From the NCBI GenBank assembly GCA_029288775.1, contig JARIGQ010000001.1, forward strand, positions 29,044 to 93,043: 64,000 nucleotides of DNA, in the 5' to 3' direction. Shown here piece by piece: positions 1 through 64,000 of the stretch. The position numbers were made by a program, and so were the translations under genes. The DNA comes from Candidatus Nomurabacteria bacterium. Lineage in GTDB: Bacteria; Patescibacteriota; Minisyncoccia; Phycocordibacterales; UBA5272. The first letter of the stretch is position 1. Each line of letters starts with the position of its first letter. Below the pieces are notes generated by a model. The model had not been told where the DNA came from. It saw only the letters and a program-made list of their open reading frames with translations, and made no database searches.

Positions 1-560
1 AACTTTTGAAGAACGTTTTGGAAAAGCAAGGTGCTGAAAAAGTGCTTCATGTGACGACCGGAGGGGGATTTCGCGATTTTATAAGTGGAACATCGCACAC
101 GGCTATGGCTTGTCGTGAACTTGTAAATAGCGGTGGGTTGAGTCCGGAATTTCTGGCTATATGGAATTGGTCCACTATTTTTATCACTAGTCTTACCGGT
201 AAAGAAACGGTTATATTAGACGGTGCGCCGCGTCGTATTGATGAAGTCGCTCCGCTTCATGGGGCGATTGCCTTTTATGGTTATCCTAAACCCACTGTGA
301 TTCATCTTAATGTATCTGAAACATGGGCAATGGATAAACTTGCTTCTCGTGGAAGAGAAGATGATAATGAACGTGAAGAACAAGAAAGGAAAATGAAGTG
401 GTTTAATGAGGACATGCTTCCATGCATTGATGCGTATTCTCGTGATCCGCGCTATGATTTCATTCACGTTAACGGCGAACAGACTGTTGAAGAAGTGCAT
501 GCAGAAATGCTTGCAAAACTGGGTATGGCAATTCCTTCGCCAATGGAAACAACTGTATAG
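1..560 (+). CDS. adk: Adenylate kinase, 5' partial (window edge); short LID variant
   Basis: ILDGAPRR matches the Adk LLDGFPRT motif and RGREDD matches the LID. The P-loop falls off the window. map follows directly, as in secY-adk-map operons. Confidence 0.6.
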   Translation, partial: LLKNVLEKQGAEKVLHVTTGGGFRDFISGTSHTAMACRELVNSGGLSPEFLAIWNWSTIFITSLTGKETVILDGAPRRIDEVAPLHGAIAFYGYPKPTVIHLNVSETWAMDKLASRGREDDNEREEQERKMKWFNEDMLPCIDAYSRDPRYDFIHVNGEQTVEEVHAEMLAKLGMAIPSPMETTV

Positions 561-562
561 AA

Positions 563-1333
563 ATGAAATACGATATTAAATTAAAAAATGAAACGGACAT
601 CAAACATCTTCGCGAATCTGGGAAGTTGCTTGCTCGTGCGCTTAAAGCTACTGCGGAAGAAGTAAAACCCGGAGTTACCACAAAATATTTAAACGATTTT
701 TTTCATGATTTTGTAGTGAAAGGTGGGGGAGAGCCGGCATTTTTAAACTATCAACCCTTTGGTGCAGATTACCCATATCCGGGGGCGATTTGTATTTCGG
801 TAAATGACGAAGTGGTACATGGGATCGGAGGAGACTATGTGCTTAAGGAAGGCGATATTATCGGTCTTGATGGTGGGGTGAAGTTGAAAGGATTGATTAC
901 GGACTCTGCTATTACGGTGCCCGTAGGAAAGGTTAGCGATGAAGATGCTGAACTGCTTCGGGTGACCCAAGAAGCCATGATGGCAGGGATTCGTGCTGCG
1001 ATATGTGGCAACTATGTGAACGATATTTCCAAAGCTATCGAAAAAGCTATTCCAAAAAAATATGGCATCGTAAAAATTCTTTCTGGGCATGGAGTAGGAT
1101 ATAAGGTGCATGAAGAACCGTATGTGCCTAATTTTGACGACGGAGTGAAAGGCCCTAAGCTTGTTCCTGGACTTGTTCTTGCGATTGAGCCCATGGTTAA
1201 TCTTGGAACTGATGAAGTGGTGCTTACCAATGACGGGTATACGTTTGTCACCGAAGATGGCAAGAAATCGGCGCATTTTGAACATACGATTTTGATTACG
1301 GAGGATAAACCAGAAATTATTACTATACAATAG
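563..1333 (+). CDS. map: Methionine aminopeptidase type I
   Basis: GHGVGYKVHEEP and FEHTILIT metal-site motifs. Starts 2 nt after the adk stop. Confidence 0.9.
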   Translation: MKYDIKLKNETDIKHLRESGKLLARALKATAEEVKPGVTTKYLNDFFHDFVVKGGGEPAFLNYQPFGADYPYPGAICISVNDEVVHGIGGDYVLKEGDIIGLDGGVKLKGLITDSAITVPVGKVSDEDAELLRVTQEAMMAGIRAAICGNYVNDISKAIEKAIPKKYGIVKILSGHGVGYKVHEEPYVPNFDDGVKGPKLVPGLVLAIEPMVNLGTDEVVLTNDGYTFVTEDGKKSAHFEHTILITEDKPEIITIQ

Positions 1334-1419
1334 ACAATCTTTTTTAAGAGGAGTAGGCTTAAAGGTGAAGGAAGTGTCGAGGTGATACTTTCAGGGGTAA
1401 TAATGAGGAGGCTAGAGTT

Positions 1420-1827
1420 ATGTCCCGTCAGAATGAACCCGTGTACGTGATGAGCTGTCCCGATAGGCTAATTACTCCCGAGTGGAACTGGCAAATAGCC
1501 GCAGTGCGATTCGAGGAGACTCGCAATGATTTTCTGAAAAACATTCCATCTAAGGGTTTGCAGGGTTCGTGGTATTACACCTGTTTTCCTGTGCGAGGGA
1601 TGACAGGGTGTCCACTTACCGTTGAGCGGATACGTGTGATTCGCAAGATTGTGCAGGAATTTCGGGATGTGGAGCATCCCAAACGCTATGAGCGTGCTGC
1701 GCGCGTGCAGAGTTTGTTTGAGAAATATCTTGAACACCCTCCATGTTCTCTTCTTGATAACTGGGATGGCAAAGCGCCTGAGCGGCTTCAACACGCTCAG
1801 CGTATGTTCGGTCATCTCGGGTACTGA
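1420..1827 (+). CDS. Hypothetical Cys-containing protein (135 aa)
   Basis: AGGAGG Shine-Dalgarno 8 nt upstream of the ATG. An intrinsic terminator follows. The antisense ORF has no RBS. Confidence 0.5.
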   Translation: MSRQNEPVYVMSCPDRLITPEWNWQIAAVRFEETRNDFLKNIPSKGLQGSWYYTCFPVRGMTGCPLTVERIRVIRKIVQEFRDVEHPKRYERAARVQSLFEKYLEHPPCSLLDNWDGKAPERLQHAQRMFGHLGY

Positions 1828-1830
1828 GCA

Positions 1831-1858
1831 AACGGCGCATCGCGCCGTTTTCTTTTTT
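1831..1858 (+). terminator. Rho-independent terminator
   Basis: AACGGCGC-atc-GCGCCGTT hairpin followed by TTTTCTTTTTT. Confidence 0.7.
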
Positions 1859-1899
1859 ATGCACTAGGTTCACCTACCTCTGCACGATATACTTTCTTC

Positions 1900-4608
1900 A
1901 TGGATCAGACTCTAAAAACTCCTGAGGAAGAGATTGCTTATTTGCGTTCGCAAATTCAAAACAAAGTGGAAGCATCCAAAGGGTTCGAAGATCGTTTTAC
2001 CTCAGAAGATCATGCTCATGAAGTAGTTCGTGAGTATAAGCAAGTACCCCTTGAAAAAGCAGTTGCTCCGCAGCAGATGGTTACTGCCGGGGAAAAGCAG
2101 CGGCTTTTGGAATGGCTGACACCCAGAGAAACGGATGAACAGGTAAAAATGCTTGCGCAGGTTATGGCAGAAAAGGGCCTTAAAAATGCTTTTAGTATGA
2201 TGGAGTCGCTTAATTATCCGGAAGTTGAGGACGATTTCGAGCGTTACTTGGTGCAATACCTCATTTCTGGTCATGAAGTTAAAAACAATCTTTCCAAGGA
2301 AGAATGGAAGGCGCTCCATATGAAGCTTTTTGAAGTGGTATTACCCGACGTTCAGGATCAAGGAAAGGGAGCCAAGGAAATGATGGCGCTTATGGAGCAA
2401 TGGTATGCCTCTATGCAGGCACTTGCTCCAGAGCCCACCAACAAGGACAAGAATTACTATTCATTGGAACTTGCAGTGGCTAATGGTACAACCACGGCGG
2501 TTTTTTATTGTGCGGTACATATTGACTATGCTTCGCTTTTTGAAAAAGTGGTGCTTGGTATTTTCCCAACCGCTCAAGTTCGCGAGCAAAAGGAGGATTA
2601 TAATATTTTTACCAAGCACGCTATTACTACGTGTGCGTACGCCTCCGCAAGCACGCATCCAACACTCCCACTTAAAACCTATACCAACATGGAGGGGGAT
2701 CCGATGTCGCTTATTATTGCTTCTTTCACTAAGATAGCGCGGGAAAATGAAGGCCTTGCGCTCCAGCTTCTTATTCGTCCTTCGGGGGATATGTTTGCTA
2801 AGAGGTATGGAGAAATGTTGGAGGATTTGCGAAAAGGGGAGACGCTCAAGCGGGTTATTGAAAAGCAGGATAACTTGAAAGAGTCATTCCGTATTCTCGG
2901 ATCAATGTTTAGTAGTAAATCTGCTGAACAATTAGCTAAAGAAAAAGAGAAGAAACAAACGTTTGTGGACGAAACAGCAATGAAGCATGTACAGGACAAA
3001 CTTTCACGTACTATTGTAGAAACCAATATTCGTATTATTGCTTCGGCAGAAACATTACCTCGTGCACAAGCTATTCGTTCGGAACTTGAGGCTTCATTTG
3101 CCCAATTTGCAGAAGTAAATGGAAACAGCGTTAAATGGGTAGAAGTAGAAGGGCGTAAGCAGAAAGCCATGCTTCACCGTTATTCGTATCGCTTGTGGAA
3201 TGATGATGAAAGTTATCCGCTTAATATAGCCGAGCTTGCATCGCTATTTCATTTTCCAACCCAAACCAAAGATACGGCAAATGTACGCGAACAAACGGCG
3301 ACTCAAGCAGCTGCTCCATTGGACATGCCTTCAGAAGGGGTGGTATTGGGAGTAAATAGATTCCGCGGTCAAGAAACTATGATTCACATGTCGCGAGAGG
3401 ATCGGATGCGTCATTTGTATGTGATAGGGCAGACAGGTACAGGTAAGACCTCCATTTTGAAGAATCTTATTATTCAGGATATTAAAAATGGTGATGGGTG
3501 CTGTTTCATTGATCCGCACGGGTCCGATATTATGGATATTTTGGCGTCCATTCCTCCGGAGCGCTCGCAAGATGTTATATATTTTGATCCAGGGAATACC
3601 GCTCGTCCCATGGGTCTTAATATGCTCGAATATGATCGGAATTATCCTGAACAGAAAACATTCGTTGTAAATGAGCTTTTGGGTATTTTCAATAAGCTCT
3701 TCGATATGAAGACATCCGGAGGTCCAGGGTTTGAACAGTACTTTAGAAACGCAACTATGCTCGTTATGGAGCATCCGGAGTCGGGGAATACGCTTCTTGA
3801 AATTGCTCGTATCTTTTCTGATAAGGACTTTAGAGATTATAAGCTTTCGAAGACCAAGAATCCGCTCCTGCTTCAATTTTGGCAAAATGCGGAAAAGACT
3901 ACAGGAGAACAGGGGCTTCAGAACTGGACCCAGTATGTTAATTCCAAATTCGATGTCTTTCTTTCAAATGACATTATGCGTCCGATTATTGCCCAGGAGA
4001 AGAGTGCGTTTAATATCCGTGACATTATGGATGGACGCAAGATTTTCCTTGTGAATCTTTCCAAAGGACGCCTAGGAGACATCAATGCTTCACTTATCGG
4101 TCTTATTTTGGTCGGTAAGTTCTTACAAGCCGCCCTTTCTCGCGTGGACACCACGGAACGCCCTGATTTCTATCTGTATATCGACGAATTTCAAAACATT
4201 ACCACGCCATCCATTTCAGCTATTCTCTCTGAAGCACGCAAGTATCGTCTTAGTCTTAACTTGGCTCATCAATTCATCGCTCAGCTTCCTGAAGACACCA
4301 AGGGAGCGGTATTTGGCAACGTTGGTTCAATGGCATTCTTTCGTGTCGGACCTGATGATGCTCAATACTTGGAGCCGCAGCTTTCACCAACATTTACTGC
4401 AAGTGACCTTATGAAAATCCAGAATTATCATGCCTATCTTAAAGTACTGGTGAATGGTGAACCGAAAAAGCCATTTGACATTGTAACGCTTCCACCAGAA
4501 AAGGGTGATGCAACACGTATCGAGCCGCTTAAGGAATTAAGCTATCTTACCTATGGTCGACCAAAAGAAGAAGTAGAAGCTGAGATTTTGAAGAAGTATC
4601 AACTTTAA
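1900..4608 (+). CDS. TraD/VirD4 (type IV coupling protein)-like P-loop ATPase with a large uncharacterised N-terminal domain; no TM anchor
   Basis: Walker A GQTGTGKTS, DPHG, Walker B YLYIDEFQN, and an ARKYRLSLNLAHQF TraG-D_C-like motif in the C-terminal half. The N-terminal ~450 aa are soluble and unrecognised. Confidence 0.8.
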   Translation: MDQTLKTPEEEIAYLRSQIQNKVEASKGFEDRFTSEDHAHEVVREYKQVPLEKAVAPQQMVTAGEKQRLLEWLTPRETDEQVKMLAQVMAEKGLKNAFSMMESLNYPEVEDDFERYLVQYLISGHEVKNNLSKEEWKALHMKLFEVVLPDVQDQGKGAKEMMALMEQWYASMQALAPEPTNKDKNYYSLELAVANGTTTAVFYCAVHIDYASLFEKVVLGIFPTAQVREQKEDYNIFTKHAITTCAYASASTHPTLPLKTYTNMEGDPMSLIIASFTKIARENEGLALQLLIRPSGDMFAKRYGEMLEDLRKGETLKRVIEKQDNLKESFRILGSMFSSKSAEQLAKEKEKKQTFVDETAMKHVQDKLSRTIVETNIRIIASAETLPRAQAIRSELEASFAQFAEVNGNSVKWVEVEGRKQKAMLHRYSYRLWNDDESYPLNIAELASLFHFPTQTKDTANVREQTATQAAAPLDMPSEGVVLGVNRFRGQETMIHMSREDRMRHLYVIGQTGTGKTSILKNLIIQDIKNGDGCCFIDPHGSDIMDILASIPPERSQDVIYFDPGNTARPMGLNMLEYDRNYPEQKTFVVNELLGIFNKLFDMKTSGGPGFEQYFRNATMLVMEHPESGNTLLEIARIFSDKDFRDYKLSKTKNPLLLQFWQNAEKTTGEQGLQNWTQYVNSKFDVFLSNDIMRPIIAQEKSAFNIRDIMDGRKIFLVNLSKGRLGDINASLIGLILVGKFLQAALSRVDTTERPDFYLYIDEFQNITTPSISAILSEARKYRLSLNLAHQFIAQLPEDTKGAVFGNVGSMAFFRVGPDDAQYLEPQLSPTFTASDLMKIQNYHAYLKVLVNGEPKKPFDIVTLPPEKGDATRIEPLKELSYLTYGRPKEEVEAEILKKYQL

Positions 4609-4610
4609 GT

Positions 4611-4784
4611 ATGGACGCACCTCTTATTATTTTTGCCCTGACTCTTCTTGCGTACATTCCGCTTGCATGCGTTCTTTTGTATGTGTGGTGGAAATATGGA
4701 AAAGGGGAGGTTGGGGTATCGTTGGCCCGAGTCATTTTCCTTGCCGGTTCGGTAGGGTTGCTTTTCCTTATGATTACCGTATGA
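4611..4784 (+). CDS. Small hydrophobic 2-TM peptide (57 aa); below the ORF-track cutoff
   Basis: Translates as MDAPLIIFALTLLAYIPLACVLLYVWWKYGKGEVGVSLARVIFLAGSVGLLFLMITV. The ATG lies 3 nt after the ATPase stop. Its TGA overlaps the ATG of the next gene (ATGA). Confidence 0.4.
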   Translation: MDAPLIIFALTLLAYIPLACVLLYVWWKYGKGEVGVSLARVIFLAGSVGLLFLMITV

Positions 4785-5335
4785 ATACGTTTACACCAGA
4801 ACATCTTTTAGAAGAAGGAGAAATAATCACAGAACGTATTCGCAAGCACTGGATTGTGTATGTGCAAGCTTTCTTCTTGCATGCTTTCGGCTGCGTTATA
4901 TTTCTCATATGTGCCTATTATCTTGCTTCTAAAGGTGATTTCTCGGCCCTTCTCGGGGAAGGGTCTATATACGGTTCTATGACACTCATTACCTTTGTGC
5001 TCATTTTTTGGACAAGCTTTTTTTATGCATGGACCAAAGAATATTTTGATGTGTGGTATGTGACCACCATGCATATTATTGCCATCAATCAAAAGGAGAT
5101 TTTTACTCGCGATGAGTCGTTTATGGAACTTAATCGTATTCAGGATGTTTTCTTTGAAAAGGAGGGATTTCTCGCTCATGTACTTGGGTATGGAACCTTG
5201 CGAGTGCAGACAGCTGGAACGCTCCAAGAATTCGTAATTGAAAATGTAAAAGACGTGGAGTCTGTTGCTCATCGTCTGATGGAGATTCGAGACCATCTAC
5301 AAGAACGAAAAGATCCCATTAATCCATCTCCCTAA
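4781..5335 (+). CDS. Membrane-flanked bacterial PH domain protein (bPH_2 / YdbS-like)
   Basis: Short N-terminus, two TM helices, then a PH-like domain. The start was chosen at the ATGA overlap, not the 4667 track start, whose N-terminus is non-hydrophobic. Confidence 0.6.
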   Translation: MNTFTPEHLLEEGEIITERIRKHWIVYVQAFFLHAFGCVIFLICAYYLASKGDFSALLGEGSIYGSMTLITFVLIFWTSFFYAWTKEYFDVWYVTTMHIIAINQKEIFTRDESFMELNRIQDVFFEKEGFLAHVLGYGTLRVQTAGTLQEFVIENVKDVESVAHRLMEIRDHLQERKDPINPSP

Positions 5336-6137
5336 GCGCGAGAATATTTTCGTATTTTACTGTAGGGATGTAGTGTTCATCAATTGGAAAGCGTATATTG
5401 TTTTCATCAAAAGCGTAGAGGGAGAATTTTTGGTCTAAAAGAAAGCGAAGAATGTCATGCACAGTATAATCATAGCGTGCAAAATTTCTTGGAGCCGCTT
5501 CAAAGTATACGGCTTGCACCTTGGCAAGCATACGATGCGCTCCACGTAACGCGTGGAATTCATATCCTTCAATGTCGAGTTTAAGAAGGTTAACGTGAGA
5601 AAAATGACCAGCTAGATCATCAAGTGTGAGCATAGGAACAGTAAGTACTCCATCATCATTGATATGGTTTATATCGCTCACATATTCATCTGTTGCTTTC
5701 ATGGTGCCTGTCTTGTCACCCACTGCCACATTAAGCGCTTTTACATTAACACAGCCGTTTGCGCGCAGATTGGCCGTGAGATACCGGTAGGTGCGAGGAT
5801 GCATTTCACACGCCAGTACGTGTCCATCTTTCCCAACAAGCTTTGAGGCGGTGATAGCAAGGGTTCCCAGATGGGCGCCGCAGTCAATAACAATATCGCC
5901 AGGTTTGAGAAATGTTTCATAAAAGAGTTCGTCACTTTTATTTTTTTCCGTACGAGTCCATAACCAAAATGCCAAAGGGGCATACCACACTCGCATGCGA
6001 TACCATTTTCGACGCACCCAAAAGAGAGGGGAAAGTCCCATTCTATACAGAATATATTTAATTAGAGGAATAGGGTTACCACGAAAGAGAGCGCGTCGGG
6101 TAAATTCTTTTTCTCGAAGCGTGTGGAAAAATTTCAT
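5319..6137 (-). CDS. FkbM-family methyltransferase
   Basis: VIDCGAHLGT SAM-binding motif and LKLDIEGYE, both typical of the FkbM family. Confidence 0.8.
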   Translation of the reverse strand: MKFFHTLREKEFTRRALFRGNPIPLIKYILYRMGLSPLFWVRRKWYRMRVWYAPLAFWLWTRTEKNKSDELFYETFLKPGDIVIDCGAHLGTLAITASKLVGKDGHVLACEMHPRTYRYLTANLRANGCVNVKALNVAVGDKTGTMKATDEYVSDINHINDDGVLTVPMLTLDDLAGHFSHVNLLKLDIEGYEFHALRGAHRMLAKVQAVYFEAAPRNFARYDYTVHDILRFLLDQKFSLYAFDENNIRFPIDEHYIPTVKYENILALREMD

Positions 6138-6142
6138 AGTAA

Positions 6143-6170
6143 AGCAAAAACGGCTCTTGCGAGCCGTTTC
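6143..6170 (-). terminator. Intrinsic terminator downstream of efp
   Basis: AAACGGCTC-ttgc-GAGCCGTTT hairpin with a T-run on the minus strand. Confidence 0.6.
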
Positions 6171-6172
6171 GA

Positions 6173-6757
6173 CTAGTTCTTAAGGCGTTCTACGTATTCA
6201 CCGGTATCAGTATTTACCACAATGGTTTCACCTGCTTCGATAAAAAGCGGTGTAGCAATTTGGGCACCGGTTTCAATGGTTACGAGTTTGTTTCCTCCTG
6301 AGGAAGTATTTCCCTTAATGGAAGGAGGAGCGTCTTTGACGAAGAAGTTCATTTTGATCGGAAGTGAAATTCCAATAACACGTTCTTCGTCTTCGTATTC
6401 AAAAACTTTAATGTCAACGAGGGTGTTATCCTTAAGAAAGCGAGCTTGGTCCCCAATTACCTCTCCTGAAATTTGGAAGCGCTTAGCTCTATCTTTTGGA
6501 TCGCAGAACCAAAATTCTCCACGATTTGCATACAGGAAGAGCGCTTCACCTCGACGAATTTCTGCTTCTTCAGCGGTGTCGGAAGCATGAAATGTACCAG
6601 GAACAACTTTACCGTTCAAAAGATTTCTCATTTTTACTTGATTTTGTGGTTTTCTTTTTTGGGTCCGTGCCACATGAGATTCGAGGATTTCGAATGGTTC
6701 GCCATCCACAAGGATGAATTTTCGCGGCTTAATTTCGTCGTAATCAAGAGTTGCCAT
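6173..6757 (-). CDS. efp: Elongation factor P (divergent modification loop)
   Basis: Aligns with EF-P (GEFWF, TGEYVER C-terminus). The start was set at MATLDYDE. The track ORF is extended upstream. Confidence 0.8.
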   Translation of the reverse strand: MATLDYDEIKPRKFILVDGEPFEILESHVARTQKRKPQNQVKMRNLLNGKVVPGTFHASDTAEEAEIRRGEALFLYANRGEFWFCDPKDRAKRFQISGEVIGDQARFLKDNTLVDIKVFEYEDEERVIGISLPIKMNFFVKDAPPSIKGNTSSGGNKLVTIETGAQIATPLFIEAGETIVVNTDTGEYVERLKN

Positions 6758-6876
6758 AGTTTTTTCTATTAAAGATAATGTCGGAATTCTATCACGAAAT
6801 GAAGTAGTTTGACAAAAAGTTTCCTCAGGGGCAGACTGTTTATGTAAGTCCTTACACAGATACACAGGAGACAAAG

Positions 6877-7335
6877 ATGCAAATCCTTGGAGTGTTCGGG
6901 TTGGCTGTGTGCGTATATACCTTTTTTTACCTTCCGTGGCGAGCGCAAGAGCTCGTCCGGTTGGCCGAGAAGGGTGACAATAAAGCCCTTGTAAAGCTGA
7001 TTCTCTTGGACGCATGTCACGGGCACGGCATTCTTCTTGTCATGCGGGAAAATCGCCATCGCGTATATCGCGCTGACGGAACGATAAGGTATTGGGTAAG
7101 CAGTCCTTCTCCCGAGCTTTTGCGGCGGTATCGCAATGCTGTTCTCTATGGGGTTAGGGTATGCGAAGACTGCAAACAGGCCATGGAGCAGATGGTGGCT
7201 ACCTTGTGGTGCTGTGCTGCGGTGCGTTTTGTGGAATCGGAAATCGATGACGCAAACCAAAAAAGATGGATAGTCCAAATTCAGCAGGATCAATTCCGAC
7301 GGGTTTTGAAACAGCTGGATAGGTTATGCATCTGA
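6877..7335 (+). CDS. Hypothetical protein (152 aa)
   Basis: AGGAGA Shine-Dalgarno 6 nt upstream. Ends at a bidirectional terminator. A competing antisense ORF exists. Confidence 0.35.
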   Translation: MQILGVFGLAVCVYTFFYLPWRAQELVRLAEKGDNKALVKLILLDACHGHGILLVMRENRHRVYRADGTIRYWVSSPSPELLRRYRNAVLYGVRVCEDCKQAMEQMVATLWCCAAVRFVESEIDDANQKRWIVQIQQDQFRRVLKQLDRLCI

Positions 7336-7355
7336 AACCCATATGTGAAACACAC

Positions 7356-7393
7356 AAGCGCACTTCTGATAGTGCGCTTGTTTCCTTTTTCTT
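7356..7393. terminator. Bidirectional intrinsic terminator (recA / hypothetical)
   Basis: AAGCGCAC-ttctgatag-TGCGCTT hairpin followed by a T-rich run. Confidence 0.65.
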
Positions 7394-7400
7394 TAAGGGT

Positions 7401-8489
7401 TTATTCCGGTTGTTCGTTTTCTTCAGGATCTACCGAACCTGAATAGGAGAGACCGCCTTCATCCAAATGTTTTCTAATTTGCTTTGCAAGAGCATCTCCA
7501 ACTTTTTTATTTTCACGCAAATAGGTACGTGCCGCGTCATAGCCGCGACCAAGTTTTTCATCGCCATATACGTACACCGAGCCTGAGGATTTGCCGACAA
7601 GCTTGAATTTTTCACCCAAAGCAAGAAGCTCTCCTTCGCGCGAAATACCTTCGTTATAGATGATGTCGAATTCGGTTGTTTTAAACGGAGCGGCAACTTT
7701 GTTCTTCACCACTTTTACTTTTGTGCGAGCGCCGACAACTTCTTCACCCTTTTTAATCTGGGCAATCTTACGAATATCGATACGAACAGAGGAGTAGAAC
7801 TTGAGCGCTTTTCCTCCTGGAGTTGTCTCCGGATTGCCAAACATCACTCCGATTTGCATGCGGATTTGATTGATGAAAATAATAACCGTTTTAGATTTCG
7901 CGGCAATTGCGGTTAACTTGCGAAGGGCTTGGGACATGAGGCGCGCTTGCTTGCCGACATGCTGCGCACCCATATCACCTTCGATTTCATCTTTTGGAGT
8001 AAGCGCCGCGACAGAGTCGATGACAAGGACGTCTACTTTACCACTTCGCACAATTGATTCGGCAATTTCTAGTGCCTGCTCGCCATTATCAGGTTGAGAA
8101 ATGAGAAGTTCATTGATGTTAACACCAAGCTTCTTTGCATATTCAGGGTCCATGGCATGTTCTGCATCAATGAAGGCACATAATCCGCCCATTTTCTGAG
8201 CTTCTGCTACCACATGTAAGGTAAGCGTTGTCTTACCAGAAGATTCAGGGCCATAGATTTCGATAATACGTCCGCGCGGAAGTCCGCCGACACCGAGTGC
8301 CGCATCCAAACCAAGTGAGCCTGTAGGAACAACACCAACATCAACTTTAGGTGCAGAGCCGAGTTTCATCATGGCTCCTTCACCGAATTTATTTTGTATT
8401 TCTCGGAGGAGGGCATCGGAGGAAACTTTTTCGTTTACCTCCTTGCTCCCAACCGTTTTTGCTTGTTTTGCAACTTTCTTTTTTATCAT
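7401..8489 (-). CDS. recA: Recombinase RecA
   Basis: GPESSGKTT Walker A and high overall RecA similarity. Confidence 0.95.
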
Positions 8490-8498
8490 ATGTTTAGC

Positions 8499-8852
8499 TT
8501 ACTGCGGAATAACTCGTAATGTTTTCGTTACGGATGCGCCATAGGCGTCCGTGGCTTCTATTACCAGTATAGTATAGGGGAATTGCGCCACCAATGTTTC
8601 CTTAAAATGGCCATCTGTATCAACGGTGATTGGTCGTCCTTGAAGCGTAATGGACGCCGAGCGCTTTACAAGACCCGATACTTCAAAGGTGGAACTTGCA
8701 ACAAAATCGCCATTATGGGGATTATAGAGAGTAATTGAAGGGCCTGCGATAAGCGGGTAGGCCCGGAAAATGCCGTAGCCCACGCTAACAAGGCACAAGA
8801 GAACAATGAAGGTTCGTTCGATTCTGCGTCTCAGGTCGTAATAGGTGAGCAT
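8499..8852 (-). CDS. Small membrane-anchored Ig-like protein, between ftsK and recA
   Basis: N-terminal TM helix followed by a beta-rich domain. Tightly packed in the ftsK-recA operon. Confidence 0.5.
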   Translation of the reverse strand: MLTYYDLRRRIERTFIVLLCLVSVGYGIFRAYPLIAGPSITLYNPHNGDFVASSTFEVSGLVKRSASITLQGRPITVDTDGHFKETLVAQFPYTILVIEATDAYGASVTKTLRVIPQ

Positions 8853-8854
8853 GT

Positions 8855-11116
8855 CTAGCGGAAGATATCATCGGCGCTTGCATCATGATTTTCCGCGGGT
8901 TCTTCGCTTGCAACATTTCCCACAAGTACTTCGCGATAGCGTTCTCCTTGCCGTGCGGGACCGATGACACCGAAGCGCTCAAGATCATTGATGATACGGG
9001 CAGCTTTGTTGTAGCCCCAACGAAAGGCTGTCTGCAGCGAAGAGGTTGAGGCTTTGCCGGTAGAAATGACGTAGTCCTTAGCCGAGAGGTAATCCTCATC
9101 ATCCTGAGGTTCACTGCCACTATCGGCATCTTCTGTGCTTCCACTTGCTGTGCCCACTTTAACCTTTGATATATCGATATGATCCGGAATGAAATCTAAG
9201 TTAGCCTGCTTGATGTAAGAGACAACTGCACGAATTTCTTCTGTGGAAATAAAAGGAGCTTGAAGGCGAACCAGGCGAGGGTTATCTGACGCCATGTAGA
9301 GCATGTCACCGTTTCCGAGCAAGTCTTCAGCACCGGAAGAATCCAAAATAGTGCGAGAGTCAATTTGAGAAGTAGTTTTAAGGGCGATACGCGCAGGGAT
9401 GTTGGCTTTAATGGTACCCGTAATTACTTTCACATCTGGTCGTTGAGTAGCAAGGATAAGGTGAATGCCTGCGGCACGACCTTTTTGGGTAAGCGCAGTG
9501 ATTAAAGGAGAGATTTCTTTCGGATAGGAGAGCATGAAGTCATTGTATTCATCAAAGATAATCACGATATAGGGCATCTTTGGTGGCAACCCTGTGACCT
9601 CGCTTCCTTCCTTGTTTTTCTTGCGAGCTTTCTCCAAAGCAGGGAATAGAACCTTTTTATTGTAATCTGAAACGTTTACTTGCCCGTTTTCTGCGAGCAC
9701 TTCATACCGGCGTTCCATTTCTTGAATAGCCCAATTGAGCGCCTTGATCGCCCCTTTTGGCTCTTTAATGATTGGAGTGTAGAGGTGGGGGAGATTATTG
9801 TAGGCAGTAAATTCTACGCGCTTAGGGTCCAAAATGATGAGCTTAAGATCGTAGGGTGAATTTTTATAGAGAAGTGAAACGAGAAGATTCTGAAGCGTAA
9901 CTGATTTCCCTGTACGCGTTGCACCAGCCACGAGCAAGTGAGGCATCTTTTCAAGGTCTCCAAAGAGAGGCTTGCCGATAATTGATTTACCTATTGCAAG
10001 CTGAAGCGGACCGCTGGTTTGGAATTCAGGAAGTTCAAGCATTGAACGTAGTCCCAGTTGCGCTTTGCGTTCATTTGGAATTTCAATACCCACCAATGTC
10101 TTACCCGGAATAGGTGCTTCAATGCGCAGGAATTCACTACCGAGTTCCATGGCTAAGTTGTCGTGAAGTGCAACAACTTTGGAAAGGTTTACTCCTTGTG
10201 CAGGCTTGAGCGTAAATTGGGTAACAGTTGGGCCAACAGTTACTTCACCCATGTCCACATGAATCTTAAAATGCTCAAGCGTTTTCTGAATCGTAAGCAT
10301 TTTGGATTTGGAATCTCCCGCACCAGATTTGCCAGAATCACCATTCAAAAGTTCAAGCGGTGGCGGAATGAATTCAGGTGTAAGGATGACAGGCTTTGCT
10401 TTGAGCTCTTTAAGCGCAGCATTTGCCTCTTCTTCTGGAGGAGCAAGTTCACCGAAGATCTGACGACGCAGATTATTTGTGCTTACCTCTTCAGGTTCAT
10501 CAATTTCTTTTTCTTCTATAACCTCTTCTTCGACAGGCGTATCTAATAGTTCTGGCTCATCATCAAACGCTCTGTCTTTACGTGATTGGAACAGGTAACG
10601 CACGTGCGTATAGGGGTAAGAAAGAAGAAGCAAAAATGGAGTGAGTGAAGGCTTGCGTTCAAGGACAATAATTCCTCCAATTGCGGTTAAGCCCGCAAGG
10701 AAAGCGACCGTCGGATAAATAGCAAAATTCTTAATGAGAGGCGTAGCTACAATCGCCCCCAGAAGTCCGCCAAAGTTAGGAGAGAAAATGGTACCCAAGC
10801 CTGCTATACCAATAATAAGAAATATGCTTCCAAGTGCGGGTAAAAATCTAAGATTCGGTAGTTCCTCTTTCCAGAGGTAATAAGCTACATATCCGCATAC
10901 AAGTGGAGTAAGGTAAGCAAACACTCCTATGATTGAAGTAATACCAGTGAATAGTATTTCACCACCTTCTCCACCTGCGTGAACCATGGAAAAAATGAGC
11001 AGTACTCCGATCATGACGAAGATTACCGCCAGTACTCCTAAGATGGTTTCGGTAATAACAGGGTCTTTGGTTCTGCGGCGGCGTGTTCGTGCCGGTTCTT
11101 CGTCTCGTAAGGCCAT
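8855..11116 (-). CDS. ftsK: DNA translocase FtsK/SpoIIIE
   Basis: N-terminal TM helices, GATRTGKS Walker A, and a C-terminal gamma winged-helix (LQTAFRWGYNKAARIIN). Confidence 0.9.
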   Translation of the reverse strand: MALRDEEPARTRRRRTKDPVITETILGVLAVIFVMIGVLLIFSMVHAGGEGGEILFTGITSIIGVFAYLTPLVCGYVAYYLWKEELPNLRFLPALGSIFLIIGIAGLGTIFSPNFGGLLGAIVATPLIKNFAIYPTVAFLAGLTAIGGIIVLERKPSLTPFLLLLSYPYTHVRYLFQSRKDRAFDDEPELLDTPVEEEVIEEKEIDEPEEVSTNNLRRQIFGELAPPEEEANAALKELKAKPVILTPEFIPPPLELLNGDSGKSGAGDSKSKMLTIQKTLEHFKIHVDMGEVTVGPTVTQFTLKPAQGVNLSKVVALHDNLAMELGSEFLRIEAPIPGKTLVGIEIPNERKAQLGLRSMLELPEFQTSGPLQLAIGKSIIGKPLFGDLEKMPHLLVAGATRTGKSVTLQNLLVSLLYKNSPYDLKLIILDPKRVEFTAYNNLPHLYTPIIKEPKGAIKALNWAIQEMERRYEVLAENGQVNVSDYNKKVLFPALEKARKKNKEGSEVTGLPPKMPYIVIIFDEYNDFMLSYPKEISPLITALTQKGRAAGIHLILATQRPDVKVITGTIKANIPARIALKTTSQIDSRTILDSSGAEDLLGNGDMLYMASDNPRLVRLQAPFISTEEIRAVVSYIKQANLDFIPDHIDISKVKVGTASGSTEDADSGSEPQDDEDYLSAKDYVISTGKASTSSLQTAFRWGYNKAARIINDLERFGVIGPARQGERYREVLVGNVASEEPAENHDASADDIFR

Positions 11117-11415
11117 AATATGCTGAGGAAATTTGTCCTTTCAGTGTACCAAATTAGGATAGGGGATATAAGGGATAACTCATCCATTTTCTCTACGAGG
11201 AACATACGTTTTGCACACGATATAAAGCTAAGAGGAAAGTAGTACAAGGACATAAAAAATGTATTAGACAAGTCTTTACAGTTACAGTAAAAGGCATAGA
11301 ATGGACACGTATAAAGAAAGCGTTTGGAAAGGACAACAATAGGGGAGGTTAAGCTTTATTTTTAAAGAGACATAGAGGACATTTACTTTTAACAAATAAG
11401 ACAAATAAAAGACAT

Positions 11416-12291
11416 ATGAACGAGGAAGGTAAGCATGACTACGGCACGCTGGTTGCCAAAAAATCGGAACGATTGGTTACTGCTCTTTATCTTGTGACTG
11501 ATCTCATTAGCGATAACGAACCAATCAAGCATGGATTGAGAAAGAATGCGGTTGCCCTTTTGTCGTCCATGAATGCTTTGTCTCAAATGGAAGTAAAAGA
11601 CAGAATTGCTGAGTTGAAGGTGTCACTCAAGTCGGTCACTGAAATAATTTCCCTCCTCCATGTCTCAGTCACTACTGGTATTGTGTCCAATATGAATGGT
11701 GACCTTTTAATGGAAGGGTTTCGTTCCCTTCAGCTTGTCCTAGAAAAGAAACAACCTATCCTTACCCGGGATATGCTCACCATTGAGCATGAAGATGCTT
11801 TACAAGCAGATACTCAGTTTTCTTCTGCTATTACTTCGACCTCATATGATGTCCTCACTCCACTTTCCCTTGCTCGTCTTCATGGAAGTGATGAGGATTT
11901 ACGTAAGACTCAAGCCGAACTAAAATCTTCTCAGATTCTTGCTAAGTTGGAATCAAAAGGACGAAATGATGCAGTTGAAATGTCTGATAAAAATGATGAG
12001 CGTCAAGGGGTTATTAAAAAAGACATAACTTCCGTTCATGCTGTCCTTATGAAGCATGCGGCACCCACTGCTTCGCCACTACCATCTTCATTCCAAATGA
12101 GAAAGCAATCCCGAAGAGACCAGATACTAGCCCTTTTTGTAAAAGGGGTAGATGTGAGCATAAAGGACATTGCTTCCCGTATTAAGGGATGCAGTGAAAA
12201 AACCATTCAGCGTGAATTAAACGCTCTGCTCTATGACAATGTAATCGAGCGAATTGGAGAAAAACGCTGGAGTAGATATATTCTTCGATAG
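11416..12291 (+). CDS. Hypothetical regulator with C-terminal winged HTH
   Basis: C-terminus reads SIKDIASRIKGCSEKTIQRELNALLYDNVIERIGEKRWSRYIL. Sits upstream of the large surface protein. Confidence 0.55.
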   Translation: MNEEGKHDYGTLVAKKSERLVTALYLVTDLISDNEPIKHGLRKNAVALLSSMNALSQMEVKDRIAELKVSLKSVTEIISLLHVSVTTGIVSNMNGDLLMEGFRSLQLVLEKKQPILTRDMLTIEHEDALQADTQFSSAITSTSYDVLTPLSLARLHGSDEDLRKTQAELKSSQILAKLESKGRNDAVEMSDKNDERQGVIKKDITSVHAVLMKHAAPTASPLPSSFQMRKQSRRDQILALFVKGVDVSIKDIASRIKGCSEKTIQRELNALLYDNVIERIGEKRWSRYILR

Positions 12292-12671
12292 ACATAGAAG
12301 GCGCCTTCCAAAATCTCCCCCACCTTAATCAAAAAGTGGGGGAGATTTTGGTATAAGCAACTTCTCCTCGGATTATTCAGAGAACCCTTGCCAATATTGA
12401 CTTTTCTTGCAAAAAGTGAGAGAATTGCGCTTAAGTACAGGAATTGTACTTCAAGCAGTATTATCCACATATAAATGCAGTATTTTATTGCATTTGCATG
12501 GGGAACCACTATACTGCTTGTAGACGTCTCTGTTTGAGAGCGTCCTCTGGTATTTGAGATACATTTATAAGGTATCTTGAAGACAGGTAAGATCGTTGAC
12601 AACAGAATAGTGACGCAGATTAGAAAATCGAAATCACAGTTCGGTCGTTTACGATCATTCTGTCAAAAAAA

Positions 12672-12715
12672 GCATTGCGTTTAGTTAAGTCGAAACTAAT
12701 ATAAACGCATTGCGT
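12672..12715. promoter_or_regulatory. Two GCATTGCGT operator-like repeats; the second is an 11-bp perfect palindrome (ACGCATTGCGT)
   Basis: Direct reading. The copies are 33 bp apart, in the 470-bp leader of the surface-protein gene. Confidence 0.35.
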
Positions 12716-12762
12716 GAGTCGAGTAATCGACTCTTAAAACAAATCTTATAAACATAACGTTT

Positions 12763-15700
12763 ATGTCTAATTTCTCAATGAAGATTGTTGCAGCTGCAAC
12801 AATCGTCGGAGGTGCGATCGCCGGTGCAGTTTCTGCATCAGCTGCTCTCAACCTTCCAACACAGAACTGTTCTTACATGTTCAATACGAACATGAAGCTC
12901 GGTTCTCGTGGTACAGATGTTATGAATCTTCAAAAGATGCTTAACATGTGGCCTCAGACACAGGTTGCCGCTTCAGGTGCAGGTTCTCCAGGAATGGAAA
13001 CTTCTACCTTCGGTCCAGCAACTCGTGCTGCGGTAAATAAGTTCCAAGCTCTTCACCTTGTTGAGCTCGGAATTACTGCTCCTACAGGAAACGTATTCGC
13101 AGGAACACGTGCATTGCTCAACGCAGCATGTAACGGTACTGTAAGTACTAACCCAGGAACTCCAGGTACACCTGGAAACACTACTGGTCCAGTTTCAGCT
13201 ATGCTCTCGGCTTCACAGCCGTCAGGTATGATTGTTCAGGGTCAGTCAGGTGCTCGTCTTGCTGACATGACTTTCACTGGAAACGGTACAGTTACATCTG
13301 TACAGCTTCAGCGTACTGGTGTGTCAACAGACTCATCACTTACTAACGTATACCTTTACGACGGAAACACTCGCATCACTGATGCAGCTTCTGTAGTAAC
13401 AGGCGGATACATCAACTTCAACAATCCTAACGGTCTCTTTACAGTATCAGGATCACGTACAATCACTGTACGTGCTGACATTGCAAGCAACACGAATGGG
13501 CAGTCAGTTGGTGTAAAGCTTAACAGTGTTACAGCTGGTGGTGCAGTCTCTACATTTTCTAATGTAATGGGCAACACTCTCCAAATTGCTAACGTAACAA
13601 CTGCATCAGTAAACATTGCAGCGATGGATACATCATCTCGTACTGTTGATGCAGGTACAGTTAACTACACACTTTGGTCAGGTTCTGCAACTGTATCTAC
13701 ACGCGATGTAAATATGCGTGCAGCTACATTTAAGTTCGTAGGTTCAGCTCCAGCTGACTTCGCAACTAACCTTAACCTCTTCGTTGATGGTGTTAAGATT
13801 GCAGGTCCTTCAATGGTTAACGCGGCTAACAATAACAAGGTTACTTTTGACCTTGGTTCAATGCCATATCTTCTAAAGACTGGCTCACACACAATTGAAC
13901 TCCGTGGTGACATTGTTAAGGGTTCAAACCGTACAGCTACTTTCTCAGTTGAGAATCCAGCTGACCTTATGTTCGAAGATACTAACCTTATGGGTGTAAA
14001 CGTATCTCCAACTGTAGCAAGCGCAACTCTTACTCAGTCAAACTCAGCTTACGGTACTATTACTGTAAACAAGGGTTCAGTAACTGTTAACGTTGATCCA
14101 TCATTCAACGGTACTAAGGTAACAGGTGGTGCTACTAACGTTCCAGTTGGTCAGTTCACACTTAAGGCGTATGGCGAAGACGTGAAGGTAAATAGCCTTC
14201 AGGTTAACTTCAACAACACGACTGCTACATCAATGAACAACGTATCGCTCTATGTAAATGGAGGTCAGATTGGTACGTCACAGAACTACCGCAACGCGGC
14301 TCTTACGTACAACCTTGGTTCATCACTTATCATCCCTGCTGGCCAGACTGTAACTCTTACAGTTAAGGCTGACGTGGTTGATGCAAACAACTCAGCTTGG
14401 TCATCGGGTACGGTACAGGCTCAGATTGGTGGTGTAGCAAATAACGCTCAGGGTCAGTCATCTAATGAACTTACTTCAGTTGCGTCTTCACCAGTATCTG
14501 GCAATAGTCTCACCGTTTCATCTGGTGCAGGAACATTTGCTCGTACTGCAGGTTTCTCAACTGTAACAGTTTCACCTAATACTTCAGGTGTTAAGATTGG
14601 ATCATTCACGATTCAGGCTAACTCATCAGAAGCTATTAATGTGACTTCTATTGGTGTTAATCCAACTGTAGCAACATACGGTATCACGAATATTTCAAAC
14701 CTTCGTGTTATGTCAAATGGTGCAACTGTAGGAACTCCAATTGGAAACCCTTCAACAGGAACTTCAACGTTCTCGTTCCCTCAGATCACTATCCCTGCTA
14801 ACGGTACACAGACATTTGATGTGTTCGCTGACATTGGTCCAGCAACATCAGGTTCTGTAACTACAGGCATGGATATTACATACCGTGGTGCGATCTCTAA
14901 TACAACGACAACTTCAACAGCTGCCGGTGTAGCGATCACATCTGCAAACTCATCACTTACAGCTTCAACGCTTGCGGCTTCATCACCGGTTGCGCAGTTC
15001 GTAGTGGGAGGTTCAACATTCGGTATTGCAACTTACACGCTTAAGACTTCTGCAGCAGGTACGTTAGCTAACGTTCGCGAACTTCGCTTCAACGTTAACA
15101 ATGGTTCGGGTTCAACCCTTACTAACGCTATCCAGTCTGTAACAGTTGGCGGTGTAACAGCTCCAGTAGTTAACGGTACGTCTACTGTTACTGGCCTCAA
15201 TATCCCAGTTAACTCAACTGGTACAGATGTTCCAGTAACTGTTACGTTCTCTAACTACCAGAACGCTTCTGTTAATCCTGGTTCACTTTCTACAACTGTA
15301 GGTAACGTAGCACTTATCCTTACATACGTAGAAGCAACATCAGGAACAGGAAACGTGATCTTCAACACTGTTACTGCAACTTCAAGTACAATGATCGGTG
15401 TAGCTTCTAAGCCTACGGTAACTACCGGTGCAGGCAACGTAGATACACTCGTACTTGGTTCTGAAAACAAGGTTGGTGAATTCACAGTAACCGCAGATGC
15501 TAACGGTAAGATTGCTGTAGGTACAACTTCAGTTGACCTCTCAGCTATCGGTGTTACGAACCCTCAGTTCTCTGCAGGACGTATCGCTGATGGAAACACT
15601 ACGATTGCTAACACAAGCGTAACTGGTTCCTCAACAATGACCGTTACCTTCACAACTCCTTACCAGATCAGTGCAGGTCAGTCAAAGACCTTCTCACTTT

Positions 15701-15873
15701 ACGCAACTGTAAACGGTGCTGCTCAGTCAGGAATCACTCCTTACGTAGCTTCACGCTTCACGACAGGATCGTCTACAGCGTTCATGTGGTATGACGTTGC
15801 AGGTGGAAACACTAGCGAAACTGGTGCTTCAATCTACGGCTTCCCAACATCAAGCTTTACAACAAAGCGCTAA
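12763..15873 (+). CDS. Large secreted surface protein (S-layer-like candidate): signal peptide, PG_binding_1 domain, about 900 aa of Thr/Ser/Gly/Asn/Val-rich repeats
   Basis: Signal peptide at the N-terminus. Peptidoglycan-binding motif (GSRGTDVMNLQKML...AVNKFQA). Almost no charged residues afterwards. Distinct codon usage (GGT/ACT/TCA/GTA/GCA). Confidence 0.85.
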   Translation: MSNFSMKIVAAATIVGGAIAGAVSASAALNLPTQNCSYMFNTNMKLGSRGTDVMNLQKMLNMWPQTQVAASGAGSPGMETSTFGPATRAAVNKFQALHLVELGITAPTGNVFAGTRALLNAACNGTVSTNPGTPGTPGNTTGPVSAMLSASQPSGMIVQGQSGARLADMTFTGNGTVTSVQLQRTGVSTDSSLTNVYLYDGNTRITDAASVVTGGYINFNNPNGLFTVSGSRTITVRADIASNTNGQSVGVKLNSVTAGGAVSTFSNVMGNTLQIANVTTASVNIAAMDTSSRTVDAGTVNYTLWSGSATVSTRDVNMRAATFKFVGSAPADFATNLNLFVDGVKIAGPSMVNAANNNKVTFDLGSMPYLLKTGSHTIELRGDIVKGSNRTATFSVENPADLMFEDTNLMGVNVSPTVASATLTQSNSAYGTITVNKGSVTVNVDPSFNGTKVTGGATNVPVGQFTLKAYGEDVKVNSLQVNFNNTTATSMNNVSLYVNGGQIGTSQNYRNAALTYNLGSSLIIPAGQTVTLTVKADVVDANNSAWSSGTVQAQIGGVANNAQGQSSNELTSVASSPVSGNSLTVSSGAGTFARTAGFSTVTVSPNTSGVKIGSFTIQANSSEAINVTSIGVNPTVATYGITNISNLRVMSNGATVGTPIGNPSTGTSTFSFPQITIPANGTQTFDVFADIGPATSGSVTTGMDITYRGAISNTTTTSTAAGVAITSANSSLTASTLAASSPVAQFVVGGSTFGIATYTLKTSAAGTLANVRELRFNVNNGSGSTLTNAIQSVTVGGVTAPVVNGTSTVTGLNIPVNSTGTDVPVTVTFSNYQNASVNPGSLSTTVGNVALILTYVEATSGTGNVIFNTVTATSSTMIGVASKPTVTTGAGNVDTLVLGSENKVGEFTVTADANGKIAVGTTSVDLSAIGVTNPQFSAGRIADGNTTIANTSVTGSSTMTVTFTTPYQISAGQSKTFSLYATVNGAAQSGITPYVASRFTTGSSTAFMWYDVAGGNTSETGASIYGFPTSSFTTKR

Positions 15874-15924
15874 TCTGCAAACTATTCTGCAAAGAATATC
15901 TAGCTTAGGTTAGGTGTTTGGAAC

Positions 15925-15956
15925 GCAAAAGCCCCCGCAAGGGGCTTTTGCTATTT
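15925..15956 (+). terminator. Strong intrinsic terminator
   Basis: GCAAAAGCCCC-gcaa-GGGGCTTTTGC hairpin followed by TATTT. Confidence 0.8.
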
Positions 15957-15959
15957 ATG

Positions 15960-16161
15960 GCCCACGCTAGCCTAAAAGTATGTAGTGTGGTAGTATTGCT
16001 CTCATAAGCCAAAGAAGTAGGCGTCCTCAAGGAAACAAGAGGACATAAGTCCTGCGGAGGTACTGCTGACACGCACGTGAAAGCGCTACTCTATTCATAG
16101 GTTTATCTTCCCGAATGCCTCAAGCAGGAAGGATGTTCATTACACACTAATCAATAAGTTC
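15960..16161 (+). promoter_or_regulatory. rplJ 5' leader (possible L10 autoregulatory leader)
   Basis: A 200-nt non-coding stretch sits directly upstream of rplJ. The L10 leader is a conserved autoregulatory RNA in many bacteria. Its structure was not verified here. Confidence 0.3.
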
Positions 16162-16650
16162 ATGGCCCTTAAAAAAGCTAAGAAAGCAGAACTTATCGAA
16201 AGCTATACAGATGCGCTCAAGAACTCCAAGACAGCTGTCTATGTGAAGTTCAAGGGACTCCCAGTAGGAGAAACTATGCAGCTTCGTGATTCTCTCTTCG
16301 GAGAAAATCTTCATTACACCGTGGTGAAGAAGACCCTCTGGACTCGTGCAACACAGGCCGTAGGCATCCGTGGCGAAGCACCGCTTGTAGGCGAAGAAAT
16401 GGCAGTGGTATGGGGAGCAGATCTCCTTGCACCTGCGCGTATCGCGTATGAATTCCAGAAATCTCACAAGGATCAGTTTGGAATTCTTGGTGGCATCTTC
16501 GATGGAGAGTACAAGGACGCAAAGGAAATGTTGGCAATCGCTACCATTCCTCCGCGCGAAGTACTTCTCTCCCAGCTTGCTTACCTTCTCAAGTCACCTA
16601 TGCAGCGTCTCGCGGTAGGTCTTGGACAGGTTGCAGCCAAGAAGGCGTAA
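16162..16650 (+). CDS. rplJ: 50S ribosomal protein L10
   Basis: Clear similarity to the L10 family. Confidence 0.9.
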   Translation: MALKKAKKAELIESYTDALKNSKTAVYVKFKGLPVGETMQLRDSLFGENLHYTVVKKTLWTRATQAVGIRGEAPLVGEEMAVVWGADLLAPARIAYEFQKSHKDQFGILGGIFDGEYKDAKEMLAIATIPPREVLLSQLAYLLKSPMQRLAVGLGQVAAKKA

Positions 16651-16686
16651 TCTCATTAGCTATTCGATATTTAAATTACAATTACT

Positions 16687-17055
16687 ATGGAAAAATTCGC
16701 AGATATTCTCGATAAGGTAGAGAACATGTCAGTGATCGAGCTTAACGAGCTCGTTCGCGCAATTGAAGAAAAGTTCGGTGTGTCAGCAGCAGCTGTTGCT
16801 GCCGCTCCAGCAGCTGGAGCTCAAGCAGGTGGAGATGAAGGAAAGGATTCATTCACAGTACACCTTGCTTCAGCAGGTGAAGGAAAGATTGCCGTTATGA
16901 AGGTGGTTAAGGAAGTCCTCGGACTTGGTCTTAAGGAAGCGAAGGACCTCGTTGACGGTGCTCCTGTTGACCTTAAGAAGGACGTTAAGAAGGCAGAAGC
17001 TGAAGAGCTTAAGAAGAAGCTTGAAGAAGCCGGAGCGACAGTGGAACTTAAGTAA
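16687..17055 (+). CDS. rplL: 50S ribosomal protein L7/L12
   Basis: N-terminal dimerisation region, Ala/Gly hinge, and a C-terminal domain ending ...[13 protein letters not shown]. Confidence 0.9.
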
Positions 17056-17070
17056 GATTGTTCCAATAAC

Positions 17071-17099
17071 AAAAAGCACCCGTTTGGGTGCTTTTTGTT
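17071..17099 (+). terminator. Intrinsic terminator after rplL
   Basis: AAAAAGCACCC-gttt-GGGTGCTTTTT hairpin. Confidence 0.8.
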
Positions 17100-17132
17100 A
17101 TACTCCTTTTAGAACTGCACAAGGAGATTGAC

Positions 17133-17345
17133 ATGCCCACAATTGATGATTTGCTGAGCGTGGCCAAAAGTTCGTACCAGAACCATGGCGCGTGTTTTGG
17201 GGTCACTGACCCCAGCCTCCTCCGTTCGCAAACTGTGGTACCTCTGATGTCTCAGGAAACGGAAGGCCGGACTTGCCGCATCGTGATGGTGGAGGACGGC
17301 AACGGGAATTTCGTTCCCGATGATGTCATCCCCACAGGGAAATGA
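17133..17345 (+). CDS. Hypothetical small protein (70 aa)
   Basis: AAGGAG Shine-Dalgarno 6 nt upstream of the ATG at 17133. The track ORF starts earlier, inside the terminator. Confidence 0.35.
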   Translation: MPTIDDLLSVAKSSYQNHGACFGVTDPSLLRSQTVVPLMSQETEGRTCRIVMVEDGNGNFVPDDVIPTGK

Positions 17346-17445
17346 CTTTGCCCGCAAGAAGCCCTTGCGGGCTTCGGTTTTGACACATTTCTCTAACTTT
17401 TCAAGACTGGCGGGAAGGAGAGCATTTGAGTACACTACGGAAACT

Positions 17446-18078
17446 ATGGAGCTACTGTCACGACTGCTCGGCGGACAAGAACGAGTGAAAATTATGCGCT
17501 ACTTTCTCTTTCATGATAAAGCAGTAGTAAGTGCGAGCACGGTAGCAGAAAAGACTAAGTCAAAAGCTACGACGGTGCGCAAGGAATTGAATGCACTCAC
17601 GGGTATTGGTTTTTTGGAGAAGCGTCGCGGAAAAGAATTTGTGACCGGAAAAGGGAAGAGTGTGACTAAAGTTAAGGAGATTACCGGATATACCTTAAAC
17701 GGAGAGTTCCCACATAATCAGGCGCTCAAGGATCTCTTGTTTGATTTTGAATTGCTCGATAAGCGCGAGCTTGCTGCGCGTTTTAAGCCGGTAGGGCGTA
17801 TTAAACTCTTCATTGTATCTGGCGTGTTCTTGGGAGAAGAGGATTCGCGAGTAGATATACTCCTGGTAGGAGAAGCTATCAAGCGTCCTAAGGCTGATAA
17901 GGTGTTGGAAGTATTATCTGCTGAGCTTGGTCGTGAGGTGGTGTATTCGATTATGGATGTAGAGGAATATGCATATCGTTACAAAATGTATGATAAGTTT
18001 GTTCGGGACATTTTAGATATGCCACACGAGAAAGTGATCGATAAGCTTAGTGAGAAGACGGCTCCTGCTCAAGCGTAA
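17446..18078 (+). CDS. Winged-HTH fused to a minimal nucleotidyltransferase (Pol-beta superfamily)-like protein
   Basis: N-terminal wHTH. NTase-like motif VSGVFLGEEDSRVDILLVGE (GS..G..D.D signature). The start codon is uncertain (track start 17320). Confidence 0.5.
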   Translation: MELLSRLLGGQERVKIMRYFLFHDKAVVSASTVAEKTKSKATTVRKELNALTGIGFLEKRRGKEFVTGKGKSVTKVKEITGYTLNGEFPHNQALKDLLFDFELLDKRELAARFKPVGRIKLFIVSGVFLGEEDSRVDILLVGEAIKRPKADKVLEVLSAELGREVVYSIMDVEEYAYRYKMYDKFVRDILDMPHEKVIDKLSEKTAPAQA

Positions 18079-18967
18079 GTAGATACGTTTTGTAAGTAGT
18101 GATATACGCTTGGAAACGCTTCTCATCTTCCATTCCTGTAGTTGCGGGGGTATCGATTGCAGAAAAGGTAGTATTGGTAAGCCCTAAAGATTTTGCCTTT
18201 TGATTCATGTATCCAAGGAATGTAGCATCACCGCGAGAGAGGGCAAGTGTTTTGATAACTGCTGTATCTTTTTGATTGATAAGACGAGGGAGCAGCTTGC
18301 GTCTGGTTGTATAGGTTCCTGAAGAAGGGTCATAGATTTGATCATCTTGGGTGAGTACTTCAAGGGATACAACGGCAGCCATATACCGTGTCATGTCCAT
18401 CGAAGAAATTGATGCAGTCGTTGTAGCGGTCGGGAAAAAATCGTATTCTGTACCGCTTGTCACAATAATAGGGGTACCTTGAGTAATGAATGTATACACT
18501 TTTTCTGCATCTTCGTCGGACAATCGAATACATCCCCCGCTATAGGTGCTTGATACTTTGGTGCCGTTTTCATAATATGGAATGCCATGAATGAAAAAGT
18601 TACCAAAGACGTGCACGCTCCATGGCATGTAGACGTGACCGATTGAGCTGAAATGATTTCTTATTTTGTAGTCGTTTTCATACGCTCCGCCAAGGGTTTC
18701 ATAATAGCTGTCTGGTTTGCCGATAGAGATAATGGGTATATTTTCCAAGGTGCTTGTTCCGTCCTTAAGGGACACCGTGCGCGTTTGGAGATTGACGATG
18801 ACATACTTACCTTCGTACAAAGGGGTGGATGTAGCGTAAGAAGTATTTGAAGTAGAAGGTAAGGCGGAAGGCATTAAAGCAGGGTGTATTTTCCAGCCCA
18901 CAAAAAGGCCAACTGCAGTTGCAAGGAGTCCAAGGGAAATAAAGCCGGAAGTTCGGGAGATATGCAT
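18047..18967 (-). CDS. L,D-transpeptidase (YkuD) family protein, membrane-anchored
   Basis: Catalytic motif HGIPYYENGTKVSSTYSGGCIRL (His...Cys). N-terminal TM helix. Confidence 0.8.
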   Translation of the reverse strand: MHISRTSGFISLGLLATAVGLFVGWKIHPALMPSALPSTSNTSYATSTPLYEGKYVIVNLQTRTVSLKDGTSTLENIPIISIGKPDSYYETLGGAYENDYKIRNHFSSIGHVYMPWSVHVFGNFFIHGIPYYENGTKVSSTYSGGCIRLSDEDAEKVYTFITQGTPIIVTSGTEYDFFPTATTTASISSMDMTRYMAAVVSLEVLTQDDQIYDPSSGTYTTRRKLLPRLINQKDTAVIKTLALSRGDATFLGYMNQKAKSLGLTNTTFSAIDTPATTGMEDEKRFQAYITTYKTYLLTLEQEPSSH

Positions 18968-19181
18968 GAATCGTAAAAACTATAAAACTATATCATATGA
19001 GTGGATAATTTGGATAAAAGACGCCCCGAAGGGCTTATACTATACGTACCTTTATATGTCGAATATAAAGGTACCCCGGAGAAAGTGTTTGGCATACACA
19101 AATCTTTATATGGGAACTGGTGCACGGTTCCGATACCTATACTTTTAGGGGTACACACTTTATAAATTAGTAGTACATAGT

Positions 19182-19847
19182 ATGTTAAATCCAGTTGATG
19201 TTTTGGGACAAGCGCTTGTCGATACCGGCATGACTCTCGTGGCTTTCCTTCCAAATGTCATAATCGCAATTGTTTTGTTCGCATTAGGGTGGGCTTTTGG
19301 TCTTATCCTTGAACGTGCAGTAGGGCATCTTATTTCTGCGCTTCGCATTGACAGTGCGCTCCATCGTGCCGGCTTTGATAAGCTAAGTCAGCGTGCAGGG
19401 GTTCGCATCTCGCTTGCGGGATTCTTCGGAGCAGTTGTAAAGTGGTTCGTGGTGGTTGCGTTTACGGTTGCCGCTGCTGAAATCCTTGGTCTTAATCAAG
19501 TGACTCAGCTCCTCCGTGACATTCTTCTTTACATTCCACAGGTAATTGTTGCTGCGGTGATTCTTGTCATCGCAATGCTTCTTGGAGATTTTGTTGCACG
19601 TCTTATAGACCACTCTACTCGCAGTATGGGTATGCGTGGAAGTTTTGCAGCGCAAGTTGCGAAGTGGTCTATTATTATAGTCGGTGGTATCTTCCCAGCT
19701 CTTACACAGCTTCGTATTGCGCAGGGGTTGGTGGAAGTGCTTTTCACAGGTATTGTGTTTTCAGTTTCGCTCGCACTTGGCCTTGCATACGGCCTTGGGG
19801 GACGTGATGCAGCAGCTCGCTCCATCGAAAAGATGAAGGAACTCTAA
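19182..19847 (+). CDS. Polytopic membrane protein (conserved TM-helix repeat family-like)
   Basis: Repeated amphipathic/TM segments. No catalytic motifs. Confidence 0.55.
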   Translation: MLNPVDVLGQALVDTGMTLVAFLPNVIIAIVLFALGWAFGLILERAVGHLISALRIDSALHRAGFDKLSQRAGVRISLAGFFGAVVKWFVVVAFTVAAAEILGLNQVTQLLRDILLYIPQVIVAAVILVIAMLLGDFVARLIDHSTRSMGMRGSFAAQVAKWSIIIVGGIFPALTQLRIAQGLVEVLFTGIVFSVSLALGLAYGLGGRDAAARSIEKMKEL

Positions 19848-19871
19848 TCATCAGAAAAACCAGGAGATCAT

Positions 19872-19905
19872 AAAAAGCAAGGGTACACCCTTGCTTTTTC
19901 CTTTC
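19872..19905 (+). terminator. Intrinsic terminator
   Basis: AAAAAGCAAGGG-taca-CCCTTGCTTTTT hairpin. Confidence 0.8.
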
Positions 19906-19960
19906 TTTTAGGCCTTTTTCTTTGGCGAAACAGGTAAAGGGGAAAAGGTGAGAAAAGTGC

Positions 19961-19989
19961 TTGACTTCAAAAGGTTCTTCTGATAAGAT
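19961..19989 (+). promoter_or_regulatory. rRNA operon promoter (TTGACT-17-TAAGAT)
   Basis: -35 TTGACT at 19961-19966, 17-nt spacer, -10 TAAGAT at 19984-19989, about 330 nt upstream of 23S. Confidence 0.55.
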
Positions 19990-20630
19990 TATGAGCACTG
20001 TTAATGATGAAGAACACGAAAATTACTAGCTAAAAACCGCAGGCAAGTGACGTTTCGTTACGCGCCCGCCGGTAAGGCGGATTTTCTTTTCTAAAAATTG
20101 TTACAGGGGAGGTTCGTTGACAATAGAATCCCGTGCACAACACGCGCAACAATACTGTTATCCAGTAGTAGTAATATTCACTGGGGTCTAGCGGAGTTTG
20201 TAGTACGGGGAACATGAAAGATAATCAATGCACAAGTAGCTTGTAAACCTGCTTGTGCAGCACGCACATAACAATGGAGCGGTCCGGAGTTATGTGGTAG
20301 TTATGTTTCCTAATAGGAACATAAGAGCATACGGTGGATGCCTAGGCTCTAACAAGCGATGAAAGACGTGATCAGGCGGCGATACGCTTCGGGGAGGTGC
20401 CTAATAACCTTCGATCCGGAGATTTCTGAATGGGGAAACCTCATACGAGTAATGTTGTATGGTCTTAGAGAGCATTCTCAAGACGCGCACCCAGGGAAGT
20501 GAAACATCTCAGTACCTGGAGGAAAAGAAAACAAAAGTTATTCTGCAAGTAGCGGCGAGCGAAAACAGAGAAGCCCAAACCAGCACACCACTTTGCTTTC
20601 AATTGATATCGTTCATGTATGTTTATAAGG

Positions 20631-20987
20631 GGAAAAAAGTTCTTTGCCCGCCTACCAAGGCGTGCACATATCCGATTCATCGGATATGGCGGGTCTCAAT
20701 TAGGGAAGCAGCCATGAGGTGAGCCTCTGTGAGACCGAATGAGATACCAGAGGTTGACGTACGCTTGTTGGTGACGTTGACCGGAGCGCCCGAAAGCGCA
20801 AGCTAACGGGAACAACGCACACGAAATCTCTCGTGTGCGTTGACAATGCCGTAAGGCTTCAAGGTGCTGACAAAAATGCCTTACGGAAGCTGGCCAGGCT
20901 GTGAACGATCGCATCGGCTTGGTTGGAAGGTGAGAGGCCGCAGGAACCCCCGCTCTTTAAAGTTTTGCCGATTATAAATCGGCTCTC
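20631..20987 (+). other. Structured insertion of about 357 nt in 23S domain I, closed by a roughly 50-bp imperfect inverted repeat (20581-20630 with 20988-21048); IVS-like
   Basis: Flanks CAGCACACCACTTTGC...ATGTATGTTTATAAGG and CCTTATAAACATACAT...GCAAAGTGGTGTGCTGG are reverse complements. No counterpart in E. coli 23S helices 9-10. Confidence 0.6.
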
Positions 20988-21251
20988 CTTATAAACATAC
21001 ATGAACGAATACGATATCAATTGAATTGAAGGCAAAGTGGTGTGCTGGGGTAGTAAGACAGAAACGTAGATTTCTAGAAGAGTTACAAAAGGTAAATATA
21101 GACTAAGTTGTTGGAAAGCAACGCCACAGAAAGTGATAGCCTTGTAGTCGAAATATTTATCTCTCTTTTGTTTCTGATCTTGAGTAGTTCGAGACACGAA
21201 TAGCTCGGATGAATCAGCCGGAACTAACCGGTAAGGCTAAATATTGTTAGA

Positions 21252-21297
<46 letters not shown>

Positions 21298-22772
21298 GGA
21301 AGGGGAGTGAAATAGAACTGAAACCGTATGTTTACAAAGAGTAGAAGAGGTATTTATACCTCGACTGCGTGCCTATTGAAGAATGAGCCAACGAGTTGTA
21401 GGTTACTGCAGGCTAAGTGGTATAAAGTCACGGAGCCATAGCGAAAGCAAGTGTTAATAGCGCGAACCAATTGTAGTAGCTTACAGACCCGAAGCCGGAT
21501 GAGCTTACCATGAGCAGGGTGAAGCAGTGCGAAAGCACTGTGGAGGCCCGAACCAGTAGGTTGTACGACTCCTTTGGATGACTTGTGGTAAGGAGTGAAA
21601 AGCTAATCGAATTCGGTAATAGCTGGTTCTCTCCGAAATAGTTTTTGGACTAGCGTCATGTGTTCCCTTTGGGGGTAGAGCACTGGAAGGTTTTGACTAG
21701 TAGAAATACGGCAACACCTATCAAACTCCGAATACCAAAGGTTAAAAACATGGCAGTAAGACCACGGGGGCGAAGCTCCGTCGGTCAAAAGGGAAACAGC
21801 CCAGATCTCAAGTTAAGGTCCCTAAGTATAGATTAAGTGTATAGCGAGGAGGTGGAGTTTCATTGACAATGAGGATGTTGGCTTAGAAGCAGCCATCATT
21901 GAAAGAAAGCGTAACAGCTCACCCATCGAGAGACTCTGCGCCGTAAATGATCGGGACTAAAATCTATCACCGAAACTGAGGGCTTCCTATTTATAGGGAG
22001 CGGTAGGAGAGTGTTCCACTCTGCGCTGAAGCGGAAGGGGTAACCCACCGTGGAGCGTGTGGAAGTACGAATGTTGGCACAAGTAACCGCAAGGAAGGTG
22101 AGATCCCTTCCCGCCGAAAGAATAAGGTTTCCTTTGCAATGATTGTCAGCGAAGGGTTAGTCGGGCCTAAGGAGATGGCAAACGCCGGATCCGATGGACA
22201 TAAGGTTAATATTCCTTAACTTGGTAGTAATGTGATGGGATGACGGGGTGTAGTATGTAAAGCGTCTTATTGGATTGACGTTTATTGTGTAAGTGGCTTG
22301 TGTAGGGAAATCCGCACGAGTATACCGCAAGCACCGTATGAAGGTGAGGGGCAACCCGAGCCAATTTTACAAAGCACGCCTCCGAGAAAAGTCTCTACAT
22401 TCTGTGAATACAGAACGTCTTCTTGTGCCTTTTACTAGGTACGAGCTTGCTTGTATCTAGATCATCTAGGTACAAGAAGATGCTTAAGTTACTATTAATC
22501 CGTACCGCAAACCGACACAGGTATTCGAGTCGAGTAGACTAAGGCGAACGAGTGATATCTCCCTAAGGAACTAGGCAAAAAAGCGATCGTAAGTTAGCGA
22601 TAAGATCTGCCCATAGCAATATGGGCCGCAGCGAAAGTTTCCCTAGCGACTGTTTACCAAAAACACAGCTTCCTGCGAACACGTAAGTGGATGTATAGGA
22701 GGTGACGCCTGACCAATGCGGGAAGGTCAAATATCGGCGGTGCTTCGGTGCTGGATGATATAAGCCCCCGTC

Positions 22773-22804
<32 letters not shown>

Positions 22805-23018
22805 TCTGATCATATCTATGATGTGGTCAGAACGGACTAGGACGGTTATAGGGAATTTGGTTTAAATAAAGTAAAAACAGTCTAATTGTGTACGCTTCAT
22901 AAAGCTACCTGTTGCATCGAAATATGCATTCAGTCCAATGTGATTAACGAGAGACCAACGTCACACATCTGACCATTAGGTTGAAGATGAAGATAGAGTC
23001 CAACTTGAGGAATAGTTG
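22805..23018 (+). other. Group-I-type intron in 23S at the E. coli U1917 site (214 nt)
   Basis: Interrupts the universal GGUCCUAAGGU|AGCGAAAUUCC. 5' exon ends in U and the insert ends in G. P7-like R/S elements GGACUAG and AAGAUAGAGUCC. P9 hairpin CAACU-tgaggaau-AGUUG before the terminal G. P1/IGS pairing was not found. Confidence 0.55.
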
Positions 23019-23588
23019 AGCGAAATTCCTTGTCTGGTAAGTTCAGACGTGCACGAATGGCGTAACGACTGGGGAACTGTCTCAGGGAGTAGCTCGGTGA
23101 AAATACAGTGGGGGTGAAGATGCCCCCTAGCTGCAGATAGACGAAAAGACCCCGTGAGCTTTACTCTAGCTTGGTATTGCAAGTGTTCAATTACTGCGTA
23201 GTGTAGTGGTGAGAGGTTGAAGGTATGATTTCGGTTGTACTGGACTCGTCGATGAAACAGCCATCTGTAATTGGGCACTTGCTAACGTGAACGGAAAAAA
23301 CGTTCGCAGACAGTATCTGGTGGGGAGTTTAACTGGGGCGGTTTCCTCCCAAAAGGTAACGGAGGAGTATATTAAGGTCATCTAGGCGCGAATGGAAACC
23401 GTGCCGATAGCGCAAGGGCATAAGATGGCTTGACTGTGAGACGGGCATGTCGAGCAGACGCGAAAGCGGGTCCTAGTGAACCTACTCTTGGCTTTAGACG
23501 CCGGAGCAGATTAACGGATAGAAGCTACCACGGGGATAACAGGCTAGTTGTGCCTAAGAGTTCATATCGACGGCACAGTTCGGCACCT

Positions 23589-23942
23589 TAACTTTAATCG
23601 GGGTGCGTCAGGAGCAATCCTGTAGCAACACATGTACAATCGTCAAATAAATAATATGTACACAAGAAATCTTGGCTTATAACGGTGAAACCCTTATGCA
23701 TGAACACCATAAGGGCAATACCGTGGGAAGTTTATATGTAAGAAAGCGATCACTCCAATTGTATTGGAGAGCTGCACACCTCAAAATGTGATTACATGTA
23801 TAACCTCGTAGAGACTTGTCACGCATGTGACGGAGTTGTGGTTCAAAGAAGATAAACCATAGCTAATACGCCAACGCCGCCTTTGATCGGGCGGATGAAG
23901 ATATAGTCCGATCCTTCCAGTAATGGAAGACAAATACGACAG
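23589..23942 (+). other. Group I intron in the 23S peptidyl-transferase region near E. coli 2500 (354 nt)
   Basis: Interrupts GGCACCU|CGAUGUCGG. IGS GGGUGC (23601-23606) pairs with exon GCACCU, with U.G at the splice site. S element AAGAUAUAGUCC is an exact consensus match. R-like AGAGACUUG. P9 hairpin CUUCCA-guaa-UGGAAG. Terminal G. Confidence 0.7.
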
Positions 23943-24088
23943 CGATGTCGGCTCATCTTATCCTGGTGGTGGAGAAGCTACCAAGGGTTTGGCTGTTCGC
24001 CAATTAAAAAGATACGTGAGCTGGGTTCAAACCGTCGTGAGACAGGTTGGTTTCCTATCTTCTGCAGCCGTTCGAATATTGAGAAGAT

Positions 24089-24119
<31 letters not shown>

Positions 24120-24474
24120 TGACCTCTGGTGTGTGGGCTCTAGCGCCAGCTGGACCGCCCAGTAGCTATGTCGGGAATGGATAACCTCTGAAAGCATCTA
24201 AGAGGGAAGCCAACTTCAAGATAAGTATTCGTTGAGGGTCGTAAGAGATGATTACGTTGATAGGATCTAAGTGTACGCACAGTAATGTGTTTAGCTGAGG
24301 ATTACTAATTACCCGAATCCTATTAGGAAACATGATTATCACAAATAATCATCGTGCATCTTTCATGTGGTGAGAGGAGGTTGAAGAGTCTGATACCAGC
24401 AATGGTCGCTTACAATTTGGCTTCCTCTCACCACGTGAAGATTTGGTTCTTTCATGTTGTGAACGATATATGAT

Positions 24475-24650
24475 GGGGATGTAGCTCAGTTGGTAGAGCG
24501 TTTCCCTGGGGGTTGGGTGTCAACGCCCGACTTGTCTCCCAGCTAGTTGCCGAGTACAAAAGGCTTAGGCAAAAGGACTGCCGCCGACGAGGTGGAGGAA
24601 GGGGGAGAGCAGGGGGAAGGTCGCAGGTTCAAATCCTGCCATCTCCACCA
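24475..24650 (+). tRNA. tRNA-like gene (probable tRNA-Pro, anticodon GGG) interrupted by a roughly 100-nt insert in the anticodon loop; CCA encoded
   Basis: Acceptor GGGGATG pairs with CATCTCC. Canonical D-arm GCTC-AGTTGGTA-GAGC. T-arm GCAGG-TTCAAAT-CCTGC. Anticodon stem TTTCC pairs with GGGAA only across about 101 nt (about 24512-24612). Confidence 0.45.
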
Positions 24651-24682
24651 TCTCATATATCGACGAAACGTTTGAGTTTTTT

Positions 24683-24794
24683 GTTCTGGTGGTTTAACCT
24701 AAGGGTCACACCTCTTCCCATTTCGAACAGAGAAGTTAAGCCTTAACGTGGCGATGATACTGACATTGTCGGGAAAGTAGCTGCCGCCAGAACA
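24683..24794 (+). rRNA. rrf: 5S rRNA
   Basis: Helix I GTTCTGGTGG pairs with CCGCCAGAAC. Internal CCATTTCGAACAGAGAAGTTAAGCC and GTGGCGATGATACTG match 5S conserved blocks. Confidence 0.8.
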
Positions 24795-24810
24795 AAGGAC
24801 TCAAAACAAC

Positions 24811-24846
24811 AAAAACGCGAAGCGAAAGCTTCGTGTTTTTGTTTGC
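24811..24846 (+). terminator. rRNA operon terminator
   Basis: ACGCGAAGC-gaaa-GCTTCGTGT hairpin followed by TTTTTGTTTG. Confidence 0.7.
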
Positions 24847-24859
24847 TATACTGGAAGAT

Positions 24860-25633
24860 ATGGAGTCCACGTGGTCAGCACGACGCAAACTTATATACGG
24901 CTTAGGGGTGCTTATTGTTATTATTCTTATAGCAGTTTTTTCGCTCCGTAACGTTCTCTTTCCCACCCCTACCTGCTTTGATGGTAAGCAAAATGGATAT
25001 GAAGCAGGAGTGGATTGCGGAGGATCCTGCAGTCTTAGGTGCTCTTCCCAAATTATTCCACTTTCTGTTTCTTGGGCTCGAGCCATTCGCACTTCTTCAA
25101 CGACATATGATTTAGCTGGTCTTATAGGTAATAGGAATGTGGATAGTTCAACGCAAGCTATTACGTACACCTTCTCGATATACGGCCCGGATGGCACGCT
25201 TATGGCACAAATGAATGGCATGACACCGGTTCCGGTAGATGGTGATTTTCCTGTAGTGGTAAACAAGGTATTCCTTCCGGCTCCTCCTTCTTCGGTAAGT
25301 CTCACAGTTCCCGGCAATGCTCTGTTTTATCACGTTACGGAAAGTGCTACCAATCCTACTCTTCGGGTGACATCTACTCGATTTGAAGAAGGGGCTATTC
25401 CTCGAGTCTATGCCACCATTGTAAATACCAAGCGTTTGCGCCTTAAGAATGTTCCGGTGCGTGCCGTGCTGTATGATGAGCAAGGAAACGCTTTTGCCGT
25501 GGGGCAAACGATTATCGACTCTCTCGATAAAGAAGGTGTTGCAAATGTTGTGTTTACGTGGAATACTGCTTTCTCTTTTCCTCCGACAAAAATTCGCATT
25601 TACCCAATCTTGGATCCGTTTGTAGTCTCTTAG
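24860..25633 (+). CDS. Hypothetical membrane-anchored protein with a CxDGxxNxxExxxDCGGxC motif
   Basis: N-terminal TM helix. Cys-rich motif CFDGKQNGYEAGVDCGGSC. The start was set at 24860 because the track start lies inside the terminator. Confidence 0.55.
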   Translation: MESTWSARRKLIYGLGVLIVIILIAVFSLRNVLFPTPTCFDGKQNGYEAGVDCGGSCSLRCSSQIIPLSVSWARAIRTSSTTYDLAGLIGNRNVDSSTQAITYTFSIYGPDGTLMAQMNGMTPVPVDGDFPVVVNKVFLPAPPSSVSLTVPGNALFYHVTESATNPTLRVTSTRFEEGAIPRVYATIVNTKRLRLKNVPVRAVLYDEQGNAFAVGQTIIDSLDKEGVANVVFTWNTAFSFPPTKIRIYPILDPFVVS

Positions 25634-25638
25634 CTTTC

Positions 25639-26769
25639 ATGAAATACATTTCCCAACTCCTGTCCCGCGTCGAAGCATTTTTGTTCATGCCGGTTTTTTT
25701 TATTCTCATTGCGGGGTTGCTCACCATGAGTTCTTTTGAAGTGGGAGATACGTATTTTTGGAAGCAGGGCCTTTTTATCATTATCTGTCTCAGTGCCTTT
25801 TTCTTTGCAGCCAGTTTTGAATATAGATTTTTAAAGCAGACAAGAGTAGTAATTGCTGTGTACACTTTTTTGCTCTCTGTGCTCGGGCTTCTTTTTGTGC
25901 TGGGTAAAGTTTCCAAAGGGGCACAATCCTGGTTTCATCTGGGTGGTTTTTCGTTTCAGCCAACGGACTATATGAAGCTTGGGCTCATTATCGTATTGGC
26001 TAAGTATTTTTCTCGACGCCATATAGAAATTGCCAATATACGTCATATTATCGTTTCCGGTATCTATGCTTTCATTCCATTTGTGCTAGTGGCGCTTCAG
26101 CCGGATTTTGGTTCCGCAATGGTTATTTTTGCCATATGGCTGGGCATGGTGCTTGTCTCGGGAATTTCCAAGAAGCATCTTCTTTTGGTATTTGGCATAG
26201 GAACGGTAGCCTTTTTCTTGGCGTGGCATTTTGCTTTCAAACCATATCAAAAGGCGCGTATTATCAATTTCGTGGATCCTCTCCATGATATTCGAGGAAC
26301 AGGGTACAACGCATATCAGTCTACGATTGCCGTAGGGTCAGGAGGGGTATTTGGGAAGGGTATTGGCTACGGTACTCAATCGCGCCTTAACTTTTTGCCA
26401 GAATACAAGACTGACTTTATCTTTGCGGCATACGCAGAAGAGTGGGGATTTGTAGGCGCAGTGCTTCTTCTTCTTTTTTATCTTCTCATTATGTACAAGC
26501 TTGCAAGTTATGCGCTTGTAGCGGATTCGACTTTTGAAGCCTTATTTACCTATGGCGTGATGATTTGGTTTTTGACGCACATTGTCATTAATATCGGCAT
26601 GAATATTGGTATTATGCCCGTAACAGGTATTCCGCTTCCGCTTATGAGTTATGGCGGCTCGCATTTACTTTCTGAATGCTTGGCACTGGGTATGGCGGTA
26701 GGAATGCATGCCTATGCCAGGGCGGGACACAAGTACCACATGAAAAACGAGTTTTTAGGTTTAGAGTAA
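25639..26769 (+). CDS. SEDS-family peptidoglycan glycosyltransferase (FtsW/RodA)
   Basis: Ten-TM profile. Motifs SDFIFAAYAEEWGF and GIPLPLMSYGGS. Confidence 0.85.
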   Translation: MKYISQLLSRVEAFLFMPVFFILIAGLLTMSSFEVGDTYFWKQGLFIIICLSAFFFAASFEYRFLKQTRVVIAVYTFLLSVLGLLFVLGKVSKGAQSWFHLGGFSFQPTDYMKLGLIIVLAKYFSRRHIEIANIRHIIVSGIYAFIPFVLVALQPDFGSAMVIFAIWLGMVLVSGISKKHLLLVFGIGTVAFFLAWHFAFKPYQKARIINFVDPLHDIRGTGYNAYQSTIAVGSGGVFGKGIGYGTQSRLNFLPEYKTDFIFAAYAEEWGFVGAVLLLLFYLLIMYKLASYALVADSTFEALFTYGVMIWFLTHIVINIGMNIGIMPVTGIPLPLMSYGGSHLLSECLALGMAVGMHAYARAGHKYHMKNEFLGLE

Positions 26770-26785
26770 ACTACTAAAGTTAACT

Positions 26786-27904
26786 TTATTCCTCGTAAAT
26801 CTTAATCGTTTTTTCAATCATTAGCTCCAAGGAAAATTCTTTACGGAGTTCGTTACGACCAGATGTGATTTTTCTAATTGGCGAAGAAAGAATTTCGCGT
26901 AATGTTTCTATAGATGACGCATTTCGTATATCAATGAGTGTAGACCCTGGATCATGAGCAAGCACTTCTGGTATCCCTCCTACATTGCTTGCAATGATAG
27001 GCAAAGTAGATTGTAGCGCTTCAATTGCCACATACGCCAAAGCTTCCGTGCGTGAAGGGAGAAAGAAAAGGTCGAAGCTTTCCAGATACTGAGCTGCGTC
27101 TTTAGTGTGCCCAAGAAGATGAACGCGAGAAGTGAGGTTGTGTTTTTTGATAAGGATTTCGATTTGTGTACGATAGTATCCTTCGCCTAAGATAAACCAT
27201 TCCCACGACAGGTCACGAAGCTGTGAAAGGTAGGTAAGCGCAATGTGGAATCCTTTGCTTGGGTGGAGCTCGCCAATGGATACCATCGCAATTCGTTCGC
27301 GTCGTATTTGCCGAAAATCTTCATAAAAAGCAGTAGGGGATTTGAACGAAATTGGTCCGATACCGTTATGAATAATTACACACTTTGGATATAGCATACT
27401 TCCCGCTCGAAGATCGATTTTAGTTTTATTTGAAACGCAAATGGTTTTATGAGAGGCAAGTACCGCCATTTTCATTAAACCTCGAAGGATAATCTTTTGC
27501 CACAGTGGTCGTTCCTCATTGAATGGCCATCCATGCGCCGTAAATATAATATGGGGCACATTTGCCAAGCGTCCGGCAAGTGTGCCAAAAAGACCTGCCT
27601 TTGAACTATTGATATGAACCACTTCAGGTTGTTCACGCCTAAAAAGAGACACCAACTCCATAAAGGCTCGGAAGGATCCTATGGGATTCATATTGTTCTT
27701 CATATGAAGAAGAGGTAGGACGCGAACTCCTCTTTCTTGTAATCTATGCGTCATTTCTCCTGTTCCGCCGGTAGCTACTTGTACATCAAATCCGCGAGCG
27801 TGGAGCCCTGTTGCGATATCGTAGACATATTTCTGAGCCCCGCCCCAGTTGGACTTTGTAATGACAAGGATAACTTTTTGTCGTTTCGTGGAGCTTTTGT
27901 ACAT
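26786..27904 (-). CDS. Glycosyltransferase family 4 (GT-B)
   Basis: C-terminal EALAYVAIEALQSTLPIIASNVGGIPE. Confidence 0.85.
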   Translation of the reverse strand: MYKSSTKRQKVILVITKSNWGGAQKYVYDIATGLHARGFDVQVATGGTGEMTHRLQERGVRVLPLLHMKNNMNPIGSFRAFMELVSLFRREQPEVVHINSSKAGLFGTLAGRLANVPHIIFTAHGWPFNEERPLWQKIILRGLMKMAVLASHKTICVSNKTKIDLRAGSMLYPKCVIIHNGIGPISFKSPTAFYEDFRQIRRERIAMVSIGELHPSKGFHIALTYLSQLRDLSWEWFILGEGYYRTQIEILIKKHNLTSRVHLLGHTKDAAQYLESFDLFFLPSRTEALAYVAIEALQSTLPIIASNVGGIPEVLAHDPGSTLIDIRNASSIETLREILSSPIRKITSGRNELRKEFSLELMIEKTIKIYEE

Positions 27905-27929
27905 ATGGTATAGTTAGTGTACCAAAGGC

Positions 27930-29282
27930 ATGCTTAAACTTAAATCAAAGCAGATCGCGCTCCTTATCGGCGACATGGCAATAGCGGGCTTATCCCTATT
28001 TGTCGCCCTCACTATACGTTTCTTGGCTGTTCCTCCTGAAGATCGTTTTGTGGTGCATGTGGATCTTTTCCTCCCGGTATTTATTCTGTCCATTATTTTT
28101 TACTACAGTTTTGACTTCTATGAATTTAGTCTATTCCAATCAAAACTTCGTCAATTTTCCAAAATCATTAATCTTAATCTTTTGGCCGGATTAATTGGAT
28201 TAGGATACTTTTATATCATTGCTCCGGCTACCGGCCTTACTCCAAAGACAGTATTGGTACTTTATACAGTTTTAACTATTTTATTTTCAAGCATCTGGAG
28301 GCTTTGGATTGTTCAAAAGTCTTTTCCTGCTTCGGCTCGTTCTCGCACGCTGCTTATTGCTCAAGCAGAGGAATACAGTGAATTACGCGAAATGGTCAAT
28401 GGTCATAGTTTTTATCCATACTATATTACCGACCACTTAGATCTTGAACTGGAAAGCTTGGAAGGTTTGGACACCCTCTCCCAGCTTAAAACGATTTTGG
28501 AGCAGAATAACATAGAGCAAGTGATTGTAGATATTCGTGACGAAAGAACGGTGGAACTTTTGCCGTATCTTTATAACTTAGCTGCACAGAGAAAAATTCA
28601 TGTTTTTGATGCTGCACTTGTTTATCAAGACGTATTAAAAAAAATGCCTATGCGAGGAATTGGACATTTTTGGTTTTTTGAATCTGTTCATTTGAACATC
28701 CAAGCATATGAGGCTGCAAAACGATTTATAGATACACTTATCGCTTTACCTGTGTTGTTGGTATATCTTCCTTTGCTCCCTTTTATTTATATTGCTATTA
28801 AGCTTGATGATGGAGGTCCGCTTTTAAGTATTCAAAAGCGGTATGGACGAGGAGGAAAAATACTTAGTTTGTATAAAATCCGCACTATGAACTTTACAGA
28901 TGAAGGAGCATGGGTAAAGCATAATGTCGAAAATAAGGTGACGCGAGTGGGTCAATTTTTCCGTAAGACGCGCTTGGACGAGTTCCCTCAACTCTGGAAT
29001 GTTATTAAAGGAGATATTTCGCTTGTGGGGCCGCGTCCCGATATTTTGGCCCTTGGTGGTCAGCTTTCAGCACAAATTCCATTTTATATGATGCGCTACA
29101 CTGTGGTGCCTGGTCTTTCGGGGTGGGCTCAGATCAATCAAGTGTATCCTCCCAATTCTCTTGAAGAAACCAAGGAGCGGCTTCAGTATGACTTGTACTA
29201 TATTAAGAACAGATCCCTTGTTTTAGACTTCATTGTTATGGTGAAAACATTTCGGGTGCTGGTTCAACGTACGGGTATTTAG
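27930..29282 (+). CDS. Polyprenyl-phosphate sugar phosphotransferase (WbaP/WcaJ-like bacterial sugar transferase)
   Basis: N-terminal TM helices. C-terminal KRFIDTLIAL...DEFPQLWNVIKGDISLVGPRP. Confidence 0.85.
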   Translation: MLKLKSKQIALLIGDMAIAGLSLFVALTIRFLAVPPEDRFVVHVDLFLPVFILSIIFYYSFDFYEFSLFQSKLRQFSKIINLNLLAGLIGLGYFYIIAPATGLTPKTVLVLYTVLTILFSSIWRLWIVQKSFPASARSRTLLIAQAEEYSELREMVNGHSFYPYYITDHLDLELESLEGLDTLSQLKTILEQNNIEQVIVDIRDERTVELLPYLYNLAAQRKIHVFDAALVYQDVLKKMPMRGIGHFWFFESVHLNIQAYEAAKRFIDTLIALPVLLVYLPLLPFIYIAIKLDDGGPLLSIQKRYGRGGKILSLYKIRTMNFTDEGAWVKHNVENKVTRVGQFFRKTRLDEFPQLWNVIKGDISLVGPRPDILALGGQLSAQIPFYMMRYTVVPGLSGWAQINQVYPPNSLEETKERLQYDLYYIKNRSLVLDFIVMVKTFRVLVQRTGI

Positions 29283-29300
29283 ATGTGATAGTATAGGATT

Positions 29301-30374
29301 ATGAAGCAGAGACTTTTTATAACTGGGGGAGCGGGATATATAGGTGCCATGTTAGCGGATCAGCTTTCTAAGCGCGAAGATGTGGACGCTATTCTCCTTA
29401 TTGATAAGGAGAAAGAAACTGAGCTCACAAAGCACACTGAATATAAGGAAAAGATTACGTTTATTCACGATAACCTTGGCAACGATGAAAAGGAAAGTAA
29501 TTGGATGCAAAAGGTTCGCGAGTTTGCGCCCACGGTTATCATTCATACCGCATGGCAAATTCGGGATCTATATGGCAATCTTCCACTTCAACGTAAGTGG
29601 AATGTGATGGGCTCGGATCACGTATTTGATCTCTCCTTTACGCTTCCTTCGGTGCATCGTTTGGTTTATTTTTCGACAGTGGCATCGTATGGAGCTTTTC
29701 CAGACAATACGCTTTCCCATCGGTTTACCGAAAGTGAACCTTTTCGCAAAACAGACTATAACTACGCAGAAGAGAAGCGAATGGTGGAAGAACGTCTTGA
29801 AAAACGATATACGGAAGCTAAAAAGGATGGATGGCACGGACAAGTGTTCGTTGTGCGCCCTGCGGCTATTACTGGACCACGTGGAAGAGTTGATCGTATT
29901 CGTTTTGGTCTTCAGTCTGCACTCTCGGGGACGCTTAAAGGAAAATCTTTCATATACAGTATTATTTCCGCGCTCGTATCCTGGGTTCCAGTTACACCGA
30001 AGTGGCTCCGTCAGTATATTCATGAGGACGATGTAAATGACATTGTAGAGCTTCTTACGTTTGTTCCCGAAGTAAAGGATATGTACGAAGTGTTCAATAT
30101 TTGTCCGTCAGGGGAGGTGGTGCTTGGAAAAGATATGGCTCAGGCCGTAGGAAAGCGTATGCTCCCGATTCAACCTTGGATGGCCCGAGTAGCTTTCTTC
30201 TTTTTTTGGCATGTAACTCGCGGAAAGATTCCTACATCCCGGGGTTCATGGAAGGGATATTCGTATCCAATTGCTGTTGATGGCTCAAAGCTTACTCAGA
30301 TGTTCGGGTATCACTATAAATATCCCTCAAAAGAGGCTTTTGTGAAGTATATTGGGCGCTATGCCAAAAAGTAG
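29301..30374 (+). CDS. NAD-dependent epimerase/dehydratase (SDR) family protein
   Basis: GGAGYIG Rossmann motif at the N-terminus. Confidence 0.8.
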   Translation: MKQRLFITGGAGYIGAMLADQLSKREDVDAILLIDKEKETELTKHTEYKEKITFIHDNLGNDEKESNWMQKVREFAPTVIIHTAWQIRDLYGNLPLQRKWNVMGSDHVFDLSFTLPSVHRLVYFSTVASYGAFPDNTLSHRFTESEPFRKTDYNYAEEKRMVEERLEKRYTEAKKDGWHGQVFVVRPAAITGPRGRVDRIRFGLQSALSGTLKGKSFIYSIISALVSWVPVTPKWLRQYIHEDDVNDIVELLTFVPEVKDMYEVFNICPSGEVVLGKDMAQAVGKRMLPIQPWMARVAFFFFWHVTRGKIPTSRGSWKGYSYPIAVDGSKLTQMFGYHYKYPSKEAFVKYIGRYAKK

Positions 30375-30381
30375 AGAGGGG

Positions 30382-30410
30382 TTGATAAACGCTTCAAATT
30401 AGGGTATAAT
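30382..30410 (+). promoter_or_regulatory. Consensus promoter TTGATA-17-TATAAT giving a leaderless rplY transcript
   Basis: -10 ends at 30410 and the ATG is at 30421. Confidence 0.6.
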
Positions 30411-30420
30411 TGTACCCACT

Positions 30421-31059
30421 ATGACAACATCCAAGCTTACGATTACGGCGACGTCCCGCGCCCCTAAGGAGACCAAAAAAGAAGGTTTCATTCCAGCTGT
30501 GTACTACGGTTCTCATGCCGCATCTACACCAATTTTTATTGATGCAATTGAATTTAAGAAAGTACTTGCCGGCGCCGGTGAATCAAGTTCTATCGAACTT
30601 GTTACTGAGTCAGGGCACGAGAATGCCATGATTCAGGACGTGCAGTTTGATCCAGTAAAAGGCATGCCAATTCACGCTGACTTTTATGTCATCGAAAAGG
30701 GTCAGAAAGTACACGTAAAAACTCCTATTGAATTTGTTGGTGAATCACAAGCGGTGAAGGAAGGAGGTATTCTCGTAAAGGTAATGCATGAACTTTCTAT
30801 CGAAGGTGAACCAAACAAGCTCCCGGTTCATTTTGAAGTTGATATTTCTAAGCTTGTGACGAAAGAAGATGTCATTAAGGTTTCAGATATTGTGCTTCCT
30901 CCAGGGGTCGCGCTTTATCATATTACGGAGGATGAAATCGTTGCTTCTATTACTGAAGCTAAGGAGGAATCTGAAGAAGCGACTCCAGTAGACTTGTCTG
31001 CTATTGAAGTCGAGCAAAAGGGTAAGAAGGAAGAAGAAGGGGAAGCCGCTGCAGAATAA
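30421..31059 (+). CDS. rplY: 50S ribosomal protein L25 / general stress protein Ctc
   Basis: L25 N-terminal domain plus an acidic C-terminal extension. Confidence 0.85.
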   Translation: MTTSKLTITATSRAPKETKKEGFIPAVYYGSHAASTPIFIDAIEFKKVLAGAGESSSIELVTESGHENAMIQDVQFDPVKGMPIHADFYVIEKGQKVHVKTPIEFVGESQAVKEGGILVKVMHELSIEGEPNKLPVHFEVDISKLVTKEDVIKVSDIVLPPGVALYHITEDEIVASITEAKEESEEATPVDLSAIEVEQKGKKEEEGEAAAE

Positions 31060-31067
31060 TAATGAAA

Positions 31068-31100
31068 ACAAAATCGTCACATAAGGTGGCGATTTTTGTT
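31068..31100 (+). terminator. Intrinsic terminator after rplY
   Basis: AAAATCGTCAC-ataag-GTGGCGATTTTT hairpin. Confidence 0.6.
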
Positions 31101-31111
31101 ATACTTTATAT

Positions 31112-32479
31112 ATGAAACGTTTTATGGCTTTTGTTGTTGCCGTATTTCTGATCGGAACAACATTACTGCCTCTTTTGAATGTGCATGCTCAAACGGCGCC
31201 TACCGAATCTCGCGAACAGCTTGAGCAGGAGCTTGCCGATCTTGAAGCGCAAATCAAAGCATTGAATGGTTCCATTGCTCAAACTCAAGCACAAAAAGAC
31301 TCTTTGGCGCGCGATATTAAGCTGCTTAGTCAAAAGATTGATCAAAGCAAACTTAAAATCAAGCAGCATGATGCTGCTATTGGTCAGCTGACTAAAAATA
31401 TTACCGCAAAGAATAAGAGTATAAATGCGCTCAGTGCCAAAATGGATCGTGAAAAAGACTCTCTTGCTCAGATTATGAGAAAGACGGCATATATGGACCA
31501 ATATTCTTTGGTGGATTTTGGTTTGCAGTCGCAATCACTCTCCACGTTCTTTTCGGATGTAGATTCTTTTTCCACGTTAGATCGCGCACTTAATCAAAGC
31601 TTTGCAGACATACGCGCCACTTCCGCGGAGCTTGAAGAGGCAAAGAGTGATCTTGAACAGGCAAAAGACGATGAGACGCAACAAAAGCTTGCTCAAGAAG
31701 CAGAAAAGAAAAAAATAGAGAGCAATCAACAAGAAAAGAATACACTGCTTACTATTACCAACAATCAAGAAGCAGAATATAAGAAAACACTTGCTACTCG
31801 CCAAGCCGAAGCTGCAAAAATTCGAGCCCGACTATTTGATCTGCGTGACGCCACTGCTATTTCTTTTGGAGACGCATATGATCTTTCCGTACAAGCGTCT
31901 CAGTCCACCGGAGTTCGGCCTGCGCTTATTCTCGCTATCCTTATGCAGGAATCCTCTTTGGGACAGAACGTAGGCTCTTGTTACCTTCGTGACTATAATA
32001 CTGGAGACGGTATTTCCATTAAAACCGGTGCTTCTAAGCCACGTACCATGAGTCCTACGCGGGATGTACCAGTGTTTTTGACGCTCATGCAACAGCTTAA
32101 TCGTGATCCGCAAGGTACGCCGGTTTCATGTTGGATCGCGGCATACAGTGGAGGGCAACCATCCGGATGGGGAGGGGCTATGGGGCCAACTCAATTTATT
32201 CCTTCAACCTGGAAACTCTTTATGAATCGTATTATGGCTGTTACGGGAAAATCCTATGCAGACCCATGGAGTCCACGAGATGCTATTACGGCGACAGCTC
32301 TTTACTTGAAGGATTTAGGGGCGGTTTCGGGAAATGAAGCTTCAGAGCGCAATGCTGCGTGTAAATATTATTCGGGTAGATCGTGCGCCTCATCGTCTGC
32401 AGGGGCTGGCTATGGTAATTCCGTAATGCAAAAGATGTATAGCATGCAAAACGACATCGACAAGTTGAATCAGCAATAA
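31112..32479 (+). CDS. Secreted coiled-coil protein with C-terminal lytic transglycosylase (SLT-like) domain
   Basis: Signal peptide. Roughly 250 aa coiled coil. LILAILMQESSL and GPTQFIPSTW motifs. An extended -10 (TGTTATACT) abuts the ATG. Confidence 0.7.
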   Translation: MKRFMAFVVAVFLIGTTLLPLLNVHAQTAPTESREQLEQELADLEAQIKALNGSIAQTQAQKDSLARDIKLLSQKIDQSKLKIKQHDAAIGQLTKNITAKNKSINALSAKMDREKDSLAQIMRKTAYMDQYSLVDFGLQSQSLSTFFSDVDSFSTLDRALNQSFADIRATSAELEEAKSDLEQAKDDETQQKLAQEAEKKKIESNQQEKNTLLTITNNQEAEYKKTLATRQAEAAKIRARLFDLRDATAISFGDAYDLSVQASQSTGVRPALILAILMQESSLGQNVGSCYLRDYNTGDGISIKTGASKPRTMSPTRDVPVFLTLMQQLNRDPQGTPVSCWIAAYSGGQPSGWGGAMGPTQFIPSTWKLFMNRIMAVTGKSYADPWSPRDAITATALYLKDLGAVSGNEASERNAACKYYSGRSCASSSAGAGYGNSVMQKMYSMQNDIDKLNQQ

Positions 32480-32600
32480 AATGCGAATCTGCTTTGTCGC
32501 TACAGGATTTTCCTTAGTCACCCTAGAAATACCTAAGTTTCCTTCGTAACATCCTCAGGCTTTGCGCAGCTTCATTAATTTCCGGCTGGTTAAAATGAGG

Positions 32601-32629
32601 TTGCATTTTGGTAAAATTCGTGGTAGAAT
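32601..32629 (+). promoter_or_regulatory. Promoter TTGCAT-17-TAGAAT giving a leaderless rpmE transcript
   Basis: -10 ends 8 nt before the ATG at 32638. Confidence 0.55.
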
Positions 32630-32637
32630 CGTTAATT

Positions 32638-32850
32638 ATGAAAGCAGACATCCATCCAGAATACTTTGCTAACGCTATCGCAACATGTGCATGTGGAGCA
32701 ACATACGTTGTAGGTTCAACCAAGGAAAATATAGAGGTTGAAATCTGTTCAGCGTGCCATCCTTTCTATACAGGACAGGAAAAGGTGCTTGACTCAACAG
32801 GACGTGTGGATCGTTTCAAGAAGCGCGCCGCTTCTGCAAAGAAGGCGTAA
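32638..32850 (+). CDS. rpmE: 50S ribosomal protein L31
   Basis: MKADIHPEY N-terminus and a CxxC...C Zn-ribbon. Confidence 0.85.
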   Translation: MKADIHPEYFANAIATCACGATYVVGSTKENIEVEICSACHPFYTGQEKVLDSTGRVDRFKKRAASAKKA

Positions 32851-32855
32851 CCTTA

Positions 32856-32895
32856 AAAAGCGCGAAGAACCAGTCGGTTCTTCGCGCTTTTTCTA
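32856..32895 (+). terminator. Strong intrinsic terminator
   Basis: AAAAAGCGCGAAGAACC-agtc-GGTTCTTCGCGCTTTTT hairpin. Confidence 0.85.
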
Positions 32896-32925
32896 TGCTA
32901 CAATTTTCGCACACCTATACTTCTT

Positions 32926-33897
32926 ATGACGTTTGAAGAGTTCAAAGAAAATCCGCGCACGATGTATACCGCTCAAGAATATGAGCGTCTGTTGAAGGCA
33001 AAAGAAGAAGCGCAAGAAATGCTTGCGGATGCGTCTATGGCAGAACTTGCCCAGTCCGAAATTGATGCCTTAACACCCCAGCTTGAATCGCTATGGAAGC
33101 AAATGGAAGAAACAGCTGAGGCTGCCAAGGAGGAAGAGGCCAAGCCAAAGAGTTTGATTTTAGAAATTCAGGGCGGTGCAGGAGGAGATGAGTCGACGCT
33201 TTTTGCCGCGGAACTTGCGCGCATGTATCAAGGGTACGCGGAACAGAAAAATTGGTCTTGGACCAAGCTTGATGAATCTGTCTCCGATGTTGGTGGATAT
33301 AAGGATGTGTCGTTTGAGGTGAAAGGAAAGGATGCCTATGACGCGCTTCGCTTTGAAACGGGTGTACATCGTGTGCAGCGTATTCCTGAGACCGAGAAGA
33401 ATGGCCGCGTACACACGTCAACTGTTACGGTTGCGGTAATGCCTATACGTACAGCCAAGAAAGTAGATATAAATCCGGCGGATTTGGAATTTGAAACTTC
33501 ACGATCAGGTGGAAAAGGGGGGCAGAACGTAAACAAAGTAGAAACTGCTGTACGTGTGATTCATAAACCAACGGGCCTTGCGGTACGTTGTACGATGGAA
33601 CGATCTCAATTGAAGAACAAAGAGCGTGCACTTGAAATGCTTCAAGCCCGCCTGGATCAAATGGCTCAAGAAGAAGATGATAAAAAGCATGCTTCCGAAA
33701 AGAAAGCGCAAGTTGGTACAGGTGATCGGTCGGAAAAGATTCGTACCTATAACTTTCCGCAAGATCGGGTGACTGATCACCGCATCAGGCAATCATGGCA
33801 CGGAATACCTAAGATTTTGGAAGGGAACATCGGTCCTATTTTTGATGCACTTCAGAATTTTACAGGAGAGTTTGGAGATGTCAGCGACGAAGACTAA
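32926..33897 (+). CDS. prfA: Peptide chain release factor 1 (GGQ followed by NVNK)
   Basis: PxT-type motif RIPETEKNGR. GGQNVNK in place of the usual GGQHVNKT. Confidence 0.85.
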   Translation: MTFEEFKENPRTMYTAQEYERLLKAKEEAQEMLADASMAELAQSEIDALTPQLESLWKQMEETAEAAKEEEAKPKSLILEIQGGAGGDESTLFAAELARMYQGYAEQKNWSWTKLDESVSDVGGYKDVSFEVKGKDAYDALRFETGVHRVQRIPETEKNGRVHTSTVTVAVMPIRTAKKVDINPADLEFETSRSGGKGGQNVNKVETAVRVIHKPTGLAVRCTMERSQLKNKERALEMLQARLDQMAQEEDDKKHASEKKAQVGTGDRSEKIRTYNFPQDRVTDHRIRQSWHGIPKILEGNIGPIFDALQNFTGEFGDVSDED

Positions 33898-34161
33898 TAC
33901 TCGTATACATATTCACATCTCGTAATTGAAAAAGACTAGCGAGTTGTGGTATAGTTTACGTCCGTCTTGTACGTACAGGACGGAAAAGATAAGCTGCGCA
34001 AGCACTGGAATCGATGCTCGGGTACTGCCCACCTTTCCCATATATATGGAAAATCTGGAGAGTATCTGTTTGCAAAAAGGAAAGTGCTTGCTTTGTTTTT
34101 CTTGTATGGTGCTGTGCACGGCATCATGTGTATACACAAATCTTCTAGATGTTCTTTTACG

Positions 34162-34190
34162 AAAAACCCCTTTTAGGTGGGGTTTTTCGT
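34162..34190 (+). terminator. Intrinsic terminator about 265 nt downstream of prfA
   Basis: AAAACCCC-ttttaggt-GGGGTTTTT hairpin. Confidence 0.6.
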
Positions 34191-34215
34191 TTGAGAGGAC
34201 TGCCCCTTTGAGTGC

Positions 34216-34244
34216 TTCACAAAGCTTATTTTTCGTGCTATAAT
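34216..34244 (+). promoter_or_regulatory. Promoter TTCACA-17-TATAAT for rpsB-tsf, with a roughly 220-nt leader
   Basis: -35 at 34216-34221 and -10 at 34239-34244. The rpsB ATG is at 34470. Confidence 0.55.
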
Positions 34245-34469
34245 TGTATACATACATCCAATCGGGCACATCAGGATTTGGACACCTGAGCACTCACGCC
34301 GAAGCACATGGAAGCGTAGGAAACATCCTACTTTGAGGGCGATTGAGTTGTGGCACGAGGCAAATGTTTTATTAAAATCTAGTAAAGAAGTAGTTTCAGT
34401 AATGAATAAATGCGGTAATGCGTTTTCTAAACCACTGAAATCTACTTTTTACTTAATCTACTATGCAAC

Positions 34470-35138
34470 ATGGCAATCACTAAAGAAGCCTTGGCACAGG
34501 CGGGCCTTCAGTATGGGTATTCTCGTACACGCCGTCATCCATCAGTAAAGCCTTTCATCGAAAGCAACCACAATGGTGTTGACTTTATCAACCTCGAGAA
34601 GACTGCAGAGCAGCTTGAACAGGCAACAGTATTTCTTAAGTCTGTACAAGGAGCAGGGAAGACTATCCTCTTTGTAGGAGTTAAGCCTGAAATCCGCCAA
34701 ATCATCAAGGAAGTGGCGCTTTCACTTGGCGCTCCATATATCGCTGAGCGATTCATCGGAGGTACACTTACTAACTTCCCACAAATGAAGAAGCGTATCG
34801 AGAAGCTTCATGATCTTTTGAAGAAGAAGGAAACAGGAGAACTTGCCGTGTACACTAAGAAGGAACAGCTTCTTATTCAGCGAGATATCGATCGTCTTGA
34901 TCGTGACTTTGGTGGTATCTCAGCACTTACTAATCTTCCGGCTGCAATCGTTATCGTTGATCCACGTCATGAAGATATGTGCGTGAAGGAAGCAAAGCGT
35001 CTTCATATTCCTGTGGTTGCGCTTGCAAACACAGACTGTACACTGGAAGGTATCGAGTATCCAATTGTCGGCAATGATGGATCGGTAGGCGCCGTGCGCT
35101 TTGTGCTCGAAAGCTTAAAAGATGCCCTTCAGGCATAA
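34470..35138 (+). CDS. rpsB: 30S ribosomal protein S2
   Basis: Strong S2 family similarity. Confidence 0.9.
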   Translation: MAITKEALAQAGLQYGYSRTRRHPSVKPFIESNHNGVDFINLEKTAEQLEQATVFLKSVQGAGKTILFVGVKPEIRQIIKEVALSLGAPYIAERFIGGTLTNFPQMKKRIEKLHDLLKKKETGELAVYTKKEQLLIQRDIDRLDRDFGGISALTNLPAAIVIVDPRHEDMCVKEAKRLHIPVVALANTDCTLEGIEYPIVGNDGSVGAVRFVLESLKDALQA

Positions 35139-35175
35139 GTGTAGTAGTGTGTAACACTCTCTTGTAGTAATCAAT

Positions 35176-35631
35176 ATGGACACCATTAAAGAACTTCGTG
35201 AAGAAACTGGCCTCTCATTTGCGCAAATTAAAAAGGCGCTTGATGAAGCAGGTGGGGACAAAGATAAGGCGCGAGAAATCCTCTCGCAGTATTCGGCTGC
35301 TCAAGCTGAAAAGAAAAGTGACCGTGAGGTTGCGGCTGGAGTGGTTTCTGCATATGTGCATTCAACGGGCACCACAGGCGTGTTGCTCGAACTCGGTTGC
35401 GAAACTGATTTCGTGGCAAAGAACGAGGAATTCGTAGCACTTGCCAAAGATTTTGCCATGCATGTATGTGCAATGGCTCCGGAGACAGTAGAAGGAGAAG
35501 ACGAAACCGCGCTTCTTAAGCAGACCTTTATTAAGGATGGTTCAATGACCGTAGAAGGTCGTCTTCAGGCAGCAATTCAAAAGTTCGGCGAGAATATCAA
35601 GATCATTAAATTTATCCGCTACAGCATATAA
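35176..35631 (+). CDS. tsf: Elongation factor Ts (short form)
   Basis: N-terminal UBA-like domain (ELREETGLSFAQIKKALDEAGGD) followed by a dimerisation core. Confidence 0.85.
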   Translation: MDTIKELREETGLSFAQIKKALDEAGGDKDKAREILSQYSAAQAEKKSDREVAAGVVSAYVHSTGTTGVLLELGCETDFVAKNEEFVALAKDFAMHVCAMAPETVEGEDETALLKQTFIKDGSMTVEGRLQAAIQKFGENIKIIKFIRYSI

Positions 35632-35644
35632 GCGGACAATTACC

Positions 35645-36040
35645 ATGCTAGTACTCCTCTTAGTAATATGTGGACTGCTAGCCGCACTGCTTGCGGGTTC
35701 TATTCTCGTCTATCAGCGCTATCGTATTACGAGAGGCATGATTGAGTATAACCCTCACTACAATGGTCCAGGGGATGTATCGCTTACGCTTCTAGCTATC
35801 ATTCGGTACGGACTTAAGCGAAGCGTGCAAATGCGAAGATTTCTTCTGCAGTATCTCGCTCATATTGCGGTTCGTGTGATGTACTATACCGATAAGTTCA
35901 CAGCTTATATGTATTCCAAATCACGCAATTGGTTTGTGAAAAACGCCGTGCGCAATCGAGGAACAGTGCCCCATTTCTGGGAACATTTAAAAGTATATAA
36001 ACAGGAAATGGACAGGGAACGAGCCGAAGAAGAAATGTAA
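35645..36040 (+). CDS. Hypothetical membrane protein (131 aa)
   Basis: N-terminal TM helix. A terminator follows. Sits where pyrH/frr are usually found. Confidence 0.45.
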   Translation: MLVLLLVICGLLAALLAGSILVYQRYRITRGMIEYNPHYNGPGDVSLTLLAIIRYGLKRSVQMRRFLLQYLAHIAVRVMYYTDKFTAYMYSKSRNWFVKNAVRNRGTVPHFWEHLKVYKQEMDRERAEEEM

Positions 36041-36049
36041 CAGTAAAGT

Positions 36050-36080
36050 AAAAACCGCCTTGGCAATGAGGCGGTTTTTA
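36050..36080 (+). terminator. Intrinsic terminator
   Basis: AAAACCGCC-ttggcaatga-GGCGGTTTTT hairpin. Confidence 0.7.
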
Positions 36081-36144
36081 CTTGCAGTGTCTAATGACAA
36101 ACAGAGGTTAATATGGTAGGATAATACCTACGCTATAAATAAAA

Positions 36145-36220
36145 GCCAGAATAGCTCAGTTGGTAGAGCAACGGTTTTGTAAACCGTAGGTCCTCGGTTC
36201 GAGCCCGAGTTCTGGCTCCA
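36145..36220 (+). tRNA. tRNA-Thr (anticodon TGT), CCA encoded
   Basis: 76-nt cloverleaf. Acceptor GCCAGAA/TTCTGGC. Anticodon loop TTTGTAA. T-arm CTCGG-TTCGAGC-CCGAG. Confidence 0.9.
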
Positions 36221-36227
36221 GAAACGT

Positions 36228-36923
36228 ATGATAGATACTCGAAAATACATCTTTACGTTTGTACTTACTGTGGCTATCTTTGCTACTGCATTTTTCGCCT
36301 CTTCCTTTTTCTCAGAAAAGAAAGTACAAACCGTTAAACAAATTCAAGACAATATCGCTATCGACATCACTTCTTCTGAAACGCAGTTTGATCTCTTGAA
36401 AGAGGTGCCGTGCTCGGACATTAATGAAAGCATGCTCTCTCCTCAACTTTCAGAAATCGGGGACAGATTATCTCGAACGGAGACTGATCGTGGAGCAAAG
36501 GATGCAGATGTGGTGTATTTAAAGAAATACTACTCTCTTCTTGAGGTGAAGGATTATTTGCTTTCCAGGCAGTTTGTAGCGAAGTGTGGCCAAACCAAGA
36601 AGCCGGTTTCTATTATTTATTTCTATTCTAATACGGGAGATTGTCCAGATTGTGAACGTGAAGGATATGTATTAACTCGCCTCAAGCAAGAGTATCCAGA
36701 TCTCCATGTATATTCTTTTGATTATAATCTTGATCTCTCGGTGGTAGATTCGATGAAGCAGATTTACAATATTCCTTCTGCTTTGCCTGCTCTTGTTATC
36801 AATGACAAAGCAACTACCGGTTTCAAATCTCTTGAGGAGCTTGACGCGCTTCTCCCTGATAGTCTCAAAGCGGCAACTTCTACATCTGTTACGGACGCAA
36901 CAACTACCAAAAAGACTAAATAG
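36228..36923 (+). CDS. Hypothetical membrane-anchored protein with a CPDC (thioredoxin-like CxxC) motif
   Basis: N-terminal TM helix. YFYSNTGDCPDCEREG motif. Confidence 0.5.
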   Translation: MIDTRKYIFTFVLTVAIFATAFFASSFFSEKKVQTVKQIQDNIAIDITSSETQFDLLKEVPCSDINESMLSPQLSEIGDRLSRTETDRGAKDADVVYLKKYYSLLEVKDYLLSRQFVAKCGQTKKPVSIIYFYSNTGDCPDCEREGYVLTRLKQEYPDLHVYSFDYNLDLSVVDSMKQIYNIPSALPALVINDKATTGFKSLEELDALLPDSLKAATSTSVTDATTTKKTK

Positions 36924-36938
36924 TCTTTCTTACAATCT

Positions 36939-38204
36939 ATGATAGAGCAAATTCTTTCAGCGCTCATGTATCCATTCCTTTTTCTTTCGATTTTTTTCGA
37001 AGTGCTTTTATTGGTTTCTTTTTTTGAAAACAAAAAGAAGATCGATGAGGAAGAGGAGGAATACCCGCTTACTCATTTTCCTACAGTAACCGTTGCGGTA
37101 CCGTGTTGGAATGAAGAAAGAACGCTTGCTGCCACACTCGATTCTTTGCTTGCATTGGAGTATCCAAAAGACAAGCTTTCCATTCTTGTAGTAGATGATG
37201 GCAGTCGTGATGCTACCCTTGCCATTGCTCAGAAATATGAAGCTCAGTATCCGGGCATTGTGTATGCACTTCATAAAGAAAATGGAGGAAAACATACTGC
37301 GGTAAATATGGCGCTTGATCGTTCCACTTCTGATCTTTTTGGTTGCTTGGATGCTGATTCATTTGTAGCTTCGCATACCCTTAAGAATATAGTTACGTAC
37401 TTTGAACGAGATCCGACGATTATGGCTGTAACTCCTTGTATACATATTAAGCATCCGACAACTTTTATCCAGCGCATGCAGGCCATTGAATACCTTGTCG
37501 GAGTATTCACTCGCAAAATGTTCGGCTCGCTTGATGCGATACAAGTAACACCTGGTCCATTTTCTATTTTTCGCAAAGAAGTGTTTCAGAAAATTGGTAA
37601 GTATCATAAGGCACATAATACGGAAGACTTTGAAATTACCTTGCGCATGCATAAGGCTCATTTGAGAATCGCTAACTCTCATAAGGCGCTTGTATATACG
37701 GTTGGTCCTGCAACAGCGAAAGGCTTTTTCTACCAGCGACTTAGGTGGGCTCGAGGATTCCTTGAAAATGCAATCGATTACCGTGAACTTTTTTTCAAAA
37801 AGGAATATGGTAACTTCGGCATGTTTACGCTCCCTATGGCATTTATGTTCGTCTTTTATGGTTTGTATGCTTCTATTTTTGCCATCTATTCGGGAATGAG
37901 GGCGTGGGGAAACACTTTTGATCGGTGGGCAACTGTTGGAATTCATCCCCGCATGCCACAATTTGATCTTTTTTATGTAAATACAAATTTTATGTCATTT
38001 ATTGTGATGTTTATGTTTACCATGCTCCTGCTGGTAATTTATATCTCCAATACCCTTACCGATGATCGGCAGCAGTTTTATCGTAACTTTCCCATATTTT
38101 TTATTCTTTATCCTTTTTTTGTTCCCATCTTTTTGGGTAAGGCTGTATTTGATACGCTGTTCAAACAGAAAAACCTGTGGGTGCTTCAGGACACCAAGAA
38201 ATAG
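36939..38204 (+). CDS. Processive family-2 glycosyltransferase (cellulose/chitin/PNAG-synthase-like)
   Basis: DDGS and DAD motifs, QRLRWARG (QxxRW), and C-terminal TM helices. Confidence 0.8.
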   Translation: MIEQILSALMYPFLFLSIFFEVLLLVSFFENKKKIDEEEEEYPLTHFPTVTVAVPCWNEERTLAATLDSLLALEYPKDKLSILVVDDGSRDATLAIAQKYEAQYPGIVYALHKENGGKHTAVNMALDRSTSDLFGCLDADSFVASHTLKNIVTYFERDPTIMAVTPCIHIKHPTTFIQRMQAIEYLVGVFTRKMFGSLDAIQVTPGPFSIFRKEVFQKIGKYHKAHNTEDFEITLRMHKAHLRIANSHKALVYTVGPATAKGFFYQRLRWARGFLENAIDYRELFFKKEYGNFGMFTLPMAFMFVFYGLYASIFAIYSGMRAWGNTFDRWATVGIHPRMPQFDLFYVNTNFMSFIVMFMFTMLLLVIYISNTLTDDRQQFYRNFPIFFILYPFFVPIFLGKAVFDTLFKQKNLWVLQDTKK

Positions 38205-38235
38205 TAAGCGGAACCTCCTGTGATAGAATGATGGT

Positions 38236-39045
38236 ATGAACGGGCATTTTCACCCCATAACTAAGGCTATCGACAAGGTTGCGCGTATTTTTACCGAGAT
38301 TGGATTTGATGTTGTTGACGGCCCAGAAATTGAAAGCGAGTGGTACTGTTTTGATGCGCTTAATTTTCCTCGCAATCACCCAGCGCGAGACATGCAAGAT
38401 ACTTTTCATATCAAAGCAGAAACATTTGATCGCCCAAAAACAGAAAGCGAACAAAAATCTATGGAACGATTTGGAACTTTTAACTACGTGTTGCGAACAC
38501 ATACTTCTGGTGTCCAAGTTCGTACCATCGAAAAATGGATTAAAGAAAGGAGAGAATTTCCAATTGCAGTGGTGGTGCCTGGCCAAGTGTTTCGTAACGA
38601 AGCAACGGATGCTCGCCATGAAGCGCAGTTTTATCAAGTAGAAGGATTGATGGTTGGAAGGGATATAACACTTGCCCACCTCAAGGGCGTACTTGAACAT
38701 TATTTCTCCAAGTTTTTGGAAAAGGATATCAGAGTACGTTTCCGATCTTCTTTCTTTCCTTTTACAGAACCATCAGTGGAAGTCGATATGGAATGTTTCA
38801 AATGTGAAGGTAAGGGAGTTGTGGAGGGTGTACAGTGTTCGGTTTGTTCAGGTTCGGGGTGGATTGAGATTATGGGTGCGGGAATGGTACATCCTAATGT
38901 CCTTCAAAATGCAGGCCTTAATCCGCGTGAGTATCAAGGCTTTGCGTTTGGGGGAGGGCTTGATCGTCTTGTGATGCTCCAAACTGGTATTGATGATATA
39001 CGCCTGCTTTATAATGGAGACCTTCGGTTGGTACATCAATTCTAA
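38236..39045 (+). CDS. pheS: Phenylalanine--tRNA ligase alpha subunit (short form)
   Basis: Class II aaRS motifs (FPFTEPS, GAGMVHPNVL, GFAFGGGLDR). Confidence 0.9.
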   Translation: MNGHFHPITKAIDKVARIFTEIGFDVVDGPEIESEWYCFDALNFPRNHPARDMQDTFHIKAETFDRPKTESEQKSMERFGTFNYVLRTHTSGVQVRTIEKWIKERREFPIAVVVPGQVFRNEATDARHEAQFYQVEGLMVGRDITLAHLKGVLEHYFSKFLEKDIRVRFRSSFFPFTEPSVEVDMECFKCEGKGVVEGVQCSVCSGSGWIEIMGAGMVHPNVLQNAGLNPREYQGFAFGGGLDRLVMLQTGIDDIRLLYNGDLRLVHQF

Positions 39046-39048
39046 GAT

Positions 39049-39840
39049 ATGAACAAAAGTTATTTAGTTATCCTGAGTCTTTCTATCCTCGCTCTTATAG
39101 CGGTTGGGGTATATGTGTATGAGGGTCGCATGATACAAACTTCTCCTGCTGTCTCGGAAGCGACAGCATCAAGTACAGCTCAAGGAGTCCGTGTACAAGA
39201 GGATACGCCTGCATATACCATCGATATTACCTACCCTGCATTTCCTCAGGAGCTACATGGTGCATCAAAAGCAAATGAAGCCATAAAGAATAATCTCGAT
39301 CTTCGACTTGAACAGTTTAAGAAGGAAGCCAAGGAAAGTTTCGAAGCCCCGACTGATTTACCCGCTAGTGTGAAAAGTACAATGGGTGGCAGTCCTACAA
39401 CCGAATATGAAACCGATAGGTATATTTCTTTGTATTTCGGGGGCAATTGGTATATGCGAGGAGCTGCTCATGGTATGAATACGATTGATACCTACGTCTT
39501 CGATAAAAAGCTGGAGAAAGTTGTTGATATTACTGACATGTTTACACCTGGAAGTGGTTATTTGCAATTTCTTTCCACCTACGCTCGCCAGGATTTAGAA
39601 GCACAATCCAAAAAGGGGGATTTAGGACTTACCTATAACGAAAACATGCTTAAAGAAGGAACTGAAGGAACATTTGATAATTTTCGTCTTGCGCTTCCCA
39701 CTAAGGATGGGCTCGTGATTTATTTTACGGAATATCAAGTCGCTCCGTATGCTGCCGGTCCGCAACAGGTTGTAATACCATATGAAAAGTTAAAGCCGTA
39801 TATTAATCCTGAGGGAGCGCTTGCTGACTATCTTAAATAA
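39049..39840 (+). CDS. Membrane-anchored DUF4163/DUF3298 (RsiV/PdaC-like) domain protein
   Basis: N-terminal TM helix. C-terminal YQVAPYAAG motif. Confidence 0.65.
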   Translation: MNKSYLVILSLSILALIAVGVYVYEGRMIQTSPAVSEATASSTAQGVRVQEDTPAYTIDITYPAFPQELHGASKANEAIKNNLDLRLEQFKKEAKESFEAPTDLPASVKSTMGGSPTTEYETDRYISLYFGGNWYMRGAAHGMNTIDTYVFDKKLEKVVDITDMFTPGSGYLQFLSTYARQDLEAQSKKGDLGLTYNENMLKEGTEGTFDNFRLALPTKDGLVIYFTEYQVAPYAAGPQQVVIPYEKLKPYINPEGALADYLK

Positions 39841-39842
39841 GT

Positions 39843-42185
39843 ATGAAATTTTCATTGAATTGGCTTCAAGAGTACAGTAAAGAACCACTTCCAAATGTGG
39901 ATAGTCTTTCGGAAATGATAACGCTTAATGCCTTCGAGATTGAAGGTATGGAAAAGCTTGCTCAGGATATGGTGCTTGATATTAAAGTATTGCCTAATCG
40001 TGCTCATGACGCTCTCGGACATCGAGGTATGGCGCGTGATATATGTGCTTTGGTAGGGAATACTTTTCACGATACTCAGGAATATTATGAAGGGGAAGGG
40101 GATACTTCTTTAGGTGAACCAAAGGTCATTGCAGCTTCTGAAGAATGTACTCGTTTTATGAGTGTACGTATTGAAGGAATAAAAGTAGAAGAATCACCGG
40201 TATGGCTTAAGGAGAAATTAAACGCCATTGGTCAGAAGAGTATTAATTCAATTGTTGATATCACCAATTTTGTTCAGTTTGCTATTAACAAGCCAATGCA
40301 TGCCTATGACGCAAGTTTGATTGCAGGTAATGCGCTCTATGCAAGGAAAGCAAAAGATGGTGAGAAGCTTATCACGCTTGATGATAAAGAACTTAGTTTG
40401 GATAGCGGTACTTTGGTAATTGCTGATGAAGAAAAGGCATTAGGGCTTGCCGGTATAAAAGGAGGCAAGTTTTCGGGGATTACCTCCGAGACGACGTCTG
40501 TGCTTTTGGAATCAGCGAATTTCAACTCCACCCTTATTAGAAAGACTTCGCAAAAGTATGGTATTCGCACGGATGCTTCCAAGCGTTTTGAAAATGAACT
40601 GGCAGATGAGTTGGTAGAAGACGGGCTCCGTCTAACAATTGCCCTTATCAAGAAACTTAACCCTGAAGCTCGCGTGAGTGCTATTGTAGACCATTGGACG
40701 CATCAAAGTTGGCCCTACGTTGTCTCTGTGTCTGTAGAGGAAATCAACAAGCATCTCGGCACTTCCTACGAAGAAAGTGACATTAAAAAAGTTTTTGAAC
40801 ATTTAGGATTTGGCGTGCGAAGTGCGACAACTCGCGAAATTATTGAAGAACAAGTAAAGAAAACAGAAGGAGCTCTCTACCAAAATCCTTCCAGCATGAG
40901 AACTGATGCGCCACATCTTTTTTCCTGTTCTTCGCTTATAAGTTTTCTTTTTGCTGGAGTATGGCAACCAAGTCTCTCTATTGATAAATATGTGTATGCT
41001 TCTCCTCTTAATAAGATTGATGCAAAGTGGGGGGATTTGGTATTTTCCAACACAGGGGAGGGAAAGATCCGCTATGAATCAGTGCAGTTTTTGCCTGGCA
41101 CTACCGTGGAGCAAGGTGTTGACCATGTGGGATTATATTTAGGGGACAACAAAGTGCTTCACATTTCCCATAACACAAATAAGGTTGTCACCCAAACCTT
41201 TGATGAAGCCGCAGACTTCACTGATAAACTTTTGTTTGCGCGACTTGTAGATGTTGAAGCTCCAAGATTATTTGTGAACGTTCCTCCAGAACGTCTGGAT
41301 ATTCGCATCAAGGAAGATCTTATTGAGGAAGTAGCTCGTATGAAAGGATTGTCTTCTATTCCTTCAGTGCTTCCGAATATTGCTCGCACGGGTATTCCTC
41401 ATAAGCGTTTATATTATGAGACCAAAATAAAAAATATTCTTTCTAAGGGGGGCTTTTCGGAAATCATGACGTACTCCTTTGGGGATGAAGGTGAGGTAGA
41501 AATCATGAAAGGCTCTGCTATGGACAAAGAAAAACTTCGCACCAAGCTTGCGCCTGGCCTCTGGAAGGCATTTCAGATGAATATGCTTAATGCGCCGCTT
41601 CTTCAGATTGATACGGTGAAGATGTACGAATTCGGAAACATCTTCACTCCTACTAATGAGCGTCGTCATTTTGCACTTATCATCGATGACGGTAAAAAGA
41701 AATCATCTTTTTCTGAAGAGGTTGATCTTGTGCTTTCTGAAATTAAACGCGAGCTTGGCGTGTCCCAGCTTGAATGCCAAACAGCAAGCACCAAGCCATA
41801 CTGTGTCGAGCTTGATTTTGATACACTGATCGAATCACTTCCTGAGCCTACGACGTATGAACCGCTTGCACAAGATCTATCACCTATTGCTTACAAACCA
41901 GTCTCTCCTTATCCGTTTATTGTTCGTGATATTGCTGTATGGGTACCTGCTTCTATCACATGGGAAACTATCCGTACTCTCGCTTTACAAATCAGTTCTC
42001 CTCTTATTGCTCGCTTGTATTGTTTTGATACCTTCGAAAAAGAGATAGAGGGGGTTCGGAAAACATCCTTTGCTTTCCGTTTTGTACTCCAATCGCATGA
42101 GCGCACGCTTACGGATGCTGAGGCCAATGAAGTGGCGGATAAGATGTACGCACTCCTTAAGGAAAAAGGGTATGAGATTCGCTAA
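39843..42185 (+). CDS. pheT: Phenylalanine--tRNA ligase beta subunit with an NlpC/P60-like domain inserted in the B5 domain
   Basis: B3/4 domain (LDIKVLPNRAHDALGHRGMARDI). B5 domain (EEINKHLG...EHLGFGV ... VNVPPERLDIRIKEDLIEEVAR) split by about 140 aa carrying SCSS, GDLVF and HVGLYLGDNKVLH (Cys/His/His, 12 residues between the two His). Confidence 0.85.
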   Translation: MKFSLNWLQEYSKEPLPNVDSLSEMITLNAFEIEGMEKLAQDMVLDIKVLPNRAHDALGHRGMARDICALVGNTFHDTQEYYEGEGDTSLGEPKVIAASEECTRFMSVRIEGIKVEESPVWLKEKLNAIGQKSINSIVDITNFVQFAINKPMHAYDASLIAGNALYARKAKDGEKLITLDDKELSLDSGTLVIADEEKALGLAGIKGGKFSGITSETTSVLLESANFNSTLIRKTSQKYGIRTDASKRFENELADELVEDGLRLTIALIKKLNPEARVSAIVDHWTHQSWPYVVSVSVEEINKHLGTSYEESDIKKVFEHLGFGVRSATTREIIEEQVKKTEGALYQNPSSMRTDAPHLFSCSSLISFLFAGVWQPSLSIDKYVYASPLNKIDAKWGDLVFSNTGEGKIRYESVQFLPGTTVEQGVDHVGLYLGDNKVLHISHNTNKVVTQTFDEAADFTDKLLFARLVDVEAPRLFVNVPPERLDIRIKEDLIEEVARMKGLSSIPSVLPNIARTGIPHKRLYYETKIKNILSKGGFSEIMTYSFGDEGEVEIMKGSAMDKEKLRTKLAPGLWKAFQMNMLNAPLLQIDTVKMYEFGNIFTPTNERRHFALIIDDGKKKSSFSEEVDLVLSEIKRELGVSQLECQTASTKPYCVELDFDTLIESLPEPTTYEPLAQDLSPIAYKPVSPYPFIVRDIAVWVPASITWETIRTLALQISSPLIARLYCFDTFEKEIEGVRKTSFAFRFVLQSHERTLTDAEANEVADKMYALLKEKGYEIR

Positions 42186-42186
42186 G

Positions 42187-42678
42187 ATGAAACTCGTCGT
42201 TCCCTATTATTCACAATTCGTAGATATTCAGGATCCTTTTTGGATGTTACGTGCTTGCGGAGCGGTATGTCTTAAGATGGTTGCGGAATTTCAGGGAAAA
42301 GAAGTTCCCGATTTAATAATTCTATGCAATGAGGCAAAAGAGCGCGGAGGATACGATATGGTAAATGGATGGGTACATGATTATTTGGTATCTAAAGCTG
42401 AAGAGTTGGGATTGAAAGCATATCGCAAGGAAGGTCTCGATACTCTTGATGAAGTTAAAGCCTTTTTAGAAAAAGGACCGGTAATTGTTTCTGTGGAGAA
42501 ACGTGTGCTTGAGCAAAAGCGCTTTCACATGATTGTGATAACGGGTATTGAAGACGATATGGTTATCTACCACGAACCGGAATCAACTGATAAAGGGAGA
42601 GGGATGAACCGCGTGTGCACTGTGCAAGCATTTATGGACTATTGGCGCGGCAAAGCTATTTTTATCGACTCACCTTAG
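42187..42678 (+). CDS. Papain-like cysteine peptidase, C39-like (Peptidase_C39_2/BtrH-like)
   Basis: VVPYYSQ...ACGAVCLKMV Cys motif and downstream His (FHMIVITG). Its ATG lies 1 nt after the pheT stop (TAAGATG). Confidence 0.6.
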   Translation: MKLVVPYYSQFVDIQDPFWMLRACGAVCLKMVAEFQGKEVPDLIILCNEAKERGGYDMVNGWVHDYLVSKAEELGLKAYRKEGLDTLDEVKAFLEKGPVIVSVEKRVLEQKRFHMIVITGIEDDMVIYHEPESTDKGRGMNRVCTVQAFMDYWRGKAIFIDSP

Positions 42679-43424
42679 AATTGTTCTAGATGCGCTTTCC
42701 AGAGATCATGACGATCATCTATGTGTCTCTCATTGTCACTGCGGCATAGAGATTTCAGTAAAGGTGTATCTTTTATCCATTCCTTGCCATTCCAAAATTC
42801 CAGTGGTTCGACATTTGTTTTATAGAGGGCTTTTTCCGCATAGCAGGTACCGAAATAAAAATAGTGTTTGCCATTTTTTGAAAGTTCTCGTATATGATCC
42901 AGTGCAAGCCACATACCCATGGAAGATTTCGCGTATTCGTGAGCGTAAAAGGAAAACCAGTAATGACTCATGACTTCATCCTCTACCAGTAAAAGGTAAG
43001 CGACAGGTATTCCATCCTTAGCGTATTCGACAATTGAATTGATAAGGTTCATCGAGAGAATAAGTTCGAGACGTTCGCGTGGCATGACGCTTCCGTGAGC
43101 AAGGTTGAAGTATGAAAGGCAGAGGTTGAAGAATGTCTCATCGTGTAGAATATCTTCTACAGTACGAAGCTTTTTTTCAAACATGCCATCAAACATGCGT
43201 AAGACCCGACGGTTTTCACTTGTAGGCTCCCATTTCCTAATATCTGCTCGGGTTCCTCGCGCCATATAAAAAATATCTCGTATTCCTTTGGATCCAGAGT
43301 AGGGAAGAAAACCTCGCTCATAGATTTCATGAAGTTTGTCTCCGTGTTCGCGCTTAAGGTACAACGTATAGGCGAAGGAATACGTTTCGTATGAGTGGCC
43401 AAATTCAGAAGCAAATAACTGCAT
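42675..43424 (-). CDS. Arginyl/leucyl-tRNA--protein transferase-like (ATE/Bpt family) protein
   Basis: C-terminal HYFYFGTCYAEKALYK resembles the ATE_C YK motif. Family-level call only. Confidence 0.45.
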   Translation of the reverse strand: MQLFASEFGHSYETYSFAYTLYLKREHGDKLHEIYERGFLPYSGSKGIRDIFYMARGTRADIRKWEPTSENRRVLRMFDGMFEKKLRTVEDILHDETFFNLCLSYFNLAHGSVMPRERLELILSMNLINSIVEYAKDGIPVAYLLLVEDEVMSHYWFSFYAHEYAKSSMGMWLALDHIRELSKNGKHYFYFGTCYAEKALYKTNVEPLEFWNGKEWIKDTPLLKSLCRSDNERHIDDRHDLWKAHLEQF

Positions 43425-43427
43425 AGA

Positions 43428-44840
43428 TTAAGCGGGAAATTTTTCTTCCAGTGCTGAAATGGTTTCTGGAATGAATCCTCCCATACCTCCTGAACTTAAA
43501 ATAAGAATAACGTCATTATCTTGTGTGTAATTAACAAGATCTATTAATCCAGTAGCAGCATGTTCAAACGGGGTTACTTCGATACCAGAGGCACGCACGC
43601 GCTCTACAATTTCTTCAAGATTTAACTGCTCATGAGTTCCGCTTCCGTGCTCAGGGGGTTTATACATAAACACATGCTCTGCTCCCTTAAATACGGTATC
43701 GTACCAATGAAGTGCTGCACGGTTGCGCCAAGAAAATGTATGAGGTTCAAACACAACAACAAGCCGTCTACTTGGAAAATGAAGTTCCATTGCTTCGATT
43801 GCAGAACGTGCCTTATCAACGGATGATCCAAATCCTTCATAGACGGGAATGGAAGTTTTTTCACTCTTCTTATCCAGTCGACGCACAATTCCTTTGAAGG
43901 TCTGTATACCTTTTGCAAGCTCTTCCGGAGTGAGTTTTTGTGTTTCTAATAGAAGAGCCGCAACTCCAATAATATTTTGTATATTGTGCTTACCTAGAAG
44001 AGTGGTAGAAAGGCGGACAATAACTTCATCATTTTTTACTAAATCAAAGGTTGATTCTCGGCCAAAAGTAATGTTTGCTGCGTGATAGGTTCCTTGTTCC
44101 AGTCCGTACGAAATACTATCGTGAGTTATTTCTCCTAGTTTAGAGTGTACAGTCATATCATCCGTACAGAGGATAAGTTTTCCCTCTTGGGGGAGACCTT
44201 GAATAAGCTTCATGAAAGGGAAAAGATAGTCCTCGTGGGTTGGAAAGACATTTACATGATCATGAGCAAGCGCAGTGACAAGGAGATGTCTTGGATGGAG
44301 GAACATAAACTTAGAAGTAGTGTCCCAATTAGAAGAAGGATATTCGTCGCCTTCCATGATGAAATCATTTCCATTGCCTAGACGCGCATTGGTGGTAGGT
44401 GTAAGGGGAATTGCACCAATGAAATAACTTGGATCTTTCCCGGCTTGCTCGAGACACCAGGAAAGAAGTGATGTGCAGGTAGATTTGCCAAATGATCCAA
44501 CTACCACAGTATTTTCTTTGTGTTCCGAAAGGTGTTCAAGTACTTGTGGAAAAGAAAGGACTGGTTTTCCTGATTCTAAAGCAGCTTTTACTTCTTCATT
44601 TTCTTCAGGAATAAGTTTTGCATGTTTGCCGATGACGATATAGTCCACATCATCTGGAATATTATTTGGAGAAAACGGAGTAGTGCACGGGATTTTATGT
44701 TCCACTAAATAATCAGAAATAGGAGGGTAGAAGCCTTCATCGCTTCCTGTTACGGTTTCTCCTTTGTCGACAAGTAACTTGGCAACCGCGCTCATGCCGG
44801 CGCCGGAGACGCCGATAAAGTGATATTTCATACTTTTCAT
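43428..44840 (-). CDS. Mur ligase family protein (MurC/Mpl-type UDP-N-acetylmuramate ligase)
   Basis: N-terminal FIGVSGAGMS and a central GSFGKSTCTS P-loop. The start codon is ambiguous (44831, 44840 or 44843). Confidence 0.8.
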   Translation of the reverse strand: MKSMKYHFIGVSGAGMSAVAKLLVDKGETVTGSDEGFYPPISDYLVEHKIPCTTPFSPNNIPDDVDYIVIGKHAKLIPEENEEVKAALESGKPVLSFPQVLEHLSEHKENTVVVGSFGKSTCTSLLSWCLEQAGKDPSYFIGAIPLTPTTNARLGNGNDFIMEGDEYPSSNWDTTSKFMFLHPRHLLVTALAHDHVNVFPTHEDYLFPFMKLIQGLPQEGKLILCTDDMTVHSKLGEITHDSISYGLEQGTYHAANITFGRESTFDLVKNDEVIVRLSTTLLGKHNIQNIIGVAALLLETQKLTPEELAKGIQTFKGIVRRLDKKSEKTSIPVYEGFGSSVDKARSAIEAMELHFPSRRLVVVFEPHTFSWRNRAALHWYDTVFKGAEHVFMYKPPEHGSGTHEQLNLEEIVERVRASGIEVTPFEHAATGLIDLVNYTQDNDVILILSSGGMGGFIPETISALEEKFPA

Positions 44841-44904
44841 CATAGCAAAAATGGACAAGAAAAAAAGCAGCGCTTGCGCGCTGCCCAAAGCACCTTTCCC
44901 GCCC

Positions 44905-45774
44905 TTAATCGTTTACGACTACCGCCACGAGATTTCTCCGCTGTACTTCTCCGGCAACCAGTTGCCGCTTATTGGAGTACCAGACAGGTTCACCGTCCTT
45001 CATCTCGCTGTAGGTGCACATCGAGTCAAGGATAATGTTTTGTTCGGGTACACCGAAGCTTGTGAATTGTCGCCGGATGAGCTCTTTAGTGTCGAGCCAC
45101 CCAAGTGTGCGACCGTGACCGTCATCCTTGAAGCATTCCCGTCCCCAGGTTTCGGAGACATAGGTGACGAGACGGGAGTTATGAGGGTTCTCTTTGTCGA
45201 ACATCGAATGCTGGAAGTGCGGTCCAGGTGAGATGGAAAACCCAACCCACACACGCACATCTTTGAGATTCTGACCTTCGAATGCACACCGGCAGATGCT
45301 GTCGACGACGCTTTGGTAGCGTCGAGGAGCTTTTCCCCGTACCCGAGCCATGTCGATGATGCTGTTGCGTCCAGCGTGGGCAGCGACGATGATGTCTCCG
45401 CACTTGGCCACGACGAGTGCGCAGTCTGCTGCCGACATGGCATAGCCGCACGAAGCATCGAGATTAGTCACGCCGTCTGCGTCTGTACCGCGGTAGATGC
45501 GGAATTCTGCGCCCGGGCTGAAACTCATACACGGGATTTCTCCCGGCCATACAATCTCGGCATTCATCTTCGATGGGGATGGTGCAGCGAAAGCTTCCAA
45601 CTCTTCGCTAGCAATGGAAGCCAAAGCTTCGAAGATCGGAGTATGCGTTTTGTGTTGCTCCTTGCTTTCGTCGAAGCCACGAAAGGAGAAATCGCAACCA
45701 TGCTCACGCCCAAAAGCATGCACCGTGATTTCGCCTCCTAAAATCGGGAGCGAAAGTGTAGGTTCGATGGACAT
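44905..45774 (-). CDS. PgeF/YfiH (DUF152, laccase-domain) peptidoglycan-editing-factor-like protein
   Basis: ADCALVVAKCGDIIVAAHAGRNS matches the HAGWRG region. The start was set at MSIEPTL, which has an AGGAAG Shine-Dalgarno. Confidence 0.65.
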   Translation of the reverse strand: MSIEPTLSLPILGGEITVHAFGREHGCDFSFRGFDESKEQHKTHTPIFEALASIASEELEAFAAPSPSKMNAEIVWPGEIPCMSFSPGAEFRIYRGTDADGVTNLDASCGYAMSAADCALVVAKCGDIIVAAHAGRNSIIDMARVRGKAPRRYQSVVDSICRCAFEGQNLKDVRVWVGFSISPGPHFQHSMFDKENPHNSRLVTYVSETWGRECFKDDGHGRTLGWLDTKELIRRQFTSFGVPEQNIILDSMCTYSEMKDGEPVWYSNKRQLVAGEVQRRNLVAVVVND

Positions 45775-45920
45775 TACTGTCTTCCTAAAAGTTGAGTGTA
45801 CCTCTTTCGGATTGAAAGGGCTTCTACTACCAACACTACAATAGTAAAATAAGCTTGTCAATTAAGGCTTTTTGGAGCGCTTTTGCACTGGTATTTAGGG
45901 GGTAAAAATGGTATAATTAA

Positions 45921-48020
<2,100 letters not shown>

Positions 48021-48085
48021 GCAGTTGACGAAAACACTATTTAATAGTAAAATAAAATAGGTAAGTTCAACCAGGAGCAGGCGTA

Positions 48086-48325
48086 ATGTTTGAAATTCTC
48101 TCAGATGGGGAGAACGGAGAAATCATTCTCTTCAACGGGAAAATGTGTCCTCCCCAACCTCCTTGTTCAACCTCGGAGACCGTTGCCGCGGCGACTCACG
48201 ATGCGCGGCGTCCTTTCACGAGCCCGCCGCCGGATTTCCGGACGGTGCGTCGGCCTGTGGTTCCCGTTCTCGTGGAACCAGGGAACATCATTCCGGCATC
48301 CAAGGACCCGAAGCACAACGAGTGA
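48086..48325 (+). CDS. Hypothetical small protein (79 aa) entering the GC-rich island
   Basis: AGGAG Shine-Dalgarno 8 nt upstream. The region is GC-rich and has long ORFs in several frames, so the frame is uncertain. Confidence 0.25.
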   Translation: MFEILSDGENGEIILFNGKMCPPQPPCSTSETVAAATHDARRPFTSPPPDFRTVRRPVVPVLVEPGNIIPASKDPKHNE

Positions 48326-48342
48326 TCGTTCGTGCCCCGGTC

Positions 48343-48372
48343 AAGTCCCGCCATGCGGGACTTTTCTTTTTA
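48343..48372 (+). terminator. Intrinsic terminator inside the GC-rich island
   Basis: AAGTCCCG-ccatg-CGGGACTT hairpin followed by TTCTTTTT. Confidence 0.55.
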
Positions 48373-48420
48373 TTAAATCCTGATAGGATAAAAAGCTGTA
48401 ATAGTTTTTTGGAGAACAAA

Positions 48421-48558
48421 GTGAATCAAGAAACGAAAGAACGGCAGCCGTACCCAGGTGACTGGGCTTTTCCCAAGAGGTACCCGCCCCAACAGCAGGC
48501 CCCTCGGCAAGACGAAAGAAAAGAGGAGCAGCAGCAAGAGCAGCAGGTGCAATTGTGA
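48421..48558 (+). CDS. Hypothetical 45-aa Gln/Pro-rich peptide (GTG start)
   Basis: GGAGA Shine-Dalgarno 5 nt upstream. Its TGA overlaps the GTG of the next ORF (GTGA). Confidence 0.2.
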   Translation: MNQETKERQPYPGDWAFPKRYPPQQQAPRQDERKEEQQQEQQVQL

Positions 48559-48836
48559 GCGCAGAGGTTATTCCGGTTCGCCCGGAAACCCGCGCCATGT
48601 TGCATCTATGCAACGAGATCAGCCAGGGCCGGGTGGGGTGGTTCAATCCCCACGTGCTTACACTTGCGCTTATCCGTGCTTTTCCTTATCTCCACCGGAA
48701 AGAGGATGAGCTCTTCGTGATCGAATTAGCTTGTGGTGTTGCTACATGGAAGATTGTACGTGCACCGCTTGAGTCTGATCCGTCGCATTACTACGTCAGG
48801 TGGCTTACGCGATATTTTCGCAAACGCTTCACCTGA
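48555..48836 (+). CDS. Hypothetical 93-aa protein (GTG start), coupled to the preceding peptide
   Basis: Ends at a strong bidirectional terminator. Arg/Tyr-rich C-terminus. GC-rich. Confidence 0.3.
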   Translation: MSAEVIPVRPETRAMLHLCNEISQGRVGWFNPHVLTLALIRAFPYLHRKEDELFVIELACGVATWKIVRAPLESDPSHYYVRWLTRYFRKRFT

Positions 48837-48880
48837 AAACCGCCCCGGAAGGGGCGGTTGTTTTTTATTTCTTTTCTTTG
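48836..48880. terminator. Bidirectional intrinsic terminator (GC island / thrS)
   Basis: AAAACCGCCCC-ggaa-GGGGCGGTT hairpin followed by TTTTTTATTTCTTTTC. Overlaps the thrS stop. Confidence 0.8.
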
Positions 48881-50628
48881 ATTTCGTTTGTAAGACGAGT
48901 AATGAGATCATCCACTTTCATTTCTCCAATTTTTCCTTCGGTGCGATGCTCCAGGGTCACTGTGCCATTTGCAACTTCTGCATCACCAATAACTGCCCAG
49001 TAGGGTGTTTTCATTTCACGTGCATTTCGTATCTTTTTTCCGAGGCCTTCCTTAGCATCATCAAGTTCTACACGAATGTCTTTTTCTGAAAGTGTGTTTT
49101 TGATGGAAACTGCATATGCTTTATGTGCGTCAGCAATCGGCAAGATAGAAATCTGAGTAGGAGAGAGCCAGAGCGGGAAGTTACCACCCGTATGCTCAAT
49201 GAAGGTAGACATGAAGCGTTCGATAGATCCCATCACCGCGCAGTGAATCATCACAGGACGCTCTCGTTTACCTTCTTCACTTACGTATTCAAGTTCGAGA
49301 TTTGTCGGTTGAACGAAATCGACTTGGATGGTTGCTACCTGCCAGGTTCGACCAATTGAATCCTTGGCCATGAAGTCAATTTTTGGTCCATAGAACGCCG
49401 CTTCACCTTCCCCGTCTATCCAATTGTCAGCGCTTTTTGCATGAATAAGATTTTTAATTGCCGTTTCTGCTTTGGTCCAACCTTCATCTCCACCCATGTA
49501 CTTTTCTGGTGCGTTCGGGTCCCGTCGTGAAAAACGCGGTGTGAGAGAAAAGCCGAATGTCCCATAAAAGGTTTCGATGATTTGCCACACACGCCCCATC
49601 TCTTCTTCAAGTTGGGATTCGCGACAGAATACATGCGCATCATCTTGGGTAATGGATAGTACACGTGCCAGACCAGAGAGTTCGCCGGATTGTTCATCGC
49701 GATAGACCATTGTAGTTTCGGAGAAGCGAAGCGGAAGTTCTTTATATGAGCGCAGTTCGCTTGCATAAATTTGTGCATGATGTGGGCAGTTCATCGGCTT
49801 CATGGCAAAGAGATGCTTGTCACGTGTTTCAATCTTGAAAAGATCTTCGGCGTATTTTGCCCAGTGCCCGCTTTTTATATAGAGATCGCTTTTTGTGATA
49901 TGTGGAATGGTAACGCGCTGATAGCCTTGTTGTTTGCGGAGTGACCATACATAATCATTGAGAGCTTCACGAATGAGTGTTCCACGTGGAGTCCAAAGCG
50001 GAAGGCCTGGGCCTACGAGCTCGCTAAATGTAAAAAGCTTGAGCTGCTTGCCTAAAATGCGATGATCTCGCTTCTTTGCCTCTTCCTGCTGTGTGATATA
50101 TGCATCTAGTTCTTCCTTTGTATCGAAGGCAAGTCCATAGATGCGAGTGAGCATGGCATTTTTTTCATCTCCACGCCAGTACGCGCCGGCGATCTTATCG
50201 AGCTTAAAACTTCCGGGAGCAATGTCTCCTGTGGTGTCAGTATGTCCACCTCCGCACAGATCAAAGAAGGTGTCTCCGGTGTAATAGATGGTGATGGTCT
50301 TACCTTCCTTTTCTAGATTATCTATAAGTTCGCGCTTATAAGGATTCATTTCAAAAAGTGCTCGTGCTTGATCAGCAGTTACTTCTTCGTGATGAAAAGG
50401 AAGTGCTTGGCTTATGATTTCATGCATGGTCGCTTCAAGTTTTGGAAAGTCTTCTGCGCTTGGCTTGCCGGCATTTCCGAAATCAATATCATAGTAGAAG
50501 CCATGCTCAATAGCCGGACCAAGCGTCGGAACAGCATGTGGATAATGGTGCTTTACCGCCATCAGTAGTACATGAGCCAGTGAGTGGCGTTTTTTAGCAA
50601 GTAATGGAAGGGAATCGCTGTGTGACAT
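48865..50628 (-). CDS. thrS: Threonine--tRNA ligase (no N-terminal TGS extension)
   Basis: Class II catalytic core and anticodon-binding domain. The -10 element abuts the ATG (leaderless). Confidence 0.9.
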   Translation of the reverse strand: MSHSDSLPLLAKKRHSLAHVLLMAVKHHYPHAVPTLGPAIEHGFYYDIDFGNAGKPSAEDFPKLEATMHEIISQALPFHHEEVTADQARALFEMNPYKRELIDNLEKEGKTITIYYTGDTFFDLCGGGHTDTTGDIAPGSFKLDKIAGAYWRGDEKNAMLTRIYGLAFDTKEELDAYITQQEEAKKRDHRILGKQLKLFTFSELVGPGLPLWTPRGTLIREALNDYVWSLRKQQGYQRVTIPHITKSDLYIKSGHWAKYAEDLFKIETRDKHLFAMKPMNCPHHAQIYASELRSYKELPLRFSETTMVYRDEQSGELSGLARVLSITQDDAHVFCRESQLEEEMGRVWQIIETFYGTFGFSLTPRFSRRDPNAPEKYMGGDEGWTKAETAIKNLIHAKSADNWIDGEGEAAFYGPKIDFMAKDSIGRTWQVATIQVDFVQPTNLELEYVSEEGKRERPVMIHCAVMGSIERFMSTFIEHTGGNFPLWLSPTQISILPIADAHKAYAVSIKNTLSEKDIRVELDDAKEGLGKKIRNAREMKTPYWAVIGDAEVANGTVTLEHRTEGKIGEMKVDDLITRLTNEIKEKK

Positions 50629-50785
50629 CTTTTAATACTAACAGAAAAAGGCTTTTCTAGTAATACTGAAACTTCATTCTCCCTGGAACATTCCCTTGAC
50701 AGGGGGTGTAGGTTTTGTACTATGAATCTACTTCTTGGACGTGAACACAGATCTTGACCGAACGCCAAGAACAGTATATTTTCAA

Positions 50786-51346
50786 ATGTCACCACTCACT
50801 ATAGGTTTGATTGTTCTCGTTGCAGTAGTGCTTATTCTTATTGGCATGTATAACGGCCTTGTTCGTACCCGTGTGCGCGTACGAGAGGCATGGTCAGATA
50901 TCGATATACAGCTCAAACGTCGTTTTGATCTTATTCCAAATCTCGTAAATACGGTAAAAGGGTCTACTAACTTTGAATCCAGCACGCTTGAAAAGGTAAT
51001 TGCTGCGCGCAGTGCCAGCATGGCGGCCAAGACACCGGGTGAGGTTAGTCAGGCGGAAGTTGGTATGCGCGGCGCCCTCAACGGATTTTTTGCGCTTGCC
51101 GAAAGCTATCCTGATCTTAAATCAAATCAAAATTTTATTGCTCTTCAAAATGAACTTTCAGACACGGAGAATAAAATCCAAGCTGCGCGCCGCTTTTACA
51201 ACAGCGTAGTCACCGACTTCAATACCAAACTACAAACGTTCCCGACTAATATCTTCGGCAGCATCCTTGGTTTTCAGGCAGAAGAATTCTTTGAGCTTGA
51301 AGAAGAGGATAAGGCAGCACGAAATCCTGTCACTGTTAGCTTTTAA
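50786..51346 (+). CDS. lemA: LemA family protein
   Basis: N-terminal TM helix and LemA core (NGLVRTRVRVREAWSDIDIQLKRRFDLIPNLV). The start was set at ATG 50786, directly after the -10 TATATT. Confidence 0.8.
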   Translation: MSPLTIGLIVLVAVVLILIGMYNGLVRTRVRVREAWSDIDIQLKRRFDLIPNLVNTVKGSTNFESSTLEKVIAARSASMAAKTPGEVSQAEVGMRGALNGFFALAESYPDLKSNQNFIALQNELSDTENKIQAARRFYNSVVTDFNTKLQTFPTNIFGSILGFQAEEFFELEEEDKAARNPVTVSF

Positions 51347-51373
51347 TTCCGCTTAGCGGTAGTACAACGGAGT

Positions 51374-52294
51374 ATGGCTTCTCTTTATTCTCATCAGTCG
51401 TCTAATGTGCGCAAGACGTGGCTGCTTATGACAGTGTTTTTCTTGCTTGTGATTGCTCTGGGGTTTGCTTTGTCCTTTATATACGGTAATCCACATATCC
51501 TTTACGGTGCAGTGATTATGAGTGTGCTCATGAATATTTCAGCCTATTGGTTTTCAGACAAGCTCGTCCTTTCGATGGCGAATGCACAGCCGGTTGCATC
51601 CAGAAATGAATATCCTGAGCTATGGAATATTGTGGAGAATCTCTCTATCACTGCCGGGCTTCCTATGCCAAAGCTGTATGTTATCGATGATCCGGCACCG
51701 AATGCATTTGCTACCGGTCGAGATAAAGACCATGCGGTGATCGCTGTCACTACAGGAATTCTCCCGCTTCTTACTAAGTCAGAACTGGAAGGAGTGATTG
51801 CTCACGAGCTTTCTCACATTGGTAATCGCGACATGCTTATTAGTACTATGGTTGTCGTTTTTGCTGGACTTATCTCTATCGTAGCCGATATCGCCCTTCG
51901 TTTTTCTTTCTATGGAAGAGGAAACGATGAAAAGAAGAACCCTCTTTTTTTGGTGCTTGGTATATTTGCGGTTATTCTTGCTCCACTTGCTGCAACTATT
52001 ATCAAGCTTGCCGTTTCGCGTCAGCGCGAGTTCTTGGCAGATGCTTCAGGCGCACTTCTTACACGGTATCCCGAAGGGCTTGCTTCTGCACTTCAGAAAA
52101 TTGCGAGTTTCCATCAGCCTATGCGTGTGCAACGTCCGGCAATTGCTCATCTATTCATTTCTGATCCATCGGGAGCTAATGATGAATCTGAAATTCGTGA
52201 GCATGAAGAAGTATCGTGGATTCAGAAACTCTTTATGACCCATCCACCGATTAGTGAACGCATTGAGCGCTTAACTGGTGGTAGGGAAGTGTAG
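51374..52294 (+). CDS. htpX: Zinc metalloprotease HtpX (M48)
   Basis: HELSHIGNRD (HExxH), TM helices, and the lemA-htpX pairing. Confidence 0.85.
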   Translation: MASLYSHQSSNVRKTWLLMTVFFLLVIALGFALSFIYGNPHILYGAVIMSVLMNISAYWFSDKLVLSMANAQPVASRNEYPELWNIVENLSITAGLPMPKLYVIDDPAPNAFATGRDKDHAVIAVTTGILPLLTKSELEGVIAHELSHIGNRDMLISTMVVVFAGLISIVADIALRFSFYGRGNDEKKNPLFLVLGIFAVILAPLAATIIKLAVSRQREFLADASGALLTRYPEGLASALQKIASFHQPMRVQRPAIAHLFISDPSGANDESEIREHEEVSWIQKLFMTHPPISERIERLTGGREV

Positions 52295-52316
52295 AAGTAA
52301 ATATGGTAGAATACAT

Positions 52317-52345
52317 TCCGCGCACGAAAGTGCGCGGAATTGTTT
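52317..52345 (+). terminator. Hairpin plus T-run immediately upstream of tRNA-Ser
   Basis: TTCCGCGCAC-gaaa-GTGCGCGGAA hairpin followed by TTGTTT. Confidence 0.65.
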
Positions 52346-52432
52346 GGAGGCGTCGCATAGCGGTCTAGTGCACTGCCTTGGAAAGGCAGCAACGGGGTAA
52401 CTCGTTCGAGAGTTCGAATCTCTCCGCCTCCG
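52346..52432 (+). tRNA. tRNA-Ser (anticodon GGA), long variable arm, CCA not encoded
   Basis: Acceptor GGAGGCG/CGCCTCC. Anticodon stem-loop CTGCC-TTGGAAA-GGCAG. T-arm GAGAG-TTCGAAT-CTCTC. Confidence 0.85.
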
Positions 52433-52440
52433 CACAAATT

Positions 52441-52479
52441 AAAACCCCCAGAGATTCTTGCTCTGGGGTTTTAATTTGC
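52441..52479 (+). terminator. Intrinsic terminator
   Basis: CCCCCAGAG-attcttg-CTCTGGGG hairpin followed by TTTTAATTT. Confidence 0.75.
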
Positions 52480-52578
52480 TAAGGAGCTTTAGAAAGCAAG
52501 CCATCTGCATGGCTTGCGGAGATTCGAATAGGGGTCGCGAAACTTTATCGACGAGCTTGCGAGGAGAAGTTTTGTGAC

Positions 52579-52600
52579 CGAATCTCTCCGCCTCCGCACA
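52579..52600 (+). repeat. 22-nt exact copy of the tRNA-Ser 3' end (att-like direct repeat)
   Basis: CGAATCTCTCCGCCTCCGCACA occurs at 52415-52436 (inside the tRNA) and again at 52579-52600. Confidence 0.7.
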
Positions 52601-52639
52601 TCTATCTGCTATACTTTACTAATTACACTTATACAACCT

Positions 52640-53164
52640 ATGGAAAAATATTCAGTACTTTTGGACATTACAAAACAGAACTTACAAGCGCTTCTTCGCA
52701 TTTTGGATAAAGCCGAGGCTCATGTGAAGGAAAAGGGGATTGAGGAAAGTGTCCTGCTTTCAGCTCGTTTGTATCCCGATATGATGGATTTTACCAAGCA
52801 GATTCAAATTTCGTCTGATTATGGTCGCAAGGACTTGGCGCTTTTGGCTGGGAAGGAGCCTGTGAAAATGGAAGATACTGAGACTACTATTGCGCAACTT
52901 AAAGAGCGTGTGCAGAAGTCGCTCGATGTTGTAAATACTTTTACGATGGAAGATTTTGCACATGCCGATACGCAACAAGTGAAGCTTTTCTGGTTCCCCG
53001 AAGGAATGCATGTCAGAGGTAAGGACTTTCTTAACCAGTTTGCAATTTCCAATTTCTTGTTCCATGTGGTGACCGCATATGACATCTTGCGCAAGGAAGG
53101 AGTAAATATTGGCAAGGCAGATTTTATTGGTGACATGACCATGGTTCCTGATACGTCAGCATAA
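52640..53164 (+). CDS. DUF1993-like hypothetical protein
   Basis: C-terminal NFLFHVVTAYDILRKEGVNIGKADFIGD. The start was set at MEKYSVL. The family call is from memory. Confidence 0.5.
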   Translation: MEKYSVLLDITKQNLQALLRILDKAEAHVKEKGIEESVLLSARLYPDMMDFTKQIQISSDYGRKDLALLAGKEPVKMEDTETTIAQLKERVQKSLDVVNTFTMEDFAHADTQQVKLFWFPEGMHVRGKDFLNQFAISNFLFHVVTAYDILRKEGVNIGKADFIGDMTMVPDTSA

Positions 53165-53174
53165 GGTAACTAGT

Positions 53175-53900
53175 ATGAAAAACGCTATAGAAATAGACAA
53201 TCTCCAGAAGGTATACAAAGGAGGCAAAGAAGTCTTGCACGGACTTACGCTTGCCGTACCAAAGGGTCAGTTTTTCGGCCTCTTAGGGCCAAACGGGGCC
53301 GGGAAGACGACTACTATAAGTTGTGTGACGGGTATTACCTCCCCAACAGGTGGGTCTATTTTGATAATGGGTAATGACGTGGTGAAGGAGTATCGAGCCG
53401 CGCGCTCCCATGTCGGTCTTTCTCCGCAAGAATTCAATATCGATATCTTCCAGACGGTCGATGAAATACTTGACTATCAAGCTGGATTTTTCGGCATTAC
53501 TGGAGAACGCATGAGAAAGCGTCGGGAAGAGATGCTTGAGAAATTCGATCTTTTGGCGCATCGCGAAAAGAAATTTCAATTCCTTTCAGGAGGGCTCAAG
53601 CGTCGCGCAATGCTTGCAAAAGCAATGATGCATGATCCTGACGTGCTCATTTTAGATGAGCCGACCGCCGGAGTGGACGTGGAGACACGACATGCACTGT
53701 GGAAGTTCTTGCGAGAGCTTCATGCAAGCGGTAAGACTATCGTACTTACTTCCCACTATTTGGAAGAGGTAGAAGCACTTTGCGAGCGAGTAGCAATTAT
53801 TAAAGACGGGGCTATTCTTATAGATGATACGGTGAAAAATCTTACCCAAGGAAAGAGTTTGGAAAGTGTGTATTTAGAAGTTGTCGACCACGTTGCTTAA
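53175..53900 (+). CDS. ABC transporter ATP-binding protein
   Basis: Walker A GPNGAGKTT, LSGG signature (LSGGLKRR), and Walker B ILDEPT. Confidence 0.9.
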   Translation: MKNAIEIDNLQKVYKGGKEVLHGLTLAVPKGQFFGLLGPNGAGKTTTISCVTGITSPTGGSILIMGNDVVKEYRAARSHVGLSPQEFNIDIFQTVDEILDYQAGFFGITGERMRKRREEMLEKFDLLAHREKKFQFLSGGLKRRAMLAKAMMHDPDVLILDEPTAGVDVETRHALWKFLRELHASGKTIVLTSHYLEEVEALCERVAIIKDGAILIDDTVKNLTQGKSLESVYLEVVDHVA

Positions 53901-53906
53901 ATTCCT

Positions 53907-54695
53907 ATGAAAACAACAAACATTCAAACGTTTAATTGGGCAGGATTCCTTACCCTTGTTCGTCGAGAAGTGGGACGTACTAAGCGTGTGATTGGGCAGG
54001 CAATAGTTACGCCGCTTGTAACTGCATCGCTTTATATTTTCGTGTTTGGCTATGTACTTGGAAGTAAGATAGCCACTATTCAAGGTGTTCCCTACCTAAG
54101 CTTCGTATTTCCTGGCGTGTTTACTATGAACCTTGTTATGGCGGTATTTAGTGCCACATCCTTTTCTATCTTCTTCATGAAGTTTCAAAAGACTATAGAA
54201 GATATGCTTACGCTACCTCTTTCGTATTTGGAACTGGTAATATCGCTTATCATTTCTGGTATTGTGCGCGCGCTTGGTATTTCTCTTGCATTATCCATTG
54301 TAGCTGTATTCTTTGGTGTCAACTCTTTGCCGCATCCTTTTATTCTTATAGGGTATGTGCTTTTAGCAAGTATTCTTTTTGGGCTCTTTGGTGTGGTAGC
54401 GGGTATTTGGGCGGATAACAACTTTGAGAAATTCGGTTTTGTAACCAACTTCTTGCTAACCCCACTTTCCTTTTTGGGTGGCGCGTTTTATTCAGCAAGC
54501 ATGCTACCTCAGAAGTGGCAGTTCGTTGTGCACTGGAATCCGATTTTCTACATTGTGGATGGTATTCGTTATTCACTTACGGGATATCATGAAGCCGGTC
54601 TTCTTTTTGGTACGGGAGTACTTACCGCGCTTTCTTTGGTCATGCTCGGTATCTGTATTTGGATATTCACCACAGGTTGGAAATTGCGCGCATAA
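53907..54695 (+). CDS. ABC-2 type transporter permease
   Basis: Six-TM profile. Adjacent to the ATPase. Confidence 0.8.
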   Translation: MKTTNIQTFNWAGFLTLVRREVGRTKRVIGQAIVTPLVTASLYIFVFGYVLGSKIATIQGVPYLSFVFPGVFTMNLVMAVFSATSFSIFFMKFQKTIEDMLTLPLSYLELVISLIISGIVRALGISLALSIVAVFFGVNSLPHPFILIGYVLLASILFGLFGVVAGIWADNNFEKFGFVTNFLLTPLSFLGGAFYSASMLPQKWQFVVHWNPIFYIVDGIRYSLTGYHEAGLLFGTGVLTALSLVMLGICIWIFTTGWKLRA

Positions 54696-54712
54696 GCTGA
54701 TAGAGTGGGGGC

Positions 54713-55183
54713 ATGAAAGTCGCGGTACTCGATAACCTAAGAAGCGTGTACAACGTGGGCTCTATTTTCCGCACGGCGAATGCTGCGGGGATTGAGAAGC
54801 TCTATTTGTGCGGCATAACTCCCACGCCTCTTGATAAGAAGGGGAGACGACGCAGTGATTTTGCCAAAGTTGCTTTAGGGGCGGAGGATAATTTACTTTG
54901 GGAATATTGGGAAACTACCGAAGGTGCTCTGGAAGATCTTCGTGCAAAGGAGCATCATATTATTGCACTTGAGCAGGATACGCGCGCTATAGACTATAAA
55001 GCTATTGTTATACGAGATAAAGCGAATGTGGCTTTTGTTATTGGCCCTGAAGTCGATGGGATGAAACCTGAAACCCTTGCCCTATGCGATCAGATTGCCG
55101 AAATCCCTATGCTAGGAAGCAAAGAATCTTTGAATGTGACTATTGCCTTCGGTATTGGGGTGTACAGGATGTTGGGTCTTTAA
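54713..55183 (+). CDS. SpoU/TrmH-family RNA 2'-O-methyltransferase
   Basis: SPOUT motifs NVGSIFRTA, IALEQD and VIGPEVDG. Confidence 0.8.
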   Translation: MKVAVLDNLRSVYNVGSIFRTANAAGIEKLYLCGITPTPLDKKGRRRSDFAKVALGAEDNLLWEYWETTEGALEDLRAKEHHIIALEQDTRAIDYKAIVIRDKANVAFVIGPEVDGMKPETLALCDQIAEIPMLGSKESLNVTIAFGIGVYRMLGL

Positions 55184-55203
55184 AAAAGGTATATACTGAG
55201 GCT

Positions 55204-55605
55204 ATGGAACCCACCTCTCCCTCTTTGCCTTCGCCAGAAAAGCCTGATATCAATTTAAATGAAAAGCTCAAGCCGGCAACCCTTGATGTAAATCTAGAGG
55301 AGGTAGAAAATGAGGCACGTGTAAAGGAATGTACAAGCTGGATACAACTGTATGGGGCTTTGGATGCTTTTCATTTTATCCCTATGGGATCCGTTCTTGT
55401 TCCTTCTCCGCAATTTCAAGGTATTGTGGAAGAGGTACGAAAAGAAATTGAAAGCATTAAGCATATGCCCGGCTTTGACCCGCTTCAGGAAAAATACAGG
55501 AAGGGGTTGAAAGAAGTATTGAGAAAAATGCCCAGAAAGTGGAAAATTCGGGAAACTGTTGCTCGATTATCCGGAGTCGAGTATGTTACTGAATCTGATA
55601 ACTAG
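55204..55605 (+). CDS. Hypothetical protein (133 aa)
   Basis: The start was set at MEPTSP. The track start overlaps the previous gene by about 100 nt. Confidence 0.4.
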   Translation: MEPTSPSLPSPEKPDINLNEKLKPATLDVNLEEVENEARVKECTSWIQLYGALDAFHFIPMGSVLVPSPQFQGIVEEVRKEIESIKHMPGFDPLQEKYRKGLKEVLRKMPRKWKIRETVARLSGVEYVTESDN

Positions 55606-55606
55606 T

Positions 55607-55957
55607 ATGGATATTGTTTTTATTGAAAATTGCACTGTCCTAGCCAAGCATGGATATTATAAAGAAGAACATGCAAAAGAGCAGCGCTTTGTCGTGAGTA
55701 TTTACGCCTATACTGATACAGCAAAGGCAGGAGAAGCAGATGATCTCAAGCAGACGCTTAATTATGAACATCTGCGGATGTATATTTATGAAATTCTCTC
55801 CAAATCACCTCACGATCTCATTGAATCTCTAGCCGAAGAAATTGCTAGACGAGTGCTGGTAGAGCATGACGTGCATAAGGTTGAAGTAGAAATTAAGAAA
55901 CCGGACGTATGGAAGGATTCTTCTCCTGGAGTAAGGATTACAAGGAACGCTTCATAG
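55607..55957 (+). CDS. Dihydroneopterin aldolase (FolB)-like protein
   Basis: MDIVFIEN... N-terminus is typical of FolB. Its ATG lies 1 nt after the previous stop. Confidence 0.6.
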   Translation: MDIVFIENCTVLAKHGYYKEEHAKEQRFVVSIYAYTDTAKAGEADDLKQTLNYEHLRMYIYEILSKSPHDLIESLAEEIARRVLVEHDVHKVEVEIKKPDVWKDSSPGVRITRNAS

Positions 55958-56000
55958 CTTCCCCAGGGTCTTGAGCGATTTTTCTGTATACTAGAAACAC

Positions 56001-56336
56001 ATGAAAGGTTTTCGTTTTTTTTCACTCTTTTTCGTCCTCTTTTGCCTTTTCTTACTAGGAGGGTGGGCGGTGTACCATAGTGGGAAAACGATCTTATACC
56101 AGAATAGGATTTCTTCGGACACACAAATAAATACACAAGATTTTCAGATAGTCGATGTCGACGCTCCCGATACTCCTTCTCCACAAAAGAATATAGTCTT
56201 TGCAAGAAACGGTGACTTCCCAGTTCGATTTATTTTCTTGGAAATAGTAAGTATTTTGTACGTATATACGTTCTATGTCCGTGGAAGAAAAATCTCTCCT
56301 CATTCTTTGTGGCAGCAAGCAATCACCTCGCGTTAA
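56001..56336 (+). CDS. Hypothetical small membrane protein
   Basis: N-terminal TM helix. No motifs. Confidence 0.3.
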   Translation: MKGFRFFSLFFVLFCLFLLGGWAVYHSGKTILYQNRISSDTQINTQDFQIVDVDAPDTPSPQKNIVFARNGDFPVRFIFLEIVSILYVYTFYVRGRKISPHSLWQQAITSR

Positions 56337-56340
56337 TTTC

Positions 56341-56370
56341 TTGCTTCTTATTATTTATTACCTCTATAAT
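56341..56370 (+). promoter_or_regulatory. Promoter TTGCTT-18-TATAAT giving a leaderless transcript
   Basis: -10 ends at 56370 and the ATG is at 56378. Confidence 0.5.
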
Positions 56371-56377
56371 CAAATCT

Positions 56378-56698
56378 ATGAACATCAAAACTATTCTTAC
56401 TATCAGTTCACTAGCGCTTACTCTTGGAGTAATGTCAGCTTCAGCAGAAACTATGACGGCTACCACTACAGCAGCTCCTACTAAAAAGATGGAAATGCAT
56501 CAGATGATGAAGCAAGCGCAAGCCGATAAGAAGGCTGCCATGGAAAAGGCTCAGGCAGAGAAGAAAGCTGCAATGGAGAAGGCAAAGGCAGACAAGAAAG
56601 CAGCTATGGAAAAAGCAAAGGCAGACAAGAAAGCAGCAGCTCAGAAATATATGGAGACCAAAAAGGCTCTCAAAATGGCTACGACTACCGCACAGTAA
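56378..56698 (+). CDS. Small secreted Lys/Ala-rich repeat protein
   Basis: Signal peptide followed by four copies of an 11-aa repeat (EKAKADKKAAM) encoded by 33-bp tandem DNA repeats. Confidence 0.5.
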   Translation: MNIKTILTISSLALTLGVMSASAETMTATTTAAPTKKMEMHQMMKQAQADKKAAMEKAQAEKKAAMEKAKADKKAAMEKAKADKKAAAQKYMETKKALKMATTTAQ

Positions 56699-56781
56699 GC
56701 AACGATGCAAACAAAAAACCAGGGACTTCCATCCGTGGTTTTTTGTTTGCAAACTTTTTGTACTACACTGAATCAACTTAT

Positions 56782-57315
56782 ATGCATCCGTATTGCGCTT
56801 ACGTTGCGACACTCAAAGATAAGAAAGACGTTGATAAGGTGTATCATGACCGCTACTATGGTGTGGCTATTAAGGATGATAATGAATTATTTGGAAGGTT
56901 GGTTATGGAAATCAATCAGGCTGGCCTTTCGTGGCGGACAATTCTTTTGAAAGAAGAAGGTTTTAGAAAGGCATATCATAACTTTGCTATTGCAAAAGTA
57001 GCGCAGTATACAGAAAAGGACAGAGAAAGGCTTTTACATGATGCAGCCATTATTCGTAATCGATTGAAAATAGAAGCAGCGATTCATAATGCTCAAGCTA
57101 TTGCGAAGTTACAGAAAGAATATGGAAGTTTTTATGCGTGGTTAAAATTGCTTTCAGAAGAGTTCAAAGATGATAAGGTGGCGTGGCTCAAGGAGTTCAA
57201 GAAGCGTTTTAAGTTCGTCGGAGGAGAAATTATAGGGGAATTTTTGATGAGTATTAATCTCTTGCCTGGAGCTCATGATAGAAAATGTCATCGTTTTCGG
57301 AATGTGATAGGATAA
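56782..57315 (+). CDS. tag: DNA-3-methyladenine glycosylase I
   Basis: CxW...YHDxEWG-like N-terminus and QAGLSWRTIL. Confidence 0.8.
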   Translation: MHPYCAYVATLKDKKDVDKVYHDRYYGVAIKDDNELFGRLVMEINQAGLSWRTILLKEEGFRKAYHNFAIAKVAQYTEKDRERLLHDAAIIRNRLKIEAAIHNAQAIAKLQKEYGSFYAWLKLLSEEFKDDKVAWLKEFKKRFKFVGGEIIGEFLMSINLLPGAHDRKCHRFRNVIG

Positions 57316-57321
57316 GAATAT

Positions 57322-59310
57322 ATGAAAAAACTCCCGCTTACTGAAAAAGATTTTATATGGTCCAAGCTTACTCCAAAGCACATCGAAAAGATCGGCCAAG
57401 AAGCAATTGAATATAAAAGGGAAAGTTACAAAAAAATTAAAGCCATTCTTCCCGAAGATCGTACCTATATAAATACAATGTATGCGCTGGAGCAGGCTGA
57501 TGGCCCTTCAGGCGATATGCTTAAAAAGGTTGCGCTTCTTGGAGAAGTTTCGCCAAAGGAAGAAGTTCGCAACACTGCATCACGCGTTTTAATAGAAGTG
57601 TCTTCCAAAATGGTTGATGTGGAATACGATCGCGGTATCTATACGTCGCTACTTGAATACTACGAAGGCAATTTCCGTGATGAAAAGAAGAAGCTTAGCA
57701 AGGAGGACATAAAGCTCTTGGAAGATATCATCCGTGAATATAGGCGCATGGGATTTGATCTTCAAGAAAAAGATCAGAAGCAGCTTAAGACGTGGCTGAA
57801 GCGTGCGTCTAAACTTGGCGAAGAATTTAGAAAGAATATCAATGACTACCAAGACTATATTCTCTGCACACGCGAAGAGTTAGATGGCCTTGCTGATCGC
57901 GTGATTGACTCACTTCCTAAAGATAAGTCGGGTAAGTATATGGTTACCCTTCAGTATCCGCATATCGGGCCTTTCATGCAGTTTGCCAAGAATAGGAAGA
58001 AGCGCGAAGAACTTGCAGTTAAAAATCTTCGTAAAGGTGGTGCTAAGAATTTAAAGCTCATTAAGGAACTAGTCGAAATTCGCAAGCAGTTCTCTTCACT
58101 TTTAGGATATGCGACCTACGCCCATTTCAAGACTGAAAATCGTATGGCCAAGAAAGGGGAGATCGCTGAAAAGTTTCAAAATGATCTCTTGAAAAAGCTT
58201 ATCTTGCCTGCCAAGAAAGATACGGACATGCTCCGCGCGCACGCGAAGACACTTGGTATAGATACGCTTGAGCACTATGACCTAGCATTTGTGGCAAATG
58301 ACCTGCAGCAAAAGCTCTATGGGGTAGACCCAGAAGCAATCCGTGCTTATTTCCCGCTTGAGCATGTTATGAAGCAGATGTTCACTCTTTTCGGAAAGAT
58401 GTTTGGAATAACGTTTGAACAAAAAGAATGGAAAACCTGGCACAAGGATGTCCGTGTCTATGAAGTAAAGAATAAGGATAAGTCGCTGGTGGGGTATATG
58501 CTTTTTGATCTTTTTCCGCGTCCAGGAAAATATGGCCATGCATGTTGTATAGATATTGTGATCAGCCGAGAAACAGCTTGGAATGCAGATACGATGATTG
58601 CGCCAGTAACGACAATGGTGTGTAATTTCCCTTATCCGACTAAGAAACTGCCGTCACTTATTTCTATCGGTGAAGTAGAAACGTTATTCCATGAGTTTGG
58701 TCATGGGCTTCATATGACGCTTTCACAGACGCGCTATGAATCACAAAGCAGCGCGCATGTGGCATGGGATTTTATCGAGACGCCGTCCCAGATGATGGAG
58801 AATTGGGTGTGGAATGATGAAATGTTGAAGAAGCTCTCCAAGCACTACGCGACAGGAAAATCTCTTCCTCGCGATATGAGGCAAAGAATCATTTCCAGTA
58901 AGAAGTTTTTAAGTGGTTACTATACTATGCGCCAGCTCATTATGGGAAAGCTCGATATGGATTATCATCTTGGGAAAATCGAGAATCCTCAGGAAGCATA
59001 TCGGCAGATGGTGAAATTATATTCAGGAATAGAACTCCCCCACAAGGATTCACTTTTTCCTGCAAGCTTCGGGCATATTGGAGGCGGGTATGATGCCGGA
59101 TACTACTCTTATCTCTGGGCACTTGTATACGCACAGGACGCTTTCTCCTTATTTGAAAAGGATGGAATTACTAATCCGGAAGTTGGCATGCATTGGCGCA
59201 GGGAAGTGTTAGAAAAAGGTTCATCAATAGACGAGCTTGAGCTTATGAAAAAATTCCTTGGTCGTAAGCCGTCTAATGCTGCGTTCTTGAAAGAGCTAGG
59301 AGTGAAATAA
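57322..59310 (+). CDS. M3-family oligoendopeptidase (thimet/oligopeptidase A-like)
   Basis: HEFGHGLH zinc motif with a downstream E. Confidence 0.85.
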   Translation: MKKLPLTEKDFIWSKLTPKHIEKIGQEAIEYKRESYKKIKAILPEDRTYINTMYALEQADGPSGDMLKKVALLGEVSPKEEVRNTASRVLIEVSSKMVDVEYDRGIYTSLLEYYEGNFRDEKKKLSKEDIKLLEDIIREYRRMGFDLQEKDQKQLKTWLKRASKLGEEFRKNINDYQDYILCTREELDGLADRVIDSLPKDKSGKYMVTLQYPHIGPFMQFAKNRKKREELAVKNLRKGGAKNLKLIKELVEIRKQFSSLLGYATYAHFKTENRMAKKGEIAEKFQNDLLKKLILPAKKDTDMLRAHAKTLGIDTLEHYDLAFVANDLQQKLYGVDPEAIRAYFPLEHVMKQMFTLFGKMFGITFEQKEWKTWHKDVRVYEVKNKDKSLVGYMLFDLFPRPGKYGHACCIDIVISRETAWNADTMIAPVTTMVCNFPYPTKKLPSLISIGEVETLFHEFGHGLHMTLSQTRYESQSSAHVAWDFIETPSQMMENWVWNDEMLKKLSKHYATGKSLPRDMRQRIISSKKFLSGYYTMRQLIMGKLDMDYHLGKIENPQEAYRQMVKLYSGIELPHKDSLFPASFGHIGGGYDAGYYSYLWALVYAQDAFSLFEKDGITNPEVGMHWRREVLEKGSSIDELELMKKFLGRKPSNAAFLKELGVK

Positions 59311-59608
59311 GGAGAATCATAAAAAAGAGCGGCCGGAAGGCCGCTCTGAAGGGTTCGGTTCCCCTTGAAGAAACTTGCAAGAAACTTCGGGATTGCCAAA
59401 CCACCTGAAATGGTCTCCAACCTTGGTTGATGCAACTTTGTTAGGCCGGTAAGCTGTACAAGATATGCAGGGAGGGAGTGGGTTGCGTCCACGTCTCCAG
59501 GAGCCAAGGTCAGAGAACCATATTCTACTCTTCTTTTAAAACTAGCGCAATTGGAAAAAATATGGTACTATGCTAGGCACCTAAACGGCAATGCCGTTTT
59601 CTTATTTT

Positions 59609-61402
59609 ATGCAGCAAGAAATTCGAAATATCGCTATTATCGCCCACGTAGACCATGGAAAGACCACGCTTACCGATGCGCTTATGCAGCAGTGTGGAGT
59701 GGGAGTAGAAGGTCAGACTATGGATTCCAATCCTATGGAAAAGGAGCGCGGCATTACTATTACCGCCAAGAATACTTCTGTTCCGTACAAGGGAGTAAAA
59801 ATTAACATTCTCGATACGCCAGGTCACGCGGACTTTGGTTCGGAAGTGGAGCGCGTGTTGCGTTCAATCGACTGTGTGCTTCTTGTGGTGGATGCTCAAG
59901 AAGGGCCAATGCCACAGACTCGTTTCGTACTTAAGAAGTCTCTTGAACTTGGCCTTAAGCCGATTGTGGTTATTAACAAAATTGATAAGCCAGCCTCTGA
60001 TCCTACGCGTGTACATGATGAAGTCTTCGAACTTTTTATGGAGCTTGGGGCAAATGACGAGCAGTTGGATTTTACCACTGTCTACGCCATTGGACGTCAG
60101 GGAGTCGCAATGAGAAAGCTTGATGACGAGCGTAAGGATCTCACGCCGCTTCTTGATATTATTTTGGAAAAAGTTCCTCGCGCTACGGGAGATATGACAA
60201 AGCCAGTTGTTGCCCAGGCCTTCAATCTTGCGTATGACAACTTCCTTGGCCGCATGGCTGTGGTCCGTGTGTACGATGGAACCTTGAAAGTGGGTGAAGA
60301 GTTTATTGTAAAAAAGTCCGATGGAAGTTCTTCCAAGTCTAAGGTAACGAAAATTTTCACCTTTAATGGTATTAATCGTATGGATGTACCTGAGGTTATT
60401 GCGGGTGACATTGCGATGATTGCCGGTTTTCCAGATATTTATATTGGAGATACCTTCGTGAAGAATGCTGAGCAGGAAGCCATGGAGGCGATTCATATTG
60501 ATGAACCAACTATTGCGCTAAATTTCTTGGTAAACGATTCTCCATTTGCCGGGAAGGAAGGTAAATTCGTAACCGGACGTCAAATTCGTGACCGTCTCGA
60601 AAAGGAACTTGAAATTAACGTAGGGCTTAAGGTTGATTTTGATACCGATAAGTATTTGGTATATGGGCGTGGCGAGCTTCACATTGGTGTGCTTTTGGAA
60701 ACTATGCGCCGCGAGGGATATGAACTTCAAGTGTCGCAGCCACAAGTTATTTTCCATGAACATGATGGCGTGAAGGAAGAGCCGTACGAGGAACTTGTTA
60801 TCGATGTGCCGGTAGAATCAGCTGGAGCTGTTATGGAAAAGCTTGGACGTCGCAAGGCAACCATTCTTGATATGAGCGAGAAGCATGGAGTTAATCGCAT
60901 CAAGGCAGAAATCCCTATGCGCGGACTCCTTGGCTATAGAGGGGAATTTGTTATCGATACAAAAGGGCTCGGTATTCTTTCGGCTCGTTACTTGAAGTTT
61001 GGTCCCTATGCAGGCCCAATTCAGCGCCGTTTAGTAGGTTCTATGACTTCTATGGCAACAGGGAAGGCGCTTGCGTTTTCACTTTGGAATTTGCAGGATC
61101 GTGGAACTATTTATATTCAGCCAACCACGGAAGTGTATGAAGGTATGGTGATTGGAAACACATCCAAAGGCGAAGAAATGATTGTGAATCCCACAAAAGG
61201 CAAGCAGCTTTCAAACATGCGTTCATCAGGAGCTGATGAAGCAATCGTTCTTACTCCTCCATGGGAAATTACCATTGAACGTGGACTGGAAATCATGAAT
61301 GCCGATGAGTATTTGGAGGTGACTCCAAAATCCGTTCGACTTCGCAAACAGCTTTTGACCGAAACCGATCGCGCGAAAGCGGGACGTAAGGTCAATCTCT
61401 AA
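59609..61402 (+). CDS. typA: Ribosome-associated GTPase TypA/BipA
   Basis: [15 protein letters not shown]1 motif and EF-G-like domains. An alternative in-frame ATG at 59591 lies inside a hairpin. Confidence 0.9.
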
Positions 61403-61403
61403 C

Positions 61404-61922
61404 ATGAACTCAATTATTCATACTGCTCGCCAGAGAAAGGTGGTAACCATTATAGTGGTAGGGCTTCTTGTATGTGTGGTTGCATACGGATATCGCTGTG
61501 TGGGAAGAAAGATATGCGGAGCAACGATTCTTGATCAGACAGTAAGAAGCGAGGCAAGTATTGTAGCTCCAAATGGAGTTAAACTTTCTTTGGAAATTGC
61601 AGATACGCCGGAGTCTCGCGAGCAGGGTTTATCAGATCGCAACGGTATCCATGACAATGATGGCATGCTCTTTGTATTTGATGAGCCGGGAAAGTATGCA
61701 TTTTGGATGAAAGACATGTATTTCCCTATTGATATGGTATGGGTGAATGAAGATGGTGTCGTGGTACATGTAGAAAATAATGTAAGTCCTGATACCTATT
61801 TTCTTTCAAAGCCTCCGCGGGTATTTGTAAATGGCCCTCAGGCAAGCTATGTATTGGAATTAAAAGCAGGGGAAGCTGAAAAGGATGGCATGTATTTGGG
61901 TACCCATCTTATATTTGAATAA
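61404..61922 (+). CDS. DUF192 domain protein
   Basis: ESREQGLSDRNG...GMLFVF...FWMKDMYFPIDMVWV. Confidence 0.65.
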   Translation: MNSIIHTARQRKVVTIIVVGLLVCVVAYGYRCVGRKICGATILDQTVRSEASIVAPNGVKLSLEIADTPESREQGLSDRNGIHDNDGMLFVFDEPGKYAFWMKDMYFPIDMVWVNEDGVVVHVENNVSPDTYFLSKPPRVFVNGPQASYVLELKAGEAEKDGMYLGTHLIFE

Positions 61923-61924
61923 TG

Positions 61925-61954
61925 AAAAAGCTCTCCGGTAGGAGGGCTTTTTCA
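61925..61954 (+). terminator. Intrinsic terminator
   Basis: AAAAAGCTCTCC-ggta-GGAGGGCTTTTT hairpin. Confidence 0.8.
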
Positions 61955-62252
61955 TATATGTCTTTGTCTGTAAGCCGAATTCTGTTTTTGTGTAGACATG
62001 TATCTTGTCCCGCCATTGCTGTCGAGATCTAGCGACACTCCTTAGTATTGCTAATAAGGCACGGTCTTGCACACGCGTATGTATTTAGCCGTTTCAGCCG
62101 GACTGAACCGGATCGTTTCTGTTCGCAACACGGTGGTCACCCACGACGGGCGTTACCCGCTACGTTTCCACAGTGAAGTGGTGTGTGTTCGGACTTTCCT
62201 CACCGTTTCCGGCGCGTCTACCCAACAAAGAACTTTTTTAGTATACCATATA

Positions 62253-62281
62253 TTACAAAAAAATCAAGTTTGTGCTATACT
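62253..62281 (+). promoter_or_regulatory. Promoter TTACAA-17-TATACT giving a leaderless murJ transcript
   Basis: -10 at 62276-62281 and ATG at 62291. Confidence 0.5.
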
Positions 62282-62290
62282 ATGAAAACG

Positions 62291-63574
62291 ATGATTCTCA
62301 GAAACTCAGCAATTCTTGCTTTTTTTTCCATACTCTCACTTCTTCTTGGTGTTTTACGAGACCGCCTGCTTGCTACCATTGTAGGCGTAGGACCGGTGCT
62401 TGATGTGTATAATGCTGCTTTCCGTATCCCCGATCTCGTCTATGGAATTCTTCTGTCGTTTGTCTCAGCGGCAATTGTTGTGCCATTCATCACAAGTGAA
62501 GTGCATGCCTCCGATCATGATGGACTGGAGAAGAAGATGAATTCGCTTTTGTTTTTCTTTGCTGGAACGCAGATCGTTTTGCTTTCGCTTATGGCGATAG
62601 TGCTTCCGTATGTTACGCAGTATATTGTGCCTGGGTTTGATGCTTCTCAAACCACGCTCTATGTCACTGCAACGCGACTTCTTCTTATTCAGCCGCTTCT
62701 TCTTGGCATTTCCATGCTCATTTCCTGCATTGCTCAGGTCAAGCATAAGTTTGTATTGTATTCTGTTGCACCTCTTTTATATACAGCGTGCATCATCATT
62801 TCCATTCCATTTCTATATCCAACATACGGACTCCTCGGAATTATTGGAGGGGTGGTTATTGGAGCCATTATACATTTTACGGTCCAGTCATATACATGGA
62901 TCACTTCGGGTATGGTACTCAACTCTTCCAAGTTTTCCTGGAGTATTGTGCGAGAGCATCTTCACTTTGCTATTCCTCGTTCAGGTTCCCATATTACGGG
63001 GCAAGTGCGAAATCTTATTTTTGCTACGGTAGCTACCAGTATGGGGGTAGGGGTGCTCTCCATATATGTATTTGCACAACGCATTATCGATGCCTTCATT
63101 CAGGTGTTAGTGCAGAGTGTTTCAAGCGCTTCTGTTCCCATTTTAGCCAAGCACCATGCGCATAATGAAGAAAAAGAATATTCTACGGTTCTTTTGAAGG
63201 TAATTGGAGGTATCGTTGGTCTTTCCTTTGTAATGCAAATTGCGAGCCTCTTGTTCGGAAATTTCATTGTCACGACGCTCTATGGTCATAGCGCTTTTAG
63301 GGGGGATATTGAACACCTTTTTATTCTTTTGGTTTGGTCCTTGCCGCTATATGCAATCAATAGTTATTTGGCAAATGCTTTTTCCGGGAGAGATACACGA
63401 AGTCTTTTTTATGCAAATTTTATGGCAACGCTCTTCACTATTGCAGTGTTATATCTTACCGCCAAAGAGGGGATTGTTGCTTTTGCTTATGCAACGTGGA
63501 CACTCGGTATAAGCTATCTCTTGCTCATTCTGTATTTCTATAGTAGAAAGAGGAGACTTTCGAGTGCGTCTTAA
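62291..63574 (+). CDS. murJ: Lipid II flippase MurJ (MviN)
   Basis: Fourteen-TM MOP-superfamily profile. The start was set at MILRNS, because the earlier ATGs lie within or at the -10. Confidence 0.8.
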
Positions 63575-63578
63575 GAGT

Positions 63579-64000
63579 ATGAATATCCGCAATTTCTCCA
63601 TTATCGCCCATATTGACCATGGTAAATCAACGCTTGCCGACCGCATGCTTGAAATGACGCAGACGGTGGACAAGCGTCACATGAAAGAGCAAGTGCTTGA
63701 TAGCATGGAACTTGAACGTGAGCGCGGCATTACCATCAAAATGACTCCCGTGCGCATGCAGTACAAAAGTGAAGCCGGTGAGGACTTTATTTTAAACCTG
63801 ATCGACACCCCTGGACATATTGATTTTTCTTATGAAGTGTCACGTTCGCTTCGCGCGGTGGAAGGGGCGATACTCCTTGTAGATGCGACGCAGGGTGTGC
63901 AAGCACAAACGATGACCACGCTTGAAATGGCACAGGCTGCTGGACTTACTATCATTCCGGTGGTGAATAAAATTGACAGTCCGCTTGCCCGTGCAGAGGA
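63579..64000 (+). CDS. lepA: Elongation factor 4 (LepA), 3' partial at the window edge
   Basis: [23 protein letters not shown]1 motif and DTPGHIDF G3 motif. Runs off the window. Confidence 0.85.

Follow-up and report, generated by a model that had tools for sequence, protein, structure and literature searches.

Results

Genes and features of the locus

The window, i.e., the whole stretch of DNA that was analysed (64,000 nucleotides from Candidatus Nomurabacteria bacterium, GCA_029288775.1 JARIGQ010000001.1:29044-93043), carries a gene for a 902-aa ATPase, followed on the same strand by genes for a 57-aa peptide and a 184-aa membrane protein and, on the opposite strand, by a convergent gene of the FkbM methyltransferase family (Table 1). 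The 902-aa open reading frame, its motifs and the gene overlaps had all been proposed in a first-pass annotation of this DNA, and were confirmed by ORF calls and translation. The same is true of the tight spacing: the ATG of the 57-aa gene starts at the third base after the ATPase stop codon (2 nt between), and that of the 184-aa gene, at position 4781, shares an ATGA with the stop codon of the 57-aa gene. Upstream of the ATPase gene, the terminator-like hairpin consists of a 9-bp stem with 6 G-C pairs, followed by TCTTTTTTAT.

Table 1. Coordinates of the features of the locus, in nucleotides from the first letter of the window
Feature	Position	Strand	Basis
Terminator-like hairpin and T-run, 5' of the ATPase gene	1830..1850	+	Consensus match only
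DUF8128/T4SS-type ATPase gene (902 aa), long fused anchor-less form	1900..4608	+	ORF call
Helical domain, residues 1-135, homologous to the separate soluble partner (~120-180 aa) of short-form relatives	1900..2304	+	jackhmmer, AF2
DUF8128 core, alpha/beta domain with VirB4-N-terminal-domain-like fold, residues ~137-450	2308..3249	+	
FtsK/HerA-superfamily ATPase, VirB4/VirD4 clade, residues 481-902, with putative all-alpha insert at residues ~585-697	3340..4605	+	Foldseek, Pfam, NCBIfam
Walker A, GQTGTGKT, residues 510-517	3427..3450	+	Translation
Walker B, DEFQN, residues 762-766	4183..4197	+	Translation
ARKY...AHQF motif, residues 779-792, inside the TraG-D_C match	4234..4275	+	Translation
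57-aa two-TM peptide, clade-restricted neighbour	4611-4784	+	Two hydrophobic segments (Kyte-Doolittle)
184-aa YdbS/YdbT-like membrane protein (2 TM and bPH_2), clade-restricted neighbour	4781..5335	+	Pfam, Kyte-Doolittle
Convergent FkbM-family methyltransferase (272 aa), genome-specific unrelated neighbour	5319-6137	-	Pfam, NCBIfam

The 57-aa peptide, in which a WWKYGK motif is kept in six orthologues, matched no family, including VirB3, in family searches. The third protein had been described as a bPH_2 membrane protein, and this holds: bPH_2 (PF03703) matched residues 89-164 (profile positions 2-76 of 78) with 25.4 bits against a gathering score of 22 (E 1.7e-5), and the Kyte-Doolittle scan placed hydrophobic segments at residues 23-51 and 57-85, in the N-terminal half. 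YdbS/YdbT-type proteins are likewise built of two N-terminal TM segments with a bacterial PH domain behind them, and homologues of the 184-aa protein are annotated by JGI as YdbT- or YdbS-like. Unlike these, however, its sub-family is small, confined to one Paceibacteria clade and paired with the 57-aa peptide; only 249 homologues were found, the best 120 of which are all at least 55% identical. As announced, an FkbM gene converges on the trio (Pfam Methyltransf_21, E 4e-19), but it does not recur, no FkbM homologue adjoining the ATPase in any other fetched locus.

Family and ATPase half of the 902-aa protein

Judged from its sequence, the 902-aa protein is a member of a catalogued family that combines DUF8128 with a coupling-protein-like ATPase. 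More than 120 homologues were found at 72-87% identity, and more at about 50%, all with full-length coverage. PF26449 (DUF8128) appears in the precomputed Pfam data of an identical database protein (P0001) and of nearly all homologues, so that for the 902-aa protein it is a precomputed database annotation and carries no score of its own. The UniRef name of the family likewise refers to DUF8128, and members bear NCBI names such as T4SS DNA-transfer or TraM-recognition proteins.

A T4SS-type ATPase core had been claimed for the C-terminal half, and motifs, Pfam matches and a fold match to TrwB all bear this out. Among 70 homologues, G510, Q511, T512, G513, G515 and K516 of Walker A were invariant. 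The homologue alignment also showed as invariant D762, E763 and F764 of Walker B and A779, R780, K781, Y782, A789, H790 and Q791 of the ARKY...AHQF motif, and the DPHG motif (residues 538-541, from translation) was invariant in homologues. Of the profiles suggested for this half, TraG-D_C matched residues 757-820 with 25.7 bits (cut-off, 22) and TrwB_AAD_bind scored 24.7 (cut-off, 20.5), over residues 497-542 only (46 residues), whereas Pfam T4SS-DNA_transf did not match the 902-aa protein. In 30 diverse family members, TrwB_AAD_bind was found in 30, TraG-D_C in 27 and T4SS-DNA_transf in 11 (best 7.8e-12). VirB4 families, by comparison, were absent from the 25 families that these 30 members matched most frequently, and the VirB4 Pfam families gave no match to the 902-aa protein at E <= 0.1. 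In its sequence profiles, the ATPase half thus bears the greatest resemblance to type IV coupling proteins (T4CPs).

The NCBIfam full-length T4CP models stayed far under their cut-offs with the 902-aa protein (TIGR03743, 43.6 bits versus 366; TIGR03754, 32.5 versus 647; TIGR02759, 15.8 versus 521). When the family profile was compared with F TraC using hhalign, the ATPase only was aligned (E 0.0026, probability 11%); the matches to F TraC and F TraD were equally weak and ATPase-only, and did not tell VirB4 from the T4CPs. Searching PDB sequences with a profile returned the P-loop region of TrwB and DotL only. Neither of the last two comparisons established a sequence-level tie to VirB4 or the T4CPs.

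The full-length AF2 model (mean pLDDT 82.3) was searched with Foldseek against PDB structures. The best matches were to TrwK/VirB4 (~900 columns, E 1.9e-13); TrwB was matched by the ATPase part only, over nearly the whole TrwB-deltaN70 chain (E ~4e-11, TMt 0.61-0.66), and further matches of this half included TrwK, HerA, Cag-beta and DotL. Seven helices are modelled at residues ~585-697 and may correspond to the all-alpha domain of TrwB.

N-terminal region and membrane anchor

The region ahead of the ATPase had been taken for a single novel domain of roughly 450 aa. It is instead composed of two parts, a fused small partner and the region that Pfam names DUF8128. A jackhmmer search started from residues 1-135 gave 52 matches (E 3e-28 to 1e-5), spread over about 50 different small ORFs, the majority of which lie between -3 and ~20 nt upstream of a short-form ATPase gene. 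The helices of this domain are present in the AF2 model of the 902-aa protein, and G93, D112, F113, R115 and Y120 are conserved in it; the small partner protein itself matched no Pfam family. For the second part, the structure prediction and Foldseek search that had been suggested pointed to an alpha/beta fold like that of the VirB4 N-terminal domain; a domain of VirB4 type precedes the ATPase, the likeness being at fold level only.

The Kyte-Doolittle scan found no hydrophobic segment before residue 728, which agrees with the earlier statement that an N-terminal TM anchor is absent. All 90 fused relatives were alike in this respect (TM helix in 0 of the 78 genome loci and 0 of the 12 metagenome loci). 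For the unfused, short form, on the other hand, 55 of 59 loci encode a single N-terminal TM helix, and a small partner ORF lies upstream in 46 of the 59, at most 250 nt away in 42. Since residues 1 to ~130 are a separate protein in these shorter, TM-bearing relatives, the ATPase of the window looks like a partner fusion from which the anchor of the family has been lost.

The protein shares traits with both VirB4 and the T4CPs. Like VirB4 (TrwK of R388, TraC of F), it has an alpha/beta domain N-terminal to a T4SS-type ATPase, is collinear with TrwK over the full-length alignment and lacks its own TM helix in the long form. Unlike VirB4, to which its identity is only 8-11%, it draws T4CP-type rather than VirB4-type profile matches and has an extra fused helical domain; its short-form relatives bear a TM helix of their own, and VirB3/VirB6/VirB8-like neighbours were not found among the recurring clusters at DUF8128 loci. 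With the T4CPs (TrwB, VirD4, TraD, TraG, DotL, Cag-beta), it shares an FtsK/HerA-type nucleotide-binding domain with invariant Walker motifs, the Foldseek match to TrwB-deltaN70, the two Pfam profiles over cut-off and possibly an all-alpha insert. An N-terminal TM anchor, as in T4CPs, is present in the short-form relatives but not in the window protein. What sets it apart from them is a VirB4-like domain of ~300 aa that separates the ATPase from the anchor position, as well as a chromosomal housekeeping context in which neither a relaxase nor a T4SS gene recurs nearby.

Conservation and neighbourhood of the ATPase gene

In 36 distant Paceibacteria loci, median identity was 66.5% for the ATPase half, but lower for Map (52%) and Adk (29%). 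The genes secY-adk-map were found upstream of the ATPase in 39 of 80 genome loci; ndk lay directly downstream in 37 of the 80, a beta-CASP hydrolase gene was a neighbour in 26, and dnaX, GtrA-like and glycosyltransferase genes were also among the neighbours at other loci. Beside the short form, ndk was present in only 6 of 77 loci. The recurring neighbour clusters of ~160 loci (5-8 kb flanks) included no relaxase, T4SS component or integrase, and no VirB4 or other T4SS-type domain was detected in the ten largest of the remaining ORFs of the window; the linkage to a relaxase or to mating-pair-formation genes that is expected of a T4CP was found in neither set. The locus had been judged not to be a conventional conjugation locus, and the ORFs searched support that judgement. 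On comparative grounds, the 902-aa gene is a strongly conserved core chromosomal gene of the class Paceibacteria, placed in housekeeping contexts.

The two small genes are distributed quite differently. HMMs of the 57-aa peptide and of the bPH_2 protein matched only at seven of ~163 loci (L001-L007), which form a clade with an ATPase at least 73% identical, and at none of the ~155 other ATPase loci; a diverged pair in distant loci was accordingly rejected. At locus L008, where the ATPase is 56% identical, the order adk-map-ATPase-efp-recA-ftsK is kept, but both small genes are absent and just 82 nt separate the ATPase gene from efp. The first-pass annotation had combined the three genes into one module and proposed a check of their neighbourhood. 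The trio is not co-conserved across ATPase loci, which is the outcome that had been named in advance as speaking against the module. From these distributions, the 57-aa and bPH_2 genes are neighbours restricted to one clade, and the FkbM gene to one genome, and not parts of a conserved system.

Discussion

Our preferred reading, which we hold with slightly more confidence than doubt, is that the 902-aa protein is a core Paceibacteria motor of the DUF8128 family, hexameric and working at the membrane, to which the small membrane genes and the FkbM gene are only neighbours. A translocation or assembly motor of this kind is the most likely function. The protein would form a hexameric, ATP-driven ring acting at the cytoplasmic face of the membrane, with the helical partner domain as an adaptor or regulator and DNA, nucleoprotein or protein as candidate substrates. 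It could be the second ATPase of a patescibacterial T4SS-like apparatus encoded elsewhere, or an independent exaptation; no conserved functional neighbour pointing to a substrate or partner machine was found at the ATPase loci.

The small genes could nevertheless have a role within their clade, the anchor-less fused ATPase being tethered by the 57-aa hairpin (in a VirB3-like role), by the bPH_2 protein or by both, the three acting together. Small hairpin proteins (VirB3) usually keep N-terminal domains of VirB4 type at the membrane, which makes such a tether conceivable by analogy, and the spacing of the three genes, with a 2-nt gap and an ATGA overlap, would allow their co-translation, and hence a clade-specific functional link to both membrane proteins. 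The gene order is also kept in six related species, but it is uninformative here, because synteny covers the entire stretch between secY and ftsK throughout the clade with at least 73% identity. Even within this clade, a 266-aa gene is inserted between the ATPase and the peptide at L007, and a gap of 358 nt is present at L001. Moreover, more than 70 other species have the same fused, anchor-less form with both genes absent near the ATPase, L008 has the same flanking genes and neither small gene, and the peptide matches neither VirB3 nor another family. We therefore consider this tethered assembly quite unlikely. A defence system or a mobile-element gene (for instance a MADS-like defence ATPase, one of HerA type or the remnant of a prophage) appears very improbable. 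In the PADLOC scan proposed earlier, mad8 matched residues 481-797 (E 1.8e-13), HerA and DndH gave weak P-loop matches and the FkbM protein a weak mad2 match; these are partial matches to the ATPase and methyltransferase folds, the two membrane proteins matched nothing, the other components of a full system are absent and the FkbM gene is not conserved. No defence module could thus be recognised, contrary to what had been suggested, and a defence system was rejected. The phage profile phrog_5156 spans the DUF8128 core and the ATPase (residues 181-899, E 1.3e-81), and homologues occur in Bacillus and Geobacillus phages (0105phi7-2 gp033, "DNA helicase or translocase"; GBK2 gp32; phage G gp156), which also have no TM helix. 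They are, however, only 22-24% identical, lack the N-terminal helical domain and are encoded in phage early or replication regions, their function being predicted only. Among 2.9 million viral contigs, only 6 matches were obtained, at 34-36% identity and in the ATPase half only. A prophage or mobile element at this locus was rejected, these being distant homologues; the steady housekeeping place of the gene after map across the class, with a conservation above that of Map, also argues against both a defence and a mobile origin.

A T4SS ATPase exapted as a T4SS-independent nucleic-acid translocase, which might for example import or handle DNA for nucleotide salvage or handle chromosomes, in analogy to DNA-import systems whose motors are VirB4-like, is a reading that we regard as possible, though unlikely. 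Quinonero-Coronel et al. 2025 (PMC12102498) report T4CP homologues from 96% of Patescibacteria genomes (2,918 of 3,035), more widely than VirB4 (2,417 genomes) and almost never near virB4 (148 of 5,713); their exaptation is raised as a possibility by the authors, and archaeal VirB4-like proteins of DNA import (Ced) are listed in the same paper. The nucleotide and nucleic-acid enzymes among the neighbours (adk upstream, ndk directly downstream, and the beta-CASP hydrolase), together with the name and setting of the distant phage homologues, are consistent with such a role. However, adk is a member of the universal spc operon, so its nearness is uninformative on function, and the ndk linkage, confined to one sub-clade and rare beside the short form, may reflect phylogenetic inertia. 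Neither a DNA-binding domain nor a linkage to comEC was seen, and FtsK is already encoded nearby in the window. It is also conceivable, though we doubt it, that DUF8128 represents an unrecognised third lineage of T4SS-type motors, in which a VirB4-like N-terminal domain was joined to a coupling-protein-like ATPase, with a dedicated small helical partner split from it or fused to it, and which took on an essential housekeeping role as a translocase of Paceibacteria; such a motor might, for example, take up macromolecules such as DNA from the host, working apart from conjugation and perhaps also from the canonical patescibacterial T4SS.

The first-pass annotation had presented the locus as an undescribed system, which overstates the case: Pfam already holds DUF8128, and the orphan T4CP homologues reported in PMC12102498, as described there, resemble the present family in their VirD4-type matches and in being encoded, with few exceptions, far away from virB4. 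Neither the N-terminal domain nor the small partner nor the dichotomy between fusion and anchor is described in the parts of that paper available to us. A literature search on PF26449, DUF8128 and VirB4-like phage proteins yielded no pertinent work.

Patescibacteria are host-dependent, and their type IV secretion-like apparatus is required for growth, which is not known of any other. Coupling-protein-like ATPases away from this apparatus are nearly universal in the group, and one such family appears here as a core gene that is conserved better than Map. The PH-domain "module" is a false lead that reflects a local neighbourhood. Further experimental handles in this abundant, uncultivated group are a VirB4-like N-terminal domain, a dedicated small partner that is either separate or fused, and a switch between anchored and anchor-less forms that goes with the fusion state. 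If the family were indeed a third motor lineage, it might inform on the divergence of VirB4 and the coupling proteins.

Gene content of the window

The four ORFs described in the first-pass annotation were reproduced, and the coordinates and motif strings agreed; the quoted motifs are present in the 902-aa ATPase and are invariant among its homologues. Pfam matches in this protein were TraG-D_C at residues 757-820 and TrwB_AAD_bind, which was confined to residues 497-542, whereas the 184-aa and 272-aa proteins were assigned by Pfam to bPH_2 and to the FkbM methyltransferase domain, respectively. A hydropathy scan found no membrane segment in residues 1-700 of the ATPase, in agreement with the earlier description of this protein as anchor-less. 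The 57-aa peptide and the PH-domain protein each have two predicted segments, those of the latter lying in its N-terminal half.

The remaining genes were housekeeping genes, including adk, map, efp, recA, ftsK, pheT, gyrB, thrS, murJ, and the 23S and 5S rRNA genes, and no T4SS-type domain was found among the ten largest other ORFs. Several features were observed in passing. At 4017 nt, the 23S rRNA match exceeds its 2925-nt model, implying about 1.1 kb of inserted sequence in one or more insertions, and contains no ORF of at least 150 aa. Between the 23S and 5S rRNA genes, an Rfam tRNA match (52 bits) covers 173 nt for a 71-nt model; ARAGORN detected no tRNA at this position, and the element may be a tRNA bearing a large insertion. 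The RNase P class A RNA scored barely above the gathering score (103.4 versus 100) and accommodates the whole 367-position model in 279 nt, and thus corresponds to a reduced RNA. In the phenylalanyl-tRNA synthetase beta chain, the B3_4 and B5 domains flank an NlpC/P60 match (E 2.8e-6, residues 358-455). The 1036-aa ORF had no Pfam match at E ≤ 1e-4; the 135-aa ORF matches no family, and its sole homologue (E 3e-18) was found in one locus of the close clade (L003).

Features of the window discussed in the text
Feature	Position	Strand	Basis or context
135-aa ORF	1420-1827	+	Between map and the ATPase gene
Terminator-like hairpin	1830-1850		Follows the 135-aa ORF
ATPase gene, 902 aa	1900-4608	+	ORF
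57-aa peptide gene	4611-4784	+	ORF
bPH_2 protein gene, 184 aa	4781-5335	+	ORF; begins at an ATG that overlaps the stop of the 57-aa peptide gene (ATGA)
FkbM methyltransferase gene, 272 aa	5319-6137	-	ORF and Pfam; convergent
1036-aa ORF	12763-15873	+	ORF
23S rRNA	20311-24327	+	RNA model match
tRNA-like element	24475-24647	+	Rfam match
Phenylalanyl-tRNA synthetase beta chain gene	39843-42185	+	ORF
RNase P RNA, class A	61955-62233	-	RNA model match

Conservation of the gene neighborhood

The ATPase had more than 120 database homologues with 72-87% full-length identity, and the contigs of such close relatives displayed the order L6-L18-S5-L15-secY-adk-map-ATPase-57aa-bPH_2-efp-recA-ftsK. Because the whole region is syntenic in this clade, gene order is uninformative there. 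The comparison covered 80 genome loci fetched from species representatives (43-83% identity), all belonging to named Paceibacteria/Parcubacteria lineages or to unclassified patescibacterial bins, and 80 further loci from metagenomes, which carry more divergent ATPase relatives.

In single-sequence searches and searches with family HMMs against the fetched loci, the 57-aa peptide and the bPH_2 protein were matched only in the seven loci of the close clade (L001-L007), in which the ATPase is at least 73% identical to that of the window. At 56% identity, L008 retained adk-map-ATPase-efp-recA-ftsK and had neither small gene, only 82 nt separating the ATPase gene from efp. Even within the close clade, a 266-aa gene was inserted between the ATPase and peptide genes in L007, and this region contained a 358-nt gap in L001. 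The bPH_2 protein had only 249 database homologues; the best 120 of them were all at least 55% identical to it, and many of these lay on contigs whose lengths equal those listed for close-clade ATPases. The FkbM gene did not recur in any fetched locus. The trio is thus not co-conserved, which was the outcome named beforehand as evidence against it, and the three genes, proposed as a new system with PH-domain partners, do not form a real one. The two small membrane proteins may conceivably tether the anchor-less ATPase in this clade, but these comparisons lend no support to such a role.

Other surroundings were more widely shared. The gene encoding the long form of the ATPase followed adk-map in 39 of the 80 genome loci and was directly followed in 37 by an ndk-like gene (nucleoside diphosphate kinase), after which a small membrane protein, a beta-CASP-like hydrolase, and a LOG-like protein were often present (identities read from the sequences). 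Short-form genes neighbored GtrA-like, dnaX-like, and PMT_2 glycosyltransferase genes. No relaxase, integrase, or T4SS component was recurrent beside the ATPase gene in the fetched loci. For the ATPase half, the median identity to the window protein over 36 distant loci was 66.5%, compared with 52% for Map, 29% for Adk, and 34% for the N-terminal 480 residues of the ATPase; judged by sequence conservation, the value for the ATPase half is the mark of a strongly constrained core gene.

Predicted structure of the N-terminal region

Residues 1-480 were searched against 1.84 billion cluster representatives and, at E ≤ 1e-3, matched 818 clusters, whose full-length members fell into two length classes, of about 900 aa, in which the match began at query residue ~5, and about 800 aa, in which it began only at ~137. 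Precomputed Pfam data assigned the region to PF26449 (DUF8128), so that the window protein is a member of a catalogued family.

AlphaFold2 reached a mean pLDDT of 82 both for the full protein and for residues 1-480 modeled alone. With the full model, the top Foldseek match in the PDB was TrwK/VirB4 of R388 (about 900 columns, E 1.9e-13); TrwB ranked lower and was aligned over the ATPase only (TMt 0.61-0.66), followed by HerA, Cag-beta, and DotL. With the N-terminal model, all 14 matches at E ≤ 1e-3 were TrwK chains. As this query lacks the P-loop domain and matched no further RecA-like ATPase, the match must be to the N-terminal domain of VirB4. In these models, the DUF8128 core (residues ~137-450) has a fold like that of the VirB4 N-terminal domain, and the whole protein a VirB4-like two-domain architecture. 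This link was invisible at the sequence level: no VirB4 Pfam family was matched at E ≤ 0.1, and hhalign gave equally weak, ATPase-only alignments to F TraC and F TraD. Of 30 diverse members, nearly all had an ATPase matched by T4CP-type profiles.

Partner fusion and membrane anchor

The short relatives exhibited a strongly hydrophobic helix within their first ~30 residues, immediately ahead of the DUF8128 core. Directly upstream, on the same strand and typically at -3 to ~20 nt, was a helical protein, soluble and 120-180 aa long; a jackhmmer search seeded with window residues 1-135 recovered about 50 such small ORFs (E 3e-28 to 1e-5), which matched no Pfam family. The pattern was nearly clean: an N-terminal transmembrane helix was present in 55 of 59 unfused loci and in none of the fused ones (0 of 78 from genomes and 0 of 12 from metagenomes), and a separate upstream partner ORF was found in 46 of the 59 unfused loci (42 within 250 nt) and in no fused locus. 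The window protein is therefore a fusion in which the small partner of the family is joined to the ATPase in the place occupied by the anchor in relatives. From these sequence patterns, the family overall is predicted to be membrane-associated, unlike the anchor-less window protein, and the conserved two-component unit is the small helical protein together with the DUF8128 ATPase.

The small partners encoded upstream of the short form in L093-L172 shared a C-terminal motif, approximately KG(I/L)..A...NP..(I/L)D.FHD.LV..Y, which corresponds to window residues ~92-121 and matches no family. One locus (L026) also encoded a 496-aa paralogue comprising the ATPase half only (2780-4270, + strand; GKSGVGKT, DPHG, DEFHN, ARKY..AHQY), located upstream of the DUF8128 gene at a distance of 3.7 kb. 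Parcubacteria may have a second type of T4CP-like gene, which this paralogue would represent.

Relationship to known families and putative role

The window protein is not a classical T4CP: an anchor and linkage to a relaxase or T4SS are missing, and its scores lie far under the cut-offs of full-length T4CP models. By sequence criteria it does not qualify as a VirB4 either. Outside Paceibacteria, the closest relatives were phage proteins of phrog_5156 (E 1.3e-81 over residues 181-899); Bacillus phage proteins were 22-24% identical to it, one being annotated as "DNA helicase or translocase". Three of the features described here, the VirB4-like N-terminal domain, the split or fused partner, and the alternation of anchor and fusion, were absent from the literature searched.

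With intact Walker A and Walker B motifs, the protein is an ATPase of the VirB4/VirD4 branch of the FtsK-HerA superfamily; it combines a VirB4-like N-terminal domain and a dedicated partner with an anchor in unfused relatives, core-gene conservation, and no mobile-element context. By analogy with TrwB, VirB4, HerA, and FtsK, it would assemble as a hexameric ring, and at the cytoplasmic face of the membrane ATP would power either macromolecule translocation or the assembly of a membrane machine.

Whether the DUF8128 ATPase works with a distant patescibacterial T4SS or is an independent translocase is a choice in which neither reading is strongly favored. Figures reported in a survey of 3035 Patescibacteria genomes (PMC12102498) place VirD4-type homologues in 2918 of them and VirB4 itself in 2417, with only 148 of 5713 VirD4-type genes near virB4. 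Its authors raise exaptation of VirD4-type genes as possible, and report that in Ca. S. epibionticum the VirD4-type homologue is non-essential whereas other T4SS genes are essential. In view of these data, we retain both the T4SS-linked and the independent reading. What is left once the three-gene module falls is a variant on the T4SS ATPase theme.

Follow-up and report, generated by a model that had tools for sequence, protein, structure and literature searches.

The window, by which we mean the whole 64-kb stretch of DNA analysed here, derives from a CPR/Paceibacteria-type genome, as judged from RodA and its neighbours, whose named matches are Candidatus Paceibacterota and Nomurabacteria, and its gene content is that of ordinary housekeeping genes. 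It contains a single 23S rRNA gene and a 5S gene (Table 1), the former spanning 4017 nt against a model of 2925 positions. Besides the insert described below, the 23S gene carries two ORF-less insertions that match the group I intron model of Rfam with scores under its gathering score; both are kept in the relatives, with the exception of L019, which is without the insert after nt 2501. The window, which is one part of the genome, has no transposase, no homing endonuclease and no recognisable RNase III gene, and a regular expression for the RNase III signature had no match in the window or in the loci of the relatives.

The 23S-5S unit has no 16S gene upstream (window 19848-20310), its upstream neighbour being a gene for an MscS-like membrane protein, and this arrangement, with 23S-5S apart from 16S and the MscS-like gene upstream, is kept in the relatives. 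Just past the 3' end of the 23S gene lies a 22-bp hairpin (CAUGUGGUGAGAGGAGG...CCUCUCACCACGUGA; 24364-24438), possibly a processing stem, that L002 has conserved. Positions 24475-24647, located between the 23S and 5S genes, form a tRNA-like cloverleaf (Rfam tRNA, 52 bits) with an anticodon read by eye as GGG (Pro) and an insert of ~100 nt in the anticodon arm, too short for a group I intron. ARAGORN called neither this gene nor any tRNA between 23S and 5S in the relatives, and the interval of the cloverleaf (~24350/24457-24679) did not align with L002, L007, L008 or L018. Elsewhere in the window, the RNase P RNA (61955-62233, minus strand) has 279 nt, as compared with the 367 positions of the class A model, and its score of 103.4 bits is barely above the gathering threshold of 100 bits.

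Table 1. Features of the 23S locus in the window and of helices 15 and 63 in the window and in five syntenic relatives.
Sequence	Feature	Position	Strand	Description
Window	23S rRNA gene hosting the insert	20311..24327	+	Rfam LSU_rRNA_bacteria, 2209.6 bits, full length
Window	Helix 15			467 nt
Window	5' arm of closing stem	20580..20633	+	base-paired to 20984-21048 through helices of 18, 15 and 21 bp
Window	17-mer CACCACTTTGCTTTCAA	20586..20602	+	outer 5' arm; complement at 21026-21042
Window	Core of insert	20634..20983	+	350 nt, multi-hairpin, no ORF with homologues, no Rfam family
Window	3' arm of closing stem	20984..21048	+	two bulges, 21005-21010 (ACGAAU) and 21026-21030 (UUGAA)
Window	Helix 63, reduced hairpin	22610..22626	+	17 nt, CCCATA-GCAA-TATGGGC; relatives carry a 157-480-nt extension here
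Window	23S insert after E. coli nt 1931	22804-23015		Rfam Intron_gpI (RF00028), 19.7 bits, E 0.0046
Window	23S insert after E. coli nt 2501	23579-23930		Rfam Intron_gpI (RF00028), 43.7 bits, E 4.7e-10
Window	5S gene	24685-24792		
L002	Helix 15			21 nt, CGACAGTA-GTAA-TACTGTGCG
L002	Helix 63 extension	6976-7140		165 nt
L007	Helix 15			21 nt, same as L002
L007	Helix 63 extension	6712-7182		471 nt
L008	Helix 15			18 nt, different hairpin
L008	Helix 63 extension	2006-2167		162 nt
L018	Helix 15	5197-5345		149 nt, unrelated insert
L018	Helix 63 extension	6889-7045		157 nt
L019	Helix 15			21 nt, same as L002
L019	Helix 63 extension	4819-5298		480 nt

An inverted repeat enclosing a structured core in helix 15

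In the Rfam LSU alignment, 453 nt take the place of the 6-nt loop of the H14-H16 hairpin (model positions 274-295), after the H14 sequence AGUAGCGGCGAGCGAAA, and in BLAST comparisons with the E. coli 23S rRNA position 20577 of the window corresponds to E. coli nt 270, the alignment resuming only far downstream. By both alignments the insertion site is helix 15 (H15) of domain I, after E. coli nt ~270; an earlier note on this DNA had the domain right but had assigned the insert to helices 9-10. Helix 15 is absent from E. coli and takes its name from the Haloarcula structure (PMC3286452), and mycobacteria have an enlarged H15, which is situated close to the L1 stalk on the solvent side and is kept in the mature ribosome (PMC5737476). 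As H15 faces the solvent in the 50S subunit, an insert at this site can protrude and leave the ribosome core undisturbed.

The insert, a hairpin of 467 nt in total, replaces the terminal loop of this surface helix inside the 23S gene. Its flanks read AAACC/AGCAC...GTGCT/GGGGT; the arms, the 5' one included, start exactly at the base of H15 and extend its native pairing in register, with intact 23S sequence on both sides. A repeat search returned three overlapping pairs of arms (20580-20604/21024-21048, 20598-20612/21011-21025 and 20609-20633/20984-21008), the only long-range inverted repeats in the window, and in the minimum free energy (MFE) fold these arms form a closing stem of 54 bp (18+15+21) with two G-U pairs. 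The stem is interrupted solely by two bulges on the 3' strand, both of which look like short tandem duplications of the adjoining bases. The earlier note had described this inverted repeat and its two small bulges, and both were found where it put them; folding the arms without the core, as it had suggested, yielded -81.5 kcal/mol. The complete element of 481 nt folds at -230.9 kcal/mol, compared with -142 ± 6 for shuffled sequences (z = -14.4), and there are no direct repeats within the insert.

The core is richer in G+C (53%) than the arms (37-39%), the rest of the 23S gene (47%) and the window (44%). The earlier note had called it highly structured, at a length of 357 nt, and the folds bear out the structure with a slightly shorter interior (350 nt). 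Perfect stems occur at 20667-20688 (9 bp), 20813-20842 (12 bp), 20849-20886 (9 bp) and 20967-20983 (7 bp), with a G-U-rich stem of 12 bp at 20890-20926; one 12-bp helix of the core includes five G-U pairs, and several helices depend on such pairs. The sense strand reaches -145.9 kcal/mol (z = -5.6) and the antisense strand -124.6 kcal/mol (z = -4.35), and the G-U-rich helices become A-C mismatches if read on the opposite strand. Since the sense strand folds better and its helices rely on G-U pairs, the structure of the core is a property of the RNA, beyond that of a DNA palindrome.

The insert is non-coding, with no coding signal in its sequence. Its stop-free stretches of at least 40 aa, drawn from all six frames and concatenated in order to catch spurious ORFs on homologous inserts, matched nothing at E <= 10 among 5.8 billion proteins. 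Rfam gave no family over 20570-21060 at E <= 10, the lone match being a meaningless one of 19 bits to a viral pseudoknot, and ORF, Rfam and phage/plasmid BLAST searches found no homology to a described family of intervening sequences (IVSs) or to an IVS-encoded S23p ORF. In the searches made we found no homologue of the insert.

The host gene carries two group I-like introns and the sequence is that of a metagenome-assembled genome, two circumstances under which a self-splicing intron, another ribozyme or an assembly artefact deserves consideration. Nevertheless, neither the group I intron model (RF00028) nor any ribozyme matched within 20570-21060 at E <= 10, and the insertion lies in a helix tip and not at a conserved core site. 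An artefact, for its part, would not make arms that prolong a native helix in register between intact 23S sequences. We consider these explanations extremely improbable.

Distribution among relatives and searches for further copies

Five syntenic rRNA loci (L002, L007, L008, L018 and L019) were recovered through their RodA proteins; the relatives closest by RodA (90-94%), among them contigs that break at the rRNA operon, were left out of this set. The 23S genes of the five are 87-96% identical to that of the window. According to the earlier note, finding the same sequence in relatives as a conserved expansion segment would have spoken against its readings, and all five relatives are without the 467-nt insert. 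Three of them (L002, L007 and L019) share an identical H15, with a 9-bp stem under a GUAA tetraloop, and a neighbour-joining tree of 1.5 kb of flanking 23S sequence placed the window as sister to L002 (p-distance 0.038, as compared with 0.057-0.113 for the others). From this tree and the identical GUAA-capped H15 we infer that the short helix is ancestral and that the 467-nt hairpin was gained on the terminal branch leading to the window.

L018 has an H15 insert of its own, made up of 9-nt repeats: CATAAAGTT occurs three times in tandem, together with complementary ACAAACTTT units. A copy of the native H15 hairpin (GAAGCATCACAC...GTGTGATGCTTC) stands on either side of the repeats, and the two copies can pair into a long stem.

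Terminal inverted repeats, a size of ~470 bp, the lack of an ORF and absence from relatives would also suit a miniature inverted-repeat element (MITE) inserted into the 23S gene, an alternative raised in the earlier note. We therefore looked for additional copies, using exact words in the collection scans, which copies under about 90-95% identity escape. A 21-nt arm word occurs in the window at the two arms only (0 expected), a count that covers the window part of the genome. Among 185,579 GTDB species genomes, a 19-nt arm word had two matches, each to a single arm and on an unrelated contig, one in a Butyrivibrio ORF and the other on a Bathyarchaeota contig, and no two-arm copy was found. An 18-nt arm word gave eight single-arm matches in JGI metagenomes, none of them in rRNA, and a 22-nt core word had no match in JGI metagenome contigs. 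Viral contigs (IMG/VR) held two single-arm matches and none to a 30-nt core hairpin, and a degenerate 17-mer matched them singly 78 times, which is about chance level by a rough estimate. BLAST of the insert against phages and plasmids returned nothing. As a real copy would match twice, we regard the single-arm matches as chance.

At L004 5852-5879 and L016 2796-2824, a stretch of 28-29 nt resembles the inner arm but for one gap or mismatch; it falls within an 819-aa ORF of a Butyrivibrio MAG and a similar metagenome contig, with no second arm and no rRNA context. We treated it as chance, although it extends past the seed word for longer than expected.

The insert shares inverted termini, small size and non-coding content with MITEs. 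It differs from them in being single-copy in everything searched, in having no target-site duplication, its flanks being without direct repeats, and no transposase within the 64 kb, and in its arms, which begin at the base of an rRNA helix and prolong its pairing. The G-U pairs and the sense-strand bias also suggest selection on RNA and not on DNA. With no second copy, no target duplication and no transposase, the MITE reading is unsupported, and we judge it very improbable; even taken jointly, a MITE, an intron and an artefact make up an improbable set of explanations.

Helix 63 and the origin of the closing stem

The relatives differ from the window at a second helix. All five carry an extension of helix 63 (H63), of 157-480 nt, and the helix is reduced in the window alone. 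The extensions have invariant blocks and an inner stem of 12-13 bp that is perfectly paired with a different sequence in each genome and capped by a conserved GAGC loop. The long forms of L007 and L019, which are not mutual closest relatives in the 23S tree, share two nested insertions that include a near-perfect stem of ~45 bp.

Within the H15 insert, the 17-mer of the outer 5' arm resembles the base of H63 in these relatives, with 16/17 positions matching in L007 and 15/17 in L019, in the same register and 5-6 nt from the base of the hairpin. When the insert was shuffled 2000 times with its dinucleotide composition preserved, the best match was 15 and 16/17 was never reached. The pattern common to the arm and the L007 H63 base is CACCACTTTG[C/T]TTTCAA, and the H63 pattern of the relatives, CAYCACTTTGYTTTYAA, matches the window at the two arms only. 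We take this similarity to be real and not due to chance; it hints at relocation of the H63 stem, at a shared cassette "handle", or at convergence on a processing or binding signal.

If the element, or at least its stem, had derived from the H63 extension and moved to helix 15, several details would fall into place. The H63 of the window keeps CCCAT...ATGGG and is without everything inward of CAC, and the H63-like sequence of the H15 arm starts exactly at this point of truncation; a single terminal branch accounts for both the H63 loss and the H15 gain. The native H15 stem of L018 has CATCAC, a potential microhomology, and the transfer could have used CAYCAC/GTGRTG microhomology, through recombination or template switching, or else a mobility specific to hairpins. 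Against this, the likeness is confined to ~17 bp, and we detected no similarity of the 350-nt core to any H63 interior or to the L018 H15 insert. An nhmmer search with an H63 profile ranked the H15 arm first in the window, at E-values of just 4-6, and an H63 covariance model, which could not span 467 nt, found generic long hairpins only and missed the insert. The same pattern would follow from convergence on a shared signal for processing or binding and, as indels are frequent at both helices in this clade, the coincidence of H63 loss and H15 gain is not very improbable. We hold relocation to be unlikely, and are similarly doubtful of the wider notion that helix-tip hairpins of this CPR clade are relocatable cassettes, the H63 extension or its "handle" having been re-established at H15 with a new core. 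Relocation concerns the origin of the element and fits either fate of the RNA.

Excision or retention of the helix 15 hairpin

In classical IVSs, an extended stem-loop with complementary termini replaces a tetraloop and is distributed sporadically among relatives (PMC4990558). RNase III cleaves their stems and leaves the fragments unligated, as described for Salmonella (H25/H45), Leptospira and Coxiella burnetii (H45) and alphaproteobacteria (H9) (PMC4990558). The H15 insert has the same traits: its complementary termini form a long duplex stem (54 bp with two G-U pairs and two bulges, -81.5 kcal/mol), it sits in place of a hairpin tip, and it is absent from 5/5 relatives, including the sister L002, whose flanking 23S sequence differs by 3.8%. 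No structural feature that defines the IVS class is lacking. Its 467 nt are comparable to the 428-444 nt of the Coxiella IVS (PMC4990558), whereas its stem is about twice as long (54 vs 28 bp), it is located at H15, and it has neither an S23p/23S_rRNA_IVP ORF nor, in the searches made, sequence similarity to any known IVS; its excision is predicted from the duplex.

The insert also fits the class of uncharacterised insertions already catalogued in CPR 23S genes by Tsurumaki et al. 2024 (PMC11270868), which often hold ORF-less non-intron insertions suspected by these authors to be IVSs of the RNase III type. It shares with them the host group, the position on top of a stem-loop, the lack of a match to intron models and the lack of an ORF; it differs in size, most of them being < 200 bp, and in its restriction to one terminal branch. 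According to a statement in the same paper, citing Brown et al., CPR rRNA insertions are removed from transcripts.

Taking these comparisons together, we give about even chances to the element being an IVS-type helix-tip insertion whose excision by RNase III would fragment the 23S rRNA. On the terminal branch of this lineage the ancestral 21-nt helix 15 was replaced by the 467-nt hairpin, and the insert is transcribed within the pre-23S rRNA. RNase III would find an ideal substrate in the 54-bp duplex; its cuts within the stem would free the hairpin, and the ends left behind would stay unligated. The outcome would be a 5' piece of ~275 nt and a large 3' piece, presumably joined by the residual stem together with tertiary and protein contacts. 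The earlier note had proposed an IVS, next to a MITE, on account of this architecture, and the long stem, the replaced tetraloop tip and the sporadic distribution bear out the architectural part of that reading.

Several points speak against an IVS. Helix 15 is not among the classical sites (H9, H25 and H45), strong structure in the sense strand of the core is unneeded in an element that is discarded, and the long-stem H63 extension of the relatives looks, from its sequence, like retained functional rRNA and not like waste. The main rival is a retained expansion segment, under which the mature 23S rRNA would keep the 467-nt hairpin as a larger, solvent-facing helix 15 that might substitute functionally for the lost H63 extension. 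H15 is a known site of retained expansion in mycobacteria (PMC5737476, PMC3286452), where the same helix is exposed to solvent and is likewise missing from E. coli. The strand-specific core structure with its G-U pairs is in line with retained RNA, as are the covariation of stems and the conserved blocks in the H63 extension of the relatives, and the window alone is without the H63 extension and alone has the H15 insert, the 17-mer of the basal stem being common to both.

Nonetheless, the mycobacterial expansion amounts to tens of nt, is conserved in its group, forms a kissing loop with H16a and has been seen in the mature ribosome, whereas the present insert has 467 nt, is lineage-specific and is closed by a long perfect duplex. 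Clade-wide conservation, which an expansion segment should show, was not observed, the insert being limited among the six loci to this one terminal branch. A near-perfect duplex of 54 bp should be cleaved by any bacterial RNase III, as follows from the established enzymology of these enzymes, and the reported removal of CPR rRNA insertions from transcripts points the same way. Retention is possible, in our view, though it is less probable than excision as an IVS.

If the hairpin is excised, the 23S rRNA of this organism would be split ~275 nt from its 5' end, in a manner reminiscent of 5.8S rRNA and at a non-classical IVS site, helix 15, adding to the view that CPR rRNA genes are unusually plastic. 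If it is retained, it would be among the largest bacterial expansion segments. Such inserts skew rRNA-based annotation and the length expectations for CPR genomes. Were the cassette reading true, an expansion or intervening segment would have transposed within its gene, and its role at the ribosome surface or in processing would possibly have been transplanted with it. The swap between helices 63 and 15 is the aspect that most deserves follow-up. The H63 loss, the H15 gain and their shared basal stem provide a testable case for how helix-tip insertions in rRNA originate and move.

Follow-up and report, generated by a model that had tools for sequence, protein, structure and literature searches.

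A 214-nt insert at site L1931 of a Nomurabacteria 23S rRNA gene, a probable intron of group I descent from a compact family without P4–P6

The 23S rRNA gene in the window, by which we mean the whole 64,000-nucleotide stretch of Candidatus Nomurabacteria DNA that was analysed, is interrupted by 214 nucleotides. We consider it likely that the insert represents an intron that descends from the canonical group I introns of site L1931 and belongs to a compact family that lacks P4–P6, and we infer that its removal is of the group I type. Comparison with relatives demonstrates, as far as sequences can, the group I descent, the site, a conserved fold, the absence of P4–P6 and of the U·G wobble, and the presence of extra exon clamps. 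That the RNA is still spliced by the group I route we infer because only splicing would need a guide matching both exon ends, the terminal G and the J8/7–P7 core, and these have stayed constant whereas the helices have drifted through compensatory changes.

A full-length bacterial 23S rRNA gene lies at window positions 20311–24327 on the + strand (2209 bits with Rfam); since it is 4017 nt long, compared with 2925 positions in the Rfam model, it carries more than 1 kb of inserts. Also in this gene is an IVS-like insert of 453 nt, probably an IVS, at 20589–21041. The gene is apparently the only 23S gene in the window, and the 214-nt insert lies at the subunit interface, adjoining helix 69. As an earlier note on this DNA had said, exactly 214 nt (22805–23018, + strand) interrupt the universally conserved string GGUCCUAAGGU|AGCGAAAUUCC, the surrounding sequence reading ...AACGGTCCTAAGGT|tctgatc...aatagttg|AGCGAAATTCC. 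The borders are unique and cannot be shifted, and they follow the rule that the note had invoked, with U as the last base of the 5′ exon and G as the last base of the insert. Run on this region alone, the LSU model matches 22780–22802 and 23019–23045, on either side of the insert. The site itself had been given as U1917 and has to be corrected. In E. coli rrlB the last base of GGTCCTAAGGT is position 1931, and BLAST aligns window 22646–22804 with E. coli 1770–1931 and 23019–23588 with E. coli 1932–2500, which by alignment places the insertion point after U1931, that is, at site L1931. Group I introns classically occupy this site in Simkania, Thermotoga, Synechococcus and organelles (PMC1995217), and in CPR bacteria it corresponds to 23IS7, a group I/LAGLIDADG site (PMC11270868). 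There is no ORF of 50 aa or more inside the insert, in agreement with the earlier claim, a regex search through the window translated in six frames gave no convincing LAGLIDADG motif, and the insert does not encode the LAGLIDADG or GIY-YIG ORF that would mark a mobile intron.

With the base at 22805 counted as intron base 1, the proposed elements of the intron and of the adjoining exons are the following.

22787–22800, + strand: exon strand of Pex, CUAUAACGGUCCUA, equivalent to E. coli C1914–A1927 (loop and 3′ strand of helix 69) and complementary to intron 34–47.
22801–22804, + strand: end of the 5′ exon, AGGU, equivalent to A1928–U1931; the exon strand of P1, pairing with ACCU at 22907–22910.
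After the U at 22804, + strand: 5′ splice site.
22805–22831, + strand: hairpin Ha, intron 1–12 with 16–27, from the first intron base.
22834–22838, + strand: X1, GGACU, intron 30–34; 5′ strand of the long-range helix X1:Y1.
22839–22851, + strand: X2+, AGGACGGUUAUAG, intron 35–47; clamp on exon C1914–U1926, the intron strand of Pex.
22852–22903, + strand: variable A/U-rich stretch, intron 48–99, with semi-conserved GUAAAC and UAAUC.UAC; aligns poorly.
22904–22910, + strand: guide, GCUACCU, intron 100–106; GCU with AGC forms P10, A103 lies opposite U1931, and CCU with AGG forms P1.
22912–22929, + strand: P2 hairpin, intron 108–114 with 119–125; GAAA loop (GUAA or GGAA in relatives).
22932–22936, + strand: Y1, AGUCC, intron 128–132; 3′ strand of X1:Y1, directly upstream of P3.
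22939–22965, + strand: P3, UGUGAU with GUCACA, intron 135–140 with 156–161; closes the 15-nt loop UAACGAGAGACCAAC.
22951–22955, + strand: 5′ strand of P7, GAGAC (G147, bulged A148, G149, A150, C151), pairing with GUCC at 22998–23001.
22966–22989, + strand: P8 hairpin, intron 162–185.
22990–23001, + strand: J8/7, AAGAUAGA (intron 186–193), and the 3′ strand of P7, GUCC (S element); RF00028 posterior symbol, asterisk.
23002–23017, + strand: P9 hairpin, stem of intron 198–200 with 211–213.
23008–23013, + strand: P9 loop, AGGAAU, intron 204–209; complementary to AUUCCU at +7 to +12 of the 3′ exon.
23018, + strand: terminal G (omega G), intron 214; the 3′ splice site follows.
23019–23030, + strand: 3′ exon, AGCGAAAUUCCU; AGC pairs with the guide (P10) and AUUCCU with the P9 loop.

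The guide is the exact reverse complement of the ligated junction AGGU|AGC and would form both P1 and P10; it is the P1/IGS, at intron 100–106 (window 22904–22910), that the earlier note had missed. In addition, extra clamps pair with the 5′ exon over 13–14 nt, in helix 69, and with the 3′ exon over 6 nt. A P4 motif (P/Q) is absent from the window intron, which has the 15-nt loop of P3 where P4–P6 would be and has also lost J4/5 and most of J6/7. Some elements of the earlier reading survive, namely the hairpin just before the terminal G, which is a real P9 with AU, UA and GC swaps in 18 of 37 sequences, and AAGAUAGAGUCC, a genuine J8/7–P7 element that aligns to RF00028 with high posterior probability. 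The assignment of GGACUAG (intron 30–36) as the R element and P7 strand does not hold, for GGACU pairs and covaries with AGUCC at 128–132 instead, and what truly remains of the R element is the stretch AGAGACCAAC (intron 146–155). Two further candidate pairings were set aside: a P1 drawn from the first 47 nt of the intron, where there is no U·G register and the stretch is made up of Ha, X1 and the helix 69 clamp, and a kissing contact of a P2 loop (GUAAU) with AUUAC of the variable region, where the loops vary among GUAA, GAAA and GGAA and the motif has no matching changes. No conserved helix was found in intron 48–99, and RNAalifold predicts no pairs there.

Taken by itself, the sequence is ambiguous, as its Rfam score and its folding energy both indicate. 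RF00028 gives no match on the insert at the gathering threshold; with permissive filters it matches 22804–23015 at 19.7 bits, against a threshold of 50, with an E-value of 0.095 in a 5-kb search and of 0.005 on the insert alone. The alignment spans model positions 1–253 but skips 113 of them, the P3–P6 region, and its only confident part is UGAAGAUAGAGUCC, comprising J8/7 and the 3′ strand of P7. Folded singly, the sequence reaches an energy that does not stand out from that of shuffles (z = −1.44), and the structure therefore rests on comparison, not on thermodynamics. The earlier note had asked for this RF00028 scan and had held that the lack of both a cmsearch match and a P3–P7 core would refute its reading. 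What was found lies halfway: the scan returned a match, albeit a weak one at 19.7 bits and below the threshold of 50, and the core has P3, P7, P8 and P9 but lacks P4, P5 and P6. The description of the insert as a small group I intron thus holds for its descent and for most of its architecture, which are of the group I type, but not for its completeness, as P4–P6 is missing and a U–A pair replaces the U·G.

Relatives at L1931 came from two public scans, each of which fixed some motifs by construction. The genome scan, limited to one genome per species and to inserts with an S-like element at most 35 nt from the 3′ exon, gave at least 120 loci; the metagenome scan, which called for the 5′ exon and then GACTRGGAC within 20–50 nt, gave at least 120 further loci. 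The inserts were cut out of both scans, and several L1931 intron lineages are seen among the matches listed. The common type among these, of ~625–640 nt, occurs in Acidobacteriota, Eremiobacterota, Proteobacteria, Chloroflexota and others, and opens with the textbook guide (C)GCU-A-GCCUUAG, after which comes AUAUGCGGGAAA (P4). In a second lineage the 5′ end is the same as that of the window intron, with a hairpin from intron base 1 and then (A)GGACU(A/G)GGAC(U/G)GUUAUAG. Its named hosts, among the matches listed, are almost always Patescibacteria, including Nomurabacteria, Parcubacteria, Paceibacterota, Zambryskiibacteria and Magasanikbacteria, and there are also MAGs labelled Saccharibacteria. 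At least 109 unique introns belong to this lineage, all with the shared 5′ domain and at the same site, and about two-thirds of the 109 listed are, like the window intron, 187–262 nt long. On this comparison, the window intron is a member of a widespread, structurally conserved Patescibacterial family of ORF-less L1931 introns of 187–262 nt. In its 23S exons the window shares 96% identity with a Parcubacteria MAG (L031) and 90% with a Nomurabacteria MAG (L065), with intron identities of 78.5% for L031 and of 78–79% for the two together; the difference in L031 between exons (96%) and introns (78.5%) fits vertical descent under structural constraint.

The connection to group I introns proper is provided by full-size members of the lineage, which are genuine group I introns (51–66 bits) and to which the compact introns are homologous: L105 (Ca. 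Magasanikbacteria; 279 nt, RF00028 51.3 bits), L135 (247 nt, 65.9 bits; L198 is likewise 247 nt) and L200 (250 nt, 56.1 bits). The RF00028 matches in L105, L135 and L200 start near AGCUGCCU, run to the 3′ end, and cover only the stretch from the guide onward. Because they start there, the first 60–100 nt are a lineage-specific addition that separates the guide from the 5′ splice site. The compact introns and these relatives are collinear from the guide to the 3′ end except in the 15-nt P3 loop, the common order being guide, P2 hairpin (GNRA loop), AGUCC, 5′ strand of P3, the loop, 3′ strand of P3, P8, GAAGAUAGAGUCC, P9 and G. In the full-size relatives the P3 loop is ~70 nt long, AUAUGCUGGAAA-P5-AAUCAGCAGG-P6-CUCAGAGACUAGA, and corresponds to P4, P5, P6, J6/7 and the 5′ strand of P7, with L105, L135 and L200 all reading AUAUGCUGGAAA...AAUCAGCAGG...AGAGACU/CA at this position; in the compact introns it is ~15 nt long (UAACGAGAGACCAAC in the window). 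Collinearity everywhere except in the P3 loop indicates that the compact family derives from a bona fide group I intron by deletion of P4–P6.

Covariation support for the fold is strong. In a MAFFT alignment of 37 family members, each extended by 18 nt of its 5′ exon and 12 nt of its 3′ exon (alignment A1), we scored 61 pairs, including pseudoknots, against controls in which the 3′ partners were slid by 1–3 columns. Standard pairs occupy 95.3% of cells, versus 34.7–42.6% in the slid controls, and changes on both sides are found in 30 of the 61 pairs and in 337 cells, versus 51–83 cells in the controls; no shuffle of 500 matched any observed measure. By helix, both-side changes occur in all 10 scored pairs of Ha, in six of the seven pairs of P2, in all six of P3 (97.7% of cells paired), in three of the four scored pairs of P8 (outer stem 97.3% paired, with a fifth pair backed by RNAalifold) and in all three of the P9 stem (100% paired). 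The long-range helix X1:Y1 shows a GC to UA exchange in five of the 37 sequences (UGACU with AGUCA), and L105 has GGAUU with AAUCC. In the exon-binding helices the exon strand cannot take part in covariation, but the intron strand changes only in ways that preserve pairing; P1 is 99.3% and P10 100% paired, and Pex is paired in 94.8% of cells across the 37 relatives, with intron-side changes that are all wobble-compatible (A or G opposite U1926, U1917 and U1915; U or C opposite G1921). In L105 exon position 1921 is C instead of G, opposite a G in the clamp. The P9 loop follows a polymorphism of the 3′ exon, GGAAU facing AUUCC and GGUAU facing AUACC (exon AAAUACC). Run without the proposed structure, RNAalifold recovers Pex, Ha, P10, P2, P3, P8 and P9.

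The window intron has a P3–P7–P8 domain with the J8/7 consensus and a P7 predicted to bind G. The pairs of P7 are G147–C197, G149–C196, A150–U195 and C151–G194, with A148 bulged; beyond these four Watson–Crick pairs, C152/A193 and A153/G192 are mismatched. The canonical G-binding helix, as in Tetrahymena, consists of C262–G312, A263, G264–C311, A265–U310 and C266–G309, and the window P7 has the same layout. Its strands are invariant within the main compact subfamily, and the support for their pairing comes entirely from comparison across subfamilies. There, GACUAU stands with AUAGUC in L211 and GGCCAUA with UAUGG(U)CC (UAUGGUCC) in L129 and L220, all of which also lack P4–P6; GACCA stands with UGGUC in the L200 type, GACUAGA with AUAGAGUC in L105, and GAUACCA with UGGUAC in the L153 type. 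An alternative P7, in which GGAC of X2 (intron 36–39) would pair with GUCC and neither side varies within the subfamily, is disfavoured on two grounds: X2 coexists with a canonical R element in the full-core relatives, and R covaries with S from one subfamily to another.

Conservation of the features that splicing would use was assessed in a subset of the metagenome matches listed, consisting of 51 unique introns of at most 270 nt without P4 motifs and with a mean pairwise identity of 68%. They were selected by nothing but their 5′ exon and the X1/X2 motif, which leaves the features downstream unbiased. All 51 end in G. The guide is exactly GCUACCU in 42; seven have variants of the GUUACCU, GCUAUCU or GCUACUU type, which are transitions that keep a G·U with the exon, and the remaining two have GCUACCC. 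GAGUCC is kept in 48 of the 51 and AGAGACCA(A/G)C exactly in 44. A G at the centre of the guide, as a U·G wobble at the 5′ splice site would require, occurs in none of them; in all compact members listed the central base is A, and U1931 faces A103. Among the matches listed, G at this position is confined to full-core relatives: of 28 with P4, at least 23 have it, two of the 28 having no guide match and a few being regex mis-hits. The guide centre thus tracks the presence of P4, which indicates that the loss of P4–P6, and hence of the J4/5 wobble receptor, goes together with the loss of the wobble.

Whether so reduced an intron would still be removed by its own chemistry is the point on which the readings of the insert diverge. 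P4–P6, J4/5 and the U·G wobble matter for canonical group I catalysis and for the choice of the 5′ splice site (Tetrahymena, Azoarcus), and replacing the wobble with a Watson–Crick pair strongly impairs the first step in canonical ribozymes. By analogy, the loss of all three argues for weak or absent autocatalysis, and weak, assisted or non-canonical excision is a serious alternative to which we assign a minor yet substantial share of the probability. Taken further, the insert could be a dead group I relic whose fold persists, with excision, if any, by host nucleases, leaving either a fragmented 23S or a retained expansion segment. Besides the missing P4–P6 and wobble, the score of 19.7 bits against a threshold of 50 and the IVS-like 453-nt insert in the same gene are compatible with such a fate, as is the L1931 intron of Simkania negevensis, reported as unspliced in mature 23S according to the title of a 1999 paper by Everett et al. 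that PMC11270868 cites; so far as that title goes, the Simkania case shows by analogy that the site can tolerate an insert. A relic, however, needs no guide to both exons, no terminal G and no J8/7 or P7 core, and these are invariant or pairing-compatible in the 51 divergent relatives listed (68% identity). Moreover, the P9 loop tracks the 3′ exon polymorphism, and the insert sits at the subunit interface beside helix 69 in what is apparently the window's only 23S gene. We therefore regard a relic as unlikely, if still deserving of serious weight.

The other two readings would place the insert either fully inside or fully outside the group I class. If it were a complete, merely small canonical group I intron, GGACUAG and AAGAUAGAGUCC would form P7 and P4–P6 would be hidden in the middle, which would agree with the U...G boundary rule and with the end-to-end alignment of RF00028 (model 1–253). 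The 113 model positions omitted from that alignment are nevertheless those of the P3–P6 region, GGACU covaries with AGUCC 128–132 and not with the S element, and the intron has no P/Q (P4) motif, whereas relatives carry P4 inside the P3 loop; a hidden complete core is thus very improbable. An RNase III-type IVS or an expansion segment unrelated to introns might be suspected because 23S genes of bacteria, CPR included, commonly carry inserts of the IVS type (PMC11270868), one of them probably being present at 20589–21041. But the insert splits a single-stranded conserved string and not the tip of a helix, its ends do not pair with each other, each forming its own local hairpin (Ha and P9), and its homologues at this site include bona fide group I introns, so that this reading is hardly credible.

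If the insert is, as we favour, a group I descendant that is still spliced, guanosine would attack after U1931, and the 5′ exon would then attack after the terminal G, with the P3–P9 half serving as catalytic centre. Positioning of the splice sites would fall to the long exon clamps and a tethered P1–P2 domain, in place of the P4–P6 scaffold and the wobble receptor; X1:Y1 closes the P1–P2 region onto P3. Splicing might be slow or helped by a host factor, and would free the helix 69 strand, allowing the rRNA to fold. CPR rRNA insertions have been reported as removed from transcripts (PMC11270868). The full-core relatives also have the clamps, which indicates that the long clamps predate the P4–P6 deletion; they may perhaps have made it tolerable. 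More tentatively, and with somewhat less than even confidence, we propose that the family represents a natural and widespread class of group I ribozymes that splices without P4–P6 and without the U·G, in which the clamps (13–14 bp to helix 69 and 6 bp to the 3′ exon) and P1–P2 would position the sites on a bare P3–P9 and folding of helix 69 would be coupled to removal of the intron.

P4–P6 is regarded as belonging to the universal core of group I introns, and its J4/5 reads the U·G wobble by which the 5′ splice site is marked. Within the searchable literature we found no relevant description of natural P4–P6-less or "smallest" group I introns, and absence there is not proof. The family has dropped both P4–P6 and the wobble, yet in dozens of divergent genomes every other element specific to splicing stays under selection. 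Should it splice, it would define a smaller natural catalytic core and an alternative mode of splice-site choice, with a bearing on the evolution of ribozymes and on the design of small self-splicing or circularising cassettes. L1931 group I introns are already known in CPR bacteria (PMC11270868). A survey using RF00028 at E < 1e-4 has been described (PMC13011429), and the Rfam intron model was also used in PMC11270868. Because the compact introns score far below the Rfam threshold, such surveys would probably leave them among the "unclassified" CPR rRNA insertions; introns missed in this way would mean that introns are undercounted and would complicate rRNA annotation.

The closest known systems are the L1931 introns of Simkania negevensis, Thermotoga spp. 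and Synechococcus spp. (PMC1995217) and those of CPR 23IS7, including I-ShaI (PMC11270868). They lie at the same site after U1931 and share with the window intron the J8/7–P7 consensus, the P10–P1 logic of the guide and the terminal G, and many introns of this known type are among the genome-scan matches listed. They differ in being 650–700 nt long, with a LAGLIDADG homing endonuclease gene and a complete core, whereas the window intron has 214 nt, no ORF and no P4–P6. In the non-CPR L1931 type, moreover, the guide GCCUUAG lies at the very 5′ end and forms the U·G wobble, while in the window intron the guide lies 100 nt into the intron, behind the extra 5′ domain, and the splice-site pair is U–A. 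The full-size relatives L105, L135/L198 and L200 are also close: like the window intron, they have Ha, X1:Y1, the helix 69 clamp, the same position of the guide, the GNRA loop on P2, P3, P8, the S element and a P9 loop complementary to the 3′ exon, but they carry P4–P5–P6 (AUAUGCUGGAAA...AAUCAGCAGG) inside the P3 loop, have the guide GCUGCCU with the U·G wobble, and pass the Rfam threshold.

Outside L1931, two systems invite comparison. Ikawa, Shiraishi and Inoue reportedly found in 2000 that P4–P6 deletion mutants of the Tetrahymena ribozyme (a "minimal catalytic domain") keep some activity. In those mutants, as in the core proposed here, the P3–P9 half alone has the G-binding site and J8/7; they were made in the laboratory, however, and are weakly active, under special conditions, whereas the window family is natural, conserved and widespread, and has exon clamps. 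Among natural self-splicing group I introns, the Azoarcus pre-tRNA-Ile intron, of ~205 nt, is the one usually named as about the smallest. It resembles the window intron in its size, in its lack of an ORF and in the GNRA loop on P2, but it differs in having a complete core, with both P3–P9 and P4–P6, and the U·G wobble.

The 23S rRNA gene that holds the 214-nt intron at L1931 (after E. coli U1931) is itself interrupted elsewhere, and the window contains other RNA genes:

Window 20589-21041, + strand: 453 nt inserted at a helix tip in domain I of 23S rRNA.
Window 23589-23942, + strand: second intron of the 23S gene, after E. coli U2500; 354 nt, last base G.
Window 24475-24647, + strand: tRNA gene that separates 23S from 5S (52 bits with Rfam).
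Window 61955-62233, - strand: RNase P RNA (103 bits).

The U2500 insert looks like an ordinary group I intron without an ORF, and its score of 43.7 bits against RF00028, the Rfam group I intron model, is slightly below the threshold of 50. The domain I insert has no match in Rfam; a long inverted repeat (CACCACUUUGC...GCAAAGUGGUG) is made up by its two ends, as is typical for RNase III-type intervening sequences or expansion segments. Downstream, the tRNA gene, which ARAGORN did not detect, has an Ala-type G3.U70 in its acceptor stem, and its anticodon loop is interrupted by an insertion of ~100 nt (~24510-24609, 60% G+C). The boundaries of this insertion are ambiguous, and a cut at 35/36 would give the anticodon GGC. 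It has no match to RF00028, and a normal group I intron would be longer. Because the whole 64-kb window contains no 16S rRNA gene, the 23S-tRNA-5S cluster is unlinked from 16S. The RNase P RNA is short, at 279 nt versus 367 model positions.

Among metagenome loci at L1931, three (L211, L129, and L220) represent further subtypes without P4-P6, of 208-231 nt. Their P7 is well paired (6-7 bp) and their helix 69 clamp, the stretch complementary to the 5' exon, has diverged, and thus more than one loss of P4-P6 may have occurred, or compact introns may have diversified later. Guanosine is normally bound by a G-C pair of P7. In one full-core subgroup of metagenome loci (L153/L234, L125, L177/L226, L188, and L222), the P7 strands R and S read GAUACCA and AUAUGGUAC, which therefore place U-A where that pair would be, and, with the boundaries assigned here, the last intron base is C instead of G. 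Many relatives of 750-860 nt, among the matches listed, end in T. These features may reflect an altered specificity for the nucleotide, or a 3' splice site that has moved.

Outside CPR, canonical L1931 group I introns of ~625-640 nt occur frequently in MAGs from many phyla and presumably carry homing endonuclease genes; the genome matches listed (L001-L120) include Acidobacteriota, Eremiobacterota, Gammaproteobacteria, Chloroflexota, Planctomycetota, Nitrospirota, and Chlamydiota. Their number far exceeds the few bacterial cases described in the older literature.

Follow-up and report, generated by a model that had tools for sequence, protein, structure and literature searches.

The 354 nucleotides at positions 23589-23942 of the window (the whole 64-kb stretch of DNA that was analysed) very probably form a structurally complete, ORF-less group I intron of IA-like architecture, presumably catalytic, lying between U2500 and C2501 of a 23S rRNA gene. 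The site, the P1/P10 guide pairing, the full core, covariation and homology to introns at the same site all point to this identification, which had been proposed in a sequence-only reading of the same DNA. Every sequence feature listed in that reading was found where it had been placed.

Host gene and insertion site

The host is a Nomurabacteria-like CPR/Patescibacteria bacterium, and the genes around the 23S (L,D-transpeptidase, FtsW/RodA, glycosyltransferases) are of the kind usual on a bacterial chromosome. The 23S rRNA gene is 4017 nt long against the 2925 positions of the RF02541 model, which leaves about 1.1 kb of insertions. The 5' exon ends in GGCACCU (23582-23588), and the 3' exon restarts with CGAUGUCGG at 23943. 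Aligned with E. coli rrlH by MAFFT, the insert falls between U2500 and C2501, two bases before A2503, which sharpens an earlier placement near position 2500 of the peptidyl-transferase loop to an exact site after E. coli 2500. These residues belong to the central loop of domain V and adjoin A2503-U2506. In the Rfam LSU model, the segment 2481-2522 ends at base 23584 and position 2527 restarts at base 23943. Since bases 23585-23588 fill model positions 2523-2526, excision restores the exact continuity of the peptidyl-transferase loop; with the 354 nt taken out in silico, the loop runs uninterrupted and model positions 2526 and 2527 are contiguous.

Helix-by-helix structure

The helices P2-P9 follow one another in canonical order, and P3 and P7 interlock as the canonical group I pseudoknot (Table 1). 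P1 pairs GCACCU with GGGUGC at 23601-23606 and carries at the splice site the wobble U23588.G23601, which is U.G in 14 of 14 sequences; both the guide and its U.G had been read correctly from the sequence. Directly abutting the P1 strand, AUCG (23597-23600) pairs with CGAU of the 3' exon to give P10, with 100% of cells paired across 14 sequences.

Table 1. Coordinates of the host gene, the intron and its structural elements in the window
Feature	Positions	Strand	Sequence or description	Evidence and remarks
23S rRNA host gene, bacterial	20311-24327	+		RF02541, 2209.6 bits, model 1-2925
P1, 5' exon strand	23583-23588	+	GCACCU	Pairs invariant in 14/14 sequences; U23588 = E. coli U2500, the 5' splice-site U
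Intron	23589-23942	+	354 nt, ORF-less	Sequence, RF00028, LSU model, rrlH alignment, profile HMM
Internal guide sequence	23597-23606	+	AUCG-GGGUGC	P10 and P1 strands, 98.8-100% paired
P2	23609-23622 (23609-13 / 23618-22)	+	CAGGA-GCAA-UCCUG	4/5 pairs with compensatory changes
P2.1	23633-23662 (23633-38 / 23657-62)	+	UGUACA/UGUACA, 18-nt loop	MFE fold; 2 compensatory pairs among orthologues
P3	23672-23676 / 23870-23874	+	UUGGC / GCCAA	3/5 pairs covary, 100% paired
P4	23682-23687 / 23719-23724	+	ACGGUG / UACCGU	RNAalifold, covariation model (nearly invariant), inverted repeat
P5, inside P4	23691-23698 / 23708-23715	+	CCCUUAUG / CAUAAGGG	RNAalifold, covariation, inverted repeat
P6 and lineage-specific extension	23725-23807 (23725-27 / 23805-07)	+	GGG / CCU(C)	MFE fold, covariation
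P6a; P6b; P6c	23730-23741 / 23792-23804; 23753-23759 / 23763-23769; 23775-23778 / 23787-23790	+		5 + 3 compensatory pairs, orthologues
J6/7 and P7 5' strand, R element	23808-23816	+	GUA; G-(A)-GACU	100% paired; outer pair compensated in one relative (L110)
P7.1	23818-23831 (23818-22 / 23827-31)	+	GUCAC-GCAU-GUGAC	MFE fold, orthologues
P7.2	23838-23860 (23838-43 / 23855-60)	+	GUGGUU...AACCAU	MFE fold, orthologues
P8	23877-23894 (23877-81 / 23890-94)	+	CCGCC...GGCGG	Covariation model, orthologue alignment
J8/7 and P7 3' strand	23895-23909	+	AUGAAGAUAUAGUCC	S element at 23898-23909
P9	23914-23929 (23914-19 / 23924-29)	+	CUUCCA-GUAA-UGGAAG	4/6 pairs covary, 100% paired; L9 is a GNRA tetraloop
Terminal guanosine (omega-G), 3' splice site	23942	+	G	Directly before C2501; invariant in ...ACAG subfamily
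P10, 3' exon strand	23943-23946	+	CGAU	E. coli C2501-U2504; sequence, covariation model, rrlH numbering

The earlier reading left P10 and P3 unnamed, though both are present. An initial P3 pairing of UUGGCU with AGCUAA was dropped, as the alignment shows covariation in UUGGC/GCCAA instead. L2 (GCAA) is a GNRA tetraloop, and GNRA in all 14 aligned sequences; the P4-P5 domain (23682-23724) has AAA as J4/5 and CAA as J5/4.

P7 consists of G23811-C23909, a bulged A23812, and then 23813-23816 paired with 23905-23908. Its R element is GUAGAGACU at 23808-23816. The R-like stretch AGAGACUUG (23810-23818), from which P7 had been expected to form, is present, and P7 is 100% paired in the relatives. The pair G23813-C23908, next to bulged A23812 and invariant in 14 sequences, is the predicted guanosine-binding site. 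The S element AAGAUAUAGUCC (23898-23909), described beforehand as a perfect consensus, does match the Rfam consensus stretch exactly and is the sole exact copy in 64 kb. The P9 hairpin claimed before the terminal G likewise exists, and it covaries.

Two extra hairpins, P7.1 and P7.2, separate the 5' strand of P7 from the 3' strand of P3; they are the mark of subgroup IA and make the intron IA-like. This is an architectural statement only, as the assignment comes from the presence of the two hairpins and not from subgroup-specific models; four same-site relatives have neither. The closing stem of P7.1 is kept in orthologues (GUCAU/AUGAC in L125, from another metagenome), with an extra inner hairpin in L046 (a Candidatus Nomurabacteria MAG) and L023 (Candidatus Yonathbacteria). 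Compensatory changes in P7.2 give AUGGA/UCCAU in L046 and UAUGA/UCAUA in L023. Compensation in both hairpins was read by eye because MAFFT misaligns that stretch.

Covariation

The covariation alignment holds the window intron and 13 ORF-less relatives (n = 14). RNAalifold, unaided, recovers P1, P2, P3, P4, P5, P6 and P9 from it. In the full model, which takes in the P7 pseudoknot and P10, standard pairs fill 96.8% of the 782 cells; sliding the 3' partners by 1-3 columns brings this down to 37-41%. Double-sided changes occur in 23 of 56 pairs, and not one of 500 shuffles attains any of the five measures. Covariation is rich in P2, P3, P5, P6 and P9, and L2 and L9 stay GNRA while their stems vary. 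P1, P4, P7 and P10 are nearly invariant, which is consistent with the model rather than proof of it by covariation, and which is expected because these helices are tied to fixed exon sequence or to catalysis. For the peripheral helices P2.1, P6a and P6b, compensatory changes are found among four distinct orthologues.

Two helices drawn by RNAalifold were left out of the model: GGAU/GUCC at the 3' strand of P7, a by-product of a method unable to draw pseudoknots, and a hairpin spanning the 3' splice site (CGACA-GCGA-UGUCG), which is invariant and so gives no covariation signal.

Model and profile searches

Whether RF00028 detects the intron depends on how the search is scored. The match covers 23579-23930 and the full model (1-253) at 43.7 bits; the E-value is 8e-8 when the whole window is searched and 5.6e-10 in a local search. 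The covariance model thus supports the group I call by E-value but not by gathering score, which is 50 for this family; an Rfam scan of the window at gathering thresholds yields no group I match, and the intron is visible with RF00028 only in E-value mode. The published surveys of CPR introns accept group I matches at E <= 1e-4 (PMC11270868, PMC13011429), and the E-value here passes that limit. In the alignment, P1, P2, P4, P5, P6 and P9 are paired and the J8/7-P7' stretch is aligned perfectly, while P3 and the P7 5' strand are left unpaired, P8 is poorly aligned and about 200 nt are treated as insertions. On this reading of the alignment, the sub-threshold score would be put down to the long P6 extension and to P7.1/P7.2, which the model treats as insertions.

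A profile HMM was used in place of a full-length family covariance model. It was built from 11 non-orthologous, ORF-less introns of the 2500 site, leaving out the window, L046, L023 and the exon columns. With this profile nhmmer finds one match in the 64-kb window, at 23591-23942 (E 1.7e-47). The window intron agrees with 118 of the 121 columns that are conserved in at least 10 of the 11 unrelated relatives, so the core looks intact. Two of the three mismatched columns lie in P6 and P8, where pairing is kept, and the third in the unpaired tail after P9.

Because a gathering-threshold Rfam scan misses the intron, automated pipelines leave 354 nt inside the rRNA. The mature 23S of this host must be computed with 23589-23942 removed.

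Relatives at the 2500 site and inheritance

A search across species, with a single genome for each, for a group I S element lying 16-46 nt ahead of CGAUGUCGGCU (C2501) gave a match in at least 120 species-representative genomes, non-CPR phyla included. A CPR/Patescibacteria lineage is named in 46 of the 80 matches listed; the others listed include Gammaproteobacteria, a Coxiella endosymbiont, Omnitrophota, Actinomycetes and Planctomycetes. Across all the loci found, 103 same-site introns could be delimited, of which 61 measure about 230-500 nt and 39 at least 700 nt. Position 2500 is also, we presume, a catalogued organellar LSU intron site.

By BLAST, full-length orthologues of the intron are found in L046 (83% identity) and L023 (80%). 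Five further copies come from other metagenomes (L122-L126), four of them complete and the fifth truncated where its contig ends. Downstream of position 1931, the 23S exons are 94.9% identical to those of L046 and 84.5% identical to those of L023. Since the intron diverges in step with the exons and lacks an endonuclease, without which it should be unable to home by itself, it would appear to be vertically inherited in its host lineage. Phage DNA resembles the intron over only some 35 nt, within the universal J8/7-P7 core; the matches lie in T7-like DNA-polymerase genes.

The P6 domain in place of a homing-endonuclease ORF

The sequence-only reading had found no homing-endonuclease ORF, and this holds: no ORF longer than 50 aa overlaps 23589-23942 on either strand, and tblastn with 39 LAGLIDADG_2 proteins of relatives finds no ORF body, matching in the intron only an ORF start that overlaps the core. 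The same search detects no LAGLIDADG_2 homologue elsewhere in the 64-kb window, which also disposes of a trans-acting LAGLIDADG gene within that range.

Long relatives carry in the P6 loop an ORF of 190-225 aa that is a LAGLIDADG_2 protein (PF03161, E 1e-34 to 1e-41). Its start overlaps the ribozyme core, with ...NTVGS... encoded by AAUACCGUGGGAAGU, that is, P4'/P6. This overlap is why a 39-aa ORF at 23672-23791 of the window resembles the start of the endonuclease (MAYNGET...GNTVGSL), with the likeness breaking off immediately afterwards. The space that the endonuclease ORF takes up in relatives is filled in the window intron by a three-way RNA junction of about 75 nt whose arms covary. An endonuclease pseudogene in the P6 extension was considered and ruled out, as the tblastn match is to the ORF start only and the domain covaries as RNA. 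Judged by these patterns, the P6 three-way junction has been selected as an RNA structure and is not the remnant of a gene.

Other insertions in the same gene

Of the four insertions in the 23S gene, the 2500 insert alone is securely a group I intron. The sequence-only reading had counted two self-splicing-type introns; its claim is roughly right and stands for position 2500, but the 214-nt insert after position 1931 matches RF00028 only weakly (19.7 bits), its fold being conserved, and the insertions number four. An insert of about 450 nt in domain I (20580-21048) is closed by a stem of about 54 bp, so that its ends pair, unlike those of the 2500 insert; it matches no Rfam family at E <= 1, RF00028 included, and resembles an intervening sequence more than an intron. 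It was placed by Rfam alignment and inverted repeats, a global MAFFT alignment to E. coli having misplaced it at the 5' end. The remaining insert, of 83 nt, follows position 1578.

Proposed splicing and its alternatives

From the standard group I pathway we infer catalysis, its autonomy, and splicing with exon ligation. The guide AUCG-GGGUGC would hold the 5' exon (P1, U23588.G23601) and later the 3' exon (P10). Free guanosine would dock at P7 G23813-C23908 and attack the bond after U23588; terminal G23942 would next take the same pocket, and the freed 3'-OH of U23588 would attack the bond after G23942. GGCACCU would thereby be joined to CGAUGUCGG and the peptidyl-transferase loop restored. 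The GNRA loops L2 and L9 may dock on helices, and P7.1/P7.2 may brace the guanosine pocket.

Dependence on peripheral elements or on proteins is frequent among IA introns. An unlikely alternative, then, is that the element is of group I origin but no longer autonomous: its endonuclease/maturase gene would be gone, and folding and splicing in vivo would require a protein from the host or encoded in trans. Its relatives do carry a LAGLIDADG_2 ORF in the P6 loop, and LAGLIDADG proteins can act as maturases (PMC11270868). The 64-kb window, however, holds no LAGLIDADG homologue, the core positions are conserved (118/121 columns), the covarying P6 extension looks like RNA-based stabilisation, and ORF-less group I introns of Patescibacteria (in tRNA genes) have self-spliced in vitro (PMC13011429).

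The location of the site, at U2500/C2501 within the peptidyl-transferase loop, is a strong argument that exon ligation must happen, as a retained insert or a chain break in this central loop is expected to inactivate the ribosome. It is for this reason very unlikely that the exons stay unligated, either with the insert kept in the mature 23S or with an RNase III-type excision that leaves the 23S fragmented. The guide sequence, moreover, aligns both exons for ligation, and the ends of the insert do not pair together: the only inverted repeat within it is P4-P5, so it has no terminal inverted repeat of the kind found in RNase III intervening sequences, and it sits in a universally conserved loop. 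Precedents nevertheless exist, in the intervening-sequence-like insert of the same gene (20580-21048) and in a 23S group I intron of Simkania (L1931) that is reported as unspliced (Everett et al. 1999, as cited in PMC11270868). That a foreign intron was joined into the rRNA gene during metagenome assembly can be given almost no weight. Although rRNA genes, being conserved, are prone to metagenome mis-assembly, separately assembled genomes (L046, L023) have the same intron at the same site, its divergence rising with that of the exons, copies come from other metagenomes (L122-L126), and the guide sequence matches the exact insertion site.

One further proposal, which we consider quite unlikely, is that the intron, without an endonuclease, is kept by vertical inheritance because it is of some use to its host. 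On one reading the P6 three-way-junction domain would replace a maturase. On another, guanosine-dependent splicing within the ribosome's catalytic centre would be a checkpoint tying large-subunit maturation to nucleotide state in reduced genomes, and the authors of PMC13011429 have speculated along similar lines. The P6 domain (23730-23804) occurs in both Nomurabacteria-like and Yonathbacteria-like genomes, between which 23S exon identity is only about 85%.

Comparison with known systems

Brown et al. reportedly described group I 'insertion sequences' in CPR/Patescibacteria rRNA genes in 2015. The element is of a kind already known as common in these genes, and the call is correct but ordinary. 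It opens no new question, and adds one well-resolved helix-by-helix example, with covariation, to the many group I introns already recorded near the peptidyl-transferase centre in CPR 23S genes. The sequence-only reading had called such introns a hallmark of CPR rRNA genes, in agreement with both surveys (PMC11270868, PMC13011429). Across 348 CPR 23S genes, 433 of 968 insertions are group I (222 ORF-less, 211 ORF-bearing), concentrated at the recurrent sites 23IS6-14 around the peptidyl-transferase centre; ORF-less and LAGLIDADG-bearing versions occur at the same sites, with high similarity outside the ORF (PMC11270868). Some 40% of Patescibacteria genomes carry group I introns, and those in tRNA genes are nearly all IA, some of them self-splicing in vitro (PMC13011429).

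The window intron shares with the CPR rRNA introns (Tsurumaki et al., J Bacteriol 2024, PMC11270868) the clade, the gene, the clustering around the peptidyl-transferase centre in domain V, the ORF-less and LAGLIDADG versions per site and the several insertions per gene; nothing substantive differs. As a named intron site, position 2500 appears in the text of neither PMC11270868 nor PMC13011429, and our literature search for it returned nothing usable. The sites that PMC11270868 names are 1917, 1931, 1952, 2593, 2604 and 2657, with no coordinates for 23IS9-11, and position 2500 is presumably one of its unnumbered sites between 1952 and 2593. The ORF-bearing introns of the 2500 site in other genomes (for example L011, L070, L117, L038 and L001) have the same guide, P3-P9 core and ...GACAG 3' end, but are about 800-900 nt long with a PF03161 ORF in the P6 loop, where the window intron has its three-way junction and no trace of an ORF body.

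Characterised group I introns at conserved sites in domains IV and V of bacterial 23S genes include those of Thermotoga (L1931), Coxiella burnetii (Cbu.L1917 and Cbu.L1951), Simkania (L1931) and Synechococcus (L1917, L1931 and L2593) (PMC1995217 and references listed in PMC11270868). Among characterised bacterial 23S introns some have P7.1/P7.2 (PMC1995217) and several per gene are possible, whereas site 2500 sets the window intron apart. The subgroup IA ribozymes whose structures are solved or well studied (phage Twort orf142-I2, T4 td) carry P7.1/P7.2 in the same place as the window intron, after the 5' strand of P7 and ahead of the 3' strand of P3, and in Twort these hairpins brace the guanosine pocket (PMC1995217); the host gene and the peripheral elements (P2.1, P6a-c) distinguish the window intron from both.

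[quoted passage not shown] The insertion after position 1931 occupies the classic L1931 intron site and probably represents a group I-type intron in miniaturised form. The last base of the 5' exon is U, that of the insert is G, and an S-like element (GAAGAUAGAGUCC) is present. The Rfam group I intron model, RF00028, gives only 19.7 bits in a local search (E 0.005). Three relatives have insertions of about 200 nt (L046, the closest relative, a Candidatus Nomurabacteria MAG, plus the loci L038 and L099) that share a common fold, in which 21 of the 49 predicted pairs show compensatory changes. P1 seems atypical, the exon segment GUCCUA pairing 4 nt upstream of the splice site.

Insertions and other RNA features of the window
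Feature	Window positions	Strand	Site or score
Domain-I insertion, ~450 nt	20580-21048	+	23S, Rfam model position ~283
83-nt insertion	22397-22479	+	after position 1578, relative to E. coli 23S
214-nt insertion	22805-23018	+	after position 1931, E. coli 23S numbering
Predicted hairpin CGACA-GCGA-UGUCG	23937-23950	+	intron end and 3' exon
tRNA gene	24475-24650	+	23S-5S spacer
RNase P RNA (bacterial type A)	61955-62233	-	103.4 bits (gathering score 100)

The domain-I insertion resembles an RNase III-type intervening sequence with a large structured RNA that matches no Rfam family at E <= 1. Its closing stem of about 54 bp is nearly continuous (20580-20633 with 20984-21048) and encloses many hairpins, and its minimum free energy is -229 kcal/mol against -139 for shuffled sequences (z = -16). 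No credible ORF was found in it. L046, with exons 95% identical, has neither this insertion nor a tRNA in the corresponding 23S-5S spacer; conversely, L046 (~2267-2423, minus strand) carries an additional ~156 nt around E. coli 23S positions 1727-1747 that are missing from the window at 22612-22623. Insertions in rRNA therefore turn over quickly between genomes as close as these.

An interrupted spacer tRNA, the rRNA unit and RNase P RNA

The cloverleaf of the spacer tRNA gene is intact, the G3.U70 pair that marks alanine identity is present, and CCA is encoded in the gene. Within the anticodon loop sits an insert of about 100 nt with 59% G+C. The anticodon is GGC if the gene is read as CUGG|...|CAG, with an ambiguous insert boundary at either 34/35 or 35/36. 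The Rfam tRNA model scores 52 bits across 173 nt, and ARAGORN does not detect the gene. The length of the insert seems insufficient for a canonical group I intron, and a search of the gene with RF00028 gave no match at E <= 1.

No 16S rRNA gene lies in the 20 kb upstream of the 23S gene (1-20310), nor does Rfam give an SSU match anywhere in the window. The 23S-tRNA-5S unit therefore appears to be unlinked from the 16S gene. The RNase P RNA of the window is a reduced form, only 279 nt long against a model of 367 positions, and barely passes the gathering score.

Core overlap and 3' ends of the introns at position 2500

In relatives whose introns at this same site carry an ORF (L001, L011, L038, L070, L117 and others), both ends of the LAGLIDADG_2 frame run into the ribozyme core, and the same bases are thus under RNA and protein constraints. 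P4'/P6 (AAUACCGUGGGAAGU) codes for the N-terminal ...MDNTVGSL... of the protein, and P6'/J6/7/P7 (CCCGUAGAGACU) codes for its C-terminal ...PVET... segment.

In the window, the intron end and the 3' exon could form the hairpin listed in the table, whose GNRA-like loop would begin with omega-G, the terminal guanosine of the intron. The hairpin and P10 would be rivals for U23946. The hairpin sequence is invariant in the ...GACAG subfamily.

Among the matches listed, 37 of the 103 delimited introns at this site have a terminal A (...GUA or ...AUA) in place of the canonical G directly before CGAUGUCGG (L002, L010, L012, L013, L014, L015, L025, L028, L033, L035, L037 and others). In these introns the P1/P10 guide sequence is normal, and the UAGUC strand of P7 is retained. 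A share of about one third, among the matches listed, seems notable. A published precedent is a Coxiella 23S intron that lacks omega-G (Raghavan et al. 2007, as cited in PMC11270868).
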